Source: an uncultured Planctomycetota bacterium (GTDB lineage Bacteria; Planctomycetota; Planctomycetia; Isosphaerales; Isosphaeraceae). From it: a stretch of DNA of 64,000 nucleotides. Where the stretch lies: contig CAWGMQ010000004.1 of assembly GCA_963823665.1 (NCBI GenBank), forward strand, positions 2,432,001 to 2,496,000, in the 5' to 3' direction. Below are positions 1 through 64,000 of the stretch, piece by piece (position 1 is the first letter of the stretch; each line of letters begins with the position of its first letter). The notes beneath the pieces were generated by a model. The model was not told the DNA's origin. It did not search any database and saw nothing but the letters and a program-made list of their open reading frames with translations. The position numbers were made by a program, and so were the translations under genes.

Positions 1-3000
1 CCCCCGGTGGCAGCGAGAGCTGATCGTAGATATCCGCCCGCACGAAGATGTGATATTGCCCGGGTGTCAGCGAGGGCGTCACGGTCGACAACGAGTTGGT
101 ATAGCTTCCGCCTGGCGCCAGTGGTCCGTTCTCCTGAACCGCGCCTAGATATGTGTCGGCAATGCTCCAAGTCGTCCCTGTTCCGATGTAGACGGCATCC
201 GACCAGCTTCCCATTGCGGGGTATGTCGTGCTCTCGTCCGTAACCGACCAGCTCACGGTGAATGGGTCGCCCGATTTCACCGTTGCGGGGTCGGGCAGCG
301 TGATGCTGGTCACGACAAGCTGCGATGGCGGCGGCGGATCGATGATGAGTGGCGGAGCAAGGTAATTGCTGTCATCGTTCTGGTTCGCACCCTCGAACAC
401 CGAACCGATCGGGCTGTCGACCGGGGGATTGGTGATCACGAAGAGATAGTACGCACCGAGCAGATTCGTCGGCACCTGGATCGGAACGGTAACGGTGTAG
501 CTGCGCCGGAGGCCAGGCCGTCCCTGGTGCTGCGACATTCCCAGGTACGGGTCGGCCTCCAAATCGAGCGTTGTACCCAGCGAGAAGTAGATCAGGTCGT
601 TCCAGGTGGATTCATCCGCCGGCGTGGAGGCACCCTCGTTCGTGACCGTATATGTGACGTCAAGCGTCTGGCCCTGGAAGACATGCCCCGCGTTCGCGTT
701 GGTGCTGATCGACGTTACTTGGAGGTCAGGGGCCGGCGCCAGCGTGACCGGGAGCGGCACTGACGCGATCTTGTCGGCCTCGTTCTCGTACTGCGGCACC
801 TGGCCTCGCCCCAGGCTGCGGATCGCTTCGGAAGCCAGGTCATACGGGTTGAGCTCGTTGGCCGCGCCGATCGAGATGCCATAGTTAAAGTAGCCGATGT
901 CACTCTGCACCTCGTAATTAGTCATCGCGTCCGAGTCGGTGTAGACGATGATGTCAAAGTTCCCCTGGATGCCGTCGGGAACGTGCACGTCCGCTGTTTC
1001 GGTGTATGAAGCACCCGGGGCCAGCACCTGCCCGTAGGTCGCCTGCCCTAGCTCGGTGTCGTAGGTGTCGAGCGAAGGGTCCTGCGATAGGAAGATGCGA
1101 TCAGTCCAGTTGTCTGTGCGCGTAGCCCGCGTGCCTCGGTTTGTTACTGTGTACGTGACCGGAATCGTTGAGCCCGACTCCGCGCTCGCGGGCACGGTGA
1201 TGTTTGTGACGGTCAGGTCGGGCTCGCTGTAGATGATGTTGAACGGCGTGGCGATCCGGTTGTTGTCGGGGTTTTCGAAAGCCCACTCAGTGAACTCGCC
1301 GAGCCAATATGAGTTATCCCCTGTATCAGCCGGCCACCAGTCGGTGGTTTCCAGCCGTGCCTGATACGTATAGAGACCCGGCGGCAGGTCGTTGTGCGCA
1401 TCGAGGTCGATGTAAAGGTAGTACTGGCCGCTCGTGCCCGGCGGGAGGGTGACGGTGTAGTTGACGGTATAGCTCTGGCCGACCTGCAATGGCGTCGTCT
1501 GGGCGTGCGTTGTCTGGCCCAGGAAAGATGCGTCATACCGATTGAATGTCGGCTCGGGGGAAACCCAGATGAAGTCGGTCCAGTAGTCCGTTCCCTCCCA
1601 CACCGGGTTCGGTCCCTGATTTTCGACGGTGTAGCTGAACGTCATGCTCTCGCCGGAGTAGTTCACCGTCGGGATCGAAACGTTCGTGACCACGAGATCG
1701 GCTGGGACCGGCGTCACCGACGTGGACTGTGCCAGCAGATTGTTGGCGTAGGTGATCTCACTGACCCAATACTGGCCTGGCGCTTCACCCGGCTGAGGCG
1801 CATCGGTTTGGACCACGAAGTACTGACCCACCGCCGAGGGGGACAACTCGACGGTAAGGCTCGCGTTGTAGCTCCCATCCGGGTTGAGCGCTGTGTTGTG
1901 GGTGACTGATCCCAGCGTCATCGTGATCGCATTTGGGTCAAGCGGATTGGTCGGCTCATTGGTCAGATAGACGGTGTCGATCCAGCCCACCGGCTGCGCA
2001 ACGCCGTTACCGACGTTCTCGACGGTCCAGTTGATCTTGACGTTGTCTCCTCCCTTGGCCACGCCCGGCGCGGTCATGGACGTGACGGTCAGGTCTGGCA
2101 GCGGCGCCAGCACCTGGACCTGGAACGCCTTGTAGTTGTCGTTATCAAGATTGTTGGGGTCATCCGGATTGACGTTTGTCGCCAGCTCGTTCTGGAGCAC
2201 CATCGAGTACAGGTCGGTCCACGGAGTGATGTAATACGTGCCCGGCGCCAGATCGATCGGCAGCGTCACCGACACCTTCTGGTCATAGCCCGCGTCGAGT
2301 GCCAGCCCCCCGGAATGCGGGAATTCCGTGAGTAGAACGTCTCCTGCAGCCGGGATCGGCCGCGTCTTGTCACGCGTCAGCCAGACCGAATCAGTCCAGT
2401 CGTCCACCAAGGTTGGGCCGGAGCCCAGGTTCGTCACGGTGTAGCTCACGTTGAAGGTACTGCCGGCGATCACCTGCGTCGGCGCGACCACATTGCTCAC
2501 CACCAGGTCGGGAAATGGAATCGGATTGATCTGGATCGGCTGATACTCGAGGTTGTTCTGACCGTTGGGCCACTGGTCGACGACCTGGTTGGCATCGATG
2601 GACACAATCACGTAGACCTGGCCGGCATAGCGGTCCGGCACCGTCACCGGAACCGTTGTCGCTTGATACTCGTCGCCAGGTGCCAGGGCAGACTGATTGG
2701 GAAGCTGCTCGATCAGGATCGAGGCGTCGGTGACGTACGGCGTCAGCGACAGATAGACGTCGTCGTCCCAGTTAACTGTCGTGGCCGCGGTCCCGTTGTT
2801 GACCACGGTGTAGGTCACCGAGAACGTCCCTCCGGCGTTCACCGACTCAGGCGCCTGGATATTGGCTACCTCGAGATTCGGCCGCGGCATCACCGTTACA
2901 GTCAGTGGTTGTGGCGCCAGGCCGGTATTATTGGTTGCCCCGTTCTCAAACAGCGAGCCGTTGAAATCCGTGATCACCTCGACGTTGTACAGCCCGCTGA

Positions 3001-6000
3001 TATGAACCGGCAGGCTCACCGACTGGACGCGGGAGTACGAGTTGCCCGGGCCCAGCGTGTTGTAGTTGGTGAACGTGCCCAACACCGAGTACTGGGCCGT
3101 GGGCTGGCCGGTCGGCTGGATCACGACTTCATCCTGCCAGGGCCCGACGGCGGCGCCAGTCCCCGAGTTTTGCACGGTCCAACCCACTTGAATCGTGCTG
3201 CCCTCCTGTGCGGTGGTCGGGGCGCTCACGCTTGCCACAGTCAGATCGGGCGGCGGCGTGAAATTGATCGTGAACGGCGCGGATACTGCTGATGTTGTCC
3301 GTACCATTGCCGTAGATGAACTCAAATGGCGTGCTCGGGCCGGTGTCCGTCGTCACGACGAAGTAGTAGGTACCGCTCAACCCCTCCGGCAACGTCACCT
3401 GGGCTGTCCGCACGTAGCTGCCGCCGGGCCCCACCGGCCCGAGGTGGTCGAACAGTCCGAAGTCCTGAACGATGTCTTTGCCCGCCGGATCACTCGCCAG
3501 TGCCAGGTCGTCGTCCCAGCTCGGCACGCTCGTCAGCCCGATCCCCTGGTTAGTCACGGTCCACGTCACGTTGACCGGCAAGCCGCTGCCCGCGTTTTGC
3601 GGATCCACGATCGACGAGACCACCAGATCGGCGTACGGGATGGGCATCACGTCGAAAAGATTGGGTGCTTCGCCGATATTGCCCCCTCTCATGCCATTCT
3701 CGAAGACTGCGTCGCCTGCGTCCGCCTCGACGAAGAGATGATATTGGCCGGTGAAGCCGGCCGGCATCTGGACGGTCTGCGTCTGTGTGTAGCTTGCACC
3801 TGGGGCGAGGCTGGTCGTATGAGGATACTCAGCAAGAACGATCGCATTGGGGTCGGCATAGTTATCAGTCGGCGAGGCGATGATCGCATCGGTCCAGGTA
3901 CTGGTTTGCCCCGCGCCCGTGCCGATATTCGTCACCGTCCACGAAATCACAGGGTAGGCCGGGTCGCCGATGGTCTGCATCGGTGCAGTGACATTGGTGA
4001 CCGAAAGAACGGCATACGGCGCAATCGAGATGTTGATGGCTTGTGAAGTCGTGCTCGATACACCACCTGGCTCGATGAGCTGGCTGGTCGCGTCGGCCAC
4101 GATGATGATCTGATACGTTCCGTTGTCACCGAGCGGAATTGTTGCAGTTGCCGAGCCGGTGGCGCTCTGGCCTGGGCCGAGTGGTCCGGTTTGAGATACT
4201 GTGCCCAGCAGCAACGAGCTGGCCGTCACCTGGCTGGTCGTCGAGAGGTAGGCGTCATCGACCCAGCCGCTCAAAGTCGGCGCGGTACCTTTGTTGGTCG
4301 TGGACCAATTAACCGTGATCGATGTACCCGAGGTTGCCGAAGTTGGGGCGAGGGTGATCGACGGAACCAGGTCGACGTGGCCGAAAACAAGCGGTTGTGG
4401 TGCACTGGCGAGGTTGTTGGCTCGGTCGGGGTCGGTGGTGACGGCGTCGCCCGAGTCACTGTCAACGATGACCTGGTAACTGCCATCGGCAAGATCTGCT
4501 CGGCAGCGTGTCCGTAAGCGTGCCGTTATACGAGCTTCCCGCCGCCAATCCACCGGTTCTCGTTTACCGAGCCAAGCAGTGTGGCGTCGCTCAGCTTGCC
4601 ATCCGGGCGAAAGATACACGGAGTCAGTCCATGATCCGGTCGCCGGCGAGCCGCCCACGTTCGTGACAGTCCAGGTCACCGACTCCGACTGCCCCGGCTG
4701 CCCGGCGGTAAGTGACGACGTCACCGCAGAGGCAGCCAGATCCGGCGGCGGCGGCGCCGACAGGTTGATCTGCGGCGCTGCTCTGCTGGGTTGTCAGGTC
4801 TGACTCGTTCACCACCCCGCCCGCATCGGCAACGACCACCAGGTAATAAGTACCGGCCTGCAGCGACGAGTCGATCGGAATCTGCACTGTCGACTGCCCG
4901 GTGTAGCTGCTACTGGGGGCAAGCGCCCTGAATTCTGCGCACTATAGGAATTGAGATAGATCGCCCCTGCTCCGAGCGTGGGCGTGGCAGAGAGATAAAC
5001 GTCATCGACCCATGGTCCGGTCGCACTGGCCGTGCCGTTATTGGTAACGGTCCACCCCAGGCTAAGTGTTGCGCCGAGTGTCGCCGAGGTCACCGATGGC
5101 TGGACCGAGCTGACGACCAGGTCCGGCAGCGATATCGTGAACGAAGCCTGAAACGCAGCTGCCCAGCAGCGTTCCCTCTTCGGCCTGCACGCCCGGTGCC
5201 GATCGTGAGCTCGTACGAGCCGTTGGCCCGCTGGGGCGTGATCGGGATGCTGTAGGTGTCGCCGCTTACCAACTACCCCTGCCCAACCGTCACTGCGCCG
5301 CCAGGCCCCGTCAGGGTGATGTTGGATCCGTTCAAGGTCGAGATGTTCATGACCTTGTTGAACGTCACTGCAATCGAATTCACGACGTCGTTCAGCGTGC
5401 CCGACGGGCTCACCGAAACCACCGCCAGCACCGAGTGGTCGATCGTGAAGCTCGTCTGGTAGGCCGCGGCCATCGCGTTGCCGGAAATGTCGAGCACACC
5501 CGGGCCGCCGATGCTGACGTTGTAGGTTCCTTCTTCTGTTTGCGTCGGGAAGGTGACGGTGTAGTCTGCCGCGTCGACTTCGGTGATGGTGATCGAGCTG
5601 GTCGCGATCGCACCGGCGGGGCCGCTAATAGTCACTTCACTGCTGGTGAACGTGCTCGGGTTGATGGCTTTGTCAAAGCTGACGCGCAAGGCTCGACACG
5701 TTGGCGCTGGTTACCCCTGACGGGCTCACGTCGAGACGACTGGCGGCGTTGTGTCGGGCGTGAGCTGGAATTGATCGGTAACGCCCGAGCCGAGCGAGTT
5801 GCCCGCAATATCGGCGATCGACGGCGAAAGCGCGAGCGTATATGTGCCACCTTTGGTCAGTGGTGCGGCGAAAGTCACTACGTAGGTGGTTCCTGATCCG
5901 ATCACTGAAGCCGGCTGGATCGAACCGGTGATTCCCGGGCCGCTGATCGCGATCGAGGAGGCGCCGATCGTCGCGGCATTGATGTTTTCGCTGAAGGTGA

Positions 6001-9000
6001 GTGTGCGCGAATAGAGCGGGTCCCTGCGCGGAGGGTGAGCCCGGCACCAGCGTCGGGGGGATGGTGTCGATCGTGTAGCTGACGCTCGCGTTAGCCGCGG
6101 CTGCCGCAAGGTCGGCGTGAAGGTCACCTTGGCCGTGTGGCTGCCGTTCACCAAGGCTGGGGAAGTGAATGAATAAGTCCCGGCGGCCGTGACCGACTGC
6201 GACGTGGTGCTCGTGCCATCGCCCTTGAAATCGACTTGAATCAAACCTCCTTCGTTCACCGTCACGTCGAAAGTGGGTGTGGTGTCGTTCGTGATGTCGT
6301 CACCCTTCACACCCGAATCGCTGCCGGGGTCAAGGATGACCGAAGCTTGACCTGGAAGGGCGGATCCGGAAGTTACGGTCGTGGTTGCGCTGTTTGCAAC
6401 GTCCGGCGCCACGCCGCTGCCGAGTAACACGAGTTGTGACAGGCCCGACGCGGTCGTGACCGTAGCCGCCGCCAGGAACGGGTTGCCTTCTGGTGTGCCG
6501 CCGCTGCTCGTGAGAATGATATCCGTGATTCGGGCAGTGGCGAAGGAACTCGGCAGCACGAACGTCTGCATGTCGAGCCGAACCTGGCCGTTGCCGAACG
6601 ATGCTGAAGGTGTGCCGGGCGCAATCGTATCGTTGTAGCCGTCGTTATTGAAGTCGCGGATATTGGTACCTTCAACCAGACTGAAAAACCGCGTCGGCAC
6701 CTCCCGTTCCTTTCACCTCGACGGTGCCGACCGTGTCGCCAGCCACTCCGTAGGTGGAGTTGATCAGCGTATTGAGTACGGTGCCGCCGCTGATGTTCAC
6801 GGGGATGTCAAATGATGTGCCGCTTCCTGTCGTTTGCAGAATGCCCAGACTGGAGGAATTCGCTCCATCGGGAATCAGCGCAAAGTCGACGCCGCCAACA
6901 GTAAGAGTTGTGGGTGCGATCGGGTAATCGGTGCCATTAGAATAGGTCCGCAGGTCGGCATTGGTCAGACTCGATTCAGATTCATAAGCCGTGTGGTTGA
7001 CGTTCGCGGTGATGGTAATCTGAATGTTGCCTATGCCGTCCGCCCCGCTTGGCAGTGTGAAGGAATACTGGTCCGGCTGCGACGCTCCTGGATCGAGGTC
7101 GCCGTTTAAACCCGGATCGGCAAGCACCAGCGCGGAGACCAACGTATCACCTGTGGTCGTGTCGGTAACCACGACCTGATCGTCCCATGCAGTTGTCGCG
7201 GGCAGACTCCCTGTGTTCGAATCGTCCCAGGTGATCGTCAAGTTCGATCCCTGCGTTAATCCGGTCGACGGACTGACCGCAAGATTGGTGACCTTGATAT
7301 TCTGCACTTCGCTCGGCAGGTTGGTAACGGAGACGGACGCGGGTGTGAGCCCGCTGTAGCTTGAATCCGAGCTCACCGCCGGCGAAAAAACAACCTGATA
7401 CGGAACACTTCCTGATTGATTATCGTTGACACCGGTTACTGTTACCGTCTGGGGTACATTCCAGTCAGCGGTCGTGAAAGTGAGCGTCGCTGGAGAAACG
7501 GTCCCTACAGACGTGCTGCTGGAGGTCAGGTTGAGTGTCACGTTGGCCGTCGGCGCAACAGCCAGCTCGACTGTGAATGCTGCAAAATCGCCCGCCTCGC
7601 TGGTGAACAAGCCAGTGGCCGGGAAAACCCGTATGTCAGCGGTCGCGGCAACGAGGTTAAAGCTGCTCGTACCGTAAACCGTCTGGAAAGTGGCCCCGGT
7701 CGCGTAGCTCAGACCGGTATACGTCGAATACTCACCCGATTGGGAGGCATAAGTGACGACCGAGAACTGGTTGCCGATCTGAGGCGTGAATCCATTAATC
7801 AAGGAAACGGCGATCGTGCCGTTCGCGTCAAACGGCGCCGGTGACGGCAAGCTGATCGTACTGAGTACCAGCCGTGGTTCCCGCGAGCTGGACGTTGAGC
7901 GTTCCGTCAGCGTACTGGCTCAAACTGCCGTCGATTGTCAACACGCCGATACCATTGTCTCCCGGCGTGATCACACCAGCATTCTCCACATCGGCCTGGA
8001 TCGTGCTGTCTCCGGAGAGATTACTGCCGGGGAGAAGGTGCACCGTGCCGCCGGTCACCGTTCCACTGCTGTTGGCGCTCAAGTTAACGTTCGTCAGGTT
8101 GATCGTGCCGGTTGTCAACTCGATCTGTCCGCTGTTAGTCGCGCTGAGCGTCGAGTTGTATTCGGCATTGGAGGCGAGGCTCGTCAGATCCGCGAGGTCG
8201 ATCACGCTGCTTGCGGCATCCGCGCTGAAGGATGTGCATCCGCTGGGGTCGCTGGCCAGCTTGCTGAGATTGACCTCGCCGCCGGCCTGTGCATCGATGT
8301 AGAGCGACGCGTATCCCGTTGCGCCGTCGAGTGAGGTCAGGCTGGTGAGGTCAAGTATGGTGCCTGCACCATTGGCAAGGAGCGTCGCGCCGCTTGGCTC
8401 TGAGAATTGCGCAAGCGCCGGAAACGCGAGATCGCCACCGCCGTAGGCATAAAGATTGGACGAGGTGATCGAGGTGATCTGGCTGGTGGTGATCGAGGAC
8501 ATGCCGTCGTCAAGCTGAATGTCACCGCGGTTGAGCGTGGTGAGGTCGCCTGCGAGGATCTTGCCGCCGTTGCTGGCCTCAAAACCTGAATCGGATTCGG
8601 CGTCGGAATAGAGTTCGGGTAGCTTCGAGAAGTCGATGACGCTGCTCGTGCCATCGGCGTGGGCGTAGATCCGTCCGGTGGACTGACTGGTGACGTTGCT
8701 GAGATTGACCTCGCCGCCGGCCTGTGCATTGAAATAGAGCGTGGAGTAGCCCGTTGCGCCGTCGATCGACATCAAGCTGGTGAGGTCGAGCACGCTGCCT
8801 GCGCCATTGGCCAGGATCGTTTCGCCGTTGGGCTCGGAGAATTGAGCGAGCGCTGGAAAGGCGAGATCGCCACCGCCGTAGACAGACAGGTTGGACGAAG
8901 TGATCGAGGTGATCTGGCTGGTGGTGATCGAGGACATGCCGTCGTCAAGCTGAATGTCACCGCGGTTGAGCGTGGTGAGGTCGCCTGCGAGGATCTTGCC

Positions 9001-11517
9001 GCCGTTGCTGGCCTCAAAACCTGAATCGGATTCGGCGTCGGAATAGAGTTCGGGTAGCTTCGAGAAGTTGATGACGCTGCTCGTGCCGTCGGCGTGGGCG
9101 TAGATCCGTCCGGTGGACTGACTGGTGACGTTGCTGAGATTGACCTCGCCGCCGGCCTGGGCGTCGATGTAGAGCGTCGAATAACCGGTCGCGCCCGTTA
9201 AAGACGTCAAGCTGGTGAGGTCAAGGACACTTCCTACGCCGTTGGCCAGGAGCGTGGCGCCGTTGGGCTCGGAGATTTGAGTCAGGGCCGGAAAGGCGAG
9301 ATCGCCACCGCCGTAGACAGACAGGTTGGACGAGGTGATCGAGGTGATCTGGCTGGTGGTGATCGAGGACATGCCGTCGTCAAGCTGAATGTCACCGCGG
9401 TTGAGCGTGGTGAGGTCGCCTGCGAGGATCTTGCCGCCGTTGCTGGCTTCAAAACCTGAATCGGATTCGGCGTCGGAATAGAGTTCGGGTAGCTTCGAGA
9501 AGTTGATGACGCTGCTCGTGCCGTCGGCGTGGGCGTAGATCCGTCCGGTGGACTGACTGGTGACGTTGCTGAGATTGACCTCGCCGCCGGCCTGGGCGTC
9601 GATGTAGAGCGTCGAATAACCGGTCGCGCCCGTTAAAGACGTCAAGCTGGTGAGGTCAAGGACACTTCCTACGCCGTTGGCCAGGAGCGTGGCGCCGTTG
9701 GGCTCGGAGATTTGAGTCAGGGCCGGAAAGGCGAGATCGCCACCGCCGTAGACAGACAGGTTGGACGAGGTGATCGAGGTAATCTGGCTGGTGGTGATCG
9801 AGGACATGCCGTCGTCAAGCTGAATGTCACCGCGGTTGAGCGTGGTGAGGTCGCCTGCGAGGATCTTGCCGCCGTTGCTGGCCTCAAAACCTGAATCGGA
9901 TTCGGCGTCGGAATAGAGTTCGGGTAGCTTCGAGAAGTCGATGACGCTGCTCGTGCCGTCGGCGTGGGCGTAGATCCGTCCGGTGGACTGACTGGTGACG
10001 TTGCTGAGATTGACCTCGCCGCCGGCCTGGGCGTCGATGTAGAGCGTCGAATAACCGGTCGCGCCCGTTAAAGACGTCAAGCTGGTGAGGTCAAGGACAC
10101 TTCCTACGCCGTTGGCCAGGAGCGTGGCGCCGTTGGGCTCGGAGATTTGAGTCAGGGCCGGAAAGGCGAGATCACCACCGCCGTAGGCAGACAGGTTGGA
10201 CGAAGTGATCGAGGTGATCTGGCTGGTGGTGATCGAGGACATGCCGTCGTCAAGCTGAATGTCACCGCGGTTGAGCGTGGTGAGGTCGCCTGCGAGGATC
10301 TTGCCGCCGTTGCTGGCCTCAAAACCTGAATCGGATTCGGCGTCGGAATAGAGTTCGGGTAGCTTCGAGAAGTTGATGACGCTGCTCGTGCCGTCGGCGT
10401 GGGCGTAGATCCGTCCGGTGGACTGACTGGTGACGTTGCTGAGATTGACCTCGCCGCCGGCCTGGGCGTCGATGTAGAGCGTCGAATAACCGGTCGCGCC
10501 CGTTAAAGACGTCAAGCTGGTGAGGTCAAGGACACTTCCTACGCCGCTGGCCTGGATTGTGGCGCCATTGGGCTCGGAGATCTGAGTCAGGGCCGGAAAG
10601 ACGAGATCGCCACCGCCGAAGGCAAAGAGATTGGAAGACGTGATCGAGGTGATCTGGCTGGTGGTGATCGACGACAAGTTGTCGTCAAGATGAATGTCGC
10701 CGCGATTGAGGGAGGTGAGGTCACCGGCGAGAATCTTGCCGCCATTGCTGGCTTCGAAACCGGAGTTGTTCTCGGCGTCGGACAACAGCTCGGGAAGTTT
10801 CGAGAAGTCGATGACGCTGCTGGCACCGTCGGCGTGGGCGTAGATGTCGCCGGTGGGCTGGCTGGTGACGTTGCTGAGATTGACCTCACCGCCGGCCTGG
10901 GCATTGATGTTAAGCGCGGAGTAACCCGTTGCTCCCGAAAGCGTCGTAAGGTGAGACAAGTCGACGAGGCTTCCCGTGCCGTTTGCCTGGATCGTGGCGC
11001 TATTTGAGCCGGTATAGCTTGTGGCCCCTGGCAGGGCCAAGGACGCACCCGAAGCTGCATAGAGGTTTGCACCGTCGATCGTTGTCGCTCCGGTTGCGGT
11101 GAACGTCACCCCGCTTCCAGAAGCCTCCAGCGTCGCGCCGGCGGCTACAGTCAGCGCGCCGCTGATCTGGGACGTCCCCGAAGTGACCTCGAATGAGCCT
11201 CCGGTGATATCGATTGCGGCATTGTCCGTGATGCTCAGAAAAGACGAGTTGCCGTTATAGAGGATTGTCAGACTGCTTCCGACATTGATGAGCGCGCTGT
11301 CATTACTTCCCGGCGCCGCGCTCAGACTCCAGTTGCTGCCGTCCTGCCAGCTCTTGCCGTCACCGGCGCCGGTCCAGACATCCTGAGCCAGGAGCAGGCG
11401 CTGTTCGAGAAACTCCATGAACAACTGCCGCGGACGCGCCGTCTTGCCGCGGAGCAAGTTGAAGCTTGCTCTCTTTGCGCGCGCGTTCGAATCCCGTTGC
11501 GATCGCGATGATGCCAT
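1..11517 (-). CDS. Giant secreted/surface protein (planctomycete extracellular N-terminus, 145-aa repeats, Calx-beta/Ig-like and many CARDB-like domains); runs off the left edge and is broken by multiple indels
   Basis: Overlapping minus-strand ORFs 7828-11517, 6672-7850, 5726-6700, 5273-5689, 4809-5093, 4624-4887 and 3129-4724 share Thr/Ser/Gly/Val-rich beta-sandwich composition. The N-terminus has FLEQRLLLA. CARDB-like motifs (DLvv..v.W.v.N.G...W.D.vYLS) continue down to position ~250. Confidence 0.85.
8180..11000 (-). repeat. ~6.5 tandem copies of a 435-bp (145-aa) intragenic repeat
   Basis: Shadow ORFs recur at 8407, 9277, 9712 and 10147 (offsets 870/435/435). The central copies are nearly identical in DNA. 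Confidence 0.95.
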
Positions 11518-12163
11518 TTTTACTGTCCCTTGACAGATGTCTCGCTCGTGGTGACGGTCCGCTATGGCAATGCGAAAAGGTCGGCATGGTCTCCGGGATA
11601 TGACACCCGGTACGGCGGCTGAGCCGGATCCCTAGTTTACCAGTCTCGGTTCGCGTGTTGAATTGGGCAGTCTGGCCAATATGGAGGAGACGATCGCCAG
11701 CGAGTCTCAAGCACCCTTGCCAGCAGGGCTTTCCGAACAGCATCGCTCATTTAAGACGTCTCGCCAATCGAATCGTTCTGCTCATCATGAGCGAAACTCC
11801 ACGATTCGCCTCATTGGCACTCAAAAATCGTCTAAAGGCTGCGCATTCTCACACGAACCTGCTTGCTGAACAATCCTCCGGTCCTTAAGGGCGGCCTTCG
11901 CCTATCGTCGCTAATGACCCATCTCAACAGCATTCTGCCGATTGGCAGGGCAATTATCTTAACCAACTCTAAAAGCTTATGGAAGTACCATCATGGATTA
12001 AATCATGCATGATGATGATTGCTGTGGATTCAAAGCATGGCGGGTTGTGGTGGATTCGCTGGCGTTTGCTGGCTTTGGAACGTCCCGGGAGGGAGGCAAG
12101 ACAGAACGCGATTGCCTGGGTATGATGCGACTGGCCTGGCAGTGAGGTCGGGCAGGGATCGAG

Positions 12164-14795
12164 ATGGGATGCATGGACCGACAGGGATTGGAAATCCGAT
12201 CGAGCATGGCGCCGACGGTCTTCTCGGCACCGGTTTGGACATGGTTCGAGCAGACGTTTCCGCAGGGTGCGACCCCAGCGCAAGAACTGGCGTGGCCGGC
12301 AATCGCCTCGGCTGAAAATGTGCTCCTGATCGCACCGACGGGAACCGGCAAGACGCTTGCTGCTTTCCTGGCCATACTCGACCGGCTATTCCGGTTTGAG
12401 CTGGAGCAAGCGCTTGCGAGCGGCGTTCGGTGCGTCTACGTGTCGCCGCTGCGCAGCCTCAACTATGACATCGAAAGAAACCTGAGATGGCCGCTGGACG
12501 GGATTTGCCAGCAACTTGGACGCCAAGACTGTCCGGTGCACGTCGGTGTGCGAACGGGTGACACATCGGCCTACACGAGGCGTTTGATGCGCGAGCATCC
12601 GCCTCACATCCTGATCACCACGCCCGAGAGTCTCTCGCTGCTACTCAGCCAGGAAACATGGCGGCCGATGTGGCGCGGCCTCGACCACATCATCATCGAC
12701 GAAATCCACGCACTGGCGCCGACAAAACGAGGTGCGGATCTTGCGGTTTCGCTCGAGCGGCTGGCGTCGTACTGTGCGAGTGATCCGATTCGCATCGGGC
12801 TGTCGGCAACGTGCGCCGCAAGCTGAGAATGTCGCTCGATTTCTGGCTGGCCAATCACGTTCTTGCCGGGTGATCACAGCACCGCCGCCGCCGGGAACAC
12901 CGCCGATCCAGATCGATGTGGAGAGCTTGATCTCAGCCGGCGAGGAACCACACCGCGGTCTGAGCTATCGGCGTTTGCTCAAGTGTCTGCGGCGGTCGAT
13001 CAAGAATAACCGCACGACAGTGATCTTCGCCAACACCCGTGCATTTGCGGAAAAGCTGACGCACGACCTGCGGCAGGAGCCATCGCTCTCATCCTCGCCG
13101 GAACCGGTTGTCGTTGCGCACCACTCGGCGCTGGACGCAAACCGCCGGAGAGAGACTGAATCGGCTCTTCGCGAGGGGAAGATCCGAGCTGTTGTCACGA
13201 GTACAAGCCTCGAGCTCGGCGTCGACATCGGCACCGCGGACCTGACGATTCAGATTGGCTCGCCAGGAGGTGTTGGGCGTTGCGTGCAACGTGTGGGACG
13301 GGCGGGCCATCGCCGGGGCGCTCAATCACGCGGGCTGCTAGTGGCGGCAACGCCTGCGGAGCTAGCCGGCGCAGCGGTCACGGCGCAGGCGGCCCGGGCC
13401 GGGCATGTCGAACCGCTGGGGATGGTCAGGGCGCCCCTCGACGTGCTCTGCCAGCAGTTGATCGGAATGGCGTGCAATGGCGACCAGTGCGCGAACGAGG
13501 CGTTTGACCTGATCCGCAATGCGTTGCCGATGGCCGAGCTCCGTCGAGCCGATTTTGACGATTGCATCGATTTCCTGGCGGGTAAGCTTGACACGCCGGC
13601 CGGAGCCGTCGAAGGGGAGAGTGACGCTCTGCCGCGCTGGACTTCGCCGCGGCTGTGGAGCCGCGATGGGTACTTCGGTCTATGCAGCCAACGCGTTGCG
13701 CAGTGGTTCCGGAACAACGTGGGCACAATCCTTTCTGAAGAGACGGTTCGAGTGATCGAACAGGGTGTCGCGATCGGCACACTCGAGGCCGCGTATGCCG
13801 AGCGTCTGGTTCCAGGCGATCGATTTGTGCTTGACGGCCGCGCTCTGGAATTCCGCCGCCTGGAGCGATCGATACTTTTCGCCCGTTCCACAGCGGGCGA
13901 GCCCGCGCTGCCACGCTGGACGAGCACGCGACAATCCCTCTCGTTCGAGCTGGCCCAAGAGCTTGCTCGCTTTCGGAGCGAAGCTGGGCATTGTCTCCTC
14001 AACGACGGGCCATCTGTCCTTCGTTCGTGGCTTGCCCGGGTCATGCAGCTCGATGAGCATGCGTCGGAGGTGCTCGTCGAGTTGTTCGAGGCGCAAGTGC
14101 AGTGGAGTGAGATTCCTTCGGAAGCGGAACTATTCGTCGAACGCTCACCATTGCCCTCCGGACGGGGTTTGATTTACACGTTTCATGCTCCGTTGCACGG
14201 GGCGGCCTGTGAAGCACTTGGACGTGCTGTGGCTGCACGTCTAGGCCAGCAGATCGGCCGCGACTTGACACTGTGCGTCGCCGACCTGGGCTGGTCAATT
14301 CGGACGGGCGAGGACGATGAGTCTTTGCTCTCGGCCGAGTCGATCCGGTCGCTGCTCTCGATTGAAGGCTTTGCTGATGCTGTGCTGCAAGGGGTCGACC
14401 GTGGCGAGCTGCCGGCGCGTCGGTTTCGGCACGTCGCTTCGACGGCGCTCATGGTCCTGCGAAACCCTGAACCTGGGCGCCGCGTGCGGGTGGGCGGGCT
14501 CAACTGGGTGAGTACGCGGCTCTACCCCATGGTCAAGTCAGCCTGCCCCGACCATCCTCTGCTCCGCGAGACACGCCGCGAGGTGCTCGAAGACGTTCTG
14601 GATGTTCCGGCCGCAACGCGCTGGCTGGCAGAACGACGGGAGATTCGAGTTCGGCACTTGCCGGCGCTCTCGCCGTTTGCCGCGGCGTGGATCGAGCAGG
14701 GTGAAGCTGACATCCTTCGCTTTGAATCACCCGAGGCAGCACTCCGCCGGTTACATGCAAGATTGGTCCACAGCGGTCACGAGGCAATCCGATGA
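12164..14795 (+). CDS. lhr: Lhr-family ATP-dependent DEAD/DEAH helicase (Lhr-core size); frameshift near 12820
   Basis: APTGTGKT Walker A, YVSPLRSL, TTPESL, DEIH and LSAT in 12164-12826. HHSAL, TSLELGVDIG and QRVGRAGH in 12732-14795. Confidence 0.85.
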
Positions 14796-15517
14796 TTGAG
14801 TGCGCGGCTTCGATGGAAACGAAGCTCCCCACCTTCGAAGGCTGGCAATTCACACCCGAAGGAGCTGTTGTTCACCTTGCTGAGCAAACCGCCGTTGTTG
14901 CCGACTTTCACCTGGGATATGAGTGGGCTCGAGGCGCTGCGGGCGACTGTGTCCTTGCCCATTCACTTGGGGAAACACTCGCTCGGCTTTCCACGTTGCT
15001 TGACCGGTGTGGGATGTCGCGATTAATTGTCGCGGGGGACCTGCTCGAATCGGCTCGCCCGTGCCCTCGCACGGCTCGCGACCTGGAATGCCTGAAACGC
15101 TGGCTTGCCGAGCGCGATGTGAGTTTTTTGGTTCTGGAAGGGAACCACGATTTGAGCTTCTCGTCGTCCGCAAGACGGGCACAAACCGCCCCGGACTGCT
15201 TGCCCAGAACGTGTGTGGTTGGAGGCTGGACGATCGGCCATGGCCACCGGCCAATTGTGGGCCGGGCCCGCATCTCCGGTCATCATCATCCTGTACTTCG
15301 CTGGCGGGGGATCACGGCCCCGTGCTTCCTGGCGGGGCCGGGTCAAATCGTGCTGCCTGCGTTTTCAAGAGACGCGGCAGGCTGCAACGTGCTTTCCGCC
15401 GCGCTACCGGAGGAGTGGCTTGCTGGTTCCCTGCGTTGCCTGGTCGTCACCGGTAATGCAGTCCTTGATTTTGGACCGCTCGTGGAACTCCGGCGCAGGC
15501 TGAAGCGGGGGAGTTGA
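14792..15517 (+). CDS. Metallophosphoesterase of the type that accompanies Lhr-core/ligase clusters
   Basis: DFHLG, GD, GNHD, HGH and GHHHP motifs, plus LPAF. Overlaps the helicase stop. Confidence 0.85.
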   Translation: MIECAASMETKLPTFEGWQFTPEGAVVHLAEQTAVVADFHLGYEWARGAAGDCVLAHSLGETLARLSTLLDRCGMSRLIVAGDLLESARPCPRTARDLECLKRWLAERDVSFLVLEGNHDLSFSSSARRAQTAPDCLPRTCVVGGWTIGHGHRPIVGRARISGHHHPVLRWRGITAPCFLAGPGQIVLPAFSRDAAGCNVLSAALPEEWLAGSLRCLVVTGNAVLDFGPLVELRRRLKRGS

Positions 15518-15538
15518 ACTTTCGGTGTCAGAGTTCGC

Positions 15539-16858
15539 TTACTGGCTTCCGCTGCGGGACGTGTCCTGGGCACTCAAGCGATGAAAGTTGGCCAGCCCGG
15601 GCTCTGCGTGCTTGCTGTAGTAGTCAGCGAGCACGCCATGGGTTGGCGCATGGCGTGGATTTGCACGCAGGATCTCCTTGGTCCACTTGAGCCCTTCGTC
15701 CTCGTGCCCGTGTTGCATCATCCATTTCGCGATCTGGAACCGTGTATCAAGGTCGCTCGGGTTTTTGAGGACGGAGTACCGGAGCTGGACGATCTGGTCG
15801 TGCTCTTTGCGCAAACGTGTTGCCTGGGCAAGTTCTGTTTTCGCCTGGTCGGCATTGCCGGCGAGCTTGAGAGCCTGGGCGTACGAGTAGCGAACTTCGT
15901 GGTCGTAAGGCTCGATCGCAGTCAAGAGTTTGAGGCATTCGCACGCTTCCCGAACCCGACCCAGGCGTAGATCGAGCTGCCCGACCTCTTTGAGTGTCTC
16001 GGCGTCGCGTGGATTTGTGTGGAACGCGGTTTCAAAGTACTGGCCGGCGTCTTCGATATTGCCTTGCTGAAAGGCATTACGCCCCAGTCCAAGGAAGCGC
16101 CGTGGTGTCTTTCGGCCGGCACTTGAGATACGCTTCGAATTCTTCCCTGGCTTCGTCGAACGGCGGTCCTTGCTGAGTGCCTGCGCCAGGCCCAAACGGG
16201 CCTTATCAAGATTCGGATCGCGATCGAGTGCGGCCCGATAGTTCTGGATCAAGACCGCGGTTTCGGCGCTCGACCGCGAGGCGATCTCATTGCTCCAGAG
16301 GCAGGGCTCCGGATCCTGCGGCGCGAGTGCTCGCCAACGCTCGATCGCCCTGGCGGCTCGATCCATCCGGTACGACATCAGGTAGATCTTCGCCAGCTCC
16401 TTGGCAACCATCTCGCGCGGATCGGTCTGCTCGAGAAATGCGCGTTCGAGAACGGGCTCGGCCTGGCTGAACCGGTCTGCCCGAGCATGATAGATGGCGG
16501 TCAGGCAATCGAGGCGGCCCTGGTCAAAGCCCATTTTTCGGGCCCGATCGATGGCCTCGACGGCCTCTTTGGGCTTGTTCTGCGCGAGTGCATCCCACGC
16601 CTGGTAATATTGAGCTTCGCCCGAACCGGGCTGCTCTTTCAGCCAGTGCTTAAGCTCCAGCCGCGAGGTCTCGTACCGACCGGCGGCGAAGGAGTCCCTC
16701 ACCTGGCTACCGAGGCGGAATGTTCGATATTGACCGATGGCAACAAAAGTGCCGGCCGCCGCAGCCAGGATCGTGATGATGATCGCGATCCAGAATCGGA
16801 CGGTCTTGCGGCTCTGCCGCGCTTGCCCAGACTTCGGATGTGTTGACAAGGATTCCAT
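15539..16858 (-). CDS. Membrane-anchored tetratricopeptide-repeat protein
   Basis: N-terminal TM segment and repeated A..ALxxDP TPR-like helices. A short out-of-frame stretch near 16100-16160 looks like two compensating indels. Confidence 0.8.
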   Translation of the reverse strand: MESLSTHPKSGQARQSRKTVRFWIAIIITILAAAAGTFVAIGQYRTFRLGSQVRDSFAAGRYETSRLELKHWLKEQPGSGEAQYYQAWDALAQNKPKEAVEAIDRARKMGFDQGRLDCLTAIYHARADRFSQAEPVLERAFLEQTDPREMVAKELAKIYLMSYRMDRAARAIERWRALAPQDPEPCLWSNEIASRSSAETAVLIQNYRAALDRDPNLDKARLGLAQALSKDRRSTKPGKNSKRISSAGRKTPRRFLGLGRNAFQQGNIEDAGQYFETAFHTNPRDAETLKEVGQLDLRLGRVREACECLKLLTAIEPYDHEVRYSYAQALKLAGNADQAKTELAQATRLRKEHDQIVQLRYSVLKNPSDLDTRFQIAKWMMQHGHEDEGLKWTKEILRANPRHAPTHGVLADYYSKHAEPGLANFHRLSAQDTSRSGSQ

Positions 16859-16864
16859 GGCATC

Positions 16865-18734
16865 TCACTCAGGAGCGCGGTGCACGCGGATGTGATGGTC
16901 GGTGAAGTGCGACTTGCGCAACGGTTCCTCAACCTGGGGCATGTGGCAGGCAATACACTTCTCCTTTGCATTGACTGGACAGACCCGTTCGTGGCCAGAT
17001 GCTTCTTGCACGGGGTTGCTCGCCGGCTTGCGGCTGTGGCAGCTCAGGCATTTTGCTTCGTAATGTGAGATCGTTGTGTCCAGGGCGCGGTGTGGGTCGT
17101 GGCAGGTGGTACAGCCAATTCGGTCTTTGCCAGCGATGAAACAGCGGCTGAAGAGGAAGGTCGTTCCCTGAGCACGGGTGAACTCCGGGTCGCTCGGCTC
17201 GATCGACCCGTCAGCGGCATGGCACTCGACACACGACTTGAGCCGCTGCTGCGAAGGGGTTTTTGCCGAAAGTACGATGGCCAGCTCCGCGAAGCCGGAT
17301 TCGGCTGATTTCACATGGTTTTTCCCTGGTCCATGACATCGCTCGCAGCCAATGCCGTGGTCATCACGCTTCCGGACCGCGGGCCTGCGAGCGAGTCAGG
17401 CGCCACGGAACGAAACCAGGTGGTATGACAGGAAAGACAACGGTCGAGCGTTTTTCGACCCAGCCCCATGCCGATGTGGTCACCGGCGTCACGGGGGGCG
17501 AAGTCGATGCCCTTGGTTGGCCCCCAGCTCTGGTCCAGGCCGAAGTACGACACGCGTAGCTCGCGATCGATGCCCGCTGTCGTCCCGGGCGAGCATGGTG
17601 ATCCCGTGCCGGCCGGACCCGACGGCATACAGCACAACGGCGCGGAAGAGGCGGTCTGCGTCGCGAGTCTCGAGCTCGATGCGGTCATCGCTCTTTCTGG
17701 AGAACGCGTGCGTGATGCTCGGGATTACCGGGTCAGGGACGGGCTTTTCCGGCAGGGGAACTTGCTTGAGGCCCGCACCGAATCGCAACGTCTGCGCGTG
17801 GCGGCTTTCCTGCTGTTGCTCGCGTGCGATCCGCGGATGGCACTAGCCGCAGCGACGCGAGCCCACGAACGGCGCCGGTTCAGGAAGGGCGGCTTCGGTC
17901 ATGCCAAAATCGCCGGCAAGTGCAAGCAGCTCGTCGGCACGCTCGTGCAGATCGAGCTGGAGCGCGGCCCGGCTCAAGAGCCACGCGGCCTCGCGATCAA
18001 TCGGCGCCGTTTGCGAAGCCGAGTGCTCGGTGCCAGCCGGTTCGATCAAAGGGTCAAGAAGCTGCACGGCCTCGGGCGTTCGACCAGTTTCCATCAAAAG
18101 ACGGGCAGTCAGCTTGATGGCGCCGGCGGTCGTCTTCACCCTGCGGAGCCCGGAGCGATCACGACTCCCTAGCCGGTCGAAGAACTCATCCTCCTGGGTA
18201 GTGTCGCTGGAATAACGAGCGAGGCCCAAGGCAAAAAGACCCAGGGATGCGCCGCTGCCGATTGATCGCAGCAGCTCGCATCGGCCAGCGGCCTCGTGCA
18301 GTGCGGAACGCTCGCTGCCGGTGGCCAATGTGATCCTGCGCCTCGAGCGAATCAAGAGCTGGAGCCGCGAGCGCGTGCTTGGGGTCGATTCGCCGCGCGG
18401 CCTCGAGCGCCGCCCATGCCAGAACCAGACGCTTGCGCTCGAGGAGTGCCGAACCTAGCTTGTAACAATCATCGGCGTGCCACTGGGCCTCGGGGATTAA
18501 ACGATAAAACGCAAACGCGCGGTCGAAACGGCCGGTCTCGATGGCCTCGAGTGCGAGGCTCCGTCTGCCGGCAAGCCGGTCCGTAGGCCGACTTCCGGCA
18601 CGCTGGCCAGTGCGGGAACCGTGGCCAAACCACGCTCTACTGACCCATGCCAACGCGGCAGCCCAGGCGAGCAAAACGACGAGGCAGACGATCAAACGGA
18701 TTCGCACGCTCAAACCAGCCAGGTGGTTCATCAT
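16865..18734 (-). CDS. TPR-linked multiheme c-type cytochrome, split by indels
   Basis: Fragments 18186-18743, 17843-18355, 17489-17788, 17311-17688 and 16865-17314. CxxCH motifs: CLSCH, GCERCH (off-frame), CVECH, CTTCH, CLSCH, CIACH, plus a broken GSRRCG.CH. Ends in FTDHHIRV. Confidence 0.75.
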
Positions 18735-19030
18735 GACGAACATTGTAGTGCAAATTCACCCGAACCAGCCAGAACGGCCAAGGGCTTGCACTCGGTGATC
18801 AAGAATTCCGCGCACTAAAAAAGCGAGACCTCCACCACAACACAGGAACGCGTTCTACGGTTGGACTAATTGGTGAAGCCCGCACTCGTGCTGCGCGGTC
18901 ATCGGGGGGCGCAGCGCGCATTTCAGGAAAAGGCTGCCATCTCGCCCAACAAGGGTTTTTTGCTCAGGCGGCGCGTGCTGGTTGCGACCTACACGTGACG
19001 TTGCGGGGCGAAGCCACTCCAAGGATACGC

Positions 19031-19147
19031 ATGAGACGCTGGTCGATTCGAGGATACATGCTCGCCGTGGGTTACACCGCCGCAGTGTTGCGGATCGGCG
19101 AGATCCTGCTCACTTTCTTCACGTCGCACAGTTTCGGAGGACACTAA
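19031..19147 (+). CDS. Putative 38-aa small hydrophobic protein
   Basis: Manual translation MRRWSIRGYMLAVGYTAAVLRIGEILLTFFTSHSFGGH*. Preceded by aagga; stops just before the next ATG (19149). Confidence 0.4.
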   Translation: MRRWSIRGYMLAVGYTAAVLRIGEILLTFFTSHSFGGH

Positions 19148-19148
19148 A

Positions 19149-20696
19149 ATGCGCCGCAAGGGCGGAGGGCGGAGGGCAAAGGGCGGACGAAGGGTGTGGA
19201 AATGGGCGGGGAAGTGGTTTTACTTCGGTCCTGAGTCCTCCGTCGTCCGTCCCCGGCTTGGATTCACTCTGATCGAACTGCTTGTCGTGATCACGATCAT
19301 TGTGCTTGTGAGCGCCGTGGCGTTGCCCGTCGTCTTGCCAGCACTTGCCCACCGCTCAGTCAGCGAGGCCGCACGCCTCGTTCAAGCCAGCCTGGCCGGC
19401 GCCCGCGACTCTGCCCTGGACGCGAGCGCTCCAAGCGGGATCCGCCTGCTACCCGACCCAGCTTTTCCGCTGGTTTATCTCGCGAATGGTCAGATCGATC
19501 CGACCCAGCCGCTGGCTGCAAACCGCATCATCCCCATCGAATCGGCGCCCGAATACACCGAGGGCCAGGTGTCGGTTGTGATGCCGAATGCTCTCGACAC
19601 GACAACGAACGCGTACAGTCTGAGCATTCCGTATCCGCAATCAAACGGAGGTGGGTATTACCCCTCAGGTGCCTATAGTGGCGCGGCCGGGTCGAACGCG
19701 ACGGCGGGCAATGTGCTCATGATCAAGGAAGTCGTGGTCGCGAACAACTCGCTCAACGAGCCAACCTCCTGGTTCTGGAACATCCGTCTGGGCGACAAGC
19801 TTCAGTTGAACGGCTCCGGGATCTGGTACACGGTTGTCGGGCCGATGGTGATGACGCCGCAGCAGGGGAATACCGAGCTGTTCGTGAACGTGGGGCCGGC
19901 GGGAAGCCAGTCGCCGCTTTCCGACACCCAATTGGGCACCATCGTCTACCCCGAGTTCCTGTTCCTGGTGAACGGACTCGACGACAACAAGAACGGCTGG
20001 ATCGACGAGGGCTTTGACGGAGTCGACAACAACCTCAACTTCGAGGTCGCAGCGGGTGTGACACAACTGGCCGATGAGCTGGCCGAATGGGAGGCCGAGG
20101 CCTGGCCGGCCGCTTATCTGACTAATCCGCCCACCAACGTCTCCTACACAATCGCGCGACGCCCGGCGCCTGCCGCCAATTCTCGTGAGGTTTCTTTGCC
20201 TACCAACGTTGTAATCGACATGACAACCTGGGCCAACGCATACCAGGAGCGTTCGCAGCTCCCGCCCGGGGTAATCAATCCGTTCACGGGATACGTCGAC
20301 ATCCTGCTCTACCCGAACGGGACGGTCGTTCCCACCACGATCTATTCCACCCCATCGTCGTTCGCGATGACGGGTGCATTCTTTCATCTCTGGCTGGCGG
20401 AGCGCAGCGACGTCGCCGCGATCAGGGTCGACCAAAACGGCAACGCAGTACCCCAGGTTCCCGGCCAGCCGGTGTTCCTGCCGGTCGGGACCATCAAGCA
20501 GCAGCTCATTCAGCCGGCGAGCCCGTACACCGGGCAATCCCTGAAGGGCGAGTACCGGATCGTGACGCTCTTCACTCGCAGCGGCCAGATCACCACGAGC
20601 GATGACGTTTCGTTCGACAATCCGGTGAACCCCGCCAACGGGTCGACCTACAATCCGGGACTTCCATTCCTGGGGGTCGAACAGGGCGGTCGGTGA
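19149..20696 (+). CDS. Prepilin-type N-terminal cleavage/methylation domain protein (large pseudopilin-like)
   Basis: LG/FTLIELLVVITII class III signal followed by a helical segment, and an acidic DDNKNGWIDEGFDGVDNN motif. Confidence 0.85.
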   Translation: MRRKGGGRRAKGGRRVWKWAGKWFYFGPESSVVRPRLGFTLIELLVVITIIVLVSAVALPVVLPALAHRSVSEAARLVQASLAGARDSALDASAPSGIRLLPDPAFPLVYLANGQIDPTQPLAANRIIPIESAPEYTEGQVSVVMPNALDTTTNAYSLSIPYPQSNGGGYYPSGAYSGAAGSNATAGNVLMIKEVVVANNSLNEPTSWFWNIRLGDKLQLNGSGIWYTVVGPMVMTPQQGNTELFVNVGPAGSQSPLSDTQLGTIVYPEFLFLVNGLDDNKNGWIDEGFDGVDNNLNFEVAAGVTQLADELAEWEAEAWPAAYLTNPPTNVSYTIARRPAPAANSREVSLPTNVVIDMTTWANAYQERSQLPPGVINPFTGYVDILLYPNGTVVPTTIYSTPSSFAMTGAFFHLWLAERSDVAAIRVDQNGNAVPQVPGQPVFLPVGTIKQQLIQPASPYTGQSLKGEYRIVTLFTRSGQITTSDDVSFDNPVNPANGSTYNPGLPFLGVEQGGR

Positions 20697-20724
20697 GCGG
20701 GAACGCCGAGCGGCGGGAGTGACG

Positions 20725-20771
20725 AAAAAAGGCGGCGTCTCTCTGGTTGAGGGAGACGCCGCCGGGTTTTT
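20725..20771. terminator. Bidirectional intrinsic terminator
   Basis: aaaaaa-ggcggcgtctc...gagacgccgcc-gggttttt between convergent genes. Confidence 0.8.
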
Positions 20772-20802
20772 GGGCGGTTACGGATGACGATTGTCGATCC
20801 CG

Positions 20803-22372
20803 TCAATTGCAGGAGAAGCGGGTGGGAACGACAACGGGAACCAGCGTCGTGCGCTGAACGGCGATCTGGCGAGGCACGAGCCGGGCGACGGACCGGTTGA
20901 AAGTGACCGGAACCTGCTCGGGAACGGAGACAGCGACCTGACGGGAAGCGGTCTCGGCAACCATGCGGCATGTCGTCACGGGAACGCGCTCGACGTGCTG
21001 TTCGGAGACGTACTGGCAGGTCGTGACTGGAATGGTCTCGACCCGTTCCTCGGCGACATATCGGCAGGTGCGCACCTCATATGGTTCAACGTGCTCTTCG
21101 GCGACGTACTGGCAGGTGGTCACCGGCACGGTCTCAACTCGCTCCTCGGCAACCATCTCGCACTTGCGCACTTCGATGGGCTCGACGTGCTCTTCGGCGA
21201 CGTACTGGCAGGTTGTCACGGGGATCGATTCGACTCGTTCCTCGGGCACGTACCGGCAGGTGCGCACCTCGTAGGGCTCGGCACGCACTTCGGCGACGTA
21301 CTGGCAGGTTGTCACGGGGATCGATTCGACGCGTTCTTCGGCGACGTAGCGGCACGTGGTGACGGGGACCTGGCGGACCATTGTTTCGCGCACGTACCGG
21401 GTTTCCGTCACGTCTCGGACCACCGGTCGAGAGACGAAGACCCGCTCCCGTACCATTCGAGGCGGGCATTGAACGGCGATCGTCTCCGTTACCTTGCGCT
21501 TGTGGAAGCAACTAAAAAGCCCGCATGAATTGCAAGACGTCTCGACCACTGGAACGCGCACCCGGCGTTCGACAACCGGTCCGGGAGCCATTGTATATTG
21601 GCGCGTGTAATAGCCGCACTCCCGCACTTCCTGGCGGACCGTGGTCACCGGCCGGCAGACCGAGTAACGTCTGATCCACCATGGAGGTCTCGTAGACCGG
21701 CTTCATCACGCGATAGCGGCGTTCCTGGTTGACCGTTTGATAGACAGGCTTCATCACCGTGTAGCGCCGCTCGCGGGCTTCGGTTTGATAAACGGCCTTC
21801 ATGACAGTGTAGCGGCGTTCCTGGTTGACGGTTTGATAGACGGGCCGGCGCACGGTGTAGCGCCGCTCCTGGTGCTCGGTGCGAATCACCGGCCGGTAGA
21901 CTTGATACCGCCGCTCGTGATTCACGGTCTGATAGACCGGTTTGGTCACGGTATAGCGGCGCTCGCGGCGCTCGGTCTCATAAACCGGCTTCGAAACCGT
22001 GTAGCGCCGTTCCTGATTCACGGTCTGGTAGACCGGCTTGGTGACGGTGTAAGGCCGCTCGACGTATGAGGTCTCACTGACCGGGCGCATGACGGTGTAT
22101 TCTTCATTCCGATACTCCAGGCGAAAGCGGGTCTCCATGACGGTGACCGGCTCGCTCATATAGACCGTCTCGTAAACGGTCTGGTAGACCGTCTCGACGC
22201 GCGGCGCCAGGCATGCGACTTCAAACTGGGTCGCGATCACGGGAGCGGGAGTGCAGCTATGGCACGCACCCCCGCCATAAGTAGCCCAGGCCGGCGCGGT
22301 AAGACCGCCCCAGAGAAAGAGCGCAACGATCGCCGTGGCGATCGTTCGCTCGACTTTCTTGGCTTTTGACAT
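20803..22372 (-). CDS. YTV-repeat planctomycete envelope/structural protein; frameshift near 21665
   Basis: Signal peptide, 16-aa RRYTVxKPVYQT repeats, then 16-aa VPVTTCxYVAEE repeats. A gaggag RBS precedes ATG 22372. Confidence 0.85.
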
Positions 22373-22862
22373 TCGTAACTCCTCGGCGGATTCTCTCTTC
22401 GTCCCTGTCGTGATTCGCCAATCGTTGATCAACACGCCCCGGAGGAGTGCGCTGTCTCGTCCTTGAGGTCGCCTCCTGTCGAACAGGGTTTGAAAAGCTC
22501 AGCTAGAAATTCAAGAAACACCGGCCCGACAGCCGAAAACAACAAGTTGCGGGCTCAACCGATGAAGCGTCATCGTGAGTATATCACCGGCAAACTTGCA
22601 ATTTCGGGGCACAAAGAAGATTTACTGATCCCCGAGTTCGTCTTGTGCCGATAACGACGAGTTAACCGTCACGGACCGGCCACAGAATGGCAGAGCAAGC
22701 CGCGCGCCGTGCCTGAATGCGCATTTCGATGCGCTGGCAAGTGCCAGGATACTGGTGGCCAGATTCAGCCGACTGCCGTGGAGGCGCTTCAGGTTAGGCG
22801 CTTCGCGCACACCTTGAAGGCCCGGACCCAGGCGAAGGTGCCCAGACGAGAGGCCCTGTAAT

Positions 22863-23895
22863 TCAGGGCTTGGTTTGTAAACTTTGCAAAAGCTCGAGTG
22901 CCTGGCTTCGAACACCGACCAATCCAGATCTGGAAAGCTCTGTGATCGGTGCCACGAGCGACCTGGTGAGCTCAGGTGAGCCGTTCGAGATCGAGGTTCG
23001 CAGGGCGGACATCGCTTCGAGCTCGATCGCCTCGATCTTGTTCTGCTTCTCGGAGTCGCTGGGAATGTCGATGACTTTTGCGAGATCGGCAGAGGAGAGC
23101 ATTTCACGCAGTGTGGCCGCCGCCGCGGGATCGCCGCGCCGGCCGAGTGCGACAGCCGCATTGAATCGAACGTATCGGTCTTCATCGTGTGCGATTCGAT
23201 CGCGCAGATGTTCGACCGCGGCGCTGCCTCCGAAAAACCCCAGGGCGTAGACAGCCATCTGGCGCGCTTCAGGCTCACCGGAGGCCGCTGCCTCACCCAA
23301 GGCCTTCACGGCACCCGGGTCTTCAAGCTTGCCGTCGGAACCGCGCTGCTTGCTTTGCCAGACTGGCCGCTGCCGCAATCCGGATCGGCGTTGGATATCT
23401 GGTCGATAAAGCGCGCGACAGCGGCACGAGCGGATCGATTGCCTGGCCGGTGCTAGTCTTCGCTTCCAGAGTGCGGAACGCTCCCAGCGTGAGAGTAAGA
23501 TACTGGGTCAGCTTGGGATCGGCGTCCGGCTGGTCGAGATCGTGAGCAAGCAGATCTGAGAGCTCGCCGAGCAAGACCGGGTCGCTGGCGATTTGCGCGT
23601 CGTGCTGGATCAGGCTGGCCAGCTCGAAAGCGAGACGCCAATTCGCAGTCGGCGAACGAAGCTGGCGGACGTACTCGACGGCGTCTCGTTCGCCCCCAGC
23701 CAGCTTGCCGAACAGGAGCCAAACGATGATCACCACCACGACGACCGCCGCCGGTATCACGAACAACTGAACGACAAAGCCAGCCGAAGGCGGCTCGACC
23801 GGCGGTAGATCAGTAAGCGCTCTGGCCTTGTCGCGGTCGTCACTCGAAAGGCGGAAAGGATCGGCTGGCTGATCGTGCAAATCTGGCGAGCTCAT
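22863..23895 (-). CDS. HEAT-repeat membrane-anchored protein; frameshift near 23330
   Basis: One TM segment (QLFVIPAAVVVVVIIVWLLFG), then HEAT-like motifs (RIAAAASL, RQMAVYALG, VRFNAAVALG) across ORFs 23323-23895 and 22863-23378. Confidence 0.75.
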
Positions 23896-23952
23896 CGTTG
23901 GGAATCAATCGTCTCAAGAGGAATGACGGAATGGAGATCGGACAATTCGAAC

Positions 23953-25425
23953 TCACACGGCATCTTCAGCGTTGCCCTGATTCAGTTTAGAGCCTGGGCA
24001 CGGCACGTCAAGGAAACGGCTCGTGCCGTGCCACAGGTAATAGACCGGTATTCCGGCGAGTATGCTGACGACAACCCAGGAAAAAACGATGGGATGCTCG
24101 CGGGCCGTCGCAACGGTCAAGAGAACGGTCACGACGAGGAAAACCGCGGGTGTTACTGGATACCCGGGTGTCCGAAACGGGCGGTCCAGGGCCGGCTGCT
24201 TGAATCTCAGAACGTAGATCGAGCTCACGGCGAGGGATGCAAAGATAGAGAGCCCAGCGCCCGCGTAGATGATCAGGTTCTCGAACGAACCGGTCCAGAG
24301 CAGGAGCAAAGCCACGCTCGTTTGGAGAACGGTGGCGACCACGGGCGTGCCGGCACGCGAGCTAAGCCGGGCCGCGATTGCGGGAAACTGACCGGCTTTG
24401 GCCATTGCGTAAATAACGCGCGGCCCTATCAGCACATAGGCGCTCAAAGTCGAGAGGAGCATCGTCCCGAAAATCATCGAGAGGGCCGTCGACCATTCTG
24501 GCCCGAACAGCCGAGCCGCAGCGATCTGGGCGATAGGTGCGACCGCTTCGCGTCCGATGTCGTTTGACGGATCATTCACGATCGCGCGAACGTCTGCGGC
24601 ACTGAGCGCCAGCCCGTAAACGACGTTGAGCAGCAGATACAGCACCGTAACGCCTGCCGTTCCGATCAGGATTGCCCATGGCAAGGTGCGCTTCGCGTCG
24701 CGGATCTCCCCCGCCAGATACGCGGCCGAGTTCCACCCGGTATAGGCGTAATAGATGTAGACCATCGATGACATCAAGGTCGTGGCAAGGCTTGCGTCCG
24801 CGGGGACGGCTCTGGAATCCCAAAGATTGGACGTATTCTGCCAACCGAAAAAGAGCCCCGCACACGCAAACGCAACCAGGCCGCAGATTTTGAAAGAGGT
24901 GATGAATCCCTGCACGCGCGCCGTGTGGGCTCGACTTGACACGTGAACAGCTGCAAAAACCACCAAAGCCGCGGTTCCGAGCGCCTGCTCAAGATAAATG
25001 CTCTCCCGGTTGGAAAACTTAAGCGGCGCGATCGTGTACTTGGCGAACGCGAACGCTGAAGCCGCGCTCGGCACTGCAAACCCGATCAGGAACGAGACCC
25101 AGCCTGACAAGAATGCCGGCAAGGGACCGTAGGCTTCGTAGAGATAAATGTAATCTCCGCCGGCTCTTGGAAGTGAAGCCGCCAGCTCGGCCAAGGTCAG
25201 TGCACCACTGAGCGCAGTGATTCCTCCGAGAACCCACAGCCATAACATCCACTGGTTGCTCCGCACGTCGAGAACCGTGAATCCGGACGTGGTGAGAACA
25301 CCAGTACCAACCATCCCTGCAATCACGATGAATGTGGCTGTCGGCAACCCAAAATCGACAGGCATATCGCGGCCGGCGTTGGCCCTACTATCGATAGAAT
25401 CCTTGTTTTCGTTGATTTTATTCAT
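23953..25425 (-). CDS. APC-family amino acid permease
   Basis: MVGTGV, LAELAASLPRAGGDYIYL, YAYTGWN and RPFRTPGYP motifs; ~12 TM segments. Start placed at ATG 25425. Confidence 0.9.
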   Translation of the reverse strand: MNKINENKDSIDSRANAGRDMPVDFGLPTATFIVIAGMVGTGVLTTSGFTVLDVRSNQWMLWLWVLGGITALSGALTLAELAASLPRAGGDYIYLYEAYGPLPAFLSGWVSFLIGFAVPSAASAFAFAKYTIAPLKFSNRESIYLEQALGTAALVVFAAVHVSSRAHTARVQGFITSFKICGLVAFACAGLFFGWQNTSNLWDSRAVPADASLATTLMSSMVYIYYAYTGWNSAAYLAGEIRDAKRTLPWAILIGTAGVTVLYLLLNVVYGLALSAADVRAIVNDPSNDIGREAVAPIAQIAAARLFGPEWSTALSMIFGTMLLSTLSAYVLIGPRVIYAMAKAGQFPAIAARLSSRAGTPVVATVLQTSVALLLLWTGSFENLIIYAGAGLSIFASLAVSSIYVLRFKQPALDRPFRTPGYPVTPAVFLVVTVLLTVATAREHPIVFSWVVVSILAGIPVYYLWHGTSRFLDVPCPGSKLNQGNAEDAV

Positions 25426-25686
25426 CAAAGAAGCCAGCGCAAGATGGCCAAAGACCGTATAATGGGTAACGTAATAGAGAAATCGATGAATTTTGAGTGA
25501 ACATCTGGAAAGTGGCGGTCGCAAAGCGAACAATAGTTGCATGAGGATGCTATCTATTACAAGGGATGGATTTTGGATACGAGGTGAGCCAGGGGAGTAG
25601 CTGAGGGTTTTGCCGTGAGTGAACTTCGGACCCGGAGAAGAGACCGTGGGTGGTCTCGTGCTCAGTGTGTCCAAGGACGGCTCTCG

Positions 25687-26013
25687 ATGCTTTATGAAGA
25701 CGAGGACGAAACCGGCACCGATCCGGCCGAGGCTTCGTCACCTCCCCCATCGGAAACGCCAATCAGCGCGGAGCGTGATCTCGCGCCTCCGCCCATCTTT
25801 CATCCACTGGCGTATCGCGGCGTGGTCGCGAACTGGCCAGTCGAATGGCGCGAGCGGTGGGGCCGGCGTGCCAATTCGCTGGAAGAAGGCGGCCTCTCCT
25901 GGAGAGATGCGGAGACACAGGCGTTCGTCGAGGTGTGGAATCAGCTCCGCCATCAGACCAACGGCCAGCCTGTCGCCGAAGCGCGGGGCGGGGCGGAAGC
26001 CGAACGGAATTGA
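25687..26013 (+). CDS. Hypothetical protein (Trp-rich, WRERWGRRA motif)
   Basis: Open frame with protein-like composition within ORF 25615-26013. Confidence 0.55.
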   Translation: MLYEDEDETGTDPAEASSPPPSETPISAERDLAPPPIFHPLAYRGVVANWPVEWRERWGRRANSLEEGGLSWRDAETQAFVEVWNQLRHQTNGQPVAEARGGAEAERN

Positions 26014-26093
26014 TCCGGATCACGGCGTGTTTGGTCGGGCTGTGAGGATCATCGCCGTTTCGGGGTGTGCTCCGCGCTTGCGTCGAGTTCATT

Positions 26094-26173
26094 ATTAGTT
26101 GGCGAGGGGGAAGTCCCTTCGCAGAGCGAAGGGCGACAATAATTAGTTGGCGAGTGGAAGTCCCTTCGCGGAG
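26094..26173. repeat. Two tandem copies of a REP-like palindromic unit; the second is interrupted by an IS
   Basis: attagttggcgag..ggaagtcccttcgc.gag at 26094 and 26142. The first copy has the hairpin cccttcgc-aga-gcgaaggg. Confidence 0.8.
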
Positions 26174-27823
26174 AGGCTGTCATCTTTTGGCCGCGTTGCG
26201 GTAACTCGGCCGTTGGGCCTAGTCGGCTGTGATTCACCGCTTGGTCGCTCGGTTAGTGCCGCCGATTCACGCCAGTTCTCCAATAGCCCAGCCGTTGACG
26301 CAAACGCGCTTTCCTATTTTGTCCCTTTTTTGCAAAGTACCGCTCATTCCGCCAGTTTGCCCATCGCTGGGCGCAGTCTCCCTGCGACAACCAGGTTGTG
26401 AGCAATTGCAAACAACAATGCGACGGCGCGGCAACGCGGTTGGCCACGCACGGGCATAAACCAGAATCCTCGATTGCGAGCCTGGGCGTTGACCCACTCG
26501 GCTGTTTGGCCTCGCAGCCGGTAGATCAGCTTCGCGGCCTCGGTCCCCATTCGGATCCGCCAAGCGGCAACCGCTTCGCTGTCGCCCTTCTTTGCGGTGT
26601 AGGGATCTTCTCCATTTGCCTGTTTCTTTTTCTCGTCTCTGATCGGCCCGTATACGATGCAGCCGCGTTGGGCCGCCTGATCGATCGAGTCCTTGGTCGT
26701 GAAGCCACCGTCAACCAATGCCTCATCCGGAATTCGTTCGTAACGCTCCTCCAACTGGTCGAGCATGGGCGGAAGTTCTTCGCCATCGTTCCCTGCGTTG
26801 GTCACCTCCACACCCACAATCACACCGCTTTCGGTGTCTGTTGTGAATTGAACGTTATATCCCGGCCGGAATCCTCCGTCTGGAAACTTCATGATCCTCG
26901 CGTCGGGGTCGGTGGTCGAAGCACGCGCTTCCCGCCCCTTGCGGCCGTAGGACTCGTCACGTTCGCGTTGCAGCTCCTCGCACTGCCGCATCGCTTCTTC
27001 GATCCGTTGCTGTCGCTTGTTGGCGGCACGCTCCCGCGCCGCTCGCTGCCGTCGAGTCAGCTCTGCTGTGTCCTCCTCGGCCAGTTTCTTCAGCGCCTCA
27101 ACCTGCTCCTTCGCCGCTTTCAGGCACTCCTCCAGGCTACCGCGACGACGAAACGAGCTCTTGCCCGCGCTGGCACGCACTCTCATTCCGTCCTGAGCGA
27201 CCCGGTCCATTTTCACCAACCCGGCATGGAGCAGGGTGCCCACGATCTGCGTGAGCAGTTCGTTCAACTTCTCGCCCCCACAAGCGAGGAAGTGGGACAA
27301 CATGCTGTGGTTGACGGTTACGCCGCCGCACAGCCACTGGTACGGCAGACTCCCTTGGTTCTTTTCGCACAGCCGTTCGATTTCACGGGCGCTGCCGACT
27401 CCCTTCAATGTGGCGAAAACCCGCAATCCGACCAGCAAGCGCGGGTCGGTGGCATCTCGGCCGACATGTCGCTCGACGGCCTTGATCTCGCCGAGCCAGG
27501 CTTTCAGATCGAGCTTGCAGACCGCCGCCCAGACGACCCGGGCCGGATGGTCGGCCTCGAGCAATTCATCGAGCGATGCCCAGCGCATCTCGATCTGGTC
27601 GCGTACGGGACACCGCAGCCGCGGCTTGCCAGTTGGCATCGACTGGGCAGCCTGGGCGGGAGAGGGCTGATCGGGCAAGTCTTCTGGGCTAAAGAGAGGA
27701 AGTGTCATGACGCTCGTCCTGCAACACCGGGGCTGCGTGGGGCTCATGCGGCGGACTACATGCATGGTATTAGAACGTGAACACTATACAAAATCAACCC
27801 CAACGCCGAAAAAATCACAGCCT
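26174..27823 (-). mobile_element. IS1182-family insertion sequence, 1650 bp
   Basis: Imperfect terminal IRs (aggctgtcatctttt / aaaaaatcacagcct) and flanking direct repeat cggag (26169-26173, 27824-27828). Encodes one transposase. Confidence 0.9.
26344..27708 (-). CDS. IS1182-family DDE transposase
   Basis: LDELLEADHPAR N-terminal domain, QDGMRVRASA, STTDPDARIMK, YNVQ, LVDGGF and Y..R...AEWVNA. Confidence 0.9.
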   Translation of the reverse strand: MTLPLFSPEDLPDQPSPAQAAQSMPTGKPRLRCPVRDQIEMRWASLDELLEADHPARVVWAAVCKLDLKAWLGEIKAVERHVGRDATDPRLLVGLRVFATLKGVGSAREIERLCEKNQGSLPYQWLCGGVTVNHSMLSHFLACGGEKLNELLTQIVGTLLHAGLVKMDRVAQDGMRVRASAGKSSFRRRGSLEECLKAAKEQVEALKKLAEEDTAELTRRQRAARERAANKRQQRIEEAMRQCEELQRERDESYGRKGREARASTTDPDARIMKFPDGGFRPGYNVQFTTDTESGVIVGVEVTNAGNDGEELPPMLDQLEERYERIPDEALVDGGFTTKDSIDQAAQRGCIVYGPIRDEKKKQANGEDPYTAKKGDSEAVAAWRIRMGTEAAKLIYRLRGQTAEWVNAQARNRGFWFMPVRGQPRCRAVALLFAIAHNLVVAGRLRPAMGKLAE

Positions 27824-27864
27824 CGGAGCGAACGGCGACACTGGCTTTTGCGTCAATCATTTCG

Positions 27865-28644
27865 TTAGCGCACACGCGGGCGCGGGGCTTCTTCTGATGC
27901 GTCGGTGGATCCAATTCTCTCGAATGCTGTGAAGAAGTTCTCTTTGAGCACGGGTGCCTTGGGCGATGCGATTCGTTTGAAACCTGCCGCCTCGATTTCC
28001 TTGATGAAGACGTTCCGGCCTGCTCGGACGTGTTTCAAGACGAACGCGGTGCTCTTTCCTTCCACCCGATCAAACTCGACCACAACGAGTCTGCCCCCGG
28101 GTTTGATCGCCTCCCGAAGCGATGCGAGAACGCTTTCGGGACGCTCGAGGTGATGATACACATCGCAAATAAAAGCCACATCCACTGCGCCCCTGGGGAG
28201 ATTGGTCGTTTGCTGAGATCCCCGCACCGTGACGACCTGCGGCCGCTTGTTCTTCTTGGCATCGGCAGCGATGTGTGCGAGGAACTCCGGCGCGATGTCG
28301 ACGGCATAGACCTTTCCGCTCGTCTGGACCTTTTCCGCCATGAGCCGGGTGAACAAGCCGGTGCCTGCGCCAATGTCGGCCACGACCATCCCCGGCTTCA
28401 GCTCAAGGGCTGCGACGATCTCGTGCCGTCGTGCGTATGGCTCTCGTTCCTCAGACTCGAACTTCTTGATGTAAGCCTTCACGTCGGGCTTCTTGAACGC
28501 GTCGTTGATCTTGGGATCGGTCTTGCTCTGCTGTGAAACCGATTGCCCTGTGGTTTGAGCCGACGAAATCGCCGCAGCGAGTGCAACCAGACTTGCCGCG
28601 GTCACAAGCGCCGTTCCGGTTCGACCAATCGCCCGAAGTTTCAT
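27865..28644 (-). CDS. Class I SAM-dependent methyltransferase with signal peptide
   Basis: VADIGAGTG, VYAVDI, DVYHH and KPGGRL. Confidence 0.85.
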   Translation of the reverse strand: MKLRAIGRTGTALVTAASLVALAAAISSAQTTGQSVSQQSKTDPKINDAFKKPDVKAYIKKFESEEREPYARRHEIVAALELKPGMVVADIGAGTGLFTRLMAEKVQTSGKVYAVDIAPEFLAHIAADAKKNKRPQVVTVRGSQQTTNLPRGAVDVAFICDVYHHLERPESVLASLREAIKPGGRLVVVEFDRVEGKSTAFVLKHVRAGRNVFIKEIEAAGFKRIASPKAPVLKENFFTAFERIGSTDASEEAPRPRVR

Positions 28645-28706
28645 TTGAAGAAAGCTCCTGAGAGCCACTGACGATGGATAAAGAGCAACTGAGAAAGGAC
28701 AAAGAT

Positions 28707-29951
28707 CTAGCGATTCCAGTAAATCTTGACGTTGTGAGTCGCCCGGCCGCCGGCAATGATGTCCATGCGACCATCGCCGTCGAGGTCAGCCGCCACGGCA
28801 TCTTCACAGGCCATACCGCCGTCGTCGAGTGTGTGGCGGTCGAAGGCGAGCGGAATCGTACCGGGTTTGGCGTCGAAAACGAACAGGCCCGGGCCTTTGG
28901 GACCTACTGATCCAGGTTTGTTCGGGTCGCGCTGGCCTATGATCAACTCGTCGTCGCCGTCGGCGTCCAGATCGGCGCACCAGACGGCGTGGCCCCATTG
29001 CAGCGGCTCGGCGATCACCTGGCGGCTCCAGAGAGACGATCTCGCCGTGTCTGACTTAGCAGCGGTGGTGGACAACTCACCTGGAGAGTAGACGACGACC
29101 TGAAAGCCATGCCAGGGCTCGATCGTCGCGACGAACGGCGACTTCGTGCGCAAGTGGCCGACCTTCACTTCGCTTGCTCCTTTGGACGGACTTGCTTCCT
29201 GGTTACCGGTGCCGATTCTCGTCTTGGTCCAGTGTCCTCTCGGATCGCGGTCGAGCGTGAAAACACCTTCCCATGCCGCGACAACGATCTCGTCGCGGCC
29301 GTCGTGGTCGATGTCAATGAGCTGAAGGTTGTGAATGGTGTGCAGGGTCGCGTCAGCGATCTCGACTGGCCAGGCGCGGTCACCGGGCTCTTTGGGAATG
29401 TCGTGCACCAGGATACGGACCCCCTGCCCTTGCCCCCAGTTTGGTCCCTTTGTCTGGCGACCCTGGAGCGGAGCGACCACGAGCTGCCTGCTGCTGGTTC
29501 CCTTCACGTCGCCGAAGCGCAGACGGTGCAACGTCGGCTCTTCGAATGCAATTGGGTGAAGCTGCCAGCGGCCTTCTTTGTCTCGGCCGAGCCACTGGAG
29601 GGTGCTCGGAGTTTTTGTATCCGTCGCGCGCCAGCCAGCACCGAGTGCGAAATCGATGTGGCCGTCGCCGTCGATATCATGAGGCTGAATGCAGACGTTG
29701 TCGCGGGCGGTCTTGCCGCGAACGATCTCGTGTTTTCCCCAGGCCGGGTTTTCGTACCAGATGACGGCGTCTTCGGTAACGACCACGACGTCGGGTTTTC
29801 CATCGCCATTCACATCGGCGGCCGTGACCGCGTAGCAGACCTCGCCGGCGTGCGGGTCGATCTCTTGCGGTTGAAAGTGCGGGAAGTCGGCCGCAACGGC
29901 CGAAAGCGAGCTCAAGAGAAAGAGAGCACTTGTGACGACGGTGAGACGCAT
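28707..29951 (-). CDS. Secreted FG-GAP/VCBS-repeat beta-propeller protein
   Basis: Signal peptide and repeated DxDGDGxxD motifs. Confidence 0.85.
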   Translation of the reverse strand: MRLTVVTSALFLLSSLSAVAADFPHFQPQEIDPHAGEVCYAVTAADVNGDGKPDVVVVTEDAVIWYENPAWGKHEIVRGKTARDNVCIQPHDIDGDGHIDFALGAGWRATDTKTPSTLQWLGRDKEGRWQLHPIAFEEPTLHRLRFGDVKGTSSRQLVVAPLQGRQTKGPNWGQGQGVRILVHDIPKEPGDRAWPVEIADATLHTIHNLQLIDIDHDGRDEIVVAAWEGVFTLDRDPRGHWTKTRIGTGNQEASPSKGASEVKVGHLRTKSPFVATIEPWHGFQVVVYSPGELSTTAAKSDTARSSLWSRQVIAEPLQWGHAVWCADLDADGDDELIIGQRDPNKPGSVGPKGPGLFVFDAKPGTIPLAFDRHTLDDGGMACEDAVAADLDGDGRMDIIAGGRATHNVKIYWNR

Positions 29952-30004
29952 GATCGACTCCCTAAATGGCTTTGGAGCGGGTGTTAGCCGGCGCGACTCT
30001 CTGC

Positions 30005-30032
30005 GGACGGCACACGGAGTGTGCCTGCTACA
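30005..30032 (-). repeat. GTAG-type REP-like palindrome
   Basis: Minus strand reads tGTAGca-ggcacac-tcc-gtgtgcc-gtcc; intergenic. Confidence 0.65.
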
Positions 30033-30054
30033 CCGGAGTCTCGGCGCCTCAGAG

Positions 30055-31647
30055 TCATAGCTCCGCAAGCGCTCCTGGTTTTTTGCTTCGGTCAAGGAAT
30101 GACGTTGCGGCGTGCATGATGGCTTCCTCGGTGGCTAGAGCGCGGGGGATTTCTGCGGCGAGCCGGCCTTCGCACAGGACGATGATCCGATCAGCGACTG
30201 CGAGCAGCTCGGGCAGCTCGCTCGAGGTCATGACGATGGCCCGGCCTTCGGATGCGAGGCGGCGGATTAACTGGTAGATTTCTGCCTTGGCCCCGACGTC
30301 GATGCCGCGAGTCGGCTCATCGAGCAACAGTACTTTGGGCTCGATCAGCAGCCATCGCGCGAGGATGCATTTCTGCTGGTTGCCTCCGGAGAGCGTGGTC
30401 ACCGGAACAGCGCCGCTCGCGGTCTTGATCGCCAGCTCTTTCACGGAGTGGGCCACGGCGCGTTTTTCAGCGCGCGGGTTGACGAGCGGGCCGGTTGTCA
30501 GCTCTGGAAGACGTCTGAGCGTGATGTTTTCAGCCACGGTCATTCCCTCGAAAAGGCCGAGGGTCTTGCGGTCCTCAGTGGTCATGGCGATTCCGGCCTT
30601 GATCGCCTGGTCGGGGTGTGTGAACCGCACCGGCTTGCCCTCGAGCCGAATGGTGCCCGATGGATGGAAAGGACTCGCGCCGAAGATTGCTTCGAGCAGC
30701 TCGGTTCGACCGGCGCCTAAAAGCCCGGCGACTCCGAGCACCTCGCCCGCGTGGACTGAAAAGCTGATGTCAGACAAATTCGGCCGGCCGCTTCCGGGTG
30801 GGCTCTTAAGCGACAGGTTCTCGACATCGAGGACAGCGTGTTTGCCGATCGGGTGCTGGACGTAGTCGAGGGCCGCGATGTCCCTGCCAACCATCCAGCG
30901 GACAACCTGTGCGGGCGAGGTGTCTGCGCGGGGGGCAGTGGCCACGAACTGGCCGTCGCGGAGCACGACAACATGGTCTGCCAGCTCGAAGATCTCGTTC
31001 ATCTTGTGGCTGATGTACAGTACGGTCGCTCCGGCTTTTCGCAGGTCGGCGATCACGCGGAAGAGACGTGCAACCTCCGAATCGGCCAGCGCCGATGTCG
31101 GCTCGTCCATGATGAAGATCTCGGCGTCGAACGCCAGTGCGCGGGCAATCTCGACCAATTGCTGGTCGCCGATTCGCAAGTCACCGAGCCTGGCTCGCGA
31201 AGAAACGGCTGTGCCCAGGCGGTCGAATAGCCGCGCGGTTTCGCGCTCCATCGCTCGATTGTCGAGCCACCCCAACCAACCGCCGCGTGTCTTTTCCCGG
31301 CCAAGGAAGATGTTGTCAGCGACAGAGAGGTGGGGAACCAGGTTGAGCTCCTGGTAGATGATCCGGATCGCGGCGTCCTCAGCCTGCCTGGGCCCGGAGA
31401 ACCGGACATGCCGGCCGTCAAGCACGATCTCGCCTTCGTAGTCAACGATCGCGCCGGCAAGGATCTTCATGAGCGTGCTCTTGCCTGCTCCGTTCTCCCC
31501 GCAGAGCGCGACCACTTCGCCTGCGCCGGCCCGAAAGGAGACATCTCGCAGCGCGCGAACGCCTCCGAAGCTTTTCGAGATGTGATGCATCTGGAGCCGG
31601 ATCGGCTTTGCGCTGCCTGCGTCAGGAAGATTCGAGTCGGGTCCCAT
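30055..31647 (-). CDS. Sugar ABC transporter ATP-binding protein (RbsA/MglA/XylG type, tandem ABC domains)
   Basis: GENGAGKST, MDEPT, LSGGNQQK and LLDEPTRGIDVGAK. Confidence 0.95.
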   Translation of the reverse strand: MGPDSNLPDAGSAKPIRLQMHHISKSFGGVRALRDVSFRAGAGEVVALCGENGAGKSTLMKILAGAIVDYEGEIVLDGRHVRFSGPRQAEDAAIRIIYQELNLVPHLSVADNIFLGREKTRGGWLGWLDNRAMERETARLFDRLGTAVSSRARLGDLRIGDQQLVEIARALAFDAEIFIMDEPTSALADSEVARLFRVIADLRKAGATVLYISHKMNEIFELADHVVVLRDGQFVATAPRADTSPAQVVRWMVGRDIAALDYVQHPIGKHAVLDVENLSLKSPPGSGRPNLSDISFSVHAGEVLGVAGLLGAGRTELLEAIFGASPFHPSGTIRLEGKPVRFTHPDQAIKAGIAMTTEDRKTLGLFEGMTVAENITLRRLPELTTGPLVNPRAEKRAVAHSVKELAIKTASGAVPVTTLSGGNQQKCILARWLLIEPKVLLLDEPTRGIDVGAKAEIYQLIRRLASEGRAIVMTSSELPELLAVADRIIVLCEGRLAAEIPRALATEEAIMHAATSFLDRSKKPGALAEL

Positions 31648-31654
31648 GGGCCAG

Positions 31655-32140
31655 TCAATCCGAGAGCGCGATCGCGTAATGAATTTGCCGGGCAACCTCG
31701 ACAAAACCTACCGAAGGATAGAGGTGGCGGCCGACCGCGTTCTGCTCGAGGGTCTCGATCTTGGCGATTGTCATGCCGGCCGAGCGGAAGTGGGCAAGCG
31801 CGTGCTCGATCAGCCGCCGGCCCAATCCCTGGCCACGTGCCTGCTGGGCAACGGCCAGGTTGTGAATCCAGCCGATGCGCGTGTCGAGGTCGCTTTGCAT
31901 CGTGACGTAGCCCACCAGTTCACCTTTTTCATCGTCCCGGGCAACGGCAACCTCGGCACCGAGCTCATCAATGTCGCGGTCGATGTCTCGTGACTTCCTA
32001 TAGCGCCAATCGCGGCCCGCCACGGAACCCAGGCGCACGTCGATATTATGGTCAATCGAAACGCCTTCGAACGCCGCAATGGTCAACCGGCGGAGGGCGG
32101 GACGATCGGTCACTTGCAACGGGCGTATGTGGATGGCCAT
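31655..32140 (-). CDS. GNAT N-acetyltransferase
   Basis: LAV....RGQGLGRRL and N...LY...GF motifs. Confidence 0.9.
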   Translation of the reverse strand: MAIHIRPLQVTDRPALRRLTIAAFEGVSIDHNIDVRLGSVAGRDWRYRKSRDIDRDIDELGAEVAVARDDEKGELVGYVTMQSDLDTRIGWIHNLAVAQQARGQGLGRRLIEHALAHFRSAGMTIAKIETLEQNAVGRHLYPSVGFVEVARQIHYAIALSD

Positions 32141-32225
32141 GAGAACGCATCGTACGCACGGGAGCGGCGGGGCGGAAAGGGGTCATCGGCCGTGATCAGA
32201 GGGAAGACTTCTCGGCCGGCTGGAA

Positions 32226-32771
32226 TTGCCCCGAACAGAAAGCGGGCCAATAGCCAGGGGATTCGGACCCATGGTACACTCAGAGCTGCCGGCTGATGCG
32301 CCAATCGCTATGCGGAGCTGTACCGTGAGTGCACGACTTGAAGCAAATTTCACATACTCTTGCCCGCACTGCCGGGTCGAGCTCGAGGCCCCTGCCGGAG
32401 GCTGGGACGGCTGGGTGCGCTGTCCTTCGTGTGCACGCGTATTCCTGCCGCCGGAGCCAGACAGGCTGCCGCGCAGTGTGCGCGCGAGTGCGGCCTCCAG
32501 GCCTAATGGTGACACTCAGCCTGGAGACGGCACCACGGCGGGCACCGCCCTGGTCGAGCCTGCCGGCGTTTTTACAAGCCGGATGGCCCACACGAGCGGC
32601 GCACGGTTGGTGTTCACCACTGGGTTCGTGCTCTGCCTGTTCCTCTCCTTGATCTTTTTTCTCGACTTCCAGCCCGGCAAGCTGGCGATTTTCGGGGCGC
32701 TCACAATCGGCTTCTTTCTACTCTTGCTGCGGACTCCCCGGAAGCGATTGCCGCCGGTCGGGTCGAATTGA
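32226..32771 (+). CDS. Zinc-ribbon membrane protein (true start probably later)
   Basis: CPHC...CPSC followed by two C-terminal TM segments. Confidence 0.65.
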   Translation: MPRTESGPIARGFGPMVHSELPADAPIAMRSCTVSARLEANFTYSCPHCRVELEAPAGGWDGWVRCPSCARVFLPPEPDRLPRSVRASAASRPNGDTQPGDGTTAGTALVEPAGVFTSRMAHTSGARLVFTTGFVLCLFLSLIFFLDFQPGKLAIFGALTIGFFLLLLRTPRKRLPPVGSN

Positions 32772-32888
32772 AGACACCTTGCACTGGCCAGTCCGAAATG
32801 ATTCAATCCCACCTTGTGTTCATTGATCGAGCTTCGTCAGCGCACCGATCACGCTGCCTGGGCGAAGGGATTCTGTAGTCTTCGAGGA

Positions 32889-33368
32889 ATGACCATCATG
32901 TCTTTGACGAAACACTTGGGGATGCGCACATCCACGGGTCTCTCCACGCTGCTTGCGGCCTTCGCTCTGGCTGGTCTGGGACTCCTGGCGGGCACCACAT
33001 CCCAGGCGCTCGGCGATGACAAGCCGCAGTCCGAGCTTCTGAAGCCTTTCCAGGGAACCTGGGCCACCGACGGCGAAGGCATCGACGCCAAGTGGACGTT
33101 CGACGGCGAGAAGATCAAAGCGACCGTCAACGGAACCGACTATTCTTGCAAGGTGAAGGTCGACACGGAGGCGAAGCCCAACCCCACGATGGACTTGTCG
33201 ATCGAAGACGGCCCGGAAGAAGCGAAGGGCAAGACCTCAAAGGTGATCTACAAGCTCGATGGCGAAAAGCTCACTCTCTGCGTCTCCGTTCCCGGCAAAG
33301 ACCGGCCCAAGGAGTTTGCTCAGGTCGAGGATGAATCGTACCTCTTCGTCCTGAAGAAGCAGAAGTAA
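32889..33368 (+). CDS. Planctomycete TIGR03067-type secreted protein
   Basis: Signal peptide, LKPFQGTW, IYKLDGEKLTLC and RPKEF. Confidence 0.8.
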   Translation: MTIMSLTKHLGMRTSTGLSTLLAAFALAGLGLLAGTTSQALGDDKPQSELLKPFQGTWATDGEGIDAKWTFDGEKIKATVNGTDYSCKVKVDTEAKPNPTMDLSIEDGPEEAKGKTSKVIYKLDGEKLTLCVSVPGKDRPKEFAQVEDESYLFVLKKQK

Positions 33369-33496
33369 ACTGCCGCTCGAGATCAATCGACCGAAACTGG
33401 GCCATTCCGGGCTCTAACAGGGACGATATTGCCCGGACTGGCCCCAGCGCACAGGGTCATGACGGTGGTTTACGAGCCCGCCGGAAGATCTGAACG

Positions 33497-35128
33497 TCAC
33501 CCGTTTGCTGCTCCAAGTCGAACCAGCGCTTGGTGATCGCCTCGAGCTCTGGATCGCTTTTCCAGAACAGGACCACATCGACCGACCTGGCGTGGCTGCT
33601 CAGGAGCTCTTCCCAATCGCGCGAGCCGGGCGGCTTTGACCGCTTTGTCGTTCGGGTCGTCGTGAATCGAGATCAACTCCAGCTTGCCGGAATCGGGCCG
33701 CTCGATCTCCGGGCGGAACTGCACCGGGAAGTAATAGTGCCGGGCTTCGTAGTTGTTCCAGACCACGTTCCCGGTATCGACACCGAGCCAGTTTTCGGCG
33801 TGGAGCAGCGGATTGGCGCGAAAGCGGCCTCTTGAGCTTACGAGTAACGTGATGATTCTCTGGTCCCGGCCGACGAGGTTGCCGGCGCGGATCAGCTTGC
33901 CGGCGGTGGCGTCGGAATAGAGTGCGTAGTCCCAGACAATCGCCGCCTGGAGCGTGACCGCGAGGGTGATTGCCGCGAACACACAGCGTCCTGGCCAGCG
34001 GGATAAGTCTGCGTCAAAAACCGGCACCAAAGCAATGAAGCCGAGGAGCAGCGCCCGCTGAGGGAGGAATTCTCCGTGGGCGGGGCCGAATGAGTCAGGG
34101 CCGACGATTCCTCCGAGTAGAAGCAAGGCGGCCAGAACCATCCAGCCCTGGCGGTCATCTACTGATTTCTGCGTTTGGATCGGTTCTTGAGCGGCTGGGG
34201 CATCCGCCCGGTGCCTTTGCCTGGGGGTTTCTCTGCCGGTCATTCGAGCGTACCACCAGAGCACGAGGGCCACGGAGAGCCAGACGGCGGGAGCGAAGAT
34301 CGCAAAGGCGCGGCTCACCCGGCTTGTGAACGGCAAGCCCTCCTTCACGGCGAGCGTTATGGGATCGACCCAGCCCAGGCGCGCACCCCACAGGTTTTCC
34401 CATACCGGCTGAATTGGCGCGCTGCGCGTGGCTGCTTGCAAATAGAGGTAGCCGAGGATGAGAAGCGGCGCGAAGCTGATGGATGTTCGCAACAAGCGGG
34501 CGGTCCGGTATCTCCAGGGTTGTGTGCAGCCGTCCTGCAGCGGGCCCGCTACTGCCAGAACGATCAATCCCACCACGGTGAGCCCCAGACTGACCAGGTG
34601 GCAGAAGTATCCCAGGCAGAGTAGAAGCGCCAGCACTCCCATTCGACCGAACGAAAGCCGGTAGCGGCCCTGCCACCAGACGCCGAGGGTGATCGGGAAC
34701 AGGCAGCTTCCGATCAAGAAGCTGGTGAAGCCCAGCAGCCACGCCATGTTCATGGCGAGCAACGCAGAGAAAAGCGCTGCCAGGACCAGGCCCTTGCTCC
34801 CGCAGACGCGCCACCGGAGCCAGAGTGTGGCTGCTGCGAGACCGGCCAAGGTGATAGTGGTCATGATGCGATCGGCGATCCATGCCGGAAACTGCGTGAG
34901 GAGCCCGGCGAGCAGCAGGTGCCCTGCCCAGTTCGGGATCGGCTTCCACGCGATGGTGTAGACCAACCGGGAAGGAGATTCGGGGTCAAACGACTGGGCG
35001 AGGACCTGGGCGTTGTAGACGTGCGCTGGCCCATCCTGGGTCACGAACCAGGGCACAGCCCAGATCGCCGATAAGGGAACCGCCAGCGCCAAGGCCAGTG
35101 CCAGGAACCCAGGACAGCTCGCACGCAT
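33497..35128 (-). CDS. Polytopic membrane protein (possibly GT-C-like); C-terminus frameshifted
   Basis: Many TM segments with an N-terminal TQDGPAHVYNA loop motif. Confidence 0.65.
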   Translation of the reverse strand: MRASCPGFLALALALAVPLSAIWAVPWFVTQDGPAHVYNAQVLAQSFDPESPSRLVYTIAWKPIPNWAGHLLLAGLLTQFPAWIADRIMTTITLAGLAAATLWLRWRVCGSKGLVLAALFSALLAMNMAWLLGFTSFLIGSCLFPITLGVWWQGRYRLSFGRMGVLALLLCLGYFCHLVSLGLTVVGLIVLAVAGPLQDGCTQPWRYRTARLLRTSISFAPLLILGYLYLQAATRSAPIQPVWENLWGARLGWVDPITLAVKEGLPFTSRVSRAFAIFAPAVWLSVALVLWWYARMTGRETPRQRHRADAPAAQEPIQTQKSVDDRQGWMVLAALLLLGGIVGPDSFGPAHGEFLPQRALLLGFIALVPVFDADLSRWPGRCVFAAITLAVTLQAAIVWDYALYSDATAGKLIRAGNLVGRDQRIITLLVSSRGRFRANPLLHAENWLGVDTGNVVWNNYEARHYYFPVQFRPEIERPDSGKLELISIHDDPNDKAVKAARLARLGRAPEQPRQVGRCGPVLEKRSRARGDHQALVRLGAANG

Positions 35129-35242
35129 TTCGCGACTATAATCCATGAGTTGTCGAAGGAGGAGACGTATTGCGTCCAATCAGTCCGGGGCGCATGCTAA
35201 AAACCGTGAATCCAACCGCCGCCTCTCGAATTGAAGCACATC

Positions 35243-35944
35243 ATGAGCAACCTCACGATCGAAGTTTGGGACGCCACCGGAAACAAAAAGCAGTTGGTCG
35301 AGCTGCCGGCCGACGCACCGGTCAACCGCGTTATCGCGGTTCTCGTCGAGAAGATGAACCTTCCGAGGTACAGCCCAGACGGACAGTTGATGAGTTATAA
35401 ATTCCACCACAAGGCCAGCGGACGGCAGTTGCTCGACGACCAGACGCTTGCGTCGGCAGATATTCACAACGGCGATGTGTTGCGACTGCAACCGGAAATC
35501 ACGGCAGGCGGTGAAGAAGAGTCTTCGAGAGAGTCGGCGGTCGAGTCGCCACAAGAAGTGAAGGCGTGCCCGTTCTGTGGAGAATGGATCCTGGCCGTTG
35601 CGCGGAAATGCCGCTACTGCGACGAGTATCTCGACCCCGAGCTGCGGCGATCGGCCAGATCTGCTCCCGATGGTCTGGACCGGTTTGTGATTCCGCAGGG
35701 CCGGCCGGCCTCTGCCATCGCGAGCGGGTATCTCGGGCTCTTGTCGCTTTTTCCGTTCATTGGGTTCCCACTCGGAATCGGGGCGCTGATCACGGGCGTG
35801 GTTGCGCTCAAGACGCTGCGTGAGAATCCTCACCTTATCGGCCGGGGAAGGGCCTGGTTCGGACTGATCGTGGGGACCATCGGCACACTCTTCAGTGCGT
35901 TCATGATCGTGGTCATGGTGATCGTCGGCGTCACGAAGCGCTGA
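35243..35944 (+). CDS. Ubiquitin-like (YukD/EsaB-like beta-grasp) domain ending ITAGG, fused to a double zinc ribbon and a DUF4190-like membrane domain
   Basis: 90-aa Ubl pattern (L.D.QTL....I..GDVLRL) with GG at 35507-35512, then CPFC..CRYC and AIASGYLG...GRGRAWFG TM region. Confidence 0.8.
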   Translation: MSNLTIEVWDATGNKKQLVELPADAPVNRVIAVLVEKMNLPRYSPDGQLMSYKFHHKASGRQLLDDQTLASADIHNGDVLRLQPEITAGGEEESSRESAVESPQEVKACPFCGEWILAVARKCRYCDEYLDPELRRSARSAPDGLDRFVIPQGRPASAIASGYLGLLSLFPFIGFPLGIGALITGVVALKTLRENPHLIGRGRAWFGLIVGTIGTLFSAFMIVVMVIVGVTKR

Positions 35945-36019
35945 GCGTGCTCGAAACGAATCCTGGACGAATACTCGGACAACGGGGCACAGTCCGGACC
36001 AGTCGGAAGGACAACGGCG

Positions 36020-37269
36020 TTGAGCGACGTGATCCGGTTGAGCGGCGATGTCCAGGGCGACCTTGACCGCTTCGCGAGGTTCCGGTTGATCAGTTGGTGG
36101 GACCAGGAGCGACTGGCCGCGGCCAAGGTGGTTGTGATCGGCGCGGGGCGCTGGGCAATGAGATCGTCAAGAACCTGGCTCTGCTGGGAGTAGGCCATGT
36201 TTTCGTGGCTGACCGCGATCGGATCGAGCACTCGAACCTATCGCGGTCGATCCTGTTCCGTGAATCGGACTGCGGCCGGCCGAAAGCCCAAGTGGCCGCG
36301 GAGCGGGCTGCAGAGGTTTACCCGTCGATCAAGGTACAGCCCTTTCTGGGAAACATAGTGCACGATCTGGGGGTTGGCATTTACCGCTGGGCCGATGTGA
36401 TTCTGGGAGGACTTGACAATCGCGAAGCCCGGGTCGCGATCAACCACGCGAGCGCCCGGGCGGGGAAGGTCTGGATCGACGGTGCGATCGAGCGTTTAGA
36501 TGGGGTCGCTCGCGTGTTTGACCCGGCGACCGGGCCTTGCTACGAGTGCACGATGGGTGTGAATGACTGGAAGATGCTCGAGGCCCGGCGAAGCTGTGCC
36601 CTGCTCTCTCGAGGGGAAATGGAGCAGGGCAAAGTGCCGACTACCCCCACCACCGCCTCGATTATTGCGGGCATCCAGGTGCAGGAAGCGGTCAAGTATT
36701 TGCACGGGCTCGAGACGATCTCAGGCCAGGGCTTCATTTTCGACGGGACATTTCATCAGAGCTACGTGGTGAGCTACACCCGCAAGGCCGACTGCCCGGC
36801 GCACGACGCCGATCAGCCGGTCGAGCCGCTTTCGCAGAAGGTTGCGTCGACCCGAGTAGGCGATTTGCTCGAGCGAGCGCGGTCGGATCTGGGGAGTGAA
36901 GCGATCATCGAACTGGGGCGGGACCTGCTCCGGTCGCTCCATTGCCCGGCTTGCCGTGAAGACGAGACCGTGTTTGCCTCCCTGGGAAAAATCACGGAAG
37001 CGCGCGGCCGCTGCCCGCGCTGCGGGGAGCCGCGAACTCCTTCCATGTTTCACTCGGTCGACGGCCGCGATTCCGATCTCCTGGAAAAGACCCTGGGCGA
37101 GATCGGCATTCCAGCGTGGGATGTTGTCCACGGCCGTGCCGGGATGGAGCAGCGATTCTACGAGTTTCAAGGCGATTCATCGCTTGTGCTGGGCGTTCTT
37201 GATCATCACCCTCGCTCGAAAGCGACGAGCGGTCCGGACCATCCCGCGATAACAGGTGCGACCTCATGA
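36020..37269 (+). CDS. E1-like ThiF/UBA-family activating enzyme; one-base frameshift in a G run near 36147
   Basis: DRFARFRLISWWDQERL..AKVVVIGAG joins ALGNEIVKNLALLG. Also D.D.IE.SNLSR, DNREAR, GPCYEC, a candidate catalytic Cys in RRSC (36595), CPAH and two further CxxC. Confidence 0.9.
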
Positions 37270-38454
37270 CGGACGAGCGTCCTCAGCCGGAAGAGCTCAC
37301 CGACGTTCGCGTGCTGGCACGCGAGAAACTAACGCATGAAGCATTTCCCGGCGGCCGCAATGAAGGCCTTCGGGTCTTCTTCACGCCGCGGGTGCACGAG
37401 GCGCTCTGGCAGCACGCCGTGTTGGACACGAGCGTCGAGATCTGCGGGGTTCTGGTGGGCACCTGGCATCGCGACGACGCGGGGCCGTTTGTGAAGATCG
37501 TGGAATCGATCCGTGGAGAGGGGGCGGAAACCCGGTTTGCCGAGGTGACGTTCACGCACCAGACCTGGGCCAAGATCAACGCCGAGATGGACACCAAGTT
37601 TTCCAAGCTATCGATCGTCGGCTGGTATCACACGCACCCGGACTTCGGGATTTTCCTGTCGGACCGCGATCGTTTCATCCACGAGCACTTTTTCTCCGGC
37701 CCCGGCCAGGTCGCGCATGTGATCGACCCGATCCGGAAAACCGAAGGGGTCTTCATCTGGCGTGGGGGCAAGCCGAGCCCATGCGAGCATTTCTGGGTCG
37801 GAGACCGAATTCTGGTCGAATCTCCGGGGGGATTTGAACAGTCAAGCGAACTGGAGGCCGGCGGGCGCTCGCATGCGGCGGCAATGCCTGGGCGGGTAGC
37901 CGCCCCGCCGCAGGGGGCAGCGCAGTGCGGCAGCGCCCTCGGGAACGATGCGCGAGTTGTTCCCGGGGCCCGGGCGGTTGATTGCGTACGCGATCGTCTT
38001 TATCCTGGGCTATCTTCTGGCTAGTATACTCTCGGCATGGGAACATCAACGCTTCGTGGAGAGTGTGCTGGCCAGCAACGGGTATATGGCCGTGCTCAGG
38101 CTAGGGCTCGCCGATGAGCTTGACGGGCTTCGCGGCGATCTGGCCGGGATGGTTCGTCCGCTCGAGGCACTGGGATCGAAGACCGACAAGCCGGAGGAGC
38201 AACTCGCCGAGATCCGTGCACAGGTCGTGACGGCACTGCGGCGGACGGATGCAATCAAAGCCCGGTATGGAAACACGTCGGCCGAGGACGACATGCTCAA
38301 ACGCATGCTCCGCGACCTCCGCGACCGCCTGATGGCCCAGCAGCAGCTTCGTTTGCCCGAGATCCCGAATCCAGAAACGTCGCCGCCAAAGGACCGGGCA
38401 AAAGACGACGGCAAAGCGGAGGCTTCCAAGGAAACCGCGACTCCCAAGTCCTGA
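37266..38454 (+). CDS. JAB/MPN+ metalloprotease with a probable C-terminal TM and helical tail; frameshift ~37880-37950
   Basis: EICGVLVG and GWYHTHPDFGIFLSDRD (JAMM motif). Overlapping ORF 37948-38454 supplies TM LIAYAIVFILGYLLASIL and a coiled-coil-like region. Confidence 0.85.
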
Positions 38455-38516
38455 CGAGCAGAACAGCGCCGGGAAACCTCCACTGTCTGAATGCACTGAC
38501 CTACAGGGTTTGGCTC

Positions 38517-39584
38517 ATGTCGACGTCGAGCTCGCGCGAACCGATTCGCCTCACGGCGGATGACCTATTCTCACCCAAGGTCGAAGCCTTCCTTGACGAG
38601 CAGGCTGCGCTCAACCGGGCGCTGCCGGAAACGTCGCCTCAGCCGTTCATTGTTCGGGTCTTGTACTCGAGCTATTTCTATCTGAGCCTGGCGAGTGGGC
38701 TGGGGGCTTTCCTGGGCTGGCTCGTTCTCGAGCCGTTCCTCGATGACAAGCACATGGGGTGGGCCGGGTTTCTTCTGTTTCCAACTGTTGCTGCCTCGAT
38801 CGGAATGTTCCTGGGCGCAGCGGAGGGAATCATGTGCCGCAACGCCCAGCGGGCGGCGATCTGTGCGGCGGTCGGTCTGGGTGTGGGGTTTGTGGGCGGC
38901 ATCGTGTCGGTTTTTCTTGCCACCATCATGTTCACGATCACGTCGGTGATCTCGCTGGCACTCTCAAAGAAACAGCCTCAACCAGGGGAGCTGCCGACGG
39001 GCATGGGATTCCTCGTCTTCATGATGGGGAGGGCCTCGGCGTGGGCGCTCGCAGCGGTTCCGGCCGGCATTGGCCAGGGGATCGCGCTACGTGAACCAAA
39101 GGTGCTGCTCAACGGTCTGCTCGGAGGCGTTCTGGGTGGCCTGCTCGGCGGGATGGCTTTCGACCCGATTTACTTGATGTTCACGTCAAAGGACGGTGAG
39201 GCCTCGCTCAGCCGGGGCATCGGGTTGACCCTGATCGGCCTGATGGTCGGGCTGTTTGTGGGGATGGTCGAGCAATGGACCAAGTCGGCGTGGCTGCTCA
39301 TGAAAGCAGGACCGCTCGCCGGTAAGCAATTCGTTCTGTTCCGCAACCCGACGGTTCTGGGCAGCGCACCCAAGGCGGATGTTTACCTTTTCAAGGACGG
39401 GGCCATCGAGCCGCGACACGCACTGATCCACGATCGCGGCGGCCGTTTCGAAATCGAGGACATGAACACGGCGGACGGAACGTATGTCAACGGCCTGCCG
39501 GTATCCAGGCAGATCCTCAAATCCGGCGATCAGATCGTGCTGGGCAAGACCGTACTCGAGTTTGCACTCAAGGAATCGCGCTAG
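38517..39584 (+). CDS. Polytopic membrane protein with C-terminal FHA domain
   Basis: Gly-rich TM repeats, then LG..P.AD..L....I..RHA, DMNTADGTYVNG and LKSGDQIVLG. Confidence 0.85.
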   Translation: MSTSSSREPIRLTADDLFSPKVEAFLDEQAALNRALPETSPQPFIVRVLYSSYFYLSLASGLGAFLGWLVLEPFLDDKHMGWAGFLLFPTVAASIGMFLGAAEGIMCRNAQRAAICAAVGLGVGFVGGIVSVFLATIMFTITSVISLALSKKQPQPGELPTGMGFLVFMMGRASAWALAAVPAGIGQGIALREPKVLLNGLLGGVLGGLLGGMAFDPIYLMFTSKDGEASLSRGIGLTLIGLMVGLFVGMVEQWTKSAWLLMKAGPLAGKQFVLFRNPTVLGSAPKADVYLFKDGAIEPRHALIHDRGGRFEIEDMNTADGTYVNGLPVSRQILKSGDQIVLGKTVLEFALKESR

Positions 39585-39605
39585 CGTTAATTGTGGAGGG
39601 TCTTA

Positions 39606-40183
39606 TGGCCATTTCCTTTCAGTGTCCTCAATGTGGGAAGAAGCTCAAGGCACCAGACAATGCCGCGGGCAAGTCGTCGAGCTGTCCGGGCTGCGGCAAT
39701 AAGGTGACGTGCCCGGAGCCGGTCTATGACGCCGAAGTCGTCGAGATGGAGATGGCGCCGGATAAACCGAAAGGGTTTGATCCATTCGCAGACATGGACG
39801 ACGACAAACCCTACAAGGTTGCCGGTACCCCACCGCCTACGGAGTCGGCTGATGACGGTCGCCGCCCCTGCCCGATGTGCGGTGAGATGATCGTCGCGAC
39901 GGCTGCCAAATGCCGGTACTGCGGCGAGGTGTTCGACCCGACCCTGAAGAAATCGAAGTCCAAGAAGAAGAAGAAAAGGCACAGTCCGGAAGATGAAGAA
40001 CTTTCTGGTAGCGAAATTGCCGTCGCCATACTTTGCTCAGGCATCGGCTGCATCGCCGGCATCGTCTGGATGATACAGGGAAAACCCAAGGGATTGAAGA
40101 TGGTCGGAATTTCGATCGGCATGGTCATCGTATGGAACATTATCAATGTGGTTATCCGATTTACGTTGTTGAACCAAAACTGA
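39606..40183 (+). CDS. Zinc-ribbon membrane protein
   Basis: CPQC..CPGC, CPMC..CRYC, a poly-Lys stretch and two TM segments. A ggagg RBS lies upstream. Confidence 0.8.
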
Positions 40184-40202
40184 GTGGGAGCGTCGTCGGC
40201 CG

Positions 40203-40928
40203 ATGCCTGCCATTGTTTCCTGTAACTGCGGTGCCCGAATCAAGGTGCCTGAAGGAGCGCGGCCGGATGCCATGCTTCGGTGCCCGCGCTGCAAGGCCGA
40301 GATTGTGCTGGCCGGCGAGGGCCGGATCGTCACCGCGAAACTGGCCGATCCCGCGACGATGGGAGGAATCTGCGCGGTATGTCAGTCGGCCGTGAGCCCT
40401 GGGGAGGCCGTGCTGGCTTGCCCCAGTTGCGACCAGTTGCATCATCGCGAGTGCTGGAACGAAGTGGGCGGGTGTGCAACGTACGGCTGCGAGAATGCGC
40501 CGGCAACGGAAAAAGCGGCCGCGTTCGAGGCACCACGGACTGCATGGGGTGAAACCAAGAAGTGCCCCGCCTGCGGCGAGACGATCAAATCGATTGCTCT
40601 GCGCTGCCGTTACTGCGGCACCGATTTCGACACGGTTGATCCCCTCACGCTCAAGGACCTTAAAAAGCAGGTTGTGGGCGAGGAACGGCTGCAGACGACA
40701 AAAACGCTGGTGATCCTGTTTTTCGTGCTCAGTGTGCTGGGCTGCCCAGCCCCGATCGTGGTGGTTGCCGCCTCCTGCTACGTGCTGCTCAAGCACAAGA
40801 CCGTTGCCAAGGCCGGGCCGGCCTATCTGGTCATGGGCTATTCCGCGATCGCGATCTCCGCTTTATATTCGATATTATTCTTGTTGTTCTTTATCGGCTC
40901 ACAGATGGGAACAGCTCGCGCCCCGTAG
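40203..40928 (+). CDS. Prokaryotic RING-finger (Prok-RING_1-like) membrane protein, candidate E3
   Basis: C-x2-C-x12-C-x2-C-x3-HH-x2-CW-x5-C-x4-C at 40371-40490, flanked by zinc ribbons, with C-terminal TMs. Confidence 0.8.
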   Translation: MPAIVSCNCGARIKVPEGARPDAMLRCPRCKAEIVLAGEGRIVTAKLADPATMGGICAVCQSAVSPGEAVLACPSCDQLHHRECWNEVGGCATYGCENAPATEKAAAFEAPRTAWGETKKCPACGETIKSIALRCRYCGTDFDTVDPLTLKDLKKQVVGEERLQTTKTLVILFFVLSVLGCPAPIVVVAASCYVLLKHKTVAKAGPAYLVMGYSAIAISALYSILFLLFFIGSQMGTARAP

Positions 40929-41013
40929 GCGACGGGCTCGAGCGACGGGCCAGGGGCATCAAATCGTTACAACCTTGCCCGAGCGGGAGCCAGACCGTAA
41001 GGAGATCATTCCG

Positions 41014-42387
41014 TTGGACGCGGCAGGCGCGAGGTCATTGATCGCTTGTCCACGCGAGGTGGGCGCGGAGTGCCCTCACTGCGCGGCCGACGTCGTGCTG
41101 GGCGACCCGATCATGGTCTGCCAGGCGTGTGGGACGGTTCACCATCGGGCATGCTGGCGGGTTCATGATCGGTGCGGGGCCTATGCATGCGCGCCCGGGC
41201 GGCGTGACTCACCCGAGCCACGGCACTCCGACGCGGTTTTGACGATCACCCAAGCCGAGATCGAGCGCGCGGTGCCGCTGGCTCCCGCGATTCGTCCCAT
41301 GTTCGGCGCCCAGAGTCCAGGTGGCGGGGCGTTTCCGCCCCCGGTGCCGACCCGCGCGGGCTGGAACGGCCTGGCGATTGCTTCGTTCATCTGTGCTCTC
41401 GCGGGCATTCCGCTTTTTGGACTCATCACCGGGATGGTCGCGGTTGTGCTGGCCGTCATTGCGCTCGGCGCGATCCGGGCCAGCTCACAGCGCGGGCTGG
41501 GGCTGGCGCTCGGAGGCCTGTTGCTCGGTTTGGTGGACGTGGTGGGGTGGATTGCGCTCATTGTGATGCTGCTGCCTGGGTTTTTTAGTCGCGAACTGCC
41601 GGCGGACCTGCACTTTTCGGAGGCACCGCCGGATCTTTCCGCGATCCGGGAGCTTGCGCCGCCGCTCCAGCGCGCGATGAGAGCCAATGTGCTGATCGAG
41701 CGGCACACCGGGATTGCCGCGCTGGGCGGTAAGGCTGTCGGCTCGGGAGTGATCTTGCAACTGAGCGACGGCGAAGCCCTGATCGTCACGAACCGGCATG
41801 TCGTCGATGACGAATTCCCTGCGTCGCACAACGATGCCGCTCAAGCCGACCATCTCACCCGGCTCGGCAAGATGTCGGTCACGTTGCTGGACCAGCCGAA
41901 ACTTGAAGGCCAAGTCGTCTGGCTTGCTCCCGGGCAAATCGACCTGGCGATGATCCGCGTTCGCTGCAGTCCGTCCGGTCAGGCGAGGGATGCTGCGTGG
42001 GAGCGAGGCCGGCCCATGAAGGTGGGGGAGACGGTTTTCGCGATCGGCAATCCCTATCAGCTCGGCTGGACGCACACGCAGGGTGTGATTTCACAGATGC
42101 GCTCCCAGGATTTCGACTTGCATCGCGTGCGGGTGATCCAGATGCAGGCGGCGATCAACCCCGGCAACAGCGGTGGGGGTCTTTACGACAGCGACGGCTA
42201 TTTGCTCGGCATCAATACGTGGACAGCCGACAAGAGCGTGAGTGAAGGAATCGGCTTTGCGATTGCGCTCGACAGCCTGCTCGAGCTGGCCCCGCCGCCG
42301 CTTGCGCCGCGGCCGGAGAAACCAACGGCGGCACCGGCGGAGAAAACCCCCTCCAAGACAGCTCACACCAAGAGAAGCGCGCCATGA
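41014..42387 (+). CDS. RING finger + DUF4190-like TM + trypsin-like (HtrA-type) serine protease fusion
   Basis: Same RING spacing at 41071-41190, GLAIASF TM block, catalytic triad motifs TNRHV / DLA / GNSGG. An aaggag RBS precedes TTG 41014. Confidence 0.85.
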   Translation: MDAAGARSLIACPREVGAECPHCAADVVLGDPIMVCQACGTVHHRACWRVHDRCGAYACAPGRRDSPEPRHSDAVLTITQAEIERAVPLAPAIRPMFGAQSPGGGAFPPPVPTRAGWNGLAIASFICALAGIPLFGLITGMVAVVLAVIALGAIRASSQRGLGLALGGLLLGLVDVVGWIALIVMLLPGFFSRELPADLHFSEAPPDLSAIRELAPPLQRAMRANVLIERHTGIAALGGKAVGSGVILQLSDGEALIVTNRHVVDDEFPASHNDAAQADHLTRLGKMSVTLLDQPKLEGQVVWLAPGQIDLAMIRVRCSPSGQARDAAWERGRPMKVGETVFAIGNPYQLGWTHTQGVISQMRSQDFDLHRVRVIQMQAAINPGNSGGGLYDSDGYLLGINTWTADKSVSEGIGFAIALDSLLELAPPPLAPRPEKPTAAPAEKTPSKTAHTKRSAP

Positions 42388-43136
42388 GCACGGTCCGCCT
42401 GCGACGGCTGCACGCCGATTACGAGAAGATCCAGGAATACATCAAGGGGCATCCAAGGCTCCAGTTGATTCAGGTCGATGGGTCGCCGCCGGAGCGCTAT
42501 CAACTCGAGTATCGGATTCGCGGATTGCGCCAGACGGCCGACGAGCTGTCGATCGTGAAGAGCCACATGGTGGAAGTTTCGCTGCCGGTTAGCTATCCGC
42601 GGCTGCCGCCGCAATGCCGGATGCTCACGCCGATCTTCCATCCTAACATAGCACCCCATGCGATCTGCATCGGCGACCACTGGAGCCCAGGAGAGCCGCT
42701 GTGGTCGATCGTGGCGCGAATCGGCGAGATGATCGCCTACCAGAGCTACAACACCAAGAGCCCCTTGAACGGCGAGGCCGCACGATGGGTCGACCAGCAT
42801 GTGGATGAGCTGCCACTCGACCCAGTAAGCATGATGCCCGACGACGCGATGGCCTCCAGTGCCGGCGCGCCAGCTTCACGGCCGGCGGCAGCCACTTCAG
42901 CGACAAATTCACCGCGGCCGTCTGCCCAGGTCAGGCCAACGCCGGGCGTGCCGCCAACCTCACGGCCGGTGGAAAGTCACACGCGACCAGAGGCCTCACC
43001 TCCGCCGGTGCCATCACCGGTCGGCAGTGAATTCGCCTGCCCGCAATGTGGGGCCTTATTGAAGTTGAAACCGGAGCTGGCCGGGAAGCAAGTGCGATGC
43101 CTTCGTTGCAAGACGGTGTTTCGGATTCCGCTCTGA
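42384..43136 (+). CDS. E2 ubiquitin-conjugating (UBC-fold) enzyme with C-terminal zinc ribbon
   Basis: RLRRLHADY, YPRLPP, TPIFHPNI....IC (Cys at 42666), WSP and SPLNGEAA, then a Pro-rich linker and CPQC..CLRC. Confidence 0.9.
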   Translation: MSTVRLRRLHADYEKIQEYIKGHPRLQLIQVDGSPPERYQLEYRIRGLRQTADELSIVKSHMVEVSLPVSYPRLPPQCRMLTPIFHPNIAPHAICIGDHWSPGEPLWSIVARIGEMIAYQSYNTKSPLNGEAARWVDQHVDELPLDPVSMMPDDAMASSAGAPASRPAAATSATNSPRPSAQVRPTPGVPPTSRPVESHTRPEASPPPVPSPVGSEFACPQCGALLKLKPELAGKQVRCLRCKTVFRIPL

Positions 43137-43609
43137 TAAGCGAGCTTCCTCTGGAAGAGGAAGACGATGCGCCGGCGCGCGCCCGGCGCCGGATGAAACG
43201 CCACCGCGAGGTGCTGCTGATCTCATGCGCTGTCTGGCTTCTGGCTTTCTCGCTGCATGAGCTTCCCGACGGGCGCGTCGCGGTGCGCGGATTACCGCAA
43301 TTTCCGTTACCTCAGACATGCATGTCGCGGGCGATTTTTGGCCTGCGGTGCCCGGGCTGCGGGCTGACGCGATCGATCATTCATCTGGCACACGGTGACT
43401 GGCGGGCTTCGTGGCATGACCACCGGCTGGGCGGTCTGCTCGGGATCGTGATCGCGCTCCAGATCCCTTACCGGCTTTACGCGCTACGGAGACCTGAGCA
43501 AGAGGTGCTGCCCTCGCGCTGGCAGGCTGCGATGGGATATGCGCTGATTGGTCTTCTCTTGGCGAACTGGCTGTTGGATGTGGCGGCGGGGCGGTTGCGG
43601 TCGCCATAA
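43097..43609 (+). CDS. DUF2752-like small membrane protein (start uncertain)
   Basis: C......G..CPGCGLTRS motif and three TM segments. Confidence 0.75.
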   Translation: MPSLQDGVSDSALISELPLEEEDDAPARARRRMKRHREVLLISCAVWLLAFSLHELPDGRVAVRGLPQFPLPQTCMSRAIFGLRCPGCGLTRSIIHLAHGDWRASWHDHRLGGLLGIVIALQIPYRLYALRRPEQEVLPSRWQAAMGYALIGLLLANWLLDVAAGRLRSP

Positions 43610-43663
43610 TGTCGGCCTCTTGACTGGTGTGGGCAGTTTCGAGGCGACCAGGGAGAATATGCG

Positions 43664-45220
43664 ATGCCCAGCGTCGATTCTGTGCCGGAGCCAAATCCCT
43701 TGCGAGAAGGATTGCCCCGGACGCGGGTGTCTGAGCCCTGCGTAATTGTCCTCTTCGGTGCGACCGGCGACCTGGCCCATCGCAAGCTCGTGCCGGCACT
43801 CTTTCAGCTTGCCCGAGGTGGGAATCTTCCATCCGAATGCGCGGTGATCGGATTCGCGCGTCGTCCCTGGACGGACAACGATTTACGAGCCGAGTACGAA
43901 AAAACGCTGTCGAAAGAAGGCGGTTCCGACTTTTCCGAGGTCTGGTCGCAATTCGCCAACCGCATCATTTTCTCCCCCGGCACATTCGATGACCCGGCCT
44001 CATTCCGAACCTTGAAGGAGACTCTCGCACGCGTCGACCGGACGCACGGAACCGCCGGGAACCGGGTCTACTACCTGGCCGTATCACCTGAGTTTTTTGC
44101 GCCGATCATCGCGAACCTGGGCGAGGCGGGGCTGATTTATCCCTCTCAGCAGGAGACGCCGTGGAGCCGGGTGGTCATCGAGAAGCCGTTCGGCCGCGAT
44201 CTCGAAAGCGCCCGTGACTTGAACAAGGCCGTGTCGGCCGTTCTGGATGAAAGCCAGGTCTACCGCATCGACCATTATCTCGGTAAGGAAACCGTTCAGA
44301 ACATCCTGGCGCTGCGATTCGGCAACAGCATTTTCGAGCCGGTCTGGAACCGGCGGCACGTGGCCTCGGTGCAGGTCACTGTTGCCGAGGAGGTGGGCAT
44401 GGCCGGGGGCCGGGGGGCCTATTACGATACGGCCGGGGCCCTGCGCGACATGGTCCAGAACCACATGATGCAGCTTCTCTGCCTGGTGGCGATGGAGCCG
44501 CCGGTTGATCTCTCGGCCGATGCCGTTCGCAATGAGAAAGTGAAGGTGCTGCAAGCGCTCCCACGGTGGAACGCTGCGGATGTGGTTCGCAACGTGGTAC
44601 GAGCGCAGTACCTGAAGGGCTCGATCCAGGGAGCCGAGGTTCCCGGTTATCTCGAGGAAAAAGGAGTCGCTCCGGGTTCCAGGACCGACACGTATGTTGC
44701 GATCCGGCTGGAGCTGAATACCTGGCGGTGGGCGGGGGTTCCCTTTTTTCTTCGCACCGGGAAACGGCTGCCCAAGCGGGCGACGGAGATCGCCATCCAG
44801 TTCAATCGGCCGCCGACCGAGCTTTTTGAGGTCGACCCGCGGCGGGGCCCGGGCGGCACCAATCAGCTTGTGCTGCGGATTCAGCCGAACGAGGGGGCAA
44901 GTTTGACCTTTGAGGCCAAGGTGCCCGGCTCGCGCCGGCGTTTGCAGGAAGTGCGGATGGATTTCCGATATGGGACCGCATTTGCCCTCCCGCCTCCCGA
45001 GGCTTACGAACGGTTGCTGCTGGACGCGATGCTGGGTGATCCCACGCTCTATACACGAACCGACGAGGTGGAGAGTGCCTGGCGATTCGCATCGGCCATT
45101 TTAAATGCTTGGAATCAGGCCGATGCTCCGCCGCCGGTTTCCTATACGGCGGGAAGCTGGGGGCCGGAGGAGGCGGATGCCTTGATTGCGGCGGATAGAG
45201 GTCGCTGGCGCTGGTTGTGA
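43664..45220 (+). CDS. zwf: Glucose-6-phosphate 1-dehydrogenase
   Basis: FGATGDLA, EKPFG, RIDHYLGKE, RDMVQNH and RTGKRL. Confidence 0.97.
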   Translation: MPSVDSVPEPNPLREGLPRTRVSEPCVIVLFGATGDLAHRKLVPALFQLARGGNLPSECAVIGFARRPWTDNDLRAEYEKTLSKEGGSDFSEVWSQFANRIIFSPGTFDDPASFRTLKETLARVDRTHGTAGNRVYYLAVSPEFFAPIIANLGEAGLIYPSQQETPWSRVVIEKPFGRDLESARDLNKAVSAVLDESQVYRIDHYLGKETVQNILALRFGNSIFEPVWNRRHVASVQVTVAEEVGMAGGRGAYYDTAGALRDMVQNHMMQLLCLVAMEPPVDLSADAVRNEKVKVLQALPRWNAADVVRNVVRAQYLKGSIQGAEVPGYLEEKGVAPGSRTDTYVAIRLELNTWRWAGVPFFLRTGKRLPKRATEIAIQFNRPPTELFEVDPRRGPGGTNQLVLRIQPNEGASLTFEAKVPGSRRRLQEVRMDFRYGTAFALPPPEAYERLLLDAMLGDPTLYTRTDEVESAWRFASAILNAWNQADAPPPVSYTAGSWGPEEADALIAADRGRWRWL

Positions 45221-45232
45221 TTGACGGCCGTG

Positions 45233-46105
45233 TTACGGCCAGGATGACTCGATGCCGAGCTCGTGGAGCACGCGAGCTGACCGTCGCGATGCGAGGGCCG
45301 CGCGGATCGGCTTGGCGGGCCAGAGGAGCTTCCAGGTCATCAGGATGGCACCCCGCCATGTCGGACGATAAACACGGGCGTCTTCATCCAGATAGTAGTA
45401 ACCGCTCTCGGCAAACTTGGCCGTTTCCTTGAGATGTGAGTTGCGCAGGAAATCGATGGGATCATTGATCGGAATATTGACCCGGCTTGCACCATTTCCA
45501 AAGTGCGTGATGCACGCGTTATGGATCTCGTAAAGCCGACGCGGGTTGCCGATCCACGGAACGGCGAGCGAGCCCTCGTGAACACGGATTCTGGGAGTCA
45601 ACGGGCGCGTTTTGTTGTTTGCGGTTACCAGCGTGAGCCCGTCGTCGAAGTCGGTGAAGAAGGCTAGCGATGATTCTTTCACCGTGCGCACGCCTCCCGC
45701 CGTCAAGAACACCGACCAGAGCTTCGCGTACTGGCGTGATTGCCGATTCTCGAAGAGTGTGACGTGAACCCCGCCATTGGGCACTGAGTCCGAAAGGCGA
45801 AAATGGTCCCGGTTTGTGAAGCCCAGCGTCTCCAGTTGGGGCGAGATCGCCGCGACGCTCTCGGTCACAGGCCGAGGTGTTTGTTCAGATTGCAGATCGA
45901 ATGGCTCGTAATTCGGATCGGCGGTGGTCCAGTGTGTCTGTTTCAGTTTGAACGGAGACACAATCCACGGAACGCCGACTGCCAAAGCGAGCAGGAGAAG
46001 CAACGGCGAGAAGTCGAAGCTTCGCGGGCGGCAAAGCCAAAGGAGAATCGCGGCGACGAAGACGAGCCACATCAGCCGGCCAATCGTCTGTGGTTTTGAC
46101 ATCAC
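45233..46105 (-). CDS. Hypothetical membrane-anchored protein
   Basis: 290-aa ORF with two N-terminal TM segments. Confidence 0.7.
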   Translation of the reverse strand: MMSKPQTIGRLMWLVFVAAILLWLCRPRSFDFSPLLLLLALAVGVPWIVSPFKLKQTHWTTADPNYEPFDLQSEQTPRPVTESVAAISPQLETLGFTNRDHFRLSDSVPNGGVHVTLFENRQSRQYAKLWSVFLTAGGVRTVKESSLAFFTDFDDGLTLVTANNKTRPLTPRIRVHEGSLAVPWIGNPRRLYEIHNACITHFGNGASRVNIPINDPIDFLRNSHLKETAKFAESGYYYLDEDARVYRPTWRGAILMTWKLLWPAKPIRAALASRRSARVLHELGIESSWP

Positions 46106-46264
46106 ACCGCCCTGCCCTGCATTGCCGGTCTGGCTTGAAGTGAAGACTTTTCGCGGACGCCGGTTGGACCCTTAGCTCGGAGCCGAACGGACTGCTATGC
46201 TACGAGGAACGGAATCGAGACTCAACGCGTTCGCTCTGATCCCGATCGATTGGAGTTTTGGTTC

Positions 46265-47440
46265 ATGACCGATGCAACCACCGCACCACTGATTGACGGC
46301 CTGGGAATTCCGGTTGAGCTTCGCAACGTCGAGGCTGAGCTTGCCAGGCTGTGGGGGCCGGCGGCGCTCGAGCTGAGCGGATCGGAGCAGGAGAGCGCGC
46401 ACGTTACACGCGTGGTGCTGGCCAACCTCGTGCTCGAGTGTCTGGACCAGGACGTGCAGGCGCTCGAACCTGTGCTGGCAATGGTCGTGGAACGGTTTCC
46501 ATGCCGGACGATCGTGCTCTGCAAGTCGGACGACCCTGCTCGAAAGGTCACGGCCCAGATCTCGGCGCTGTGTCATTTGCCATCGCCGGGGCAACCACAA
46601 GTTTGCTCCGAGCAGATCGTGCTGCGTGCAGGACCGAACGCGATCGATCTTCTTCCTGGGGCCGTGCGGTCGCTGCTGGAGGCTGACCTACCACATGTGC
46701 TTTGGTGGACGAGCGATCCCAGGAAGCATCCAGCGCTGTTGCACGACCTTGCTCAAGCCTGCTCGCGGCTGATCCTGGACCTGAGCGATCGCTGCACGGA
46801 TGCCGAAGCGCTGCGGGCGGGACTCGATGAATCTCACGGCAGTTCCAGTCACGATAGCGTGTGGTTTGGTCTCACCCGTTGGCGCGAGCTGGTCGCGCAG
46901 TTCTTCGATCGTCCTGGTCATGACGAAAAGCTGGCGACGATTGAGTCGGTGGTTGTCGAGGCTGTTGCGCCCGATCCAACGTGCCCGACACGCCTGGCCG
47001 TCTGGCTGGTGGCGTGGCTGGCGGGGCAGCTTCGGTGGAAACCGCAAGGCCACCCTGAACGCCGGCCGGGTGCCGATTCTACTTGTGAGCTCTCTGCCCG
47101 CTTTAATGGTGCACGAGGCGAGGTGTCTGTTCGGATTGTGACGCGTGCGATCCCTGCGGGATGCCCGGCAGCACCGCAGATAGCGGCGGTGACCATCAAG
47201 ACGAAACCGCTTGCTGGAGATGCCAGCTCAGCGGAGACCGATCGACTCGTACGGCCGTGGCCGGGCTCGCCGGCTGTGCTGGTCGAGACCGAAGCAGGTG
47301 GACTGGGCCGATTGCCACGTGGGGTTGATGCCCCCGAGCTTGATGTGGCGCACCGGATTGCGGCGGCACTCGAATCGTCGCGCATTGATGAGCCTTTTCG
47401 GAAGGCGGTTCCTGTTGCAGTCTGGCTGCTGGGATCGTGA
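46265..47440 (+). CDS. opcA: G6PD assembly protein OpcA
   Basis: VEAELARLW, FPCRTI, CSEQI, LLEADLP..LWW and W..LT.WRELVAQFFD; located near zwf. Confidence 0.85.
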   Translation: MTDATTAPLIDGLGIPVELRNVEAELARLWGPAALELSGSEQESAHVTRVVLANLVLECLDQDVQALEPVLAMVVERFPCRTIVLCKSDDPARKVTAQISALCHLPSPGQPQVCSEQIVLRAGPNAIDLLPGAVRSLLEADLPHVLWWTSDPRKHPALLHDLAQACSRLILDLSDRCTDAEALRAGLDESHGSSSHDSVWFGLTRWRELVAQFFDRPGHDEKLATIESVVVEAVAPDPTCPTRLAVWLVAWLAGQLRWKPQGHPERRPGADSTCELSARFNGARGEVSVRIVTRAIPAGCPAAPQIAAVTIKTKPLAGDASSAETDRLVRPWPGSPAVLVETEAGGLGRLPRGVDAPELDVAHRIAAALESSRIDEPFRKAVPVAVWLLGS

Positions 47441-48297
47441 TTCTTCCGGTTCCAGGGAGGTGGGACAACGACGACATGGCAATCGACCGTGATGCGATCA
47501 TCCTCTCATTGACAGCCTGGCGAGGCCGGCACCTCCGCAAGGCGTGGCGCCCCATTATTCTCCTGGACGGGTATCTCACTCAGACCGTCCGTGCTCAATT
47601 CGGTGGAATCCCCCTCCTATCACACGGTGAATCTTGGCCCCGTTGCTCTGAGTGCCAGTGGCCCATGCAGTCGATGCTTCAGTTCGACCTCGCGCGATTG
47701 CCCAGCGGTTTGTTCCCGCTGTCTGAAGGCTACCTGCAATACTTTCAGTGCTCCAGGTACGGCACCTGCGAAGTGTCGCAACAGGAAGACTGGCAGCCAT
47801 TCGGACGGGGCAAGCTGGTGAGGGTTCTCGAAGGTAGCGATCTCCAGACTTCTGCGATCCCCGACGCCCTGAAGCCTTTTCCACTGCTTCAGATCGCACG
47901 CTGGGAACCTTGCTGGGACCTGCCGGGCACGGCGGAGCACGAGCGGCTGGGGCTGGAGTATCGCTACGAGTTTTCGACAGGGATTACGCGCACCACGGTA
48001 GCCTGGCAAGAGGGCGGCGTGATGCCCGGCGAGCCGCTTGTTGAAGATAATCGTAATCCCGGAATTGCGGAGGCCATCGCTGAGGCTGCGAGCGGAGACA
48101 AACTCGGGGGATGGCCGCGGTGGGTGCAGTCTGTGGAATACCCCGCCTGTCCCGAGTGCGGCGCTGAGATGACGTATCTGCTCCAACTCGACTACTGGGA
48201 TCACCTGCCGATCGATCTGGGTGACTACGGTACTGGACAAATGTTCTACTGCGCAGAGCACCCGAGGAGGCTTACTTTCACTTTTCAGTGTAGCTGA
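47437..48297 (+). CDS. DUF1963/YwqG-like protein
   Basis: FGG.P...WP.C..C..PM..LQ at the N-terminus; KLGGWPRWVQ and GD.G....F.C..H at the C-terminus. Confidence 0.75.
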   Translation: MILPVPGRWDNDDMAIDRDAIILSLTAWRGRHLRKAWRPIILLDGYLTQTVRAQFGGIPLLSHGESWPRCSECQWPMQSMLQFDLARLPSGLFPLSEGYLQYFQCSRYGTCEVSQQEDWQPFGRGKLVRVLEGSDLQTSAIPDALKPFPLLQIARWEPCWDLPGTAEHERLGLEYRYEFSTGITRTTVAWQEGGVMPGEPLVEDNRNPGIAEAIAEAASGDKLGGWPRWVQSVEYPACPECGAEMTYLLQLDYWDHLPIDLGDYGTGQMFYCAEHPRRLTFTFQCS

Positions 48298-48614
48298 AAT
48301 TCGGCTTGACCGAGCTCTAGATCGCAGCTTTGCCGCGGGAAGTCTTCGCTACTTATGCTTCAAGTTCTCAACGGCCGAGCGCAACCTCTGCCCCATCGGA
48401 ATGGAAGAACACAAAACGCTTCGATGACGGCACAGAGTGTAACGATGCCCGATGCTGCGCGACCCAATTCCACCGAGCCACAACCCACCAGACCCGAGTG
48501 GCGCACCGCGAACTCCCACCCGTTCACGGCCGTCACTCAAGCCGGTGTTTTTTTCCATCGATCAAATTATCAAAGAGCGAAAGACCCAACGAACAACTGA
48601 CAACATACAGACGC

Positions 48615-50351
48615 TCATTTCGCCTGTGCCCGCCCCTTCTCCTTCTTCCTGAGTCGGCGCTCCCGCCTCGACCCTCCGCCTCCCTCCCGATTTCCGCTTC
48701 GAACGGCGTCCCTTAGCCCAATCCCCGGCCTTAACAGATTCGCCGCATGACGCATCGCATCGCTCAGGCCCTCATCAAACCGCACAGATCGCACCACCAG
48801 ACCTTCTTTGCGCACCACTTTTTCTTCCACGTCGCCGTCTTCACGGCCAACCGCGACAGCCTCGGAAATCACCTTGGGTTCGTTTCGCAGCGAGTCCCTG
48901 TCGCCATCCGTTATCCCTTCGACCGCACAACTTGCATCCTTGGGTTCGTTTCGCAAAACCGAGTGCGCTCTGTCGCTGAACTTGCCGTGTGAATCAGTCG
49001 CGAAAACCGCGCTGGGTTCGTTTCGCACCGAGCCCCCGGCATCCTCCGTTCTCCCTTCATTCGCACGACTTACGTCCTTGGGTTCGTTTCGCAAAACTGC
49101 TGCTACACCCATCCCGGCAGCCTCATCGCTCCTCTGCTCAACCGCCAGCGATTGCTCTTCCGTATCCGCACAACCCGTCGCCTCGTCATAATCGTTCGAA
49201 CCGGCGCGAGCGTCTTGTTCATGAACATGATCATCAGGCTGATGATCATGTTCATCGGGTTGAAGCCAATCCGCCGACGGCGCCAGAGATTCGTATCTAT
49301 ATCCCCAGCCGAGCGTCGGTCGTTGCTCGACCAGATTCTTTAGCTCGTTCTCCTTCCGGTGCAGCGATCGCTGCCAGGCGAACTCATAACGCGTCATGAG
49401 CAGGCCTTCGTGGCTCAAATCGACCTTGGCGAGATTGGGCGCCAGCTCGGCCCTGAGCTCGGCCCGCATCTGATGTTCTTGCGCCTTTTCTTCGAGTCTC
49501 TCAACCTCTAAGCGAACGACCCCGATCAAGTGCTGCCGCGCCGTTTCTCGGTCCATCGCCGGCTTCAGACCGATGAGCTGCTGATATTGGTTCTCGAGCA
49601 CCGGCAGATCATTCGCCGAGACAACCTCATTCCACAACTCGCCGACCATGCTTCCCGCCGTCGGATCGAGCGTCTGGCACGCTTGGAACAAGAGTGTCAG
49701 ATCGTCATTGAGATAGGCACCCATGGGGTGAATCCCCAGGAGCCGGCGCGCACGAAATCGCTCCGAGCTGTTCCATCCCTCGCCTCTTTCCAGCGGCGCA
49801 AGAAGCGCATCCCACTCGATAAGCAGCCAGTTGACCCCGAGCGGGTTCAACTCTAAACTGCCGAGCACGTGTGCCGGACGCTGTTCCCCCACGGCGTTGA
49901 CTTTCCCCCTGCACGCTTTGCCCGCCTCCGCATCCGGCAGTTCACCACCCGGGAGCGCGGTGAGCCGCCCATTTGGTGCGCGAAAAAGCTCCTCCGACAG
50001 CTCGGTCCTCTCGTTTTCCAGCCGTTGCTGCTCGTCGGCGTGGCCCATCGCGGCTCTCTCTCGCAGCCGCGACCACTGCGCTTCACGGCAGCGCTTGAGC
50101 TGCCAGGAATAATAAACCGCCTCCTGCGTGAGGATAACCTCATACGAGTTTTGCGGTTTGAAATGCTCGAAGAACGCCATCGTCCGCTCGTTGAACGCCG
50201 CAGGCTTCTCTTCTGAAAGCAATACTAGTTTCGCTGTGCAAGCATGCTTCACGGCGTTGTATTTCGAACGATTCTTACCCTCGATGGTCCGAGGTCCAGT
50301 GCTATGTTTGGCATTCTGTTGATTCCGTTTCATTTGTGCGGTAGTCGTCAT
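48615..50351 (-). CDS. Hypothetical protein with N-terminal NA..STGPRT.EGK..S..NA.KH motif and C-terminal RNEP repeats
   Basis: Uninterrupted 578-aa ORF with a ggag RBS upstream. Confidence 0.75.
   Translation of the reverse strand: MTTTAQMKRNQQNAKHSTGPRTIEGKNRSKYNAVKHACTAKLVLLSEEKPAAFNERTMAFFEHFKPQNSYEVILTQEAVYYSWQLKRCREAQWSRLRERAAMGHADEQQRLENERTELSEELFRAPNGRLTALPGGELPDAEAGKACRGKVNAVGEQRPAHVLGSLELNPLGVNWLLIEWDALLAPLERGEGWNSSERFRARRLLGIHPMGAYLNDDLTLLFQACQTLDPTAGSMVGELWNEVVSANDLPVLENQYQQLIGLKPAMDRETARQHLIGVVRLEVERLEEKAQEHQMRAELRAELAPNLAKVDLSHEGLLMTRYEFAWQRSLHRKENELKNLVEQRPTLGWGYRYESLAPSADWLQPDEHDHQPDDHVHEQDARAGSNDYDEATGCADTEEQSLAVEQRSDEAAGMGVAAVLRNEPKDVSRANEGRTEDAGGSVRNEPSAVFATDSHGKFSDRAHSVLRNEPKDASCAVEGITDGDRDSLRNEPKVISEAVAVGREDGDVEEKVVRKEGLVVRSVRFDEGLSDAMRHAANLLRPGIGLRDAVRSGNREGGGGSRRERRLRKKEKGRAQAK
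48875..49093. repeat. Four copies of the 15-mer tgggttcgtttcgca separated by dissimilar spacers
   Basis: Copies start at 48875, 48941, 49013 and 49079 (periods 66/72/66). Confidence 0.9.
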
Positions 50352-50596
50352 CTTGCGCTCCGTTCGTTTCTAGGAAATTCACCAATTCTCGTGGAATTCT
50401 TCTGCTAGCTCTCCTATGGGCTTCGAACGCGGCTGTCGCGTCCCGACCAGCAGAACCTGCTTTAATAAGACTGTACGGCGAAATTGCCTCTTCGCAACTC
50501 TCTACGCCGATTTCGTGCTTTCATGAATTGATAAAATCGTGTAAATCGGATCGATCGTCAAAACCGTAAGCGGTCTTAAACCGAATCGAGCCGAGC

Positions 50597-50962
50597 TTGG
50601 AAAGCGGGGAAGTGCTGCAGACTTTCGCACCTGGATTCTCGCGTGATCGCACAGCGGGCGTCGTCGGACTAATCGCAAACGACGGCCAACACGGCGCGGG
50701 GGCAGGATATTACCTCCAGTACGCAGACCGATCCGAGGTCGGTGAAGGAGAGATAGCGCAACTCGACCTGATGGAAGAGATCGAGCAGCGGGTCCAGGAC
50801 CGGAAGTCCAAGACCGCGACCCAGCCGTTCGACCCACGCAACGATATGGGAACGGACTTGACTACGCTCTACGAAGAGGAGGCGAAGGGATTGAAAATGC
50901 GGAACAAGGTCCCCTTTCACCCCATACCCTTGGTCGTGTACCAGCCTGTAACGAGCAAATGA
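50597..50962 (+). CDS. Hypothetical protein
   Basis: 121-aa ORF with high third-position GC; start uncertain. Confidence 0.4.
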   Translation: MESGEVLQTFAPGFSRDRTAGVVGLIANDGQHGAGAGYYLQYADRSEVGEGEIAQLDLMEEIEQRVQDRKSKTATQPFDPRNDMGTDLTTLYEEEAKGLKMRNKVPFHPIPLVVYQPVTSK

Positions 50963-51106
50963 TGTTACTGCCAGCCGATTGAGCAGAGGGTGCTCCGTCA
51001 ATCCCCATTGAACGCGACTTATTTCTGGAATTGGAGGCGCCGGGAAAACAGAACCGCGCCCCTCGCAAGCGCAACTCTTTCCGATAAAAGGGCCTGCGGT
51101 ACGAGA

Positions 51107-51138
51107 AGTGGAGGCGGCGGGAATTGCACCCGCGTCTC
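51107..51138 (-). other. tmRNA/tRNA 3'-end-like fragment (att-like site 1)
   Basis: Minus strand gagac-gcggg-tgcaatt-cccgc-cgcctcc-act matches a T-arm plus acceptor 3' strand typical of ssrA. Confidence 0.7.
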
Positions 51139-51493
51139 GAAATACACAAGTCACTACGCCGCATAGTACTTGCGGCGATTCACCTCCCCCCTGTCTGCAT
51201 ACTGCCTGCACTGATTTCGGCCTACGCGAGCTTGTCGCGTGCTGGCACATGTTGGCGGCGGATGTCAGGCAGAAAATTGTGAGAATCGCACGCGTCCAGC
51301 GGGCCATCTCCCGGGCTGGCGAGTATGACGATGGTGATGTTCGGTGTTCACGACGGGAAGTCGCCCCAGCCGGGACTCTTCGGGAGTCGTCGGGCTACGA
51401 GATCGCTCGGGTTGAGAAAGTCGATGAAAGCCAGGCTACGACCTGAGCTACTAAATTGAAAATACGTCTGACCCCCAGGAAGGTCGGGCTCTG

Positions 51494-54400
51494 TCACGTC
51501 GATAGAGTGGGCCGCCGACGAACCAGTTCAGCAAATCGACGGCGCTCTGGATGCAGCACGCCAATCCGCACCGCACTCCCAGCCGCTGACTTGGTCGATG
51601 AGCTCCTCGAGACAGATACCTGCGCCCGGGTCGACGTTTGTGCTCTCGCCATCGCCGGCCCCTGCCGGATGGCAGCAGCCGTGTCGGAGACCCGCGCGAG
51701 CGTTACCGGCGGCGGGCCGATCGGCAGTCCTGGCGAGAACGGATAGCGCTGGATCTCGAACGGCGGGTCCTTCATTGTGACCAGCACGTCTCCGAATTGA
51801 CCCAGACCGTAAACCGAGTAGCCCAGGTAGGCCCGCCCGGTGCCGTGTTTGCCTTGCTTGACGGTGCCGGTAAGAACCGTATGATGCCGCACCTCGCCGA
51901 CCAGCACCAGCCGCTGGCCCTGGCCTGACTCGGTGAGCAGGTCTTCAACGTAACCGCCATGCTCCACGCCGAAGCTGACCTTGTTTCCCCCGGCATCCTT
52001 GTAACTCAGATGTTTGCCCTGGGCGAAGAGCGCCCTGAAATTGGTGCCCGGGTGGCCCGCTCCCAGGCCGGCGAGCAGGTTGCCGCCGACGTCCGTGACT
52101 CCGCCCGCGGTGCCCTTGATCAGCAGGCTGTAAAACACATTCGACAACAGCGGCTGCATAGGAACCAGCGTCACTGTCCAGTTCACCGGATTATAAGCAG
52201 GCGCATAGAGAGCCTGTTGCGGACCCGTCGCGCTGAACGTTCCCTGGTGGCCCACGAGCGCCACTGCAAAGTTGGCCGGGTTGGTCGCGGTGGCCGCTGC
52301 AAGCGGCTCGCTGAAGCTCAGGATGAGGCTCGTGATCGTTTTCGCCGTGCCGGTCCATTGCACGGCCGTGACAGTGGGCGAGTTGGTGTTCGGGTTGAGG
52401 TCTTTGATCGTCAGGATCGCGCTGCTAAGTGCGCCCAGAAGCGCGCCATCCCCCGGACCGGCGAGCGCCAGGCCGACTGTCTCGTCGTGGCTGTCGTATG
52501 GATCGTCCAGCACCGGGACTGAAACGGTCTCCTGCGCGACGCCCGCCGGGAAGACGACCGTCTCCGCGGTCGGCGTGTAATCGAGGCCGGCAGTCGCAGT
52601 CATCGGCACCGTCGTGAAATTGACGGAGACCTGCCCAAGCTGGCCATCCGACCTGACGACCTCAATGTCGGCGAACCCCGCGTTGTCGTCAACCTCGTAG
52701 TTGGGCGCACTGAACTGCAAATCGCCCGGCCGGTCAGTGACGGTCGACGTCACTGTTGCAGTCGCCTGGCTCGGCGTTCCGTTAAATTCGTTGGCGGTGA
52801 CGCTCATCGTGGAAGTGAGCTCACCGATCGCTGCTTGCTGGGGCGTGACCACGATGGTGACGTTCACACTTGCCCCGACCGCCAGGCTGCCGATGTCGGC
52901 CCGCAGGTCTGGTCCCGATTGATTCACCGGCCCGCTGACACCCGATGAGCCCGGCTGCAAAACCCAGTTCCCCGACACAAAATCGACATCAGAGGCCAGT
53001 GGGAAAGCGAGAGTCACTCCGGTGGCCGGCGACGGACCGTTGTTGGTGATGACCGCTCTGTAGGTCAGCTCGTCAGCGAATTCGACGGGATCTGGCGACG
53101 CTGTGAATTGAGTAATCGCGAGGTCGGCCATGGGAAGGATCGGCGTCGAGACCATCGCGGTGTTGGAGCTTGCGTTGAACTCGTTGGTCGTGACGACCGC
53201 CATGTTGACGATTGGCGAGTCGGCCACTGCCGATTCAGTCGAAACGACGGTGATCGTCAGTATTGCTGAGGTATTGATGGTCAAGGTGCCGAATGTCGCG
53301 GTCACCTGTCCGTTTTGAATCGACGCGTTCAGCCCGGCCACCGACGTGGTGGCTATCACGTTCGAGGTTATGTCCGGCGGCAGCGTATCGGTCACGATGA
53401 CCCCGGTGGCAATTGAAGGGCCGCTGTTCTTTGCAGTGATCGTGTACGTCAGATTCTTGCCGACGTAATTCGGGCCGGGCGGGCCCGTCATTTGAAGCCC
53501 GACGCCGGTCACTGCCGTGACCGTGGTCTCCACCGAGGCCGAATTGTCAGGGTTGTCATTCGACGGAGAGCTGATGGATGCGCTATTGGTTATTGTGCCC
53601 GTGCCGCTCCCCGCGGCGGCCGCGGTCGGCGTCACGACGATGGTGATGGTGGCCGTGGCGCTCGCCGGCAGGTTGGCGAGCGGCATCGTGAGAATACCGC
53701 CCGATGGAGTCGCGCCGCCCGTGGCCGACACGAAGGACACGTTTGCCGGCAGCTCGTCGGTCACGACCGCGGCCGGGTCGGCCGACGGCCCGCTGTTGGT
53801 CGCCTTAATCGTGTAGGTCAGATTACTGCCCGCGCCGACCGAATCGGGGTTGCCCGACATCGTGATCGAAAGGTCGGTCACCGGGGCCACCGGCACCGAG
53901 TTCATCACGGTGTTCGGGTTCGGGTTGTACTCGTTGTCGGTCACGGTCACGCTGTCGACGAGCGGCGAGTCGGATACCGCGGCAAGCGTGGGCACGACCG
54001 TGATGGTCATGCTGACACTGTCGCTCTGGTCAAGCTCGCCGAAGCTTGCGTTGACCTGGCCGCCGGATACGCTCGCCGTCACCCCCGACACCGACGTGGT
54101 GGCGATCACGTCAGAGGTGATGTCTGCCGGCAGCGCATCGGTCAAGACCACGCCGGTCGCGTTCGACGGACCGTCGTTGGTGGCCGTGACGGTAAAGGTC
54201 AGGTTCTGCCCGACCTGGGCCAGGGTCGGAACCGCGCTTAACTGCAAGCCGATGGCGGTCACCTCGAAGACCATCGTGGTCGTCGAGGCCGAATTGTCCA
54301 GGTTGGCGTTGTACATCCCGGTGATGACCGCGCTGTTTGTGATCGTGCCGGTTCCGGAGCCGGCCGCCGCCGCGGTGGGCGACACGACGATGGTGACGGT

Positions 54401-57400
54401 CGTGGTGTCGTTGGCCGCCAGCGTGCCGAGGGGCAAGGTCAGCACGTCACCGGACGGAGTCACGCCGTTTGTGGCCGACACAAAGGTCACATTTGCAGGC
54501 AGCGTGTCGGTCACGACCGCGTCCGGGTCGGGCGACGGGCCGCTGTTGGTCGCCTGAATTGTGTACGTCAGCTCGCTGCCGGCGCCGACCGGGTCGGGCG
54601 TGCCCGACATCGTGATCGAGAGGTTGCTCACCGGCACGGGCTGAACCGTCGTCATCACCGGGGGCGGCGTGTTGTTGCTCGGGTCAGGATCGTACGTGCT
54701 GCTGGAAACCGTCGCGCTGTCGCTGATCTGGGGGATCGACGAGGTGTCGGTCTCGACCGTGATCGAAACGGTCGCGGTCGCGCCCGCGGCCAGCGTGCCC
54801 AGGTCGGCCGTGACCTGGCCGCCGGAAATGGTCGCCGTCACACCCGGCACCGACGTGGTTACCGTCACGTTCGACGTGATGTTCTGCGGTAGCGTGTCGG
54901 TCACGTCGACGTCGGCCGCGTCCGACGGGCCGGCGTTGGTCGCCGTTAACAAGTATGTGACAGTATTACCGGCGATCACGGCGTCCGGGCTTCCGCTCAA
55001 GGTCAGGCCAAGGTCGGCAGAGGGATCCACCAGGGTCGTCACTGAGTCGGTGCTGTTGCCCGGGTTCGGATCAAAGTCAGCACTCGTGACGCTCGCCATG
55101 TCAGTGATTTGTGGGATGGCGCTATCCGTCGGAACGACGGTGATGGTGAGCGTGGCGAAGGTGTTACCCCTCATCGTGCCGAAATCGGCGGTCACCACGT
55201 CGCCGTCGATGCTGGGCGTCACGTTTGGATCCGACGCGACTGCTGTCACGTTCGAGCTGATGCTCTGCGGCAGCGTGTCCGTCACGTTCACACCGGTGGC
55301 ACCTTCTGACCCGATATCCGTGACCGTCACGGTGTACGTCAAAGTGCCGCCGACATAGACTGAGGGAGTCGGCGAGGCGGTGACCTGTACGGCGACGTCG
55401 GCACTCGGCACCGCAACGATGTCCTGCGAAAACTCGGACGTATTGCCCAGGGGGTCGGTCGCGGTGGCCGAGATCACCCAGCCGGCCGGCGTGGGGGTGT
55501 TCAGCACGGTGTCGAAGCTCGCGTTGTAGTCGGCCCCGGTCGTAACGGTCGTGCTGCCGAGGTACTTCTGGCCCTGGCCGTATCCCGAAGGGTCGGCGGT
55601 GGCACTTGCAAAAAACTGCACGAGATAGGTCGTGCTGGCCGAGGCGTTCAAGGTGCCGATGACCTCGGTCGTCGTTGCCGTATACGCCGCCTGGGTCAGA
55701 ACCGGATAGTTCTGGAAATCGTTGTTTTGAGGGAGTGTGAATCCTTGTTCGTCGAGATGGTTCGGAGTTGGTCCGCCAGGCCCCGGTGGGGCACCTAACA
55801 GGGAGATCCCCAGGCTGCCGTTGTCGTAGATCGAGTTCGAGAGGAAGGAATTGTGATCGTTGTTGGAAACGACCACGATCCCTTGGTTCACGTTGTTGGT
55901 GATCACGTTGCCGGCCCCTTGGGCTGTGCCGCCGATCGTGATGTTGCTTGCCACGAGATCCACGCCGTTACTCTTATTGCCGAGGTCGTCGCCAGCCGAG
56001 TCGGTGCCGATATAGTTGCCCAGAACGACCAATCCATCGGCCTCGCCGGAGTACTCAGCGATTCCGTCTTGGTCGTTGGCCGAGATCACGTTCGCCGCGC
56101 TTGCGACCGTGCCGCCGACCGTGCTATCGCCCGGGACACTGATGCCGCTGCCCACGTTCGGCAGTGGATTCCTACCGGTGACGTCCACCCCAATCAGGTT
56201 GCCTTCCATCAGCTCGCCCACCGTCTTACCCGTTAGGCTATCGATCCCGGTTCCGTTGTTGCCCGAGATCACGTTTCCCGCGCCGCTGACGGTCCCCCCG
56301 ACAGTCGCATACGACGCACCGAAAAACTGAACGCCGGAATAGTTGCCAAGCGCGATCTTGCCGGTCACATCGGTGCCGCAGTAGTTGCCTTCGACGAGAT
56401 CGCCGATGCCGTTGCCCAGCGCGACGCCCGATTCAACATTGCCCGAGACGATATTTCGTGCCGCCGCCGCCGTGCCGCCGATCGTAATGTCGTCGGCACC
56501 ATCCAGCAAGACACCGTTAATGCCGTTGCCGAGGATGCTCGTAGCTCCCGTCGCAAGGCCGATGATGTTGCCCTCGATCAGCCCCCCCGTATCGTAGGTC
56601 GGGGCGGCAAACCGCCCCAGGTTGATGCCGTTCTGCAAATTGCCGGAGATCAGATTGGCCGAGCCTTTCACGGTCCCCCCGATCGTCATCCCGGTTGCAC
56701 CTAAGGCCTGGATTCCGTCCTGGACGTTCGGCACTGCCGCGGTGCCCGCCAGATTCGTGCCGATCGTGCTCGACTGAATGACTGTGTTGCTTGTCCCCGG
56801 GTCGAGCAGGACGCCGCAGATGGAGTTGCCAGAAATCAGGTCGCCGGTGATCGTCGTGCCCGTCACCCCGCCCAGATGGATTCCATTCAAGGTGTTGGGA
56901 ATCGCGACGGTCCCAGTGGAGTCGGTGCCGATCAGGTTATTCGCGATCAGATTGGTCGAAGAGGGCCCGTTGACCTGCTGAATCAGGATCCCTTCGCCGG
57001 TGTTGCCCGAGATCACGTTGCCGCTGATCGTGTTCTGCGATGCATCATCCAGCAGCAACCCGTCTTGCCCGTTGCCCAGCGCAGCGCTCCCGCTCGCTTT
57101 GATTCCGATGTAATTCCCTTCGACCAGATTGCTGTCGGTTGCCTGGGCATCGCCGATCGCGATTCCCTCATTCGTATTGCCCGAAATGACGTTCCGCGCA
57201 GCGGCGGTCGAGCCCCCGATCGTATTGCTGGCTGACCCAAAGATCTCGATGCCCACCCCGTTGGCCTTGGCGTTCGCACCGTCGGCTGTCCCGACGTAAC
57301 AGCCCTGGATCACGTCGTTTCCGCTGCCGGTCACCAGAATCCCCACGCCCGGACAGCCGGAGACGGCCAGGCCTTGAATCGTGCTCGATGCCGCCGCGTC

Positions 57401-57769
57401 CCAGAAGATCCAGCCCGACGCCGGCACGCTCGAGCCGTTGATCGATATCAGCGGCACTCCCGAGTAACCGCTCTGACTCGTGCCGTCAATGTTCACCGAG
57501 TCGGTGATCTGAGGTAACGATGAGCCCAGCGTGATCGTGTGAACCCCAGTTCCGGAGATCGCGAAATCGATGGTGTCAGGGGTCGAGTCGCCGTTGACCT
57601 GGTTGATCGCCCACCGTAGCGAGCCCATGTTCGAATCGTCGTTTGTATCCGTCACCGTGTAAGTCGAAAGCAGCTCGCGAGGCTCGAGCCACTCCACGCG
57701 GAACCGGTTCTTCCGCGCGGCAACGGCGCGCTTTCCGAGACGGCGAGTCACGTTAGATGCCTTGGTCAT
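51494..57769 (-). CDS. Large secreted protein: beta-helix repeats, seven DUF11-like domains and Calx-beta
   Basis: LEPRELLS N-terminus, GSLRWAI, repeated N.ISGN/GNYIGTD, seven DL.....PDPV.vG..LTYT..a.N.GP units, then LQFSAPNY...TATAGLDY. Confidence 0.9.
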   Translation of the reverse strand: MTKASNVTRRLGKRAVAARKNRFRVEWLEPRELLSTYTVTDTNDDSNMGSLRWAINQVNGDSTPDTIDFAISGTGVHTITLGSSLPQITDSVNIDGTSQSGYSGVPLISINGSSVPASGWIFWDAAASSTIQGLAVSGCPGVGILVTGSGNDVIQGCYVGTADGANAKANGVGIEIFGSASNTIGGSTAAARNVISGNTNEGIAIGDAQATDSNLVEGNYIGIKASGSAALGNGQDGLLLDDASQNTISGNVISGNTGEGILIQQVNGPSSTNLIANNLIGTDSTGTVAIPNTLNGIHLGGVTGTTITGDLISGNSICGVLLDPGTSNTVIQSSTIGTNLAGTAAVPNVQDGIQALGATGMTIGGTVKGSANLISGNLQNGINLGRFAAPTYDTGGLIEGNIIGLATGATSILGNGINGVLLDGADDITIGGTAAAARNIVSGNVESGVALGNGIGDLVEGNYCGTDVTGKIALGNYSGVQFFGASYATVGGTVSGAGNVISGNNGTGIDSLTGKTVGELMEGNLIGVDVTGRNPLPNVGSGISVPGDSTVGGTVASAANVISANDQDGIAEYSGEADGLVVLGNYIGTDSAGDDLGNKSNGVDLVASNITIGGTAQGAGNVITNNVNQGIVVVSNNDHNSFLSNSIYDNGSLGISLLGAPPGPGGPTPNHLDEQGFTLPQNNDFQNYPVLTQAAYTATTTEVIGTLNASASTTYLVQFFASATADPSGYGQGQKYLGSTTVTTGADYNASFDTVLNTPTPAGWVISATATDPLGNTSEFSQDIVAVPSADVAVQVTASPTPSVYVGGTLTYTVTVTDIGSEGATGVNVTDTLPQSISSNVTAVASDPNVTPSIDGDVVTADFGTMRGNTFATLTITVVPTDSAIPQITDMASVTSADFDPNPGNSTDSVTTLVDPSADLGLTLSGSPDAVIAGNTVTYLLTATNAGPSDAADVDVTDTLPQNITSNVTVTTSVPGVTATISGGQVTADLGTLAAGATATVSITVETDTSSIPQISDSATVSSSTYDPDPSNNTPPPVMTTVQPVPVSNLSITMSGTPDPVGAGSELTYTIQATNSGPSPDPDAVVTDTLPANVTFVSATNGVTPSGDVLTLPLGTLAANDTTTVTIVVSPTAAAAGSGTGTITNSAVITGMYNANLDNSASTTTMVFEVTAIGLQLSAVPTLAQVGQNLTFTVTATNDGPSNATGVVLTDALPADITSDVIATTSVSGVTASVSGGQVNASFGELDQSDSVSMTITVVPTLAAVSDSPLVDSVTVTDNEYNPNPNTVMNSVPVAPVTDLSITMSGNPDSVGAGSNLTYTIKATNSGPSADPAAVVTDELPANVSFVSATGGATPSGGILTMPLANLPASATATITIVVTPTAAAAGSGTGTITNSASISSPSNDNPDNSASVETTVTAVTGVGLQMTGPPGPNYVGKNLTYTITAKNSGPSIATGVIVTDTLPPDITSNVIATTSVAGLNASIQNGQVTATFGTLTINTSAILTITVVSTESAVADSPIVNMAVVTTNEFNASSNTAMVSTPILPMADLAITQFTASPDPVEFADELTYRAVITNNGPSPATGVTLAFPLASDVDFVSGNWVLQPGSSGVSGPVNQSGPDLRADIGSLAVGASVNVTIVVTPQQAAIGELTSTMSVTANEFNGTPSQATATVTSTVTDRPGDLQFSAPNYEVDDNAGFADIEVVRSDGQLGQVSVNFTTVPMTATAGLDYTPTAETVVFPAGVAQETVSVPVLDDPYDSHDETVGLALAGPGDGALLGALSSAILTIKDLNPNTNSPTVTAVQWTGTAKTITSLILSFSEPLAAATATNPANFAVALVGHQGTFSATGPQQALYAPAYNPVNWTVTLVPMQPLLSNVFYSLLIKGTAGGVTDVGGNLLAGLGAGHPGTNFRALFAQGKHLSYKDAGGNKVSFGVEHGGYVEDLLTESGQGQRLVLVGEVRHHTVLTGTVKQGKHGTGRAYLGYSVYGLGQFGDVLVTMKDPPFEIQRYPFSPGLPIGPPPVTLARVSDTAAAIRQGPAMARAQTSTRAQVSVSRSSSTKSAAGSAVRIGVLHPERRRFAELVRRRPTLST

Positions 57770-58057
57770 GGCATTTCCTCGTGTTGACAATCCACACGAT
57801 GCAATAATCAAGTCTCGCGCAACGAGAATCTGACACCTCGCTATGGTATAGGCGCCGCCATCACCGCATTCAGGGCGCTGCCGTTTGCGATTCTTTGCCA
57901 ATGAAGTCCGGATCGGCGAGATTCCCTCGCCTCCGACAAACGTCGAACGACCAGCGATCGATGCCCATTGAAATTATCGAAGGGACATGCCTGCGTGAAG
58001 TGATTGATGCCGGGCATAGGCAGCCGCGTTCGAGTCTGGGCCGATTCCCGCGTTTTG

Positions 58058-58669
58058 TCACACGAAGTCGAGGTACTCCAGCAGCGTCCACACGAGGCCG
58101 ATCAGGATCCAGCACGCGCCGACGATTCGGCCCGTGAAGTCGATCCAATCAACCGACCTCCGCCACCGGTCGCTGAAAATTTGAACACCCCAGACGGCTG
58201 CCACGGCCAGACCGACGTACATGAAGACCTCATTGGCAAGGTACTTCTGCGCCCAGAGATCCGCGGTCTTGGTCTGCATCGGCCGGGCAACTCTCGCAAG
58301 GTTCGTGGCCACCAAAAGCACCGGGATGGTCCAGCAGAACCCTAACAGCGCGGCCAGGCAGGCCGCCATCCCGGGCTGGCGCCAGATTCGCCGCCAACTT
58401 GGCCGCGGCGCCCGCATCCTCAGCACGACGAGCAACAGCGTCCAGGGCCCGACCACCGGCAACAGTATGGACGTGATGGCCGATACCGTGCCGATGACGT
58501 CCCTCGTGGACCAGGATTGTATGTCTGGAACTCCCAAATCAGTGATCCATATCCAGCCCATGAATAAATTGCGGTGAAACAGCTCGAATGATCCCAGCCC
58601 GATCGCCGCCGAGCCGACCAGCAGGATGGTGTCGAGCAAGGTCATGGGCTTCGGAGGGAAGGGCGGCAT
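58058..58669 (-). CDS. Hypothetical membrane protein
   Basis: ~5 TM segments with RQPGMAACLA and DWIDFTGR motifs. Confidence 0.7.
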   Translation of the reverse strand: MPPFPPKPMTLLDTILLVGSAAIGLGSFELFHRNLFMGWIWITDLGVPDIQSWSTRDVIGTVSAITSILLPVVGPWTLLLVVLRMRAPRPSWRRIWRQPGMAACLAALLGFCWTIPVLLVATNLARVARPMQTKTADLWAQKYLANEVFMYVGLAVAAVWGVQIFSDRWRRSVDWIDFTGRIVGACWILIGLVWTLLEYLDFV

Positions 58670-58679
58670 GATCGTCTCC

Positions 58680-58964
58680 CTACTTCGAGTCAGCTTTAGC
58701 TCGCTCACCGTCCGCTCGCACCGGTCCGGGCGGCAGGTTCTCTGTCAGATATCGAGTCATCAGCTCGCGGAGGTGCGGCGTCGTATTGTGGCCTTCGTAA
58801 ATCCCGTGCGACCGATTGGGGTATGCCATCATCGTGAACGGTTAGTTGTACCGGATCAGCTTATTGATCAAGGCTTCGGTTCCCTGGTAATGGCAGTTGT
58901 CGTCTCCCGTTCCATGGATCAAGAGCAGGTTTCCTTTGAGCTGATTGGCAAAGTTGACCGGCGA
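58680..58964 (-). pseudogene. C-terminal fragment of an S9B/dipeptidyl-peptidase IV-like gene
   Basis: Manual translation SPVNFANQLKGNLLLIHGTGDDNCHYQGTEALINKLIRYN*PFTMMAYPNRSHGIYEG. In-frame stop at 58842-58844; no upstream GWSYG region. Confidence 0.8.
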
Positions 58965-59205
58965 TCTACCGGCCCGTCTACACGGGCAGCGGCACGATCA
59001 CCCTCGAGTCATCTCTGGGAGGCTTTCACGTCCTGGAGCTCGATCACGAGGCATGGATCCTCGAGCGCGGTGCCTACTGGGCGGCTATACCCTCGCTTTC
59101 CGAGTAGTTCGACCTTCGCCGAAAGCGCGTAAACGCGGGAAATATACCCGCGTCCCGTTCGACATAAAACGTTTTGTATCAGATACTTATGTTGTCCAAA
59201 GTAAC

Positions 59206-59231
59206 GGCGGCGGGAATTGCACCCGCGTCTC
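59206..59231 (-). other. att-like site 2 (26-bp perfect direct repeat of 51113-51138)
   Basis: ggcggcgggaattgcacccgcgtctc occurs at both positions. Confidence 0.85.
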
Positions 59232-59642
59232 ATATGACGCAACTACTGATTCGCTATACAGTTACAGAAAGTGCCCATTGGGCTGGTCGGAACATGGCCG
59301 GGAGGACAAGGCACTCCGTGAGCTTGTCGCCGTTTGGCATGGCCTGACGCCGGAGGTCAGGCACACGATCATGGAATTAGCGCGGTCTTGCCGACCAACT
59401 AAGTGAGTGAGTGAATAGCTCGTGCTGCGACCGCCGGCCGCACCCTCTTGCGAGGCCCGGATTTTGAGTCAGGTACTTCTGCCAAACACGTGGTATTGGA
59501 AACACGTTGGGGTGATACTTAAAGGCTTTATGTTCAAGGTGGTTACGATGTCGCCCTGACGCAGGCGCATCGCAGTGGCGTCGCTCTGATATTAAGTTGG
59601 CTGTTTGAGACGCTCCTCACCGGGCTCCAGAGAATACGAATG

Positions 59643-62125
59643 TCACTTGGAGTCGCGAGTTCGTTGCGCCGGTGCTTGCCCGGATGCCAGACCGACGATC
59701 TTGTCCTGGAGACCCGCGACTTTCATTCGCGCGGCCGTGTTCCGGGGGTCGAGATGTAACGCGGTAGAGGCCGCGACCAGCGCGTTTCGCGTCGCCGCTT
59801 CGATGGTGGGAAAGTCGTTGACTTTCCAGGCGTTTTTCGCTTCCTGCTCGAAGGCTTCGGACAGCACCACGTGGAACGCCGCTTCGTTGGGATCTCTTCG
59901 TGCCAGCATCTTCCCGAAGGCTAAGAGAGATGCGGCGGTCCAGCGCGCATCGTCCAGGCGGCCAGCCTTTCGTTGCTCGAAGGCCCGATCGACAGCAATG
60001 CCGCACACCTGCATCTGCCGCGGCGGGAAGCAAGGCGGGGTAAACACCCAGCGCCTCACATCTTGAATCGAGCGCCAGGACGACCGCACGGGCGTGGACG
60101 TCCGGGTCCAGGCGCCCCTGCGGTTTGCCGGTGGACTTCGGGTCGGACGGATACGGCTGGATGTCGCGGGCAATCCACACCGCCAGTCTTTCTGCCAGCC
60201 GTTCGCGGGAGCCGTCTATCTGCCGGAAATCTCTCCATCGCGGCGCGGATCTTCGCGCTCGCGCTTTGATCGGGGGCCACGCTCACTCGCGCGAGCGCGG
60301 CGAGGAGTCCGATCGCAGGATCGGCCCCGGCACGCTCGCTCAACCGCTCGAGCATGCCGATGTGCGACTCCAGCAACCTCCGCCGCGATTCGTCTTGGCC
60401 CCGACGACCGAACAGCCCGGCGATCGATTCGTCGCACTTCGTCGATCGAAAGGATAACCTGCAAGTTTTGCGGTTCGTGGGCCAAGTCTTCCAGCGCATT
60501 CTCAGCGCGCTGGAGCCAGACCAGCGCCTCGTCGTATCGCTGCTGGTCCTCGGCGGCCCACGCGAGATCGATGAGACTACGCGCGTACGCCTGCTCGACA
60601 TCCGGGTCAAGGGCGCCGCTCCTCCGCTCCTCCAAAAGCTCCATGGCGTCCATGAGCAACTTGCGTGATTCGGCGTATTTACCCCGACGCCAGAAGTCCT
60701 TTGCCAGCTCACGTTCAAGGCCGCAGATCGCAACGAGGTTCGATGCGGCGACCCCTCGATCCTGTCGCAGTTTCGCCGTGAGATCGCGTACGACGCGCGA
60801 AGATTCGACGAGTCGTTCATACGCGAGCATTTGCGGCGCTTCCACGGTCGATGCCAGCAAGCCGACGAGATCGCGAACCGCTCCGGACGTGGCCTTGTCG
60901 CTCTCGATGGCACGGGCCAGGGCATTCTCGGCCCGCGACGCCGCGCTCGGTCTCGGAATGGCGCCAGAGTGTGAGCAAGCCCACGAGGCTCGACGCCACG
61001 GTGAGCGCGAGGACGGCCAGGAGCGAAGCGACCGCCGGCCGGCGCCGGCACCATCGACCGGCGTGTTCGAGCTTCGAGACCGGACGCGCCCGGATCGGAA
61101 ACCCATCAAGCCAGCGCTTCAGGTCGTCGGCGAGCGCCTCGGCCGAGGCGTACCGGCGCCGCGGGTCCTTTCGCAGGCAGGTCAGAGCGATCGTTTCGAG
61201 GTCACGCGGCAGGCCGGGCACCAGCGTCCTGGGCGGCGCGGGCTCGCGGGTGCGCACCAGGTCGAGCGTCTCGATCACCGACGCGGCCTGGAACGGAGGA
61301 CGCCCCGTCAAGAGGCTGTACAGGGTTGCCCCGAGGGCATAGACGTCGGATCGGGGACCGATCGTCGGCGCGGTCGCCGGCAATCTGTTCCGGAGCCATG
61401 AACGAAGGGGTACCCCGCACTCCGATCAGACCGGTGGCCGTCGCGCCCGGGTCGTCGCCCGCCCGGGCGATCCCGAAGTCCGCGAGCATCGGGGTGACCT
61501 GGTCCCATGGACCGTCGGCCGGGCCGTCGAGCAAGATGTTCGAGGGCTTGATGTCGAGGTGCAACATCCCGGCCTTGTGGATCTGGTCGACGGCCTGCGC
61601 GACCGCCACCATCAGCTCGACCGCGACACGTTCCGGCAAAGGGCCGGTGATGCGTTCCGCCAGGCTTCCTCCCGTGATCAGGTCGAGGACGAGGTAGAGA
61701 CAGCCGTCTTGTTCGCCCGCTTCGTGGAGCTGGACGACGTTGCGATGGCGAACTCGTCCGATCGCCCGGGCCTCGCGAAGCCAGCGCCGGCGATCCTCGG
61801 CCCCGATCCCAACGCTCGCGCTCACGACCTTGACGGCCACGCGACGGTCCAGTTGCGGCTGCCACGCCTGATAGACGACCCCCATTCCCCCTCGCCCAAT
61901 CTCGCGCTCGATCACGAAACCGGGGATCGTGGGAGGTTGTTCCGGCGGCGGCAGCCGTTCGGGCCCATGAATTTCGCACTCCGACGATTCAGCGGCCAAC
62001 CGTTCCAGGATGTCCTGGCAGGCGGAGCACGTCTCGACGTGGGCTTCCATCGCGGCATAGCGCGGACCGCTCAACCTGGCGTTTGCGAACTGGCCGATCG
62101 TCTCGGGTGAGGGGCATGAGGACAT
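59643..62125 (-). CDS. Ser/Thr protein kinase with N-terminal zinc-binding anti-sigma-like motif and helical C-terminus; several indels
   Basis: HVETCSAC, GRGGMGVVY, VAVK, HLDIKPSN, DFG, GTPSFMAPEQ and SDVYALG across ORFs 61202-62125, 60817-61383, 60216-61109 and 59643-60173. Confidence 0.85.
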
Positions 62126-62184
62126 GGGGCTCCCCGACGGCAGCGTAAAGGTTCAATCGATCTCGCGGATCGTCCGACTCTGGC

Positions 62185-62799
62185 TCATCGCCTCCGTTCG
62201 GCCAACAGCCGTCGCCCCTCTTCGCGGAGCATCCGGCCGACACGCTTATTGGCGGTGAACGCGGCGCAGTATGAGATGCCCGCGGCGTCTGAGGCCTCAC
62301 GGACAGATTGTCCCAGGACGGCGATCCCCCAGAAAACCTGCCACGTCCGTTCCTCAACCCGTCGCCGCACGCCGTCCTGAACCTCCTCCGCCAGTCGGAG
62401 CAGAAGCGGGCGTTCCGATGCCGCGCCTTCCTCGGCGTCGAAACATAGAGCGGCGTCCTGCCAGAGCGACGCGGCCGCGCGAACCTCCAGCGTTCGCACG
62501 GCGTCGGCCTTCTTCTTCCGCAGCAAATCGATCGCCCGCGACTGGCACAACCGGCGCAGCCAACCGCGAAACGTCATGCCCGGGTCGTACCGGAAGGATC
62601 GCATTCGCCGCGCCAGATCGATCCAGACGCGCTGGCAAAGTTCTTCGGTGGTCTCGGCGTCGAGCCGGTATCGACTGGAAGCGGACCGGATCACCGGATC
62701 ATAACGCGTGACGAAATCGACCCACGCTTCGTGGTCGCGCCAGTCACCCAGACGGTTCAGAAGAGTCGGATTGGTCGTGCCCGCATCGCCGCGGATCAT
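62185..62799 (-). CDS. ECF sigma-70 factor (kinase-associated planctomycete type)
   Basis: T..TLL.RL.D..D.EAW..F..RY, F.YDP..TFRGWL and TWQVFW; directly upstream of the kinase. Confidence 0.85.
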   Translation of the reverse strand: MIRGDAGTTNPTLLNRLGDWRDHEAWVDFVTRYDPVIRSASSRYRLDAETTEELCQRVWIDLARRMRSFRYDPGMTFRGWLRRLCQSRAIDLLRKKKADAVRTLEVRAAASLWQDAALCFDAEEGAASERPLLLRLAEEVQDGVRRRVEERTWQVFWGIAVLGQSVREASDAAGISYCAAFTANKRVGRMLREEGRRLLAERRR

Positions 62800-63038
62800 C
62801 GATGAAACCTCGGGTCTGGGTTGTCCAGCCGCACACAATCGCGAGGTGCCGTGATAATACCCTTCGTACTACTCTGTGCAGGGGCTCGGTCCGTCTCATT
62901 GTACCGGGCATGCCAGCACCCAAGCCACTAGCTAACGCCAGAGACCGGCTGAACCAGTACACGGAAACGGACCGCCGCCAACGCGTGTCCTTTTCTTTCA
63001 ACGCGTGTCCTATTCTGTTAATCGGAGAGGTTTTGACC

Positions 63039-63806
63039 ATGAAGCGAACGTGCCGAATCCTTCTGTCCCTCACTTTGTTTTCCATCATTCCGGCCGTGAG
63101 AGCCGGAAATGTTGCCGATCTGAGCGCCGATTGGAGCGACTCAAACAACCCCAATACTGCGACATTCGGCACCTGGTCCTACCGGCAAGGCTCATCCCTA
63201 TTGCCTGAGGTTCCGAATTGGACTGCGAACGGCACGGTCGGCTTCACGGTGACTCAACCCGCTTGGGCTCCCAGCAACACCGGCGGAGATTTTCTCCCGG
63301 GCGAATTCAAGGCGAGGAGTGTGCCAACCGGCGCTGGGTACGATTGGCAGGTCGGCGACGTCGTCGTCCACACGACCGATTCGGGGAATGGGGACTCGAA
63401 TGGCCCGGCCAACTTCCTCTGGACCAGTCCAAACATGGGGACTGTCAACATCTCCGGTAGCGTGTGGGAGGCGGCAACCCTTTCCGGCCGAGATAATTCT
63501 TGGTCGCTGCTCGTGAATGGCATCGTCGTCTCCAGCGGCGCCAGTATTGACGGCCACGATCGCGCGAATCCGTTCCTTTTTGGCGATGGCACCGGCGGTA
63601 CCGCGGCCTTGACACAAAACGTCGCTGCCGGTTCAACCATCGATCTCCAGATCACTAAGACCACCACTTTTGGGTTCTTCGTGGGGGCGAACTTTACCAT
63701 CACAGAATCCTCCGCAGTCCCCGAACCCAGTAGCCTCGTCCTTGGCGGGCTCGCGGTCTCGGCCCTCGCGATTACTGCCTTGGCCCGACGGATTGGGAAG
63801 ATCTAA
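63039..63806 (+). CDS. PEP-CTERM sorting-domain secreted protein
   Basis: Signal peptide; C-terminal VPEPSSLVL-TM-RR; ggagagg RBS. Confidence 0.9.
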   Translation: MKRTCRILLSLTLFSIIPAVRAGNVADLSADWSDSNNPNTATFGTWSYRQGSSLLPEVPNWTANGTVGFTVTQPAWAPSNTGGDFLPGEFKARSVPTGAGYDWQVGDVVVHTTDSGNGDSNGPANFLWTSPNMGTVNISGSVWEAATLSGRDNSWSLLVNGIVVSSGASIDGHDRANPFLFGDGTGGTAALTQNVAAGSTIDLQITKTTTFGFFVGANFTITESSAVPEPSSLVLGGLAVSALAITALARRIGKI

Positions 63807-64000
63807 CGAGGCTCTGCCTCAGACCGACGGGATGTAACCAAAGATGGCTCCGGTCGTGCCTAAGACGGGGTATTCTCGAAAGCATCCCCAAATCGAACCG
63901 CGTAGCGGTTAACTCGGGCCGGGTTGCCGATGCGCGTCCGTGCATGGAGGGTCCTCGGCAGTGCGGCGCTGGGCTGGAGGAAGCTGGCCCTTGTCGAGCT

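What the first reader, a model, noticed from the sequence alone, without database searches (positions are those of the whole stretch)
35243..43609. Complete membrane-associated ubiquitination-like operon (Ubl, E1, JAB, FHA, two RINGs, E2)
Seen: nine tightly packed or overlapping + strand genes encode a GG-bearing Ubl, an E1 with nucleotide-binding motif and candidate catalytic Cys, a JAMM protease, an FHA membrane protein, two RING-type proteins, an HPN-motif E2 and a DUF2752-like protein. Seven of the nine products have predicted TM segments. Established: Ubl-E1-E2-RING-JAB is the eukaryotic conjugation logic, and comparative genomics has predicted such operons in some bacteria including planctomycetes. 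The characterised bacterial systems I know of (CBASS Cap2/Cap3, Bil/Bub) lack RING E3s. Inference: an E3-dependent conjugation pathway acting at the inner membrane (ERAD-like quality control, envelope-stress signalling or defence). To my knowledge this architecture has not been experimentally characterised.
Basis: partly seen in the sequence, partly recalled or inferred. Interest (0 to 1): 0.92.

Follow-up and report, generated by a model that had tools for sequence, protein, structure and literature searches.

The report
Membrane-bound bacterial ubiquitin-like tagging operon
A planctomycete carries nine linked genes for a ubiquitin-style protein-tagging kit anchored in the inner membrane, including a ligase-type finger joined to an outward-facing protease; operons of this general kind were predicted by computer in 2011, and I found no bench study of them.

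Summary
The operon is real. Pfam confirms a YukD-type Ubl, E1, JAB, TM-FHA, zinc-ribbon-TM, two Prok-RING_1 proteins, E2 and DUF2752. The core set recurs in 37 of 80 related Planctomycetota loci, with near-invariant catalytic residues. It is a new member of a class predicted computationally in 2011; this scan has seen the type in other genomes.

Corrections:
(1) The conserved Ubl end is Ala-Gly (40 of 40), not GG; the variable tail is probably removed by JAB.
(2) The second RING protein carries an intact HtrA/DegS-like protease, probably periplasmic.
(3) The FHA has lost its three phosphothreonine-binding residues.
(4) E1 and JAB each have a one-base frame break here, probably assembly error.
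(5) The genome holds a second, paralogous system, near-core in the family; this one is accessory (19 of 86).

An E2-RING co-fold passed (0.70, best control 0.01; mark reached by 116 of 157 solved, 2 of 215 mismatched pairs; possibly from memory). The finger's fold ties RING, C1 and PHD. Most likely role: membrane signalling or protein turnover, not defence.

The parts
35243..35509 (+). YukD-type ubiquitin-like domain, residues 1-89, ending in the invariant Ala-Gly (predicted mature C-terminus)
   Evidence: Pfam YukD 43.5 bits; last six residues invariant in 40 of 40 loci, next residue variable, stop in 3; median identity 80% over 37 loci, the highest of the operon
35510..35944 (+). In-frame tail of the Ubl ORF: zinc ribbon plus DUF4190 membrane anchor; predicted to be released by JAB
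   Evidence: DUF4190 32.2 bits, below its cut-off of 35; same fusion in L004, L006, L019 and in most of the 120 listed longer homologues; a separate gene in L058, L067, L071, L077
36020..37269 (+). E1 (ThiF/UBA3-like adenylation domain, candidate catalytic Cys 16 residues after the CxxC, C-terminal probable UFD with a zinc-ribbon insert); frame break at 36146-36149 in the GxGxxG codons
   Evidence: ThiF 158 bits; Cys in 39 of 40; best PDB sequence hits UBA3, UBA7, SAE2; model of the intact L004 copy pLDDT 88 aligns 309 residues (4-372) to 2nvu_B, Z 28.8, rmsd 7.5; both parts in one frame in 37 of 40 relatives; window lacks one G against L004
37266..38454 (+). JAB/JAMM peptidase with a TM helix and helical C-terminal tail (probably periplasmic); frame break near 37918-37924
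   Evidence: JAB 45.7 bits; E, H, H, S, D of the JAMM motif invariant in 40-41 loci; one open frame with the tail in 18 of 21 loci; TM after the domain in 31 of 41; low-depth contigs of related organisms in two runs lack one base at 37924
38517..39584 (+). Multi-TM protein with a C-terminal FHA domain whose phosphothreonine-binding Arg, Ser and Asn are replaced by Ser, Glu and Asp
   Evidence: FHA 51.4 bits; alignment to GarA/OdhI; S in 46 of 46, E in 47 of 47, D in 46 of 48; FHA median identity 77%
39605..40183 (+). Double zinc-ribbon, Lys-rich linker, two-TM protein; variable copy number; candidate substrate or adaptor (inferred)
   Evidence: DZR 27.5 bits; 0-4 copies between FHA and RING1, two or more in 14 of 47 loci; K:R 288:197 in the 40 residues before the TM of 58 proteins, against 33:190 in 47 RING2 proteins
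40203..40928 (+). Zinc ribbon - Prok-RING_1 (C4HC3) - zinc ribbon - two TM: candidate E3 number 1
   Evidence: Prok-RING_1 39.5 bits; eight Zn ligands and the Trp invariant in 66-68 aligned loci; co-fold with E2 0.70 against best control 0.01, mark reached by 116 of 157 solved and 2 of 215 mismatched pairs
41014..42387 (+). Prok-RING_1 - DUF4190 membrane segment - HtrA/DegS-like serine protease, no PDZ found (start uncertain, 40975-41014): candidate E3 number 2 fused to a probably periplasmic protease
   Evidence: Prok-RING_1 38.3, DUF4190 41.8, Trypsin_2 69.7 bits; His/Asp/Ser invariant in 67-69 loci; one open frame in 46 of 64 loci; best PDB hits Deg1, Deg8, DegS; charge bias points to N-in, C-out
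42384..43136 (+). E2 (UBC fold, HPN motif, Cys95) with a low-complexity linker and C-terminal zinc ribbon
   Evidence: UQ_con 43.4 bits; H86, P87, N88, C95 in 80 of 80; 139 distinct PDB sequences hit at E<=0.001; the 60 listed are eukaryote-type E2s
43097..43609 (+). DUF2752 membrane protein with three invariant Cys (start uncertain, 43046-43193)
   Evidence: DUF2752 62.3 bits; three Cys in 66 of 66
43664..45220 (+). Flank, not part of the system: glucose-6-phosphate dehydrogenase (zwf), followed by opcA at 46250-47440
   Evidence: G6PD_C 400 bits, OpcA 86 bits; zwf-like cluster beside the operon in 12 loci and opcA-like cluster in 14 loci, all within L004-L017

Best explanation
An accessory, membrane-tethered ubiquitin-like conjugation pathway used for inner-membrane signalling or protein turnover. 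(1) JAB cuts the Ubl precursor after Ala-Gly89, freeing the tag and, here, a zinc-ribbon membrane protein (strongly implied by sequence evolution, not shown). (2) E1 adenylates the Gly and forms a thioester, then hands the tag to E2 Cys95 (residues shown conserved; chemistry inferred from eukaryotic, archaeal and Bil cascades). (3) The two membrane-anchored C4HC3 fingers bind E2~Ubl as RING-type E3s and direct transfer to lysines on the cytoplasmic face of membrane proteins (E2 binding supported by a model only). The Lys-rich zinc-ribbon-TM proteins of the operon are the best substrate candidates (inferred). (4) The HtrA-like domain on the far side of the membrane senses or clips envelope proteins, coupling a periplasmic event to tagging, somewhat as DegS starts RseA destruction (inferred; DegS role recalled). 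(5) Membrane-bound JAB reverses the mark, and the charge-reversed FHA acts as a phosphate-independent adaptor (inferred). The outcome is a change in interactions or removal by a bacterial AAA+ protease, not a 20S proteasome.
For: All enzymatic residues near-invariant over 39-80 loci. Ala-Gly invariant with a variable next residue in 40 loci and in 115 of 120 longer homologues (A 35, L 21, G 17, S 15, others), with fusions to DUF4190, to E1 itself or to TIR. JAB cleavage of Ubl precursors is shown for BubAB (PMC11601596 passages) and C. subterraneum pro-ubiquitin (PMC5654768 passages). E2-RING1 co-fold 0.70 against best of 3 controls 0.01; the mark was reached by 116 of 157 solved and 2 of 215 mismatched pairs (only roughly applicable: own alignments, zinc riding along); runs agree in at least 98% of contacts, partner pLDDT at least 86. 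The interface uses E2 residues 2-15, 72-73 and 99-105, the helix-1/loop-4/loop-7 face (the face assignment is my recalled knowledge). Window-type E2 and Ubl occur in the same 19 of 86 family genomes, and the FHA in 17 of those 19 and none of the other 67, also where the operon is split. Fixed housekeeping neighbourhood beside zwf/opcA in close relatives. Of 82 longer E2 relatives scanned (of 150 listed), fusions were to zinc ribbons, DUF4190 (6), FHA (4), Ser/Thr kinase (2), TPR and an Ig-like domain; no nuclease or toxin domain reached E<=1e-5.
Against: No biochemical or expression data. The finger's fold does not separate RING from C1 or PHD (best Z 4.8 for a C1 domain, RINGs at 4.2-4.4, none at 5 or more; no Foldseek match at E<=0.001; best sequence hits are PHD fingers). 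The co-fold may reflect memory of solved RING-E2 complexes. Topology rests on hydropathy and charge bias only. In this assembly E1 and JAB are frame-broken, and no contig of the same strain covers either break. Patchy presence (19 of 86 in the family; 40 of 401 in the phylum for any E2 paralogue) also fits defence systems. All characterised bacterial relatives are immune or immune-associated (PMC10557695, PMC11601596 passages). Some in-family copies are more divergent (55-74%) than copies from other families, which hints at transfer.
Confidence: 0.5

Rival explanations
1. Anti-phage or anti-parasite system: the same cascade tags incoming or assembling phage proteins at the membrane, or primes the HtrA-like protease as an effector.
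For: CBASS Cap2 and Bil are anti-phage, and uncharacterised families are predicted to be (PMC10557695 passages). Aravind-group papers tie prokaryotic Ubl/RING systems to conflict systems (PMC3417536 section 17; PMC7159879 passages). Patchy distribution. One related tandem-Ubl protein is fused to TIR (P0076). Variable copy number of the zinc-ribbon-TM genes.
Against: PADLOC gives only weak domain-level hits for E1, JAB and the protease (at most 39 bits) and none for the other 10 of 13 proteins, four flanks included. Fixed position beside zwf/opcA in 12-14 close relatives; the recurrent flank proteins I scanned (six representatives) were metabolic, kinase or unknown-function families. Very high conservation (Ubl 80%, FHA 77%, E2 74% median). 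A concatenated tree of 26 loci groups Isosphaerales-like and Pirellulales loci separately, though labels are coarse and deep nodes weak.
Confidence: 0.25
2. Conjugation works without a true E3. The fingers are C1/PHD-like lipid- or protein-binding sensors, and E2 picks targets itself, as in Bil.
For: Ligand spacing C-x2-C-x12-C-x2-C-x4-H-x2-C-x6-C-x4-C is closer to PHD/C1 than to a canonical RING (canonical spacings recalled). Structural search ranks C1 domains first by a margin under 1 Z. Bil E2s are proposed to recognise targets directly (PMC11601596 passage).
Against: Co-fold passes on the canonical E3-binding face of the E2 (0.70 against best control 0.01; 116 of 157 solved, 2 of 215 mismatched). 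Invariant Trp after the sixth ligand and a hydrophobic residue between the first two Cys in the consensus. RING genes stay next to E2 when the operon splits. The paralogous locus also has a Prok-RING_1 beside Ubl and E2.
Confidence: 0.15
3. In this particular organism the operon is decaying: the E1 and JAB breaks are real, and the paralogous system about 230 kb away (or nothing) supplies activity.
For: Two frame breaks in nine genes, one in the ATP-binding loop. An intact paralogous E1 (42% identical) exists in the genome.
Against: The E1 break is a single base in a G run, and the JAB break lies in or next to one. No excess of window-specific substitutions against the same-genus copy (E1 11 vs 9 and 11 vs 14; JAB 0 vs 8 and 1 vs 5). 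No stops elsewhere, all catalytic residues kept. 11 of 80 related loci show similar scattered breaks, all in one series of long-contig MAG assemblies.
Confidence: 0.08
4. Sulfur-carrier or cofactor pathway (ThiS/ThiF-like) rather than protein tagging.
For: The E1 adenylation domain matches MoeB/ThiF (Z 30.4, rmsd 2.1 over 223 residues); JAB also matures sulfur carriers (recalled).
Against: Invariant E2 with HPN and Cys; no biosynthetic or sulfurtransferase gene in the operon; far below all NCBIfam ThiF/MoeB cut-offs; C-terminal domain closer to E2-binding UFDs (lead only).
Confidence: 0.02

Closest known systems
Prokaryotic Ubl-E1-E2-RING-JAB operons predicted by Burroughs, Iyer and Aravind 2011 (Mol Biosyst 7:2261; Pfam Prok-RING_1 PF14446). 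Paper not held; known to me through PMC4197634, PMC3417536 and PMC10557695 passages and recall
   Same: All five components in one operon in a planctomycete; both fingers above the Prok-RING_1 cut-off; described as uncharacterised and sporadic (PMC4197634).
   Different: I could not check whether the RING-TM-HtrA fusion, the charge-reversed FHA, the Ala-Gly precursor fusions or the two paralogous subtypes were described there. Arcas et al. 2013 on planctomycete E2s was also not held (title and citing sentence only).
Caldiarchaeum subterraneum Ub-E1-E2-srfp(RING)-Rpn11 operon (reconstituted; PMC5654768 passages)
   Same: Minimal cascade with a RING E3 and a JAMM enzyme that removes a C-terminal pro-peptide.
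   Different: True ubiquitin with di-Gly and a small RING-H2 there (PMC11354881 passage for RING-H2). Here a YukD-type tag ending Ala-Gly, C4HC3 fingers on membrane anchors, a fused serine protease and no 20S proteasome found.
Bil (BilABCD) anti-phage systems
   Same: Cys-dependent E1 and E2, JAB-processed Ubl.
   Different: Bil has a tandem IAD-AAD-CYS E1 and no predicted E3; only a weak PADLOC BilD hit here (E 6e-6); this E1 has one adenylation domain.
Bub type I/II
   Same: Ubl made as a fusion and cut by JAB after a conserved Gly; the operon includes a serine protease.
   Different: Bub uses Tyr/Ser oxyesters and a DUF6527 protease; here the Cys residues are invariant and the protease is HtrA-type.
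FtsH-ternary conflict systems with a Ubl-E2 fusion, JAB, E1 and prokaryotic RING (PMC7159879 passages)
   Same: Tri-ligase set with a prokaryotic RING; JAB proposed to release the Ubl from a multidomain protein.
   Different: No MoxR, vWA, FtsH, EAD1 or caspase gene in this operon.
DegS/HtrA envelope proteases; eukaryotic PA-TM-RING ligases such as RNF13 (functional analogy, recalled)
   Same: Protease domain closest to Deg1/Deg8/DegS; an outward-facing domain linked through the membrane to a cytoplasmic finger.
   Different: No PDZ found; PA domains are not catalytic (recalled); no homology is claimed.

Membership tests
Prok-RING_1 Ubl-E1-E2-RING-JAB operon (Burroughs 2011 class) | Ubl with a C-terminal Gly | tested here: met
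   YukD above cut-off; Ala-Gly in 40 of 40
Prok-RING_1 Ubl-E1-E2-RING-JAB operon (Burroughs 2011 class) | E1 with nucleotide-binding motif and a catalytic-position Cys | tested here: met
   ThiF 158 bits; Cys 39 of 40; intact frame in 37 of 40 relatives, frame-broken in this assembly
Prok-RING_1 Ubl-E1-E2-RING-JAB operon (Burroughs 2011 class) | UBC-fold E2 with HPN and Cys | tested here: met
   80 of 80; eukaryote-type E2s are the PDB hits
Prok-RING_1 Ubl-E1-E2-RING-JAB operon (Burroughs 2011 class) | Prok-RING_1 finger(s) and a JAB peptidase in the same operon | tested here: met
   39.5 and 38.3 bits vs cut-off 29.1; JAMM motif invariant
Prok-RING_1 Ubl-E1-E2-RING-JAB operon (Burroughs 2011 class) | Exact architectures as drawn in the 2011 paper | not testable with these tools
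   Paper not held
RING-type E3 ligase | RING cross-brace fold distinct from PHD and C1 | tested here: inconclusive
   Model pLDDT 70; C1, RING and PHD tie at Z 3.4-4.8; no Foldseek hit at E<=0.001
RING-type E3 ligase | Binds the E2 on its helix-1/loop-4/loop-7 face | tested here: met
   Model only: 0.70 against best control 0.01; mark reached by 116 of 157 solved and 2 of 215 mismatched pairs; may be from memory of solved complexes
RING-type E3 ligase | Stimulates Ubl transfer from E2 | not testable with these tools
   Needs biochemistry
Bil (type I/II) | Tandem IAD-AAD-CYS E1 and no E3 | tested here: not met
   Single adenylation domain; two Prok-RING_1 genes; BilD profile E 6e-6 only; definition from PMC11601596
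Bub (type I/II) | E1 and E2 without catalytic Cys; DUF6527 gene | tested here: not met
   Cys invariant; no DUF6527 hit among the operon proteins
Type II CBASS Cap2/Cap3 | E2-E1 fusion beside a CD-NTase | tested here: not met
   Separate E1 and E2; no CD-NTase hit in the operon or the scanned flanks
HtrA/DegS serine protease | Trypsin fold with His-Asp-Ser triad | tested here: met
   67-69 loci invariant; Deg1, Deg8, DegS best hits; below NCBIfam whole-protein cut-offs
HtrA/DegS serine protease | C-terminal PDZ domain | tested here: not met
   No PDZ hit; only about 30 residues follow the protease domain
Phosphothreonine-binding FHA | Arg (GR), Ser (SxxH) and Asn (NGT) of the pThr pocket (roles recalled) | tested here: not met
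   Ser 46 of 46, Glu 47 of 47, Asp 46 of 48 at these positions; GarA/OdhI carry R, S, N in the alignment
ERAD-type pathway | 20S proteasome or Pup-proteasome downstream | tested here: not met
   Only PF00227 match is HslV; no PF03136 match; genome 92% complete, so 'not found' rather than absent
ERAD-type pathway | Cdc48/p97-like extraction ATPase | not tested
   No search run

The most novel reading that the evidence does not exclude
The RING-TM-HtrA protein is a one-chain transmembrane switch: its periplasmic protease senses or cuts envelope proteins, and its cytoplasmic finger acts as a true E3 that attaches the Ala-Gly tag to the Lys-rich zinc-ribbon membrane proteins. A charge-reversed FHA reads the tag or the basic substrate tails. 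This would be an E3-dependent, non-immune ubiquitin signalling pathway across a bacterial membrane, running beside a second, core Ubl system in the same cell.
Probability: 0.25. Interest if true: 0.88.

Novelty: new member of a known kind. Interest (0 to 1): 0.55.

Why it matters
In the papers I read, RING-dependent transfer was reconstituted for an archaeal operon (PMC5654768), while the characterised bacterial cascades have no E3 (Bil: PMC11601596 passage). My seven searches found no bench study of a bacterial RING operon; subscription journals are mostly not covered. This system has near-invariant catalytic residues, a clear mature tag (residues 1-89), soluble testable parts and cultured hosts (Aquisphaera giovannonii proteins; Lacipirellula limnantheis locus L067). 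It therefore makes it directly testable whether bacteria use E3 ligases, and for something other than phage defence. The result bears on where the three-enzyme cascade arose.

Tried and rejected

Sequencing runs: no RNA holder listed. DNA holders shared at most 0.18 of the words. Same-strain-like contigs (0 differences) cover parts of the operon, but none listed bridges either frame break, so the breaks were not settled by reads.

Promoter scan: 0 sigma-70 sites (shuffle mean 1.6); 12 terminator-like sites vs 6.6 +/- 2.4, mostly inside genes; not used.

Fold search of the finger: no library row separates RING, C1 and PHD. The E1 C-terminal domain was not folded alone; the Atlas gave only leads under 0.9 (E2_bind 0.78, UAE_UbL 0.76).

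'GG-ended Ubl', 'phospho-sensing FHA', ThiS/MoaD-type sulfur transfer, and membership in Bil, Bub or CBASS were considered and rejected (see membership tests). I suspected that the Ubl-DUF4190 fusion was itself a frameshift artefact; rejected, because most of 120 independent longer homologues have it.

Look-ups of earlier findings by sequence and by genome returned nothing. PMC7203096 had no match for my terms in the 300,000 characters held. One search returned only general ubiquitin papers, none with DUF4190 among the 12 listed. No supplements were read; those of Bil/Bub papers and of the 2011 paper could list this operon type.

Full report
1. Observation. ORF listing, sequence and Pfam scan confirm nine + strand genes from 35243 to 43609: Ubl(YukD)-zinc ribbon-DUF4190; E1 (ThiF); JAB with a TM tail; multi-TM FHA; double zinc ribbon-TM; zinc ribbon-Prok-RING_1-zinc ribbon-TM; Prok-RING_1-DUF4190-trypsin; E2-zinc ribbon; DUF2752. 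GC content matches the rest of the window. The genome has 16.5 Mb in 12 contigs and is 92% complete; relatives place it among Isosphaeraceae-like Planctomycetota.

2. Conservation. The E2 query confirmed 235 relatives in the GTDB species collection; the 80 kept are all titled as Planctomycetota. Domain-wise tblastn over these 80 loci found the protease in 69, RING1 in 68, DUF2752 in 66, FHA in 48, JAB in 41, and Ubl and E1 in 40 each (the two RING queries cross-hit, and many loci are cut short). 37 hold Ubl, E1, JAB, FHA, RING, protease and E2 together, in nearly the same order in the rows I could see (output partly cut). Key residues: E2 HPN and Cys95 80 of 80; JAMM E/H/H/S/D 40-41 of 40-41; protease H/D/S 67-69 of 67-69; all eight finger ligands; E1 candidate Cys 39 of 40. 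Because loci were chosen as the best E2 matches, they are related and not independent.

3. The tag ends in Ala-Gly and is made as a precursor. In 40 loci the last six residues are invariant, while the next position holds ten different residues or a stop (G 9, S 9, A 6, R 5, stop 3, others), and tails run from 0 to 144 residues. A search for longer homologues listed 120 of 140 hits; 115 carry the motif, again with a variable next residue. Fusion partners are DUF4190 membrane proteins (most), the E1 itself (about 473 aa), and in one case TIR behind tandem Ubls. The simplest reading is that read-through is tolerated because JAB cuts after the Gly with no preference beyond it. This is inference, with precedents in BubAB (PMC11601596, passages) and C. 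subterraneum pro-ubiquitin (PMC5654768, passages). The GG in this genome is incidental.

4. Frame breaks. The E1 N-terminal piece and the rest are in one frame in 37 of 40 relatives; JAB and its tail form one open frame in 18 of 21. Against the same-genus locus L004 the window has one G fewer in a G run at 36146-36149 and one extra base near 37918. Low-depth contigs of related organisms in two runs also lack a base at 37924 (single contigs under depth 5 may err). A relative-rate count shows no extra decay of E1 or JAB, and 11 of 80 loci have similar scattered breaks, all in one series of long-contig MAGs. Assembly error is likely but not proven.

5. Enzymes. The E2's 60 listed PDB matches are eukaryote-type E2s. 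The E1's best sequence matches are UBA3, UBA7 and SAE2. A model of the intact L004 copy (pLDDT 88) ranks UBA3 first by Foldseek and aligns over residues 4-372 to the UBA3-Ubc12 complex chain (Z 28.8, rmsd 7.5, 309 residues), close to MoeB for the adenylation domain alone (Z 30.4, rmsd 2.1, 223 residues). A C-terminal UFD is thus likely; the Atlas lead agrees but is under 0.9. All NCBIfam ThiF/MoeB cut-offs are missed.

6. Are the fingers E3s? By fold, unresolved: the model (pLDDT 70) ties C1, RING and PHD domains. By co-folding, E2(1-149) with RING1 scored 0.70 against a best control of 0.01. The mark was reached by 116 of 157 solved and 2 of 215 mismatched pairs; these counts apply only roughly, since my own alignments and zinc were used. 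Runs agree in at least 98% of contacts and partner pLDDT is at least 86. The interface lies on E2 residues 2-15, 72-73 and 99-105. RING-E2 complexes are solved, so the pass may be from memory; it shows likeness, not binding. RING2 was not co-folded.

7. The protease fusion. RING, DUF4190 and protease lie in one open frame in 46 of 64 loci and in most of the 120 listed homologues. The protease is closest to Deg1, Deg8 and DegS; no PDZ was found. Over 47 sequences the charges are basic before the hydrophobic block (K+R 3.0), basic in the loop after a helical hairpin (2.6) and acidic after the last helix (D+E 3.5). By the positive-inside rule the finger is cytoplasmic and the protease periplasmic (inference). 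JAB has a TM after its domain in 31 of 41 loci.

8. The FHA is a pseudo-FHA. Aligned to GarA/OdhI, the pocket Arg, Ser and Asn are Ser (46 of 46), Glu (47 of 47) and Asp (46 of 48), yet the domain is as conserved as the E2 (77% vs 74% median). It probably binds something basic rather than phosphothreonine (pocket roles recalled). The zinc-ribbon-TM genes vary from 0 to 4 copies and have Lys-rich juxtamembrane linkers (K:R 288:197 in 58 proteins vs 33:190 in 47 RING2 controls), so they are candidate acceptors (inference).

9. Distribution and context. In the family, 76 of 86 genomes have an E2 match, but only 19 have the window type (55% identity or more). The same 19 carry the window-type Ubl, and 17 of them, and none of the other 67, carry the FHA. 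The near-core paralogue is represented in this genome by a second locus about 230 kb away: TM-RING, Ubl (also Ala-Gly plus a 3-residue tail), E2, E1, JAB-TM, M48 peptidase. In a phylum sample 40 of 401 genomes match. Close relatives keep the operon beside zwf/opcA. PADLOC shows only weak domain hits. E2 relatives fuse to zinc ribbons, DUF4190, FHA and kinases (82 of 150 scanned). The only proteasome-family gene found is HslV; no Pup ligase was found. A 26-locus tree is roughly taxonomic with weak deep nodes, while a few divergent in-family copies hint at transfer.

10. What is known. PMC4197634 (passages) states that Actinobacteria, Planctomycetes and Acidobacteria carry related uncharacterised operons, citing Burroughs 2011, which I could not read. 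PMC10557695 (passages) and PMC11601603 (passages) mention bacterial operons with predicted E3s that remain uncharacterised. PMC3417536 (section 17) proposes selfish, restriction-modification-like behaviour. PMC7159879 (passages) describes RING-bearing Ubl systems in conflict operons. PMC11354881 (passages) notes the C4HC3 pattern of prokaryotic RINGs. PMC8382908 (passages) cites planctomycete E2s (Arcas 2013, not held). Seven searches found no experimental study. Earlier notes of this scan describe the same operon type in other planctomycete genomes; my reading was entered before I saw them, and they are not used as support.

11. Verdict. A real, well conserved operon and a new member of a computationally predicted, apparently untested kind. 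My odds: working thioester cascade in this family about 0.85; RING-dependent about 0.65; membrane signalling or turnover as the role about 0.5, defence about 0.25. I could not verify that these are absent from the 2011 and 2013 papers. Interest 0.55.

Noticed in passing
L084:10763-17741 (G000:C4 about 2700762-2707740): Second ubiquitin-like locus in the same genome: TM-Prok-RING_1, a small helical ORF, YukD Ubl (12327-12629, Ala-Gly plus 3 residues), E2, intact E1, JAB with TM/coiled coil, M48 membrane peptidase. This paralogue type appears near-core in the family.
   Followed up: partly
P0094, P0100, P0103, P0107 and others: Ubl fused in frame to its own E1 (about 470-520 aa) with the Ala-Gly kept at residue 89 in most; the tag would have to be cut off its activating enzyme.
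   Followed up: partly
P0076: Armatimonadota protein with two related YukD domains followed by a TIR_2 domain; a possible immune-type use of the same tag.
   Followed up: no
P0262, P0387, P0321, P0331: E2 relatives fused to FHA domains, two also to Ser/Thr kinases; several of these FHAs keep the GR and SRxH motifs, unlike the operon's FHA.
   Followed up: partly
L021, L024, L026, L027, L030-L033; G420, G421, G422, G426, G446: Operon split or rearranged: the RING/protease/E2/DUF2752 half apart from the Ubl/E1/JAB/FHA half, or E2 with DUF2752 alone; in the family genomes both halves are kept.
   Followed up: partly
window:32226-32771 (+): Another small zinc-ribbon plus two-TM ORF about 2.5 kb upstream, with only weak Pfam hits; may belong to the same protein class.
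   Followed up: no
window:33497-35179 (-): Divergent upstream multi-TM protein with no Pfam or PADLOC hit, conserved beside the operon in L004-L006; its C-terminus may also be frame-shifted.
   Followed up: no
window:45233-46105 (-): 290-aa membrane protein inserted between zwf and opcA, no Pfam hit, found in five related loci.
   Followed up: no
window:48615-50351 (-): 578-aa ORF with short internal repeats near its C-terminus and reversed GC skew; no PADLOC hit.
   Followed up: no
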